Shown in pieces: positions 1 to 44,947 of a DNA stretch of 44,947 bases (the stretch's first letter is position 1; the number at the start of each line of letters is the position of its first letter). A program made the position numbers and the translations under genes. The stretch is from an uncultured delta proteobacterium. Its GTDB lineage: Bacteria > Myxococcota_A > Polyangia > Polyangiales > Polyangiaceae. The notes below the pieces were generated by a model, which was not told the origin of the DNA, ran no database searches, and worked only from the letters and a program-made list of their open reading frames with translations. The stretch covers positions 1-44,947 of the forward strand of contig CAVSWE010000003.1 in NCBI GenBank assembly GCA_963731595.1, written 5' to 3'.

Positions 1-303
1 GACTGATTTTCCATCATCAAATACGCGCTGAACGGCGCGCCTGAACGCCGTCGGCTCCCAATTGGCTCCTAATCGCCGTCGATGTGCGTCCGTCTAGGCG
101 AAGATGGTCAGGAACATTGACCTCTTGGGGCAGTCCCCCTTGCAAAGAATGAGTCAACGTCGGGTCGTCGTCTCCTTGACCATCTATGACTTCCGCGACC
201 TCCGCTCCGCAACAAAGTCTGGGCTCGCTGAGCTTGGGTGTTAGGATTAGGCCCGAGCTTTCGGCGCACACCGCCCAGGGGCCTAAGAATGGAGCGCCAC
301 GCC

Positions 304-1151
304 CTACCAGCGCCGACTCTCGATAATCCGTCGCTGGTCCGGAGTGACGCTAAGGGCTCCGCGAGCGAGCTCGCTACGGAGCGGCTCCTTCAATCCGAGC
401 GAGCTGCGCTTGTCTCGCGCGATCTCAAGAGCCTGCCGCAACGAGTCCTCGTCTCTCGCCGCGCTGAGAAATTCCTGTAGCGGCCAGTCGGGTCGAGCGA
501 AGCGGTCAACGAGTCCGAGGCTCGACGTTCGCATCGGTCCCACTGGCGGTACCAGTACAGCGACGGCAGGTCGTGGCTGATCCATCGCCAGACGTCGTAA
601 GGAAGGTCGTCGCGAGGCGACGCCGCAGCTCGATAGACGTCGGGGTACGACAGGGCGATGAGCGGTGCACCTTCGGCCGTCGGAGTTCGGAACCCGATCG
701 CGAGACGAAACCCGCGCACCGAATTCGAACTCCCGGCGACATTTCGGAAAGCCGACGGAGGCAGCCGCAAGCCATGAGTGCGGCGGGAACGAAGCCACGG
801 CCTCGCCATGCGGATCAAGATGCGCGATCGCGAAGGCGAGACGAGCGGAAGACGGTGGCGAGCGGCGAAGCCAGCCGTCGACGACGCGCGGTCGCGTCTC
901 ACGGTGTCGTCCCATCCTGTGCCAAGCGGCTCGGAAAGGAGGTCCTCGCTCTGATCGACTGCGTCGAGCACCGCCTGCGCCGCATCGCTCCCAGGGCGCG
1001 CGCGACATCGCCAGCGATGTCTTTTGCGCCGGCGGAGAGCATCGCTCCGACGCTGCCGCGCAGGTCCGCTGGGCCCTTTCTCGCGCCAGAGATCGAGGAA
1101 TTCTCGCTGTCTGTCGAGCGGCACTCGCCAGAGGGCGGGAGAGGTAGCCAA
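304..1151 (-). CDS. hypothetical protein, multiply frameshifted; C-terminal part ...VDRFARPDWPLQEFLSAARDEDSLRQALEIARDK... looks like real coding sequence
   Basis: Minus-strand ORF pieces 390..1151 and 304..1209 join into one protein-like reading with frame changes. Arg-rich stretches mark the wrong-frame parts. Confidence 0.25.
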
Positions 1152-1561
1152 CGCGGGCTGCGATCGACGAGGACAATGAGAAGCCCTCGGTGCCGGCCCT
1201 CGAGTTCAAGCGCGGCCGCGGGCCGACGGCATCGCAGCGGTCCCCGAGGATGCCCTCGCCAGCTCGTTCAGGGGCTGATCAGCGATGAGCGCTTGAAGTA
1301 GGTTCGTCGCGTTGTTGCTGTCCGAGGCCCAGAGGGTCCGGGCTTGATCCGGCAGCTTCAACTCGGGGTCGGTGAATGCCCTGAGTACGGGGTCCGCGCG
1401 ATTGAAGAAGGAGCCGTGCGGTGGTCACTGCGGCGGAACGGAACCGCGCCTCTGGCCCGAGAGGTCGAGCTTTAGGCGTCCGCAGTCGTCGCTGGCTTCG
1501 GAAGGATTCACCGACGAGCTCGATCACACGCGATGCGACGACTTCTCGCGCGCCCTCTCCG

Positions 1562-1705
1562 TTAGAGCAGGTCGAACGCCTCCGCGAGTGGCTTCCAGGA
1601 CTCCCGCGGCATCACCGAGTCGGCGCCGTACACCCAGAGAAAGTCTCGAAGGCACCGAGGCCACCGCGCAAATCGGCGACGCCGGCGCGCACCCACGGGG
1701 CCATC
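1562..1705 (-). CDS. small hypothetical protein (MAPWVRAGVADLRGGLGAFETF...VYGADSVMPRESWKPLAEAFDLL), one frameshift
   Basis: ATG at 1705 (minus) just downstream of the gene ending at 1760. A protein-like reading is obtained by joining two frames. Confidence 0.25.
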   Translation of the reverse strand, partial: DGPVGARRRRRFARWPRCLRDFLWVYGADSVMPRESWKPLAEAFDLL

Positions 1706-1759
1706 GGCGCGTAGTGTCCAAGTTCCCAACGATCGTGCCGACGGGAGCGCGCTGAAGCC

Positions 1760-2404
1760 TCAATCGGACGCCAGCGGAACCACCAGCAGATCGAAAGCGC
1801 TGCCGTCTTGTTCGCGCGCGGCGAGCGCCCCAGAGCAGAACCGAAAGCCCCTTCGGAGGCGCGGCCATTGCTGCGACCAAATCGCCATAACCAGGTTCTC
1901 AAACGGTCCCGAGTTCTCGGCGAATAGCACCGCCGTGGACTCAGGTGCGTCGTACAGAGCCTCGAGTAGACCCGCTGCAACGTCCATCGGGAACGATTGC
2001 GGTTGCTCACCGCCGCCGCGGGCGCTGAGCGCAAGCGCCGGGAGTTGGCTTCGTCCGTAGGCCTCTTCGCGGGTCGGCCGACGAAATAGTCCTTGAGGCG
2101 CGATCGAGCCGGCAGGCGTGCCAGGTCGCGAATTGTATCAACAGCGAGTGCGTCCACACGCAGCCTGGACGCTCCATCTCCGGCGCGTACCAGGTGCGCG
2201 CGAGCACGTAGGAACCGACCGCTTCGAGTGGATAGCCGCTCGCGTACTCTCGAATCCTGCGGCGAGCCTCGGACCTGAGAGGTCGCTTTGCACGAGCAGC
2301 GTGCGCTGAACGTCCGCAGCGAGCCTGACGGACGACTGCAACAGCTCATGACCGGAGCGGTACCCGTGCACCGTCTGATGCAGGACAATATTCGGCTCGG
2401 TCAT
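1760..2404 (-). CDS. unknown-function protein, third gene of the GTPase module (MTEPNIVLHQTVHGYRSGHELLQSS...AENSGPFENLVMAIWSQQWPRL...), 2 frameshifts
   Basis: ORF pieces 2138..2404, 2007..2207 and 1760..1987 are all on the minus strand. The start ATG overlaps the upstream stop (ATGA) at 2401-2404. Confidence 0.5.
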
Positions 2405-3281
2405 CCCCAGGCCCCGAGCCGCTGCACCGGGAGGGTGACGTCGTGTGACGTTGACAGGTCATCCACAACCTCCAGACGCTGCGATGCGTGCGTGAGGGCG
2501 CGGAGACGTTCCGCATCCCGGGGTAGCTCGCCACCCTGAGCGCTGATGCCATAGTGCCTGGCCAGTATCCTCTGCGGATTCGACACGAGAAACTGCCCGA
2601 GGAGAGGGAGACGTTCCGCACACCAGTCGCGCGGCGTCTGCCCGCGCCGCGAACGAGGTCCCACGCGGAAACGACGACCGCCAAGTTCAGCACCCGTCCC
2701 GCTCGACGCCAGATGAGGAACTGCAGGAGGTCGACGAGTTGCACCTGCGTTGGCGCTGACGCCGCGTTCCAGATCGTCGGCGTGGGTTCAGCGACGATCT
2801 GCGCTACCGTGGGCGCATACGCGCCACCATCATTGCGAACCCGCCGGATGTGGTCGGCCTGCGCGTTTACGGTATCGATCCTGATCGGCTCGTTGATCTC
2901 GTTCGGATGAACGAAGATGAGCGCGCCGTCCGCTGCGAGAACCAGTTCGTCGAACCCCTTGGTCCAGCGACGGTTGACCCACTGGTCGTTGAACGTCTCG
3001 CCGGCTATGTCGGGCAGAAGCAACTCTGACGTGCCCTGGCTGGCGCGATCCTCAAGGAGCATGCGCACGATGGTCTCGTCTGCCGGCAGCGTCTTGCCCA
3101 CCGGTTCGCACCGCAGCCACGCCTCTCGCAGGCGGTTCAAGTAAGCCCGGTCCCCTGTGAGTTGCTTTACCCGGAGCGCTGAAGGGACGTCCTCCGATTC
3201 GACGATATGCCAGAAGGCGGCGATGAATGTCGTTTTCCCGGACTCTGGAAGTCCAATGACTAGGTTCCGGCGAACGCTCAT
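2401..3281 (-). CDS. Ras-like/TRAFAC small GTPase B (Walker A GLPESGKTT, G3 DIAGET, G4-like SAWD), C-terminal frameshift
   Basis: Middle of ORF 2346..3548 plus C-terminal piece 2401..2664. Motifs were read directly. The start ATG (3279-3281) overlaps the upstream TGA. Confidence 0.6.
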
Positions 3282-4296
3282 GGCCGCGTTCCCCCAAGGT
3301 GATCGAACTCTCGCTCGGATGAAATGACGTTGAGCGGCGGCGGCGGTGCGAGTCCGGCTGCGTCCATCCAGGCGCCGAGGAGGTCGTTCAGACCGTACGC
3401 GAAGTCGAGCTCGGAGTTTGTCGGCCGCGCTGCGACGTGTGCAAAGTGAACGTGCGGCAACTTCGAAGCGAACGTTGTAACGAAGCTCTCTTCTAGTTCG
3501 GCGACGCGGGTCTGAGCGCGCCCGCCAGACCGCACGATGAGGTCCCACTTGGTCGTCAGCAGGGTCACGTGCGTGTGACCTCGGAGGACGTCAGCATCCA
3601 GCAGGCTGCGAACAACGCCACGCGCATGCGCGTACGTCTCAGCGTGATTGTTGTCGGCTAGCTTCGCCCCGTTGAGCATCACGACGAGGTGGTCCGCGCG
3701 TCGCAAGAACTCGTATTTCGCGCACTCGTCCGACGAGTCCCTGACCGCGTCATAGAGCTCACCGGACATGTCGCCGAGGAGTAGGTTGGTGCGCGAGGAC
3801 ACATTCCAATCGAAGAGTGCCAAGTGCAAGAATCGGAACCCCTCGCCAGGCTTAGTGCGTTCAGTGTCCGGGATCTCGCGCCCCGACGTCATTCTGGCGT
3901 CGTGGCAGCGCTCTTCGAACGCGGGTAGGGTTTTCGACCCTGCGAACGCAAAGCGCCCGACCACTCCTTCCTGGAATCGCTCGTACAGGCTTGCGATGAG
4001 GGTCGTCTTGCCGCTGCGCTGCTCACCGGCAAGTATTCGACGCGAGCCAGACCCTCGCGGGCGACCTCGTACACCGTTGAGGGATCAAACGCTGTTCCCG
4101 CCGGGAGTTCGACGTCATCCGGCGCTCTCGCCGGTTTCTTGGGCGTCGACGCTTGCGCGGAAGCTGGCGGGACCGCCGGGGGCGCGGGCGCGGCCGCGCC
4201 CTCCGCGAGATAATGCGGGCAGCCCGAAGGCGGCACGAAGTTTTCGAGGCAGGACCCTCCCCCGCCTGTGCGAGCGGGCACCCACGCTGCTTGCAT
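3278..4296 (-). CDS. Ras-like/TRAFAC small GTPase A (Walker A GEQRSGKTT, G3 DMSGEL, G4 TKWD), N-terminal frameshift
   Basis: ORF 3278..3964 carries the G3 and G4 motifs. Walker A lies in the same frame upstream, with no in-frame start. The N-terminus comes from ORF 3889..4296 through a +/-1 shift near 4030. Paralogous to GTPase B. Confidence 0.55.
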
Positions 4297-4309
4297 GACG
4301 GGGGCATCT

Positions 4310-5446
4310 CTAGGCCTTGTTGGTCTTGACCACGCGGGTGAACACGCTCTCGAGGTAAGCCTGCATTGCAGACGTCACAGGCGCGTGGGAAGCATCCGGA
4401 AGGGCTGTTGACTTGGTGAACACCGAGATCCAGTCCTTTGCGTCCTCGGTCGCTAGGGAGTTCTGAACAGCCGTTAGAAGGGGCGTCAGCTCTCGCGCTG
4501 CTCCAGGAGGGCACGCGCGGAGCCACTTCGTGCGCCAGTCACGCGGCGCCGCATTCACCGCGTCGCTGAGCTGGATGGTGGTTGGGGCCTCGCCGCTGCC
4601 CGTGTGCGATTTGGCGGTTGCGGCCCCGGTGACTACGTCGCGAAGGAGGCGATCAAGAAGCGCTGGCGCTGCGCGAGGCCCCGGAACGAGCTGCGTCAGG
4701 TCGGAGAGTTCCTTCGGAGCAACCAGGCAGGTGGCAGGCAGCCCTAGAGCGCTGAACGGTTGACCCAGGTCGCGGCTGTAGCCCGAAAAGACCCACCAAA
4801 ACATGTTAGACTCCTCGCGGAGCGCATCGAGTTCGCCGTAAACATGCGCCGCATGGTCCCGAAGCAGCGTCCCCAGCGCGGCGGTTGCGGCGGCCACCAG
4901 CGCGACGATTGGCTCGGTAGTCTGTTTGTGGTCCGGACTGTTCGTCATCGCCGTTCGGAAGGCTCCGAGAGGATCGTTCTCCTTCAGCTCGATCGGGGCC
5001 GGAACGTCGGGCCGCTGACCGGCAGCACGGACACGAACAGCCTCGTTGGAGAGGTACTGTCTCGCGTAGGCGGCGAACTCGCGAGCGATTCTGTCGCCGT
5101 GGGTCTCCTGAAAGGAAGAGGTAAGGAGGCCCAGGCCGACCAAATCGGCCCGCTGACTCGGGGTCTCCAAGATGCAGACGCTCGTCGCACCCGCCAAGAT
5201 GCGAAGCTCGGCATCATTGTCTCGAGCGGAAAACGTAGTATCCGCGCCCTTTGCCGCTTCCGTAACGGTCATCCGGATCAGGCGTCCGCCGGGCAAGTCC
5301 CGCGGATGAGCCGCACGAGATCCTGGAGCACCGATCCTTTTTCCCATTTGCCCATCGCCTCTACGGCCGTCCACCGCTTCGCGAGCATCTCGCTCGTCGG
5401 CTTGATGGCTGCAACCTGGTACCAGTCCGCGGAAAGATTTGTGCAT
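4310..5446 (-). CDS. alpha-helical protein of unknown function (MTVTEAAKGADTTF...FTRVVKTNKA); N-terminal ~60 codons are frame-ambiguous
   Basis: ORF 4310..5446. A protein-like reading starts at MTVTE (5272). An alternative frame gives ...ADWYQVAAIKPTSEMLAKRWTAVEAMGKWEKGSVLQDLVRLIRGTCPADA upstream. It begins 18 nt after the phosphoesterase stop. Confidence 0.5.
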   Translation of the reverse strand: MHKSFRGLVPGCSHQADERDAREAVDGRRGDGQMGKRIGAPGSRAAHPRDLPGGRLIRMTVTEAAKGADTTFSARDNDAELRILAGATSVCILETPSQRADLVGLGLLTSSFQETHGDRIAREFAAYARQYLSNEAVRVRAAGQRPDVPAPIELKENDPLGAFRTAMTNSPDHKQTTEPIVALVAAATAALGTLLRDHAAHVYGELDALREESNMFWWVFSGYSRDLGQPFSALGLPATCLVAPKELSDLTQLVPGPRAAPALLDRLLRDVVTGAATAKSHTGSGEAPTTIQLSDAVNAAPRDWRTKWLRACPPGAARELTPLLTAVQNSLATEDAKDWISVFTKSTALPDASHAPVTSAMQAYLESVFTRVVKTNKA

Positions 5447-5464
5447 GGCGGGTCTCGTCAGAGT

Positions 5465-6779
5465 TCAGGCGTAAGGGTTTGGTTCAGGGGCGGGGAGCGA
5501 GTGACGGCCCTCGACCTCCATCCAGAGACGCGGCAGAAGGCCGCGCTCGGCGGCGCGCTTGAAGATGCGTTGAAAGAGGACTCGATCGGGCACGCCCTTG
5601 TCGTCGTCCTGCAGGAGATCCATGGTGTTCGCGAGCTCTACCCGAACGTGAAACGGCAGCGTCAAGAACCGGTAGGTGAGCCTTCGATCTGGGTTCATGG
5701 CTGGCACTCGTGGCGTGTGAGATGTCTCGGGGTTTGGCATTGGACCTGCGCTGCCGCTTGGACCAATAGCAGGCTCCGTCGACGCCAGCGTCGCGGGAGG
5801 GTGCCAGGGATCGAGAGGTAGCGGGATTGTCCGCCCGGCGAGGGGTTCGACGGTATCCGCCCGAAAACGACGGGACGCATCGTGCCAGACGCGTGCGTGA
5901 ACCGTCGTGTCGAGGAAGCGCTGAGTGCCTTCCGTTCGAACCGCGCAGCAGATGACATTGTAACGCGGCTCCCACCGCCTCTCCGCTCGGTCAGGATGAA
6001 CGGCGCCCGCAGTTACGCGCAGCGCGTCGTTCAGCCGCTGGAGTCGCTGCGCGTGCTTGTGCCCGAAGAGTTGAACGGTCGCGCGCGCGTTCAGCAGGTC
6101 CTCCACAGCATCGTGGTCGACGAGCCAGTCCGGCGGATGATGGCAGAGGGACACGTAAGTAACGCCCGGCTCTCGCGGAAGCGCGTGCGAGACGTCTCCG
6201 ACGACCAGTTTCTTCGGGTCCTCATCGTCAAGACGCGACGACACCAGCGCGGAGTTGAATCCGCATAGCCGGAGGCGGGAGCCATCGTTCAACGGCAGGT
6301 CGGCATGCCAGGCGAGACGCTCCGGCCCGACCTCGCATGCGTACTTCGCGGCAAAATCGTTATACGCCGCAACCGGTTCGAACAACGCGTTCGCGCCGAT
6401 TGAATCGCGTTGAATCCGTTCCGAGCTTCGCTACGTCGGCACGAAGGCGTTCGTGCAGAGCCTGGACCGTCTCGCTGCGGTCGATGACCGTGCGGTCAAC
6501 GTCGTGGTTTCCCGGGACGGTCCACACCGCCGCGCCAGGGCACTCGAGAACGCCGCAGATGCGCGCCAGCCAGGCTATTGCAGCCTCGTATTCCTTCGCG
6601 TCTCCCGCGAATGCGATGTCCCCCGTCACGATCACCCCCGTCGCGACGCCTACCTCATGACGCATAACCCCCAGGTCGAGTTCCAACTCGTTTCGCACGT
6701 CCTGGTCGACATCGTACCCGCCATCAATTCGGCGTCTCTGGAAGTGAATGTCCGAGAGATGAACGAGTACAAGCGCCAT
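5465..6779 (-). CDS. calcineurin-like metallophosphoesterase with C-terminal extension; one frameshift near 6380
   Basis: N-terminal piece (ORF 6360..6842) has SDIHF (DxH), GDIAFAGD and VPGNHD. C-terminal piece (ORF 5465..6385) has GHKHAQ. An SD-like GAGGA lies 7 nt before the ATG at 6779. Confidence 0.65.
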
Positions 6780-7054
6780 GATGGGTCCTCGGGGACTGGA
6801 CGTCGTAGTGTACTCCAACTCGAGCGCGCCGGGATCGGCCATCAGCTGGGCGATTCCGGCGGTCGCAACTCGATCAGCAATCGTACGACGCGTGATTGTT
6901 GATCATCGGCGCCGCTTGGGCGCCATTGGCACCACCATGGTGCGTGCAGAATCTCCGCGGTTCGAGGCGGGTGCCGATCTCGTCGAAGACGATGAGCTGC
7001 CCGTGCCCCATAGACCCCGTACGGGATCGCCTTCCCCTGCGTCGTCACTCGTCG

Positions 7055-7780
7055 TCACTGCGTCGCGACGTACGTCACCTTGCACTTCTCGACTTCGATG
7101 CACTCGTAGAAGAGCGAGACATCAATGGTCGCCGGCGCGCTTGATGAAAAAAACGTCTCAAGTCGGGGACGATTACCCGGCGTCAGCATTGCGAACCAAT
7201 CCGAAGGAGGCTCCTCGATTCCGTGTCGCGTGTGCGGGACACTGCGTGCGTCGTAGAGCAGCGTCGTCGAACGAGGGTCCGGTGGCACCGGCAAGCTTTC
7301 GGAGGTCAAGAGATGCCCACCTTTGTTCTGGAGCGTGAGCCAGACTTGCTCCCAGCGAGCGAGAGGGCGCGAGACGTGAATGAGGAAGAACGCACGCTTC
7401 AGCTCGCCTTGGACCTCCAGGGCGCCGTGACGGTACTCGTTCGGGCGCGCTCCTGCGTCCGTCTGCACGACGTAGCTGAGAAAGTTCGTGACTACCGGAA
7501 CCTTGACCATGTTCGGGAGGTCACGAAATGCAGCGTAGTCTGGCACGGTGACCGCCGCGTCCGGCTTCGCCATCGCGTGCACGACCTGATCCGCGATGGC
7601 CTTTCGATCTGCCGACGAGAGCGTCGCCACCGCTTGTGGGCGCGGCGGTGGCTTCGGCTCAACCGCGATGATCGATGCGAAGACTCCAGCGATACTCGCG
7701 ACGACGACGAGCGCGAAGTTGTCGGCTAAGAACCGCTGCCACCGCGAAGGCTGACGTCGCACTTCATTCGCCGGAGCCAT
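7055..7780 (-). CDS. membrane-anchored hypothetical protein (single N-terminal TM helix)
   Basis: ORF 7055..7780 with non-Arg-rich composition. Hydrophobic segment FALVVVASIAGVFASIIAV near the N-terminus. Confidence 0.5.
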   Translation of the reverse strand: MAPANEVRRQPSRWQRFLADNFALVVVASIAGVFASIIAVEPKPPPRPQAVATLSSADRKAIADQVVHAMAKPDAAVTVPDYAAFRDLPNMVKVPVVTNFLSYVVQTDAGARPNEYRHGALEVQGELKRAFFLIHVSRPLARWEQVWLTLQNKGGHLLTSESLPVPPDPRSTTLLYDARSVPHTRHGIEEPPSDWFAMLTPGNRPRLETFFSSSAPATIDVSLFYECIEVEKCKVTYVATQ

Positions 7781-8300
7781 CGCGTCCTTTCGTCGGCGAT
7801 CGGTCCGATGGTGCTGCAGCGGTGGGAGTTTCGACGCCCGGAAGGTCGATCGGCGCTGCAGCCGTAGCGCTCAAAGAATCCCTCGGTGCTGCGACGGTCG
7901 TAGCCGCCGAAATGATGTTGCTCCATCCGGCTATTCCAACGCCGATGAGGAGCGAGAACACGCCAGCGAGCACGACCCTGATGCTTCGTTCCGTGACCCC
8001 TCGCTTTCTTGTCGGACCCTCAAGGTAAGGATCGATAATGCCGAACACGACGCAAAGCACGCCGGCCTCCTCAAAGAACGCGGCTGCGGCCGTGTTTAGC
8101 TCGTGCGGAAACCAGTGGTACTCAGAGGCGGCGACGGCGGCGGCCATGAGGACGAAGAGTACTCGGCCCAACGGGAAACGCTGCTTCGTTTCCTGCTGCT
8201 GTTCCGTGGACGGGTCAGCCGGTTCGGTCACGGCCGACACAATCGTCGCACTGTGGCAACTTGCCAAGTGTTTCGCGTCGCGGATCATTCTGACTTCCAT
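7764..8300 (-). CDS. integral membrane protein (2-3 TM helices), unknown function
   Basis: C-terminal ~180 aa of ORF 7764..8642 is protein-like (VLFVLMAAAVAASEYHWF..., VVLAGVFSLLIGVGIAGW). Start taken at MEVRMIRD (8300). The upstream part of the ORF is Arg-rich and spurious. Confidence 0.4.
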   Translation of the reverse strand: MEVRMIRDAKHLASCHSATIVSAVTEPADPSTEQQQETKQRFPLGRVLFVLMAAAVAASEYHWFPHELNTAAAAFFEEAGVLCVVFGIIDPYLEGPTRKRGVTERSIRVVLAGVFSLLIGVGIAGWSNIISAATTVAAPRDSLSATAAAPIDLPGVETPTAAAPSDRSPTKGRDGSGE

Positions 8301-8559
8301 GATCTCGGTCACTTTGGGCCCACCCAAGCTGAGAGCATCGGAGCCATCAAAGAGTTCAAGGCGGAGCGACCTCGACGAGACGGCGCGCAAGATGGGCGTG
8401 GCGCTCAATACCGTGCAGCGGTGGCGGGCGAAGTTCGGCGGGATGACCGTGAGCGAGGCCCAGGAGAAGCGGCGGCTCAAGGACGAGGAATTTCGCCAAC
8501 GGTTCTTGCGCATCGCGGGGCGCCTCAAGGGAGGGCGGCCGAAGGTTACGGCGGAATGA
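8299..8559 (+). CDS. small HTH DNA-binding protein (..LDETARKMGVALNTVQRWRAKFGG..)
   Basis: C-terminal third of ORF 8038..8559. HTH-like helix pair. Its stop overlaps the next start (ATGA at 8556-8559). Confidence 0.35.
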   Translation: MISVTLGPPKLRASEPSKSSRRSDLDETARKMGVALNTVQRWRAKFGGMTVSEAQEKRRLKDEEFRQRFLRIAGRLKGGRPKVTAE

Positions 8560-8840
8560 GCGGTCGTCGCTCGACGACGGACATTCGCGCGTGGGCGCCC
8601 ATCGCGCGCGCGCTTCACTTCGAAGAGTCCACGCTCCAGCACGCCAGCCGCGATCGCATCGTGAGCGCCACCCTCGCTTTCCGCGTCGCCCGTCTCGCGA
8701 AGGTGAGCGTGGACGACCTGCTCGCTGGGAAATTCCCGTCACCCGGGACGTGCCCACGATGCGGGTACAACCCGCGCGAGCGCGCCACGATCACGTACGC
8801 CCCGCGGATGTCGCAGAAGCCGCCCAGGCCACCGACGTGA
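8556..8840 (+). CDS. small HTH plus zinc-ribbon protein (RIVSATLAFRVARLAKVSVDDLLAG...CPRCGYNP)
   Basis: Last 95 codons of ORF 8103..8840 starting at MSGRRSTT. Translationally coupled to the previous gene. Confidence 0.4.
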   Translation: MSGRRSTTDIRAWAPIARALHFEESTLQHASRDRIVSATLAFRVARLAKVSVDDLLAGKFPSPGTCPRCGYNPRERATITYAPRMSQKPPRPPT

Positions 8841-8898
8841 CTGACGGGCGCAGTTGCGCGCGTCTGCGCCTCTCTGGCAGCAATAGCGTTTGGCCGAA

Positions 8899-8966
8899 CA
8901 CGTTGACATGCGATATTTCATAACTTCCTGCCGCTTCTCCAATTCCAAAACACACGTTGATGTGCG
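8899..8966. repeat. imperfect direct repeat CACGTTGA(C/T)(A/G)TGCG x2 (8899-8912, 8953-8966) in the lower-GC spacer 3-prime of integrase 1
   Basis: Read directly. Candidate att core or arm-type site. Confidence 0.3.
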
Positions 8967-9006
8967 CGCTTGGGCGCGACTACATACATCTGTGCGGTTC
9001 GGGACT

Positions 9007-10083
9007 TCACGAGAGAATCGCCTCGTCTTTCGGGTGCCTAATGTCCAGCAGCTTCACTGCATCTCTGGGCACGTGCGGCGCGAGGTGCGCGTAGCGCTGC
9101 GTCATCGCGAACGAAGCGTGGCCGAGCAACTCCTGGATCGTGCGCATCGGGACGCCGCGCATCGCGAGGTGCGACGCGAAGGTGTGGCGGAGCACGTGCC
9201 AGTAAACGACGCGGCCGAGCTTGGCGTTTGCACTCGCCCGTCGACACGGGTGCTTGCACTCGTGCTCGAGCAGCATGTTGCCCGTCGCGTCGCAGAAAAC
9301 GAACGCGCCTCGTTGATGGTGGTGCGCCTTGAGCGCGTTACGCGCGTCATCGCTCAGGGGGACGTCGCGGAAGCGGTTGTTCTTGGGTGCCTTCAACTTG
9401 CCGTTGATCGTCGCGTTCTGGCGGACGTGGATCACTCCCCTTTCGACGTCCACGTCGGTCCATCGCAGCGCGCGTAGCTCGCCGATGCGAAGCCCCGTCC
9501 GGATCGCGACGGTGAACATACCTCGCCACGCGGCGTCCGACATCGCGATGAATCGCTCGGCCTCCTCGAACGTGAGAAAGTCGACGACCTGCGGCGGAAT
9601 GCGCGGCATCTTCACCGTCGGTACCACCTCGAGCTCGCCGTATTCCTTGGCCAGTGCGAGCGCCTTCCGCAGAACGGACAGGTGGTTCGCGACGGTCTTC
9701 GGGGCCAGCGGCCCCTTCCCGGGCACCACCTTCATCTTCTCGGCCTTGTACGCTTCGACGTCGCGTGCCCCGATGTCGCGCAGGTACATCGGCCCAAAAA
9801 ATTGCAAAAGGTGAACCTCAAGAACCTTTTTCTTTCGGTCGATCTCCGCGGGTGAGTTGTTCGCACGGGCGTAATCGCGGAACTCATTTTTCGCGAACTC
9901 GGCAAACGTCTTCTCGGACTTACCACCCAGACGGTATTCGCGTTCCAGGATTTCGCGCTCGTATGCGGCCGCCGCCTTCCGGGTCTGGATGGGGCTCTTT
10001 CTCCTGATGCGCTTTGGCCGTCGCCCTGGGAGCCGGACGTAGACGTCGACCCACACCTCGCCTCTGAAGTTCGTCACTGCCAT
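9007..10083 (-). CDS. int: tyrosine recombinase / phage-type integrase
   Basis: C-terminal catalytic signature ...HVLRHTFASHLAMRGVPMRTIQELLGHASFAMTQRYAHL. N-terminal arm-binding-like region VTNFRGEVWVDVYV. SD GAAGGG before the ATG at 10083. Confidence 0.9.
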   Translation of the reverse strand: MAVTNFRGEVWVDVYVRLPGRRPKRIRRKSPIQTRKAAAAYEREILEREYRLGGKSEKTFAEFAKNEFRDYARANNSPAEIDRKKKVLEVHLLQFFGPMYLRDIGARDVEAYKAEKMKVVPGKGPLAPKTVANHLSVLRKALALAKEYGELEVVPTVKMPRIPPQVVDFLTFEEAERFIAMSDAAWRGMFTVAIRTGLRIGELRALRWTDVDVERGVIHVRQNATINGKLKAPKNNRFRDVPLSDDARNALKAHHHQRGAFVFCDATGNMLLEHECKHPCRRASANAKLGRVVYWHVLRHTFASHLAMRGVPMRTIQELLGHASFAMTQRYAHLAPHVPRDAVKLLDIRHPKDEAILS

Positions 10084-10282
10084 TGTCGTGCCCTTCATTC
10101 AGCAGAGCCAATACGTCGCTGCGGCGGAACCGGAGCATCCGCGGACCGAGCCGCGTCGGATGCAGCCTCCCAGCCGCAATAAGGTCGTAGAGCTTCGTTC
10201 GCCCGATGTGGAGCAGGTAGCACGCCTCACGCGTCGTCAGGGCGCGGTCTTGCGACAATTCGCTCTCCCGCGGCGCTCTCAT
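10084..10282 (-). CDS. xis: excisionase/AlpA-family HTH protein (3-prime end uncertain, overlaps int start)
   Basis: N-terminus of ORF 9920..10282: LTTREACYLLHIGRTKLYDLIAAGRLHPTRLGPRMLRFRRSDVLALL, the classic excisionase-family HTH. Confidence 0.55.
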
Positions 10283-10329
10283 GTCGAGTCATCCCGCAAT
10301 GTGAACTTTGAAGTCGAGCGAGCCGTGTC

Positions 10330-10557
10330 AACGCGCTGCCAACGCTTCCAAGAGCCCATCATTTTGGCTGACATTGCCGACATATTGATTCCTTATTACT
10401 GCTCGAAGTAATAGAATCGAGATGTCCCAATGCGCTGATAACTCTGCGTTATACAATCACTCCGACCATTTACAGATCTTGCCCTGCTTTCCGCACATAA
10501 CGGCCGCTGGCGCACCATCACGATGTCGGTGGCAACGCGCTGCCAATGGCAGGCTGC
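10330..10557. promoter_or_regulatory. direct repeats CAACGCGCTGCCAA (10330-10343 and 10544-10557) flanking an AT-richer tract with an 8-bp-stem palindrome TTATTACT-GCTCGA-AGTAATAG (10394-10416)
   Basis: Read directly. Lies immediately upstream of the xis-int pair. Candidate arm sites or operator. Confidence 0.3.
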
Positions 10558-20186: not shown

Positions 20187-20900
20187 GTGAGAGCCAACAA
20201 GGGTCAGACATCACTTCGGGGGCGCAATGCCGAGACCGGCCATTTCATTCCGGTCGAAGAAGCGCGCCGAAACCCCAACACGACGACCGTCGAGCGCGTG
20301 CCGAAGCCGGGCTACGGCGCAGAGTCCTCCTCGCCAAGGGGCCGCGACGTGAAGACCGGCGAGTTCATCCCGGTGGAGGAGGCCAAGCGCCGCCCGAACA
20401 CCACGGTCGTCGAGCGCGTGCGAACCGAGGGAAAAGCGAATAGCACGATGCCCTACGAGCCTCGAATCCCAGTCGACCGTGAGTATGTCGTCGCGCTCGG
20501 CCGGGCGCTCTACAACTTCACATACCCTCGAACAGCAGGTGATCTCGACGATCGCCAAGGTGAGCCCGGGACGGCCACGGGGCCGTTCCGTCCGGCCAAA
20601 CGGCGAAGTTCATCGCGACCGCGTTCCACGTCGCCATCGACAAGGCGACGCCGCCATTGGCGAGCCGTTGCGCAAGTCGCTCACGAAGTTTCACGAGAAA
20701 TTCCTCCGCGCCATCTCTACGAGGAACAAGCTCCTGCATGGTCACCCATACACAAGCATTGGGTGGAGCCCAACAGCTCCGGTAGCGGTGGTCATGAGTG
20801 GACCATCGACAAGATTGACGATGCCGCCAAGCACTTCGAGGACGTTGCGATCGAGGGCAACGACGTTTACTACGACCAACCCCTCGCCGAGCGCCATTGA
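20187..20900 (+). CDS. tandem-repeat protein (two ~35-aa repeats TGxFIPVEEA(K/R)RxPNTTxVERV), at least 3 frameshifts in the 3-prime 400 nt
   Basis: GTG start with SD. Repeats ETGHFIPVEEARRNPNTTTVERV and KTGEFIPVEEAKRRPNTTVVERV. All three frames carry protein-like segments downstream. Confidence 0.45.
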   Translation: MRANKGQTSLRGRNAETGHFIPVEEARRNPNTTTVERVPKPGYGAESSSPRGRDVKTGEFIPVEEAKRRPNTTVVERVRTEGKANSTMPYEPRIPVDREYVVALGRALYNFTYPRTAGDLDDRQGEPGTATGPFRPAKRRSSSRPRSTSPSTRRRRHWRAVAQVAHEVSREIPPRHLYEEQAPAWSPIHKHWVEPNSSGSGGHEWTIDKIDDAAKHFEDVAIEGNDVYYDQPLAERH

Positions 20901-21161
20901 CGACGCGCCGTGACCGGCGGCGGTTTTGGGTTTGCGTCGCCCTGCTAGACTTCGAGGATGGATACGTCAAGGAGCGAATCGAGGGCCGCAGCGTTGACCG
21001 ACGAAGACTTCGAGACGCTTCGTGCTCGCATTCGTGCGATTCGAAGTGACTGACGGGCTAGCCATTCGTCACAGTTCTCGCGTCCGGCCGAGAAAGTAAC
21101 GCAGGACCTTCTGGACGAGCCCACCAATAGACGCGCGCGGTCTGCTCGCGTATGCTTATTC

Positions 21162-21949
21162 GTGAACCACTTCACGGATGACGACGGGTTCAAGGCGGTG
21201 CAGTCCCAACGGGACTGGCTGTTCGGCGTGGATGATCCACCCGCCGATCCATTTCGCGCGTACTTTACGAGCCTCGGTCCTGAGACGAAGAATCTCTCCA
21301 ACCGATTGCGCATTCCTCGGCGCAAACTTGCGTACGTCTTCACCTTCGAGGATGTGGCGACCCAAAGCCGATCGCTGGAGATCGTGGACAGTGGATCTTC
21401 TATTCGGCGATGGACTACCGCGTCGCCGAGGCGCGGCAGCAAACGAACGGAGCGACGGGGTTATGATCGGCGGTAGTGACATCATCGTTGAAGACGCTGG
21501 ACCGCCCGACGAAGCGACGTTCATCATCACGGAGCTTCTTCGCTCATGGCCGACGCTATTCAGAATGTCCTTCCGGGCGACACTTGTGTTCTACCGGGTG
21601 ACGAGACGATCGCGGCCATGACGGAGTTTTTCGTCTACAAGTCGCGGGCTGACTTCGAGTCGTGGGCCACAGACGGCGCTTCCGATGCAAACGTGGACCG
21701 AATGATCCACGTGATGCTCGGCGCCAAGTCGACGACCTTCGTTACGGACGGACCAGGCTCGAGCACCTACAAGCTCGCGGCGGCTCTCGTGCCGTCGATG
21801 CGAGGCCATCGCCTCGTTGCCGCGCTTGAGGCGATCCGCGCTCGTATGCGCGACCAGCGCCGGCGCACCCTGCGCCGTCGCTCGGCAAGCACGACCTCAA
21901 AGTTGAAGAGGGCGACACACACCTACCATTTGAGACAGACGCGGCCTGA
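21162..21949 (+). CDS. hypothetical protein (MNHFTDDDGFKAVQSQRDWLFGVDDPPADPF...), about 3 frameshifts
   Basis: GC3 about 75% in the plus frame. Pieces 21162..21476, 21178..21621 and 21546..22172. The true C-terminus ...DLKVEEGDTHLPFETDAA ends in TGATG, overlapping the next start. Confidence 0.4.
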
Positions 21950-22158
21950 TGTATCTCGTCGCCCTCCACGTCATGCGCGGCACCGCCCACGGCATCAACG
22001 CGTTCCATTACCGACACGCGGATTCGATCAGCTGGAACCTAGGACCGCCATCCAATGTGCCCGACGAGGATCCGGGCGTGTTGGTGAACAAGGTCACGCT
22101 GATTCCTCCGGGGCGGGAATCGTGTCCGCAGTTCACTCGATATCACTGCGCGAGATGA
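21949..22158 (+). CDS. small hypothetical protein (MYLVALHVMRGTAHGINAFHYRHAD...)
   Basis: ORF 21949..22158 with high GC3, coupled by TGATG. A competing minus-strand ORF 22039..22245 also has high GC3. Confidence 0.3.
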   Translation: MYLVALHVMRGTAHGINAFHYRHADSISWNLGPPSNVPDEDPGVLVNKVTLIPPGRESCPQFTRYHCAR

Positions 22159-22436
22159 CGAGACGTGGGTGACAATCCGCATGAACTTCCTCAAGTTCAT
22201 CCTCGACAGCGAGGGCAACCCATTCCCGTGGATTTCCCGTGTCAATCGTTGCGTGTTCCGCGCCGCGATGGAAGATTGGGCTTGCTGCGGAGTGGCGGCG
22301 CGAGCTTGTGGACCTCTACGAAGCCATACGCAGCGTTAGGGTATCAGCGCCGTCAAGCAAAACACCCAACTCGTCGCGCTTTAATCAGCGACAATTACGC
22401 GTGAGCGAGAGGTTCATGGCGGCGAACTGCTGCTAC

Positions 22437-22556
22437 TTTCCCTGTCGCGATCCAAAGTAGTAGCCGGCAGCGCTGGCAAAGATCGTCAGCACCGGGGCGA
22501 CCGCAATCGTCGCGAACTTGTCTGCACCGGGAATCCGAAGCCAAAGCAAAACGAAG
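22437..22556 (-). pseudogene. 3-prime fragment of a membrane-protein gene truncated by IS66 copy 2 (FVLLWLRIPGADKFATIAVAPVLTIFASAAGYYFGSRQGK*)
   Basis: Manual minus-strand translation. Open up to the IS left end at 22557. Confidence 0.3.
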
Positions 22557-22614
22557 GTAACCGTACGGGGATGGACGCCGTGCGCGTTCGCCGCCGTCGC
22601 GATTCACTGCGGGC

Positions 22615-22935
22615 ATGAGGCACACGGCGGAGTGGTGGGCGAAGCGGGTGGCGGAGATTGCGCAGGCCGGGGACGCGCGCGCGGTCGCGCGGCGGCACGG
22701 GGTGAAGGAGCGGACGCTGATCTGGTGGCGTTCGGAGCTACATAGGCGAGCACGGGAATCGAGCCCGCGCCTGTTGCCGGTCGTAGTTCGGGCCGCGCCA
22801 GATCGCGCACCTGCGGTGCAGGTGGATCAGCTCGAGGTCTTCGTCGAGGTCGGCGCCGCGCGCATGACCCTGCGCGGCGCGGTGAGCGCCGAGCACCTCG
22901 CGGCGATCGTGTCGGCGTCGGCGCGCGCGTGCTGA
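22615..22935 (+). CDS. tnpA: IS66 TnpA (Orf1)
   Basis: Identical to 11515..11835. Confidence 0.75.
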   Translation: MRHTAEWWAKRVAEIAQAGDARAVARRHGVKERTLIWWRSELHRRARESSPRLLPVVVRAAPDRAPAVQVDQLEVFVEVGAARMTLRGAVSAEHLAAIVSASARAC

Positions 22936-23294
22936 GCCTCGGGCCGGGCGTGCAGATCGTGCTCGCGAGCGAGCCGATCGATCTGCGCCGCGGGCACGAC
23001 GGGCTCGTGACGCTGGTTCGCTCGCTGTGGAAGGCCGATCCGTACAGTGGGACGCTGTTCGTGTTCTTCGGGCGCCGCATGGACCGCGTGAAGATCCTGT
23101 TCTTCAGCGCGGGCGGGTTCGTTCTTTATTACAAGCGCCTCGAGCGGGGGCGCTTCTCGATGCCGCGCATCCCCGAGGGCGCCTCCCAGGTCGTGCTCGA
23201 CCCGGCCTCGCTCACGATGTTGCTCGACGGCATCGATCTTCGCGCCGTGCATCGCGCACCCATGTGGCAGCCGGCCGCGAGAGAAAGTGCATAA
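22929..23294 (+). CDS. tnpB: IS66 TnpB (Orf2)
   Basis: Identical to 11829..12194. Confidence 0.85.
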   Translation: MLSLGPGVQIVLASEPIDLRRGHDGLVTLVRSLWKADPYSGTLFVFFGRRMDRVKILFFSAGGFVLYYKRLERGRFSMPRIPEGASQVVLDPASLTMLLDGIDLRAVHRAPMWQPAARESA

Positions 23295-23336
23295 AGGGGA
23301 TCGACACGGCACGCGCGTCATGATCAAAGCTGTCTG

Positions 23337-24790
23337 TTGGTTCCGCCTCCCGACGACGACAACGAGCACGGCTGCGCCTGGCGCGATTACGCCAAGCACC
23401 TCGGCACCCAGCTCGAGGTGATGCAGGCCGAGATGGAGGTGCTCAAGCGCGCCTTCGCCAAGCGCTCCGAGAAGATGGGCAAGATGCCGAGGGTCCCGCG
23501 ACCTCCGCGCACGCCCGCGGAGGCCGCGGACCGCCGCACCGAGCAGGCGCTGCTCCGCGCCGACAAGGTCGTCACCGAGGAGAAGACCGAGCCTGTCCCC
23601 GCGGAGCTCAAGAAGTGCAGCCTCTGCGGCGGCACTGACTTCCGCAGCGTCGGCACGGGCAAGCCGTCGGAGATCTACTCCTACGTCCCGGGTTATTTCC
23701 GACGCGTCGTCCACACGCGCGAGGTCGTCGCGTGCCGCTGCGGTGGCTGCGTCGTCACCGCGCCCGCGCCCGAGCGCTGGGCCGACAAGACGCGCTACGA
23801 CTCGAGCTTCGTCGCTCACCTCGTCGTCTCCAAGTGCCTCGTCGTCACGCCCCTCTACAGGCTCGAGCAGTCCTTCGCGCGCCTCGGCATGCCCGTCGCG
23901 CGGAGCACCATGAATGATCTCTTTCGCCGAGCCGGCCTTAAGCTCGAGCCGCTCCGCGCCCCGCTCTTCGAGGCAATCAAGAAGGACTTCCTCGTCCACG
24001 CCGACGAGACCTCCTTCAAGATGACCAAGCAAACCTCGAAGGCGTTCATGTGGGCCTTCGTCGGCCGCAGCCTCACCGGCTACCGATTCGACCTCACGCG
24101 CAGCGGCGACGTACCCATCGATGTGCTCGGCGACTCCACCGGTGCCCTCCTCTGCGACGACTACCGCGGCTACGACCCGCTCGTGAAGAAGGGAAAGCGC
24201 CAGCGGTGCGGCTGCCACGCCCACGCACGGAGAAAGTTCTTCGAGGCCGGCGACGTCCCCGAGGCGAAGGAGGCCCTCGAGCTGATCGGCGGCCTGTACT
24301 GCGTCGAGCACGAGGCCGAACGACAAGAGATCGTCGGCACGCCCGAGCATCTGGCGCTGCGCCGCGAGTACGCCCGTCCGCTCTTCGTGCGGCTCCTGCT
24401 GCTCGCGCGCGAGATCCGGCGCGCGCACGGGCCCAAGACGCTCCTCGGTCGCGCCGCGCGTTACACCTGGCACAACCAGCGCGAGCTCGGACGCTTCCTC
24501 CGCGACGTGCGCATCCCGCTGGACAACAACCCCGCCGAAATGCCCTCCGCGTCGTCGCGCTCGGCCGAAAGAATTTCCTCTTCGTCCACAGCGAGGACGC
24601 AGGCAAGGAGCTCGCGCTCCTCTACTCGCTCGTCGTCTCCTGCACGCGCGTCGGCGTCAACCCGGTCGAATACCTCGCCGATGTCCTCGACCGAATCGAC
24701 AAGACTGCCGACGACCACTACGTCGACCTGCTCCCCGATCGCTGGAAGCCACCACCCAAGCCTGGTCCGGCGACGATTTTCGACCCGTAG
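23337..24790 (+). pseudogene. tnpC: IS66 transposase TnpC with a 1-nt deletion (A4 to A3 at 24538-24540) causing a frameshift
   Basis: Copy 1 has ccgccgaaaatgccc; copy 2 has ccgccgaaatgccc. ORF 23337..25145 runs through the element end into flanking DNA. The C-terminus resumes in ORF 24050..24790. Confidence 0.8.
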
Positions 24791-24842
24791 CGCATCCTGG
24801 GACTGCGGGATCTGCCTTTTAGGCCGATGCCCGTACGGTTAC

Positions 24843-25145
24843 GCTTCAACCGACGTCCAGTCGGAGTGGCTCGGTTGGTATAACTGCACGTGTACGAGTT
24901 GCGCTTCGCAGTGCTCGTCGGCGTTCTGCTTTGCGACCACGCCCGCCGATGCGGGCAAAGACAGCGGACCTCCGACGTGCGCGCCAGATGGATCGGGATG
25001 CTCAGTGGACAGCCAGTGCTGCACAGGGCTCTGCTCAACGGGCGACTCGACTTGCGGCTGCGTTGACGACCTCTCGACGGGTTGCGGGGTCGATACCGAC
25101 TGCTGTCTCTCAACCGACACCTGTGTCAATGGCATCTGCCAGTAA
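24843..25145 (+). pseudogene. 5-prime-truncated paralog of the secreted Cys-rich protein gene (...DVQSEWLGWYNCTCTSCASQCSS...DSQCCTGLCSTGDSTCGCVDDLSTGCGVDTDCCLSTDTCVNGICQ*)
   Basis: About 90% nt identity to 14396..14735. Starts exactly at the IS66 copy 2 right end. The C-terminal module is intact here. Confidence 0.5.
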
Positions 25146-25220
25146 TCTGGGGTCTAAGAGGGTATCTGGGTGATGAGCGACAATTACTCTTGCAGGTTGC
25201 GTCGATTTGCGGCGCGATGA

Positions 25221-26369
25221 TCACCGCGCCGCGCGCGGGTCCGCTGCGTTCTCGATAGCCGCAATGCCCTTCTCCGTCGCATGGGGCGCGAGGTGCATGT
25301 AACGCTCCGTCTGAATCAGCTGCGCGTGCCTGGCCAATGCCTGGATCACGCGCGCGGGCACGCCCGCCATGGCGAGCCTGGTAATGAACGTGTGCCGAAG
25401 GACATGGACGCGACCCGTGACCGGCAGTCCGGCTTGGCTTTCGACGCGTGCCATCCAGTACGCTACGTCGTTCGGCAGCAACTCCTTGCCGCCGTCCTTG
25501 CAGAGCACACGGGGGCCGATCTCCGGAACGCTTTGCAGCACGTTCGCAAGGCGCGAGGTCATCGGCAGCCACCGTTCCTTGCCGCCTTTGGTCTCGCTCT
25601 CAAAGGGAATGGCGCCATTGTGCCAGATCGAGCGCCGCACGTAGATACGCCCGGCCGCGAAGTCGATGTCGCTTCGACGCAGGGCGATGATTTCGCCACG
25701 TCGAAGTCCGGCGTCACACCCGAGCAGCACCAGCGCGTGGTATCGCACGTCCAACTCCGCTGCGGCGACGAGCAGGCGACCGAGCGTCGCATCGTCGTAA
25801 AACATTGCTGCCTTGTCGTCGTCGACCTTGGACCGCACGATGCGACACGGCATCTTTTGGAGCACGCCGAAATCAACGGCCGCATGTAACAGTCTGGATA
25901 TCTGGCAGAGCCTGAGGTTGTGGGTCCGCTTATTCGATGTCGGCTTCGCAATGCGACCGTGGAAGGTGGAGTATCCTCCCTCCGTCCAGCGTCGGCGAAG
26001 CAGCGAGATCTGAGCATTTGTTACCTCGTCCAGGTGCAAGTCCCCGACGAACGGCAGCACGTGTGAATGGAGTTCACGCTCGACGTTGTGGATGTCCGCC
26101 GCTTTGCGCAGTCGCGCGCGGAGATCGGCTATGAACGTCAGCGCGAACGCCGAGACTGTGGGCGGCTTTGAGGGCTTCGGCAAACGAGCAACGCGCCCGG
26201 CTTCGCGCAACTCTGCTTCCCGTAGATCGCCCCACCTTCTCGCGGACGCTGCGGACGTCGCGGTGATCACACGCCGGTCTCTGCACGCGGTCAGATCTGG
26301 CCAGCGAAAATAGACCTCGACCTGGTATCTACCTCCTTCGTCCTTCCACGGTCTCACGTTGACGGTCAT
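25221..26369 (-). CDS. int: tyrosine recombinase / phage-type integrase
   Basis: HVLRHTFITRLAMAGVPARVIQALARHAQLIQTERYMHL. N-terminal MTVNVRPWKDEGGRYQVEVYFRW. SD AGGAGTGG before the ATG at 26369. Confidence 0.9.
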   Translation of the reverse strand: MTVNVRPWKDEGGRYQVEVYFRWPDLTACRDRRVITATSAASARRWGDLREAELREAGRVARLPKPSKPPTVSAFALTFIADLRARLRKAADIHNVERELHSHVLPFVGDLHLDEVTNAQISLLRRRWTEGGYSTFHGRIAKPTSNKRTHNLRLCQISRLLHAAVDFGVLQKMPCRIVRSKVDDDKAAMFYDDATLGRLLVAAAELDVRYHALVLLGCDAGLRRGEIIALRRSDIDFAAGRIYVRRSIWHNGAIPFESETKGGKERWLPMTSRLANVLQSVPEIGPRVLCKDGGKELLPNDVAYWMARVESQAGLPVTGRVHVLRHTFITRLAMAGVPARVIQALARHAQLIQTERYMHLAPHATEKGIAAIENAADPRAAR

Positions 26370-26612
26370 GACCACTCCTGTTGCTTCGGACGCCGCGTTC
26401 ACGCCGCGGCCGCGAACCTCGTCGAATGCACGGGGCGTGCCGACTCGTGACCTTCTCCGAGATTTGCACGTATAGGCATCTATCGGGGTGTTACGCACTC
26501 CGCTACATCCCGGTGCGCCCCAGAAACTGTGGCCCGTAGCCCGCCGTTTCGTGTTCGACCGGACACTTCTCGCCATGTTGCGAGTTGTAGCGGATTGCGC
26601 TACGTTCCCCGC

Positions 26613-26891
26613 ATGCCGAGAGCGCCTAGCGAGAACACCGTCTCCATCACGATCAAGATGCCGCAGCGTTGGGTAGATCTCGCCTCGGAGCTTGCTGACT
26701 TGGCTAACAAGTCAGCGTCCTCCGATGAGTTGCGAATGGCCGGGCGCCTGACGCGCACTGAGGTCCTCCGCCTTTCTCTCGAGCGCGGCCTTAACCATTT
26801 CAGCGCCGGGTATCTCGGCGCGCAAGAGAAGCGGTCCACGGGCGCGCGCCGCAGTCGTGGTACGCCGAAGAAGAGACGAGCGTCGAAATGA
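26613..26891 (+). CDS. small ribbon-helix-helix-like protein
   Basis: MPRAPSENTVSITIKMPQRWVDLASELADLANKSAS... Divergent from xis. Confidence 0.4.
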   Translation: MPRAPSENTVSITIKMPQRWVDLASELADLANKSASSDELRMAGRLTRTEVLRLSLERGLNHFSAGYLGAQEKRSTGARRSRGTPKKRRASK

Positions 26892-26934
26892 CGTTGGGAC
26901 GCGCCCGCTCGTTGTGGTTCGTTCTTCGCGCGCC

Positions 26935-27186
26935 TCACCTGCTGACCTTGCGGTCGAGCCAGGCGAGCAGGCGCGCGCGATGAAACTGTACGCGCCGACC
27001 AGTGCGCACGATCCCGCCTACCTGGTGGCGGAAAATACGCATGTAGAGCGCACTCCGGCTGATGCCGAGAAGCCGTGCAGCTTCCGACGTGCTGATGAGG
27101 ACTCGGTCGCTGTCGGAGGGTCGCGCGGAGTCTCCGTCCGGTTCGCCCGGCTCGGGTGCGAGAACATCCGGCCGACTGGCCGTCAT
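26935..27186 (-). CDS. xis: excisionase/AlpA-family HTH protein
   Basis: LISTSEAARLLGISRSALYMRIFRHQVGGIVRTGRRVQFHRARLLAWL. Its ATG overlaps the stop of the upstream gene (ATGA). Confidence 0.6.
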   Translation of the reverse strand: MTASRPDVLAPEPGEPDGDSARPSDSDRVLISTSEAARLLGISRSALYMRIFRHQVGGIVRTGRRVQFHRARLLAWLDRKVSR

Positions 27187-28443
27187 TGCGAGCCTCCCTT
27201 CTCCGGGCCAGTGGGTTGCTCACGGAGCAGTTCGTCGACCTTCGCGTCCACGCCGACGGCCTCTCGCAGAATGGCGCCGTAGGCGGTCTCGCGCGTCTTC
27301 CACCATCCGTCGTGCAGCGACCTCTCCCGTGACAGGCTTTCGCGTAGCTCGCCGACGGTCACGTGAACGCGCTTGATGGCGGCCGTGAACTCGTCGCTGC
27401 GGAGGTAGGCGACCAGCGCGCCGGCCATCGACGCCTTGTCAGTCTCAGTCGCCCGCATGCGCCCGATCTTGACGATTCCGTCTCGCACCACTGCGGCGAC
27501 GTGAGCGACGACGACAGGTGTTGCCACAATGACGCCCGCGATAACGCAGAGCCCCGTTGCACGGGCTGGCAACACACGTGTGACGAGGATCCCGTACGAC
27601 GTGCTGTGGCTCTCCATCGCGAGCGCCGTCTGCCTGACGAACGCACGTTGAAAAGCCTTCGTGTTCTTCACCTCGAAGACGACCTTGCCGACTTCCCGGC
27701 CGTGGTCGATGACAACCTGCACGATGTCGCCCGCCCGGCCGTGCGCCTCGATCTTGTCGCCGGGAAACGCATCGCGCAGGTTCCGGGCGACGTCCTCCTC
27801 CCCTTCCGGACCGAAGTGGCTGCGGTCGCGATCCTCGGCCTTGCGCTGCAACTCGGCGACCGTGCGCTTCATGATGTCCTCGTCTCGTCGTCTGCGCGCC
27901 TCGATGGTCTTCACCTGGTGGCGCAGAATCCTCGACGAGGGCGCGCTGCTGCTGCTTTACGGCGCGGGTTGCCTGACGGACGAGACCGGCAACCTCGGCT
28001 TTCGCCTGCGACCGCATCGCCACCCTCTCGTGGGCGATCTTCTTCTCGAGGATCTCGCGCCGCCTCACCTCCGCGCGGACCACCCTTTCGTACCCGCTGA
28101 CGACACGCTCGAGTTTGGCGACCGTCATCGCGCGTGTTCGCTCGACGTCACCGGCTAGGCGCGCCGCGTTGGTCTCCCATTTGGTCCGCTCTGCAGAGAT
28201 TGCCTCGTCGAGTTTCACGCGTTCGGCTGCTACGGCATCACCGATCGCCGTGGTCCGATCGGCATCGAACGCCTGGCGCGCGCGTTCGAGCGCCGCGTAT
28301 TCTTGAGCGAGTTCCGCCTCGCGAGCCTCAGTAATCCGCAGGATCCGCTCATAACGCTCGCGCGTGATAGATGAACCGCACGTCGGACAATGCGCAGTTT
28401 CCGGCGCGGGCAGTATCTTGGTCGTTCCGTTGCTCATCTGCAT
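27183..28443 (-). CDS. zinc-ribbon plus long coiled coil plus DUF2130-like C-terminal domain protein (prophage-associated), one frameshift near 27900
   Basis: N-terminal piece (ORF 27445..28443) has CPTCGS and heptad-rich sequence. C-terminal piece (ORF 27183..27914) has ...GDIVQVVIDHGREVGKVVFEVKNTKAF... Confidence 0.5.
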
Positions 28444-28487
28444 GGCTTCCTCGTCTCTTCCAGCAGCGCCAGCGCGACGCTACTTAC

Positions 28488-28500
28488 TGGTATATTACCA
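28488..28500. promoter_or_regulatory. perfect 13-bp palindrome TGGTATATTACCA in an AT-rich tract about 45 bp upstream of the 28443 start
   Basis: Read directly. Operator-like. Confidence 0.3.
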
Positions 28501-28926
28501 TCTAGGTACATATTGTCAACGCCCTGCATGCGTGGGAGCGTCGCCCCGTGGGACTCGTGCGAGTGACCGTCTGGGGGTACTACTGCTGCCGATGCGGGCA
28601 TCGGTGGGTCCCCCGCCGGACTTGAACCGCCGGCGCGTGCGCAGCCGCTCCTCAAGCCGTCCGACCCAGGGGTCAAGCCTGCTGCGCTCCCCGACGAGCC
28701 GCGCGTCTGCCCACGGTGCAAGAGCCCCTACTGGGACCGACCGAAGACGCGTTGACGGTGTCCGTGCTGCCGTTGCGCGTCGCACTCGCCGATCCAGTGA
28801 TCACGCGGCACGAGCGCGTTGTGCTCTTTACGCTTGCCGTAGCATTCCTCCGCTCGAAGAATTTCCGCACGCAACTCGCGCGATGAATCGCTCGGCGGCG
28901 AGTTCGGTCTTGGTCCACTACGGGAC

Positions 28927-29142
28927 GTGCAGCCGTCGCTTCGGTTCGTCATTTGCGCAGAGTGCGGGCAGATCTTCTTTCTCTGCGCCGATTGTGATCG
29001 TGGGGACCGGTATTGCGGGTCGCTCTGCCGCGAGCTCGCCGGCGAAGTGTTCGCGAGGCGCGCGTTCGGCATCAGCGCAGTCCCGAAGGGCGCCTCGACC
29101 ACCGCGACCGAAACCGGGCGTACCGCCGTCGGCGTCGCGTGA
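28927..29142 (+). CDS. small zinc-finger protein (ICAECGQIFFLCADCDRGDRYCGSLC)
   Basis: ORF 28927..29142. Four CxxC-type pairs. Confidence 0.3.
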   Translation: MQPSLRFVICAECGQIFFLCADCDRGDRYCGSLCRELAGEVFARRAFGISAVPKGASTTATETGRTAVGVA

Positions 29143-29205
29143 TGGATCAGGGTCCCGGAGAGACGCCGAAAACTTGCACAGTGCACGCATCGAAGGAGAC
29201 GCCCG

Positions 29206-29514
29206 ATGCGCGAGCTGCACGTCCTCATCATCCCGACGCCCGAGGGGGCGACGATCCTCGCGACGGACAGCCGCCGCACGGTGCTTCGAGCGAGGCTGCC
29301 GACGCCGTGGCACGCGCGGGCGTTGCCGAGGCTGCTCGACGCGCTCGGCCGCTGGCACCCGCTTCCGATCCGCGCTGCGCTCGTTGTGGGCGACGAGAGC
29401 GATTCGTCCGCCACGAGACTCTATCCCGGCTGGTTCGACGATTTCGGCGCACGCCTGTACGAGCTCGAGATCGTGGGCCCCCGCGTGAGACGTGACGAGC
29501 GGAGCGGGCGATGA
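29206..29514 (+). CDS. hypothetical protein (MRELHVLIIPTPEGATILATDSRRTVLRARLPTPWHARALPRLLDALGRWHPL...)
   Basis: SD AAGGAGA before the ATG. Protein-like composition. Confidence 0.45.
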   Translation: MRELHVLIIPTPEGATILATDSRRTVLRARLPTPWHARALPRLLDALGRWHPLPIRAALVVGDESDSSATRLYPGWFDDFGARLYELEIVGPRVRRDERSGR

Positions 29515-29801
29515 CGATCGATCCGGATCAGCGCGCGCGCATTCGTCGCCTCTTCTACGCCGAGCGGATTTGTCGAATTATTCCCTCCTGCCCAATGATT
29601 CGCTCCCGGAGGGGCGGGCTGCCCAATAATTCCGTCTCGCCCTATTTCCGACGTTGCGGTGTGGTTTGGAGACCTGAGAGAACAGGTCTTCCAACTCGAC
29701 CCCGAGAGCGCGGGCGGTCGTGCCCTAAGCCGGCATCTTCAAACAAAACCAGCGCCCAATACCAAAACGTATGCGTAACACCAAAACGCGACGAGCGATG
29801 A
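29511..29801 (+). CDS. hypothetical ORF, weak; overlaps a repeat-rich lower-GC tract that may be non-coding
   Basis: ATGA coupling to the previous ORF. Only the first ~20 codons are protein-like. Confidence 0.2.
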   Translation: MTIDPDQRARIRRLFYAERICRIIPSCPMIRSRRGGLPNNSVSPYFRRCGVVWRPERTGLPTRPRERGRSCPKPASSNKTSAQYQNVCVTPKRDER

Positions 29802-30086
29802 TCACCATCGGAAACGCGGCCGCCGACGAAGCCAGTCGAATAGCAAAGCGTTCGCGCCTCTCCGTAGTCCCCACCAGCGCTGCTGCGTGCGAATGACGAA
29901 GAGACGATCTTGCGCCGTGAGGTTCTCGCGCAGCATGTCCCCGAGGTCGCTTGGATCCAAATCGGTGTCGACGATCCACACGTTGCTGATGACCTTGCGC
30001 CACGTGTGGGAGTTCTCGCTGAGCGCGCGAAGAAAATCCGGTACAGGGCGTGGAGGGACACGCTCAAGCAAAACAAGGTGGATCAT
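29802..30086 (-). CDS. small hypothetical protein (MIHLVLLERVPPRPVPDFLRALSENSHTWRKVISNVWIVDTDLDPSDLGDMLRENL...)
   Basis: ORF 29802..30086 with non-Arg-rich composition. Its start overlaps the upstream stop. Confidence 0.4.
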   Translation of the reverse strand: MIHLVLLERVPPRPVPDFLRALSENSHTWRKVISNVWIVDTDLDPSDLGDMLRENLTAQDRLFVIRTQQRWWGLRRGANALLFDWLRRRPRFRW

Positions 30087-31036
30087 CCGGCTGAGCCCTT
30101 GTCGTCGTTGCCCGATTGCTTGGTCGCGGGGCCCTTCTCCTCTTCCACGCCGGAAGACGGCTTATCCTTTGCGTCTTCGCTGCTGGTCTCGACCGGCGCC
30201 TTTTTTTCCGCGCCGCCCATTTTCTCCTCATCCGCGCCACCCTCTTCGGGCTCGTCCGCCTCGATCATTGCAGCGTGGACGCTCGGCGAGAATTCCGTCG
30301 GACTGAAAAGGAATGCGCGGTTCTTTTTGCCGAGGAAGTAAAGCAGGTAACCCGCTCCGCCCAAGCCGCCGACTGCGATCAACATGAGCAGGTACCGCAG
30401 ACAGTTCGTGACATCCGTTGTGGTGGCCGGAGCATCCGCGGGAAGGACTGCTGGCGTACGCTCCGACGATGCAGACGGCGCCGTCGGCATCACGGTGGCG
30501 GCGGGCTCGGCTACCATCGTCGTCGCCGCCGCTGCCTGACCACCAGTCTCCGCCTTTGTTGATGCACGCGCGGCCTGCGTCACGCTCGGAGCGGGCTCGG
30601 CTACCATGGCTGTCATCGCAGGTTGACCCGTGGCACCTGCCTTTGCTGGCCCACATGACGCCGACGACGCGGTCTCGGTACATTCCAAGCTACGCGCCCG
30701 ACGCTCCACGATCGGGTTGTGCGTGTCGATGTACGCGGAGACGGATGCAGCGACCGCGATGATTGTCATCGTGGCCACCCATAGGCGACCAACGACCTGG
30801 AGCGGCCCACTTCTGGTAGCCGGCTCCTGAATGGGTTCGATGGCGCCCTTCAGGAGCTTCGCAACCTCGTCGCGAACCTGTTTGGCGATCTCGTCGGTCA
30901 TCGTAGGCGAGCGTATCAAGGCGCAGTCCCGGAACGCGAGCGTATCGAGCCGGCCATACGACTGCGTCTCATGAGCGAGTTGCTTGACCGTGGTCGTCGC
31001 ATCCTGGAACGTGGGCGGCGGAAGCTCGGTCCCCAC
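30083..31036 (-). CDS. membrane protein with Ala/Pro/Thr-rich internal repeats and an acidic C-terminal tail
   Basis: ORF 30083..31036. TM segments LWVATMTIIAVAASVSAYI and LLMLIAVGGLGGAGYLLYFL. Repeats TAMVAEPAPSVT and TTMVAEPAATVM. Confidence 0.5.
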   Translation of the reverse strand: MGTELPPPTFQDATTTVKQLAHETQSYGRLDTLAFRDCALIRSPTMTDEIAKQVRDEVAKLLKGAIEPIQEPATRSGPLQVVGRLWVATMTIIAVAASVSAYIDTHNPIVERRARSLECTETASSASCGPAKAGATGQPAMTAMVAEPAPSVTQAARASTKAETGGQAAAATTMVAEPAATVMPTAPSASSERTPAVLPADAPATTTDVTNCLRYLLMLIAVGGLGGAGYLLYFLGKKNRAFLFSPTEFSPSVHAAMIEADEPEEGGADEEKMGGAEKKAPVETSSEDAKDKPSSGVEEEKGPATKQSGNDDKGSAG

Positions 31037-31490
31037 GTAGTAGTAGTTGTCCCTGCGACGGGATGCCTGTGCTCGTGCAGGTCGACCTCCAGAAATGGGT
31101 CGGACCTATTCCCGAGCGACGACATCGTGGTATGGAGGAAACGAGACGAACAATCTGCAGCTGGAGCTGGCTCAGCTTTGACGAACTCGGCCAATGGCGC
31201 TCGGCGACAGTGCGATCACGTCTCGCTCGTCGCAGACGGCTGCGTCGGCGCCACTGAAAGGACCCTGTACCGTCCAGTAGGCGAAAAATACCCGCTACCC
31301 GCAGCGAGCTGGGTAGCGCGCCAGGGTCGTCCGCAGTGCGGCCTCGACGGCGCGCAACCCGGGACCACTGAAATCGCCGCGCGTCGATCCAACCGTTCCG
31401 TCAAAGGCGCGCCCGCGAGGTGCCGTAGGGCCAAGGAGGCGCGCCGCCCGCAGCGAATTGCGGGATCCTTGGAAGAGCCGCGGGAACCAT

Positions 31491-31538
31491 TGGGGCGGTC
31501 GGCCCCGCTCCGGAAGGGGCGGTCGGCCCCGCTCCGGA
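31491..31538. repeat. perfect tandem duplication 2 x 24 bp (GGGGCGGTCGGCCCCGCTCCGGAA)
   Basis: Read directly at 31491-31514 and 31515-31538. Confidence 0.7.
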
Positions 31539-31847
31539 AACCCGTGACGAAAGCAGGATCGTTGTGACGAAGCTGGATAGTAAGGCCCTCCGCCCTCCGC
31601 CAAGATGGTTTGCGAGCGCGGCGACAGCCGCTCGCGCATCAACTCCGAGCCAGAATGTTGGGGCGGCCGAGGCTTTGCCTTTTTTGGCCCTGTTACCTCA
31701 AAACCACCATTGGTTGCCCTGTAACGCGGAAACGCCGGCTGGTTGATGGGCTCCAGACGCGTGGCCGACGAGGGGGGCAGTCGACACGCGTCGTGGAACG
31801 ATCCGAACGTATCCCTTCGGTCGCAGGGCCGTCCAGGCTTCTAGCCT

Positions 31848-32171
31848 CTAACTCTTAGCCGCGCGCGCTTTTCGCGCGATTGTCTGTTGCCGCCTGCTAG
31901 GTGGCGGTCTCAGAGGGCCTTCGGGGTTATCGACGAAATTGAAGCGCGCCTGAAGCCCAAGGGCGATCGCCACGCGTTCCAGCGTGTCGAGCGCGATGTT
32001 CTGACCGCCCTCGATGCGGGAGACATGCTGCACTGGGATGTCGAGAATCTCGGCGAGCGCCTCCTGCGTGACGCGCCTAGCCAGACGTGCCAATTTGAGC
32101 TGCCATGTGACCGTTTGGGCAAGGGTTAGCGGTCCGCGGCTGCGGGGAAGGCGCGTGCGCACGGGCATGTG
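31848..32171 (-). CDS. XRE-family HTH transcriptional regulator
   Basis: LTLAQTVTWQLKLARLARRVTQEALAEILDIPVQHVSRIEGGQNIALDTLERVAIALGL. Start taken at MPVRTRLP. Confidence 0.5.
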   Translation of the reverse strand, partial: HMPVRTRLPRSRGPLTLAQTVTWQLKLARLARRVTQEALAEILDIPVQHVSRIEGGQNIALDTLERVAIALGLQARFNFVDNPEGPLRPPPSRRQQTIARKARAAKS

Positions 32172-32197
32172 AAGCCAGAGCGAGCGCCAGAACACAA

Positions 32198-32290
32198 TCA
32201 CCATGCATGGTGAGCCATCAACCGCTCGGCAGATCGCAGTGCTACGCCGCAACAGTCGCCGTTCGCGTTGCAGTAATCTTCACTCGCCCA
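32198..32290 (-). pseudogene. degenerate relic of the small Cys-rich peptide gene (EDYCNANGDCCGV..., frameshifted)
   Basis: Nucleotide similarity to 11276-11330 (cggcagatcgc, gcaacagtcg, gttcgcgt, gcagtaatc). The translated DYCxANxDCC motif is conserved. Confidence 0.3.
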
Positions 32291-32323
32291 GCGATGTAGG
32301 CGCGACGCCACTGGCCGACCGGC

Positions 32324-32620
32324 TCAGTCCTCGCGGTCCTCGCGGGACGTGGCCGTACGGAATAACTCCCCGACATCGACGCCGCCGAACACCTCGACCA
32401 GTCTCGAGAGTGTCCTCAACGTGACACTGACCTCCCCGGCCTCAATCTTTTGCCAGTGTCGCCAGTGCATCCCACTGCGATGCCCGGCCTCCTCTAACGA
32501 CCATCCGTGCCGTTCACGAAGGCCGCGCGTATTCGCCGCGAGCACGCGGCGAAGTCGTTTCTCCTGGGGCGTGATCCGCGACACGAAGAAACGTTCGTGC
32601 GAGCGGCCCGTTGGCACCAC
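32324..32620 (-). CDS. XRE-family HTH transcriptional regulator
   Basis: LRRVLAANTRGLRERHGWSLEEAGHRSGMHWRHWQKIEAGEVSVTLRTLSRLVEVFGG. Confidence 0.6.
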   Translation of the reverse strand: MVPTGRSHERFFVSRITPQEKRLRRVLAANTRGLRERHGWSLEEAGHRSGMHWRHWQKIEAGEVSVTLRTLSRLVEVFGGVDVGELFRTATSREDRED

Positions 32621-32709
32621 GCCAAGTTTGGCGTAATACAGACACCGCGACAGTCCTGCGTTGCGACGCAGAACGAGGAGGTGGCTGAAAATGATACGGC
32701 AACGCTGGA

Positions 32710-33060
32710 TTGAGATTTTCGGTTCTTGGCGTACTCGCCGGGGCGTGCACCGCTTGCGGCTACACGGTCTCGACCCTTCCCGAAACGGGCGTTCCTAGCA
32801 ATCTCGAGAGCGTCACGCCCGCCGTCGTCTCCCGCGTTCCGCCCCCGCCAGGCTCGAAAGAACTCGGGCGCGTGAAAGCGGAGAAGTGCGGCTACGGCGG
32901 CGTTGCCGCGTGCCACGAGCGTCTTGGAGTGGAAGCCGCCGCGCGGTTCGGAGCGAGCTACGTGCAACTCGTCGACGACGGCACGCACATTACCTGGTGC
33001 GCGTGGGCGGCACCGTATTGCGCGGGCATCGCGTTTCGAACTGGCCAGCCCGCGCCCTAG
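32710..33060 (+). CDS. putative small lipoprotein (TTG start; signal MRFSVLGVLAGAC), 3-prime end runs into the IS1182-like inverted repeat
   Basis: ORF 32710..33060. Its stop TAG lies inside the IS terminal repeat. Confidence 0.35.
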   Translation: MRFSVLGVLAGACTACGYTVSTLPETGVPSNLESVTPAVVSRVPPPPGSKELGRVKAEKCGYGGVAACHERLGVEAAARFGASYVQLVDDGTHITWCAWAAPYCAGIAFRTGQPAP

Positions 33061-34600
33061 CAGTCCGTTGACGAAACGGTTGTCGGGCTCACGCGGCACG
33101 TTCGACGGCGCGTCGATGCCTCATGGCCGGCTGGAGAAGCGTGCCAACGAGCTGCCCGGCGCAGCGCGCGATCGATCGTAGAGCGATCCAAAGAGGGCCG
33201 CGAAGACGATGCCAGCACGGCGGCCGCCGCCTGCCGCGGCGTTCCGTGCCCGAAGAGAGTTCTCATGACGAGTCCGAGGTTGAGCGCGGCAATGTGAGCG
33301 ATGTAACGCTTTCGGACATTGTCGCGACCTCGCAGTCGGACGCGACGGTGCGCGCCCGTCTCGCAGGCCAGAGCGAACGTGCGTTCGATTCGCTCCCCTC
33401 GCATTCGCAGCAGCTTCTTGCCCTTCGCTCGACGCACCCGCTTGCGGTTGTCGTGAAAAGCCTCGCGCCCGAGCATGCCCCCCTTGTCGCCGAATTGCCG
33501 CTGCCCCTTCTGGTCGGGGACGGGGATATACGTCCGATACTCGGCGCGCCTCAGTTCCAGAAGCAGTTCGATCTTGTGATAGCCCTTGTCCGCGACAACC
33601 TCGAGGGTCGGGCGCGATGCAACGGTTGGCGCCGCCGGTGGCGGGGCGTCATCGTCATCGTCGTCGCCGTTCGAGGCCGTGCGGACCGCATCAGCGTTCT
33701 CGCGCGCCGCTTCAAGGCTCGGGCGTAGCGTCGCGGTGTCCGACTCCTCGGCGCGGTAGATCTCCGCGGCGACCACCGCGCCGGTGTCGAGATCCACGAC
33801 GTGCTCAGCCTTGTAGCCGAGCCGCGTGCGCCCGTCCTTGAGTCGCACGATGCGAGCATCCGCGTCGGTCGGAGACTCCCAGTCGCGGTTCGAGGTCTTC
33901 TTGCCCGTGCGTGCGCGATCCATTCGCCGCGCGTCTTCCACCGTCGGATTCTCGATGCCCTGCGCCTCGCACAGTTTCTTCAGGTACACCGCGTAATCGT
34001 CGCCCGTGTCCTTGCGCACGATCGTCTTCATCGAGGCATCCGCTCGGAGGTAGGTGGAATCCACGCCCGCGACCTTGCCCCGCAGCAGTCCCTTCGATTC
34101 CACGATCCCCAGCACCAACCGGAACACCTCGTCATAGACCTTGCCGTCGAGGCGCGTGCGCATCCGCGACAGGCTCGAATGGTCCGGCACCCGCTCTTGG
34201 ACCTGGCACCCCCAGGAACGTCCGCAGCGACAGCGAGTCCGCACACCGCCACTCCAGACCTCGCTCCGACTCAATACCTTCGAAGTAGCCGACGAAGAGC
34301 ATCCGGAAGTACACGCCGGGCGGGATCGAGGGGCGTCCTGGCTTGTCGGCCGCCTCGAAGTACGGCGCGCAGAGCTGCTCTACACGCATGTCGAACTTCG
34401 CTTCCGACAGCAGCTCGTTCAGCTTCTCGTAGAACCGGTGGCCCGGCGATCGCGCCAGCTCCGGTCCCGCCAGCCACATCGGCGCCTGCCGATCCTCACG
34501 CCGACCCATCGACATGAGGGCAGCCTATCCATCCAGCCCCGATCCGTCGATCCCCTCTACCCCCTCACGCCGTTATTTCAACGGGCTGCTAAATCAGCGA
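33050..34600 (-). mobile_element. IS1182/IS5-family insertion sequence with imperfect terminal inverted repeats (CTAGCAGTCCGTTGACG / TCAACGGGCTGCTAA)
   Basis: IRs at 33057-33073 and 34578-34592. They enclose an IS5/IS1182-type transposase. Confidence 0.65.
33057..34515 (-). pseudogene. IS5/IS1182-family DDE transposase, one frameshift near 34200
   Basis: N-terminal DUF772-like piece (HRFYEKLNELLSEAKFDMRVEQLCAPYF...GVYFRMLFVGYFEGIESERGLEW) in ORF 34132..34515. DDE body in ORF 33057..34274. Confidence 0.75.
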
Positions 34601-34617
34601 TCGTGATTCGGGAACGC

Positions 34618-35080
34618 TCATGCAACCTGGCGGAGTTGTCGTGACGAGCGGGTGGCGCGGCGCCAGCGGTACGCCCGGAGATAGGCGACGACGTTGTCGA
34701 GCAGCTCGCGTAGCGAGCGACAGCGATGGTTTCGCGTGACGTTGGCGTGCAAGTCGAGCCAGACGCGCTCGATGCGGTTGTGATCAGGGCAGTACGGCGG
34801 CAGAAAGTGGAGCACGACGCGATCGCCGAGCATCGCGAGGACGCGCTCGGTCGCGCGACTCTTGTGGATGACGTAGTTGTCGAGGACGAGATGCACGCGC
34901 CGCGCAGATCGATATCGACCGGCGAGGTGGAAGAGGAGCTGCCCGAAGAGGCGGCTCGACTTCGAGTAGTCGCCGACGGTGTGGAGCCGGCCGCTGCGCA
35001 CGTCGAGAGCTCCGGCGATGTAGAACTTCTGGTTCTTGCCCGGCGTGACGACGCGTCGCTCGCCGCTCTGGAAGAAGCTC
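34618..35080 (-). pseudogene. IS630-family transposase, C-terminal DDE half only
   Basis: ...VLDNYVIHKS...LHFLPPYCPDHNRIERVWLDLHANVTRNH. Truncated at about 35080, where an IS4-like fragment begins on the other strand. Confidence 0.65.
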
Positions 35081-35827
35081 GTGCCGGCCTTCACACGCGG
35101 CGCGCTCTACTTGTTCGACCTCGGCTTTTTCGAGCGCGCGATGTTCATCGCCGCGAAGAAAGCGGGCGCGCACGTCCTCATGCGCCTCAAGTCCACCGCC
35201 AAAGTGCGCGTGACGGCCTGCATGAGCGACAACGGTCTCGCGCCGCTTCCGGGTTGGTCGCTCGGCTACTTCTTGCAAACGGGCTCGCGCAAGCGCGGCA
35301 CCAATCTCGACGTGACCTGGGGCCGCGGCGACGACGCCGTCGACCTGCGCCTCGTCGGCTTCGCGCACAAGTCCGACTGCATTCGCTGGTACCTCACCAC
35401 CGTGCCGCGCCGCCTGCTTTCGCCTCATCAGATCATCCAGACGTACCGCCTGCGCTGGCTCATCGAGCTGCTCTTTCGCGAGATCAAACAGGCCGCCGAT
35501 CTCGGTCGGTCGTTCACCGCCGACCCCAACGCAATCCAAGCCCTCACGTACGGCGCGATGCTCGCCCACGCGCTCGTGCGCTCCGTCAGGATCCAAGCCG
35601 CGCTGGCTCACGAGGTTCCGCTCGAGCAACTGCGCCCGCTCGCCGCGCTGCACGTGATGCGCGCGTACGCCCGCGACGTCATCGACGCCCTCGCCTCGTT
35701 GAGCGTCGCCGCGTGGTCGACCGTCGTGACCCTCGTCGGCAACGCGCTCGTCGACCTCACGAGGGAGAAGCAATGTTCACGCTCCAGGAAACGCATCGCC
35801 CTCAAACTCGGGGCGATCGGTGCTTAG
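35080..35827 (+). pseudogene. IS4-family transposase, C-terminal part only
   Basis: ...ALYLFDLGFFERAMF... and YRLRWLIELLFREIKQ (DDE_Tnp_1 signature). The N-terminal region with the first catalytic D is absent. Confidence 0.6.
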
Positions 35828-36001
35828 CGATCGGGCATGGCGGAGCCCCTGCCGCGTCGCCGCGACGCTTTTCTGAACGCGCGTGACGCTCGCGTAAGGG
35901 GAGTACGACGAGGGCATGTAACACCGGAGATAGCGACTGAGCGGGACGGTCGCGGTGACCATCGGCAGCTTTACGATGGTCGGCGTCGCGCTCGCGGTCA
36001 T
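35777..36001 (-). CDS. small ORF carrying the conserved tail motif YMPSSYSPYASVTRVQKSVAATRQGLRHA; may be the frameshifted C-terminus of the upstream lipoprotein
   Basis: ORF 35777..36001 begins 4 nt after the lipoprotein stop. The tail is paralogous to the C-terminus of the 37443..38461 gene. Confidence 0.3.
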   Translation of the reverse strand: MTASATPTIVKLPMVTATVPLSRYLRCYMPSSYSPYASVTRVQKSVAATRQGLRHARSLSTDRPEFEGDAFPGA

Positions 36002-36034
36002 GGGTAGGCCCCTGCCGCGAGGTCCCCGCTCATT

Positions 36035-37310
36035 TCACTGCGCGGTAGATCCCGCTGCCCGGCAGGTTGCCACTCGCCGTGAACGCCCAGTAATAGTAGA
36101 CATCGTCGAGGAATAGCCCCTGGATGGCACCGGGGCCACCGCTCACGAGAGTCTCGGTGGTAGTCGTCCCAGCTTAGTGCGATTGAGCTCGGGGCCACTG
36201 TTCTGCTCGCGTACCCAGTACACATATTTGTCGTCCATCGCGACGCATGAGATGTAATCCGGAGCGGTCGCGAGCACCGAGCTTGGGCCCCCGTCCAACC
36301 CGAGCGCCACCAGGTCGGCGCCGATTCCAGCGATGGCCGCCGTGCCGGCGTCGTCGAACGCCATCGCGTTGCCGATGCTTTGCGAAGCGTCGGCTTCGAA
36401 GAGAGTTTCCACGCCGGCGTCGGGATCGCTCGCCGAAAAGCGAACGATCGAGCCCTGAAAGTTTCCGTCCACGGTGTGGCATAGACGCTCGCGCCGCCAC
36501 GAAAAAGGTGTACCAGACCATTCCCACTGAGGCTGAGGAGCGACTGGCCGCTACCCCCGTCGAGTGGGACTGCGGAAATTGTGAGTGGAGGGTCCTGATT
36601 GCCGAAATACAGATACTGCGAATCGAGCGCGGGATTCGTGACGGGCACGGTCGACGTAATGAGCGGCGTGAACGTTCCACCGCCGATCGGAACGTAACCG
36701 ATCGTGTAGGCCGTGGTGATAACTACGGCATAAACGTTCTTTGAGTCGACGGCGATGAGCGGCTGCACGTTTTGAGCTCAGGATTGATTTCGCCGTCCCC
36801 CCACCCTTCGGACCTTGCAGCACGCCGCCGGGCCCGGTCCAATACAGATTAACTGCATCACCGGCGAGATAGTTGATCCCGCCAATTCCATAGAGCAGCT
36901 CCGGCTGGCATTGCCCACCCGAGCACTGCGTCGCCAGGCAGTCGTGCCCGCACGCGCCGCAGTTGTGCGAGTCCTTGCTCGGGTCGACGCACGTGGATCC
37001 GCATTGGAGGACGTTGCACGTGAACCCGCAGATTTTTCCGTCGCATGTGGCGACGCCATTCGTAGGCGCGCCGCACTGCGCGCAGGCCGGCCCGCAGTGG
37101 TCGACGTCATCCGGATAGCAGGTGTTCCCGCACAGCACCTCGCCCTTGCCGCAGGGCGACACGGTCGCGTCGGGCTCCCCCGCGTCGCCGACGGTCGAGT
37201 CCGTTCCGCCGCCGTCGTCCGACGCGTCGCCGAGCGTCGTGTCCAGGCTGCCGCCGCACGCTACCACCACCGCGAGAATCGGCCAGCGTCGCTCGATGCG
37301 TCCCGCCATG
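36035..37310 (-). CDS. lipoprotein with Myxococcus-type cysteine-rich repeats (CxxCG) and a YVYW beta-propeller-like C-terminal half; at least 4 frameshifts
   Basis: Signal and lipobox MAGRIERRWPILAVVVAC. CGKGEVLCGNTCYPDDVDHCGPACAQCGAPTNGVATCDGKICGFTCNVLQCGSTC... Then DDKYVYWV and DDVYYYW repeats. Assembled from ORFs 36551..37402, 35998..36768, 36143..36472 and a third frame ending at 36035. Confidence 0.6.
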
Positions 37311-37442
37311 CACCGGATTGTACTTCGTGTAGGCCAGCTTGCCATGCGCAGAATCGCGCTCCTCAGGTCCAATGCCGGGCTCCAGAGGCACCTGGCCCGC
37401 AATACCTCCGCGGCCCGCGCAAGCCGGACGACCCAGAGTGAT

Positions 37443-38461
37443 TCATTTGAATCGAATCTGCGCCGTGCGGAGGCCCTGCCGCGTGGCGATTACGCTCTTC
37501 TGAATCCGGGCGACGTTCGCGTAGGGCGAGGCCGACGGCATGTAATGCGGGTTATTCCCGGACCAGAAGTCGTCTTCGTTCGCGCCGCCGCCACCGGCCG
37601 GGAGAACCGGAATGTGGAAGTCGTCTGGGTTCGTGTTGTTCGCCGCGGTCGCGATTTGTAGTTCGCCGATGAGCTCCCTGTGCTGTCGGGGTCGGGGTTT
37701 TCGCGCGGATTGCCGCCCCAGTCGCCTCCGCCGTCGCCCGAGGTCCAGCCTGCGAAGGGACCGCCGCCGGCGACCTGGTGGGGATCGGAAACTCTGGCCG
37801 AGAGCCTCCGGTGTCGCCCCCCCGCGGCTGAAAGCCGCGGCCGGGCATTGACGGACCCTCCTCACCGCCGCCGGGATCGTCAGGCGCCGGACTGCCACTC
37901 TGGATCGGATCGGGATGTCCCGGGTTGTCGTTCGCACCACCCGAAACGGTTCTTGGTCCCCGATTGCCAGAGCGATCACGATTTTGATTACCCTGCGGAT
38001 CGTCGGTCGATCCCCCCATACTCCAGTATCAGGGTTCGAACCTCCGGACCCGTTCGTACTGCCGTCGTCATAACGTGTGCGATTTGCGTCCGACTGCTGC
38101 TGCCTCGCATCGCGCGAATTCTGACTGCGGTCTCCCTCGTTTCCCAAGGCCCAACTATTATCGGCGGGATCCGACCGCCACCGATCGTGCGCCGCCGCCG
38201 CCCCCCGAGCCGCCGTCGGGAGGTCGCGGTGCCACACCACCGCCGCCGCTCGAGCCAAACGACGGAAACGGGGAGCGCCGTGACCGCGCAGCTTCCCGCC
38301 AAAGCCAATGACGCCACCGCCGTCGCCCGAAAACTGGGGTCCGGTATCGGGCTGGTTGGGAAGCTGAAGGTCCCGCCGGCAACGTATTGACGCTGCTGAG
38401 GCTTCACGTTCGTCCCCGGGGGCGGGTTTGGGCGAACGACGACGACGGAGTTCGGATTCAC
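37443..38461 (-). CDS. Gly/Pro/Asn-rich low-complexity protein with conserved C-terminal tail (HYMPSASPYANVARIQKSVIATRQGLRTAQIRFK); probably the C-terminal part of one long gene starting at 39278
   Basis: Pieces 37988..38461, 38158..38382, 37552..38019 and 37443..38258. The reading frame stays open upstream to 38640 in frame with the N-terminus. Confidence 0.45.
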
Positions 38462-38643
38462 GTCTTGGGATTGACCGGCGATGAGGGCGCGGAGAGGCGG
38501 CGTCGGCGAACCGCTGTTTGGAGTGCCTTGGGTGCCCTGCGACGACGCGACTGGCTGTTCCTCCGGATCAACATTTGTTCCGCCATTGGGCCGTCCGCCA
38601 CCGCGATCATCCCGTGTGTTATTAGCAATAATAGGCTTAGGAT

Positions 38644-39278
38644 TTACGAACAGATCGCGCAGAAACTGCGGTGCGGGGACCCACTGGCATCGCCGTTGGG
38701 AAGACTCGCAGTATCGACCACTTGGTCCATGATGTTCGCTACTTTGGGCAGAACGTCGCGCAATTGAGGCATCGGCCGTAACTGTTCACGCGAACGATTA
38801 CCGCCCGCATAATTCCAGTGCGCAATAAAGTCACTAATGTAGTCGCTCATTACTTCAGCCGCGCCCGGTGTCTCAAAGAGCTGGTGAACGACCTCGGTCG
38901 CATTAGCACTCAGACCGAGGGCATCAGATGTGGCCGGCACAATTCGTCTGCTGTCCGGATCTTCGACTGCGATACCAAGACCCTCCTCAACAAAGACACC
39001 GTTGGACGTCAGCGCATCGACGAGGCCTGCCACGAGGACGAGCTCTTGGAGAGTGACGACCTCGTCCGCCGTAGCAGCCTCGTTGGCCATGGTTTGGGAT
39101 TCGGTTGCCGGAGCAAACGTGTACTCCAGCTCTGCGGAAAGCTGGCAATGTCGCCAGTTCTAGCGTAAGCTCGCATTGCCACTTGAGTCGCCACGAACGC
39201 AAGCTCGACGTCGTGCTGCCATTTCGCGAGCGCGCTGACGAAGTTTGCCTGCCCGGTATGAAATGCTTTGATCGGCAT
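38644..39278 (-). CDS. alpha-helical N-terminal domain protein (MPIKAFHTGQANFVSALAKWQHDVELAFVATQVAMRAYARTGDIA...), one frameshift; likely continuous with 37443..38461
   Basis: ORFs 39009..39278 and 38644..39090. Lower-GC coding. Downstream frame continuity into the G/P-rich region. Confidence 0.45.
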
Positions 39279-39659
39279 CGGTTACCCCTAAAAAGCTTCT
39301 ACCGCTTTGCATTTGACCGCATTCCGAGCGGCGCATCAAAGTCCGCGCATCAAACCCCAAGTTCCGCTGAATCCGATCGATTGCACTGCGCAGTCTGCCA
39401 AGGTAAGGCATATCGCTTAGGTCGAAGCAATCTCGAAGTGTTCGAGGATATGCCGTGTCGGGCACCCTGCAACTTGCGCTCTCACGGAGGCTTATGCGCC
39501 GCCAGCCTTCGCCGAGTTCGCGGACGGAACTTCACCCCGGACTCTCGATCGCTCCGACGATAGGCGAGACAATCGAGTGGTGAGCTAGTCGGAAATAACC
39601 AACGAGGGATGCGGTTTGCGTTCCGGATGCGTAGAATTTTGTTCGTACACCGCCGCGAT

Positions 39660-44947: not shown

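Follow-up and report, generated by a model that had tools for sequence, protein, structure and literature searches.

A canonical GAP1-N1-type double-GTPase operon, a predicted conflict system, on a contig of an uncultured delta proteobacterium

The closest described relatives of the locus reported here are the "GTPase-centric" conflict systems of the GAP1-N1 type, which were predicted computationally by Kaur, Burroughs, Iyer and Aravind (eLife 2020, PMC7159879). In these systems one of the two DO-GTPases bears a zinc ribbon (ZnR), and the most common effector is a calcineurin. The effector can be coupled through a GTPase-associated adaptor domain (GAAD), which is a frequent mode, through EAD1, or by fusion to GAP1 (PMC7159879). 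A swappable effector on a constant adaptor and core is considered a hallmark of conflict systems (PMC7159879).

A second group, the GAP1-N2 DO-GTPase systems, has the DO-GTPase and GAP1 core in common with the present operon. It differs in its GAP1-N2 domain, in an FNIII-repeat protein that replaces GASH (the two are mutually exclusive), and in its membrane-associated tubulin, HSP70 or kinase themes (PMC7159879). None of these features occurs in the present operon.

The window analysed here is the whole 44,947-nucleotide stretch of contig CAVSWE010000003.1. It carries a canonical GTPase-centric operon of the double-GTPase (DO-GTPase), GAP1-N1 type, a predicted conflict system. The system has been known since 2020, and the present copy is an ordinary instance of it.

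Gene content and match to the GAP1-N1 system

Five co-directional, tightly coupled genes on the minus strand span positions 304-6779 (Table 1). Their order is effector, GASH, DO-GTPase2, DO-GTPase1 and GAP1. A sequence-only reading had already recognised five tightly coupled genes, but placed them at 1760-6842, and both ends are corrected here. The phosphoesterase starts at 6779 (MALVLVHLSDIHF) and not at 6842, a start backed by homologues of 437-438 aa. What had been taken for a small, motif-less protein of ~214 aa ending at 1760 is the N-terminus of the frameshifted GAP1.

The 18-nt gap that separates the stop of the phosphoesterase (5465-5467) from the start of GASH (5446) was confirmed, as were the ATGA stop/start overlaps at 3278-3281 and 2401-2404, the latter joining DO-GTPase1 to GAP1. 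DO-GTPase2 (GTPase A of the earlier reading) most likely starts at 4307 (MPPSCKQRGCP...), 2 nt past the GASH stop. The ATG at 4296, proposed before, lies in a frame that is correct only beyond the frameshift at ~4254-4271. A scan of positions 1-7400 for sigma-70 promoters and terminators gave none above shuffled expectation.

Table 1. Features of the operon, with positions in the window
Feature	Position	Strand	Remarks
Effector: calcineurin-like metallophosphoesterase with C-terminal GAAD, ~437 aa	5465..6779	(-)	1 frameshift, ~6425
GAAD, effector residues ~365-423	5510..5686	(-)	PF19976, E = 6.8e-11
GASH (GTPase-associated system helical) protein, ~378 aa	4310..5446	(-)	2 frameshifts, ~5431 and ~5280
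DO-GTPase2, N-terminal four-Cys zinc ribbon and low-complexity linker, ~341-343 aa	3278..4307	(-)	2 frameshifts, ~4254-4271 and 4037
Zinc-ribbon-like CxxxxC...C-x9-C segment, DO-GTPase2 N-terminus	4216..4295 (approximate)	(-)	read from reconstruction
DO-GTPase1 (GTPase B), 293 aa	2401..3281	(-)	1 frameshift (1-nt deletion), 2639
GAP1 (GTPase-associated protein 1, N1 type), ~705 aa	304..2404	(-)	21 frameshifts
GAP1-N1 domain, residues ~8-104, longin-like beta-beta-alpha-beta-beta-beta-alpha topology	2095..2383	(-)	

The frame-corrected proteins were scanned against Pfam with its curated gathering cut-offs. All five score above threshold, and the assignments are not borderline. The effector matches Metallophos with 27.4 bits (cut-off 21.5) and GAAD with 42.5 bits (cut-off 23.6), and GASH matches PF19994 with 61.2 bits (cut-off 27). 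DO-GTPase2 reaches 143.5 bits against PF19993, and DO-GTPase1 222.2 bits (cut-off 27). GAP1 matches GAP1-N1 (PF20012) with 107.4 bits over residues 8-104, with no separate Pfam match for GAP1-M or GAP1-C. An FNIII protein is absent from the operon, where Pfam gives GAP1-N1 and GASH only.

The reconstructions were compared with intact homologues. The effector is 75% identical to, and colinear with, an intact homologue (L002). The motifs SDIHF, GDIAF, GNHD, HHPP and GHKH are present, in keeping with the phosphoesterase assignment made earlier, and the catalytic positions are invariant in 22 homologues (D10, H12, G53-D54, G90-N91, H213-H214, G239-H240, H242). GASH, reconstructed by frameshift-aware alignment, is 85% identical to an intact 378-aa protein (P0242); a search for its homologues returned 7 proteins. 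Likewise, GAP1 shares 545 of 707 positions with a 705-aa protein (P0121) once 21 frameshifts are bridged, and is colinear with it from the ATG at 2404 to ...IIESRRW at 307, followed by the stop at 304-306.

Both GTPases retain their nucleotide-binding motifs, and those quoted in the sequence-only reading were all found: GEQRSGKTT, LLLGDMSGEL and TTKWD in GTPase A, and GLPESGKTT, LLLPDIAGET and VSAWD in GTPase B. Across 77 homologues of DO-GTPase2, conservation extends to the P-loop G100-K101-T102, to G183-E184 (both at 95% or more) and to K254-x-D256. In DO-GTPase1, D91, G94 and E95 are invariant; its sequence reads PDIAGE where DO-GTPase2 reads GDMSGE. Intact 343-aa versions of DO-GTPase2 are found in two contigs (L084, L085). 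Its reconstructed N-terminus, MPPSCKQRGCPLxTGGGGSCLENFVPPSGCPH, aligns to MSVSCKQAGCP...GNCLENFVPPTSCPH of L002. The four cysteines (C-x4-C ... C-x9-C), which are conserved in L002, were read from the sequence as a zinc ribbon that has no profile match of its own; it matches the ZnR-bearing DO-GTPase of PMC7159879. Judged by profile match and by a conserved housekeeping context, membership of the two proteins in housekeeping small GTPase families (Era, EngB, MnmE, Der etc.) was not found.

The operon thus shares every component and their order with the published system: calcineurin-GAAD, GASH, two paralogous DO-GTPases of the TRAFAC class, and GAP1 downstream. It also shares the N-terminal zinc ribbon on one GTPase and the DxxGE Walker B glutamate on both. 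There is no architectural difference, except that the present copy is frameshifted as assembled.

Relatives, genomic setting and function

An intact five-gene relative on the P0002 contig encodes proteins of 438, 378, 343, 292 and 705 aa, and L001 and L002 are also intact. Among 185,579 GTDB species genomes, 270 relatives confirmed by tblastn are spread over more than 10 phyla, a patchy and rare distribution in which the best match among species representatives is 45% identical. With the GAP1 profile, 3,366 clusters are recovered (E <= 1e-3) from a set of 1.84 billion representatives. The closest relatives here are mostly from Acidobacteriota, Verrucomicrobiota, Planctomycetota, Chloroflexota and Myxococcota, whereas PMC7159879 stresses proteobacteria, bacteroidetes and spirochaetes. 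The arrangement recurs across many phyla: gene order is identical in at least 59 of 83 related loci, and 6 more have split genes.

The four core genes stay constant in these relatives, but the first gene, which bears GAAD, exchanges its N-terminal domain. In 41 loci the first gene is full-length and of the phosphoesterase type, and in ~25 the same C-terminal GAAD follows another, unrelated N-terminal effector domain.

Upstream of the operon lie an integrase (9007-10098; Phage_integrase, 9e-34) and an excisionase-like gene (9920-10282; HTH_17), as the sequence-only reading had noted. It had further called the region an integrase-bounded island, which is conjectural, as only one side lies in the window. 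The window has no tRNA genes, and looking for att-like direct repeats on either side of the integrase yielded short matches at chance level only. Three IS66 copies are present, of which A is intact and B and C are broken. Two upstream ORFs encoding putative membrane proteins (7055-7780 and 7764-8642) were considered as members of the system and rejected, because they have no Pfam or SLATT match and because each close relative has other genes upstream.

In L001, the operon adjoins AbiEi/AbiEii, an SNF2 helicase and an integrase. A Pfam scan of 119 flanking ORFs from related loci found 7 integrases, 3 serine recombinases and 2 BrxL. Many other flanking genes are of the housekeeping kind, such as transporters, MurJ and MlaD.

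Two other views of the operon's nature have to be weighed. The sequence-only reading took it for an undescribed defence system of two Ras-like GTPases, a phosphoesterase, a helical protein and a small protein. Neither PADLOC 2.0 nor NCBIfam has models that cover GASH, the two GTPases or GAP1 (compared with PADLOC by its N-terminus), so that standard defence annotators would leave the operon unlabelled and scans are bound to keep "rediscovering" it. The phosphoesterase alone draws weak matches, to the PADLOC candidate PDC-S60, to a generic PADLOC endonuclease effector model, and to the NCBIfam DS8/DS9_1 "anti-phage phosphoesterase". The PDC-S60 and DS8/DS9_1 models share its calcineurin-like catalytic domain, but the matches are confined to the N-terminal ~250 residues and score far under the cut-offs (73.6 vs 790 bits; 54.6 vs 420 bits), and the systems concerned are without DO-GTPases, GASH, GAP1 and GAAD. 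A profile search instead assigns all components to Pfam families defined from one and the same named system, whose architecture is that of PMC7159879, and the supposed small protein belongs to GAP1. The chance that the gene combination is new is therefore negligible. The earlier observation is partly confirmed and its interpretation partly supported, but its central claim of novelty is wrong. As a discovery the locus carries little weight, since the 2020 paper already gives the system with its domains and predicted logic, Pfam includes them, and the present copy is a standard example from an assembly with poor polishing.

Alternatively, the operon could be a GTPase-regulated housekeeping or signalling module, serving for instance nucleotide second-messenger turnover or an MglA/MglB-like control of envelope or polarity. 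The metabolic and envelope genes common beside related loci would fit this, as would the bacterial longin/roadblock-GTPase pair MglA/MglB, a polarity regulator (PMC3521125). The effector profile, over the first ~95 residues only, matches class III cyclic-nucleotide phosphodiesterases (GpdQ, Rv0805, Icc) and the Mre11/SbcD nucleases about equally. Literature searches under the family names or Pfam accessions found no experimental paper on any member, and no experimental evidence of defence; the PDB has no entries for the core proteins. The patchy spread argues against a housekeeping role, as do the exchange of effector domains on a constant GAAD and core, the hallmark of PMC7159879, and the repeated proximity to integrases, recombinases, IS elements, AbiE and BrxL. 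Moreover, alleles diverge sharply among otherwise near-identical strains. A housekeeping role is accordingly judged improbable. Intact operons were found in three culturable carriers, Budvicia aquatica DSM 5075 (L080), Pyxidicoccus fallax DSM 14698 and Devosia pacifica KCTC 32437, which would lend themselves to direct phage challenge.

Origin of the frameshifts

As assembled, the operon has 27 frameshifts affecting all five genes. This would be expected if the genes were dead pseudogenes, decaying on a mobile island that is itself degenerating, and the frameshifts were real mutations; the mobile-element debris that fills the window agrees with such a picture. Natural damage does occur in close relatives assembled from Illumina reads: in L084 an IS interrupts GASH at a site that corresponds to window position 4456, and in L085 and L086 GAP1 is broken into pieces of 505 + 198 aa. 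The frameshifts are also unevenly distributed. There are ~10 per kb in GAP1 and none in the 1.1-kb integrase or in IS66 copy A, and other ORFs of 1-1.5 kb are intact; uniform sequencing error is thus no explanation.

The substitutions nevertheless tell against decay. Relative to the Illumina soil contigs L003 and L085, they are biased to synonymous sites with an excess at third positions (pN/pS 0.15-0.37), which indicates purifying selection. The window has the consensus residue at almost all conserved GTPase positions, and the 705 reconstructed GAP1 codons hold no nonsense codon. No large deletion was found, and colinearity with intact homologues is complete for the proteins. In the stretch of the two GTPases (G2-G1), comparison with L084 shows 5 indel events, 3 of them frameshifts, against 21 substitutions, an excess of indels far above the expectation for neutral decay.

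Nearly all the frameshifts are 1-nt deletions relative to Illumina soil contigs of 95-99% identity (L003, L084, L085), in which the frames stay open; a DNA-level comparison with L085 gave the same indel positions in GAP1. Such deletions are the typical residual error of a long-read consensus. The three IS66 copies differ among themselves by the same type of indel, and frameshift density peaks where the divergence of co-occurring strains is highest (pS 0.25). A plot of GC by codon position over the whole window was too noisy to map frameshifts, owing to a weak GC3 signal. Since the substitutions are under purifying selection and the frames are open in the Illumina contigs, the frameshifts are probably consensus errors of a long-read metagenome assembly, and the organism thus probably carries an intact system. 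True decay is unlikely, if somewhat less so than a housekeeping role. A canonical DO-GTPase conflict operon that would act through a GTP switch, with frameshifts that are mainly consensus errors, is by far the most credible account.

Proposed switch and the predicted fold of GAP1

In the proposed mechanism, the two paralogous GTPases would pair up as a heterodimeric GTP switch. GAP1 may dock on this switch by its longin-like N-terminus and set the nucleotide state of the switch as a GAP or GEF, with the invariant Arg80 in the ERPGCVWTH loop as a candidate catalytic finger. The helical parts of GAP1 and GASH could serve as scaffold or sensor, and the GAAD helix bundle would tether the phosphoesterase to the GTPase/GAP1 complex. 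A change of GTP state triggered by an invader would then release or activate the phosphoesterase, which may cleave phosphodiester bonds of nucleotides or nucleic acids and so stop the infection or the cell.

The AlphaFold model of GAP1 (pLDDT 93.6, pTM 0.82) has a longin/DENN-like N-terminal module followed by an alpha-solenoid of ~460 residues. This likeness of the N-terminus is unmentioned in PMC7159879, and DENN modules were earlier considered specific to eukaryotes (PMC3521125). For the predicted structure of DO-GTPase1, the nearest folds are those of Rag GTPases. From these models, GAP1 might be a regulator of the longin/DENN type in bacteria, with the two DO-GTPases as a Rag-like heterodimeric switch, a suggestion made tentatively and with the odds somewhat against it.

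The candidate counterparts are the Rag heterodimer with its longin GAPs (FLCN-FNIP, GATOR1 NPRL2/3), the DENN-type Rab GEFs, and MglA/MglB. Their biological role is different, and at 6-12% identity, with no detectable sequence similarity, the likeness would be one of fold, with homology conjectural. PDB sequence searches came back empty. No roadblock C-terminal dimerisation domain was seen in the DO-GTPases. Foldseek matches of the whole GAP1 model to the PDB were dominated by the C-terminal solenoid and are uninformative on the N-terminal domain.

If the suggestion were true, a prokaryotic conflict system would share its logic with two kinds of eukaryotic module, Rag-GATOR1/FLCN and DENN-Rab, in which a GAP or GEF with a longin domain acts on paired small GTPases; in the bacterial case the invariant Arg80 may be involved. 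Such modules of bacteria and eukaryotes might then have a common ancestry, and confirmation would tie immunity in bacteria to the ancestry of small-GTPase regulation in eukaryotes. The predicted folds offer a concrete, mutable hypothesis for the switch.

A reading of the invariant GAP1 motif RPGCVWTH as that of a Cys-His peptidase was rejected, being unsupported by the fold search. Residues ~200-480 of GAP1 are a hot spot of divergence between near-identical strains.

The operon and the family of its products

Stop-to-stop translation of the minus strand from 1700 to 6900 splits each gene of the sequence-only reading across at least two reading frames. A frameshift-aware dynamic programme, used to align intact homologues to this DNA, recovers five colinear genes. 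The operon proposed in that reading is real, and its limits need correction. The small protein of ~214 aa, taken to end at 1760, corresponds to the last gene's N-terminal third. GTPase A was given a start at 4296, which is in frame only past the first frameshift; the likely start lies 11 nt upstream. The 18-nt gap and the two ATGA overlaps hold on the corrected models, and the quoted GTPase and phosphoesterase motifs are all found in the sequence.

Features of the window, with Pfam matches of the reconstructed operon proteins (score in bits, cut-off in brackets)
Feature	Coordinates	Strand	Description	Pfam match
Phosphoesterase	6779-5468	minus	437 aa; 1 frameshift at ~6425	Metallophos, 27.4 (21.5); GAAD, residues 365-423, 42.5 (23.6)
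Helical protein	5446-4313	minus	378 aa; 2 frameshifts at ~5431, ~5280	GASH, 61.2 (27)
GTPase A	4307-3281	minus	~341 aa; 2 frameshifts at ~4254-4271, ~4037	DO-GTPase2, 143.5 (27)
GTPase B	3281-2404	minus	293 aa; 1 frameshift at 2639	DO-GTPase1, 222.2 (27)
Last gene (GAP1)	2404-307	minus	~705 aa; 21 frameshifts, 0 in-frame stops	GAP1-N1, residues 8-104, 107.4 (27)
Tyrosine integrase	9007-10098
HTH_17 gene	9920-10282
IS66-family copy A	11457-13748	plus	copies 99-99.7% identical
TacA-like antitoxin	17059-17718	plus	weak match
IS66-family copy B	22557-24847	plus
Second tyrosine integrase	25221-26576	minus	451 aa
DDE_Tnp_1 transposase	33057-34274	minus	405 aa
IS66-family copy C	40639-42420	minus

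The gene pieces, and then the reconstructed full-length proteins, were searched in Pfam against its curated gathering scores. Every piece falls in a family created for one system, and all of the full-length proteins exceed the gathering score. These families originate from Kaur, Burroughs, Iyer and Aravind (eLife 2020, PMC7159879). The "GAP1-N1-containing GTPase-centric system" described there consists of GAP1, a GASH protein, two DO-GTPase genes and a variable effector. One of the two DO-GTPases bears an N-terminal zinc ribbon, and the signature of the DO-GTPase family is the glutamate of a Walker B DxxGE motif. The commonest effector is a calcineurin-superfamily phosphoesterase, often coupled via a GAAD adaptor. 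Here, the zinc-ribbon GTPase is matched by GTPase A, with its four-Cys N-terminal segment, and both GTPases carry the DxxGE glutamate. Because the Pfam families, the four-Cys segment and the glutamate fit the published description, the operon is a canonical member of the named GAP1-N1 DO-GTPase system, already described computationally. The earlier suggestion of an undescribed module is thus set aside, since profile search assigns all of its parts to the families of a named system.

No model of PADLOC-DB 2.0 covers GASH, the GTPases or GAP1, and the phosphoesterase matches there only PDC-S60, a candidate, and a generic endonuclease effector model. NCBIfam has no model for the operon core; the phosphoesterase gives only far sub-threshold matches there, to "anti-phage phosphoesterase" models. 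Sequence and profile searches of the PDB with the GTPases and GAP1 are empty. Full-text literature searches for the families, by name and by Pfam accession, yield nothing beyond the 2020 paper and unrelated work, and no evidence was found that the GAP1-N1 system has been characterised experimentally.

Origin of the frameshifts

The frameshifts are likely to be residual consensus errors of a long-read, probably metagenomic, assembly. A useful comparison is with L003, L084 and L085, three Illumina-based soil-metagenome contigs that share 95-99% DNA identity with the window. The frames that they carry are open, except for one frameshift peculiar to the GAP1 of L085. Relative to them, the window lacks a single base at about 24 sites and has a few insertions, exactly where the protein alignment demands frameshifts. 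Substitutions fall preferentially at synonymous sites and at the third position of codons. The pN/pS ratio is 0.23-0.27 against L003; against L085 it is 0.30 for DO-GTPase2, 0.35 for DO-GTPase1, and 0.15, 0.37 and 0.23 for three segments of GAP1. The reconstructed GAP1 contains no nonsense codons. At nearly all conserved positions of the GTPases, the consensus residue is present in the window. It is also biologically implausible that 27 frameshifts should have arisen independently and recently alongside so few neutral substitutions. The same type of lesion occurs in the IS66-family copies: tnpA, tnpB and tnpC are intact in copy A, relative to which single-base indels (A4 to A3, AA to A, T to TT) disrupt the transposase of copies B and C. 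Together with the synonymous bias, these last four points favour assembly error. The likely errors are densest where co-occurring strains diverge most, at GAP1 codons 201-483. With assembly error as the preferred explanation, the operon is probably intact in vivo.

Alternatively, the operon may truly be decaying, which is unlikely. Such decay would accord with the highly uneven density of the frameshifts, and with the intact state of the integrase and of IS66 copy A. True damage is also present in relatives. In L084, an insertion sequence at 2648-4417 (a DDE_Tnp_1 gene and an IS21-type pair) interrupts GASH at a position equivalent to 4456 of the window. In L085 (3543-3607) and L086, both soil-metagenome Illumina assemblies, a 1-nt deletion divides GAP1 into parts of 505 and 198 aa. 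These lesions are natural inactivations of the system in this lineage.

Several MAG loci on long contigs (L012, L014, L025, L035 and L051; MFD... MAGs) have operon genes split into 2-3 ORFs, like those of the window, which points to frequent indel errors in assemblies of this kind.

In the comparison with L085, a near-identical strain, the region of the window at ~960-1800 (GAP1 codons ~201-483) has a pS of 0.25 and a pN of 0.094. Its divergence exceeds that of the GTPases and of the N-terminus of GAP1 (pS 0.01-0.05) about 10-fold, which suggests a recombined or variable patch and possibly a recognition surface. Since its pN/pS is 0.37, positive selection on these codons is not demonstrated.

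Relatives and genomic surroundings

A search with GTPase B returns 502 homologues and leads to three intact close relatives that share all five genes. These are a JGI contig (88% identity; proteins of 438, 378, 343, 292 and 705 aa), L002 (73%) and L001 (65%). The operon of L001 is directly adjoined by a toxin-antitoxin pair (AbiEi/AbiEii), a helicase of the SNF2 family and an integrase, with neighbours at L001 positions 4674-6298, 1720-4710 and 14959-15912, a neighbourhood typical of a defence island.

When GTDB is scanned with a single genome for each species, 270 relatives are confirmed. The 80 loci fetched come from Acidobacteriota, Verrucomicrobiota, Planctomycetota, Chloroflexota, Myxococcota, Proteobacteria, Elusimicrobiota, Nitrospirota, Spirochaetota and other phyla, and culturable carriers include Budvicia aquatica, Pyxidicoccus fallax, Hansschlegelia quercus and Devosia pacifica. 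In B. aquatica DSM 5075 the operon is intact and lies at 4492-10860 of L080. The exact order of first gene, GASH, DO-GTPase2, DO-GTPase1 and GAP1 is kept in 59 of 83 loci, and in 6 more with genes in pieces; the remainder are mostly truncated at contig ends. In 41 of the 83 loci, the first gene encodes a full-length phosphoesterase. In about 25, it has another N-terminal domain, without a Pfam match, ahead of the same GAAD. Conflict systems are expected to show this pattern, in which the effector is exchanged while the core stays constant. At E <= 1e-3, the GAP1 profile finds 3,366 clusters in a set of 1.84 billion representatives, which makes for a rare but still sizeable family.

In L081 (2403-6020), L017, L011, L048, L022, L027 and L039, the Pfam-less N-terminal domains span 230-1140 residues and are uncharacterised effector domains on the same adaptor. 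The whole operon also occurs in L068 (contig DATLRQ010000097.1), which is binned to a Micrarchaeaceae archaeon MAG and reflects either cross-domain transfer or a binning error.

The window as a whole looks like a mosaic of mobile elements. Its two integrases, HTH_17 gene, three IS66 copies and DDE transposase fit a mobile or defence-island setting. The operon had been placed on an integrase-bounded island, and the integrase and HTH_17 gene are indeed present. The borders of the island are not visible in the window, since GAP1 ends 304 nt from its edge, the window has no tRNA genes and no att-like repeats were found. The sequence at 14398-14720, downstream of IS66 copy A, recurs with 90% identity at 24843-25163, next to copy B; this direct repeat of 323 bp may be left over from an insertion site that was duplicated, or from another element. 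For the ORFs upstream of the operon (7055-8642), there is no family match, and in relatives they are not conserved next to it; they therefore lie outside the system.

Predicted structure and mechanism

In the published prediction, GAP1 and the two GTPases together make up a switch: sensing of an invader leads to a conformational change that deploys the effector, which is recruited via GAAD, probably to the C-terminus of GAP1 (PMC7159879). The mechanism guessed at in the sequence-only reading, a GTP switch controlling a phosphoesterase, is in line with this.

The structure of GAP1 was predicted on P0121, a relative 77% identical to the window protein, and the model is confident (pLDDT 93.6, pTM 0.82). 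Residues 7-120, the Pfam GAP1-N1 region, form a beta-beta-alpha-beta-beta-beta-alpha module. A second alpha/beta region extends to about residue 235 and is followed by an all-helical solenoid of ~460 residues. Foldseek with the whole chain gives weak ARM/HEAT-like similarity, in the solenoid only. The invariant residues E77, R80, G82, C83 and V84 cluster in the beta4-beta5 loop.

Longin-domain GAPs use an arginine finger. By analogy, R80 would be a candidate arginine finger, as a lead only. The N-terminus of GAP1 may be a GTPase-docking regulator, and the solenoid and GASH may act as scaffold or sensor. A longin/DENN-like GAP1 fold paired with Rag-like GTPases is the only element beyond the searchable literature, and it counts as a lead that could be tested rather than as a result; longin, DENN and roadblock are not mentioned in the 2020 paper (PMC7159879).

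The effector matches, by profile, the phosphodiesterases GpdQ, Rv0805 and Icc (E 6e-8 to 2e-4) and the Mre11/SbcD nucleases (E 3e-5 to 1e-4), in both cases over its first ~95 residues only.
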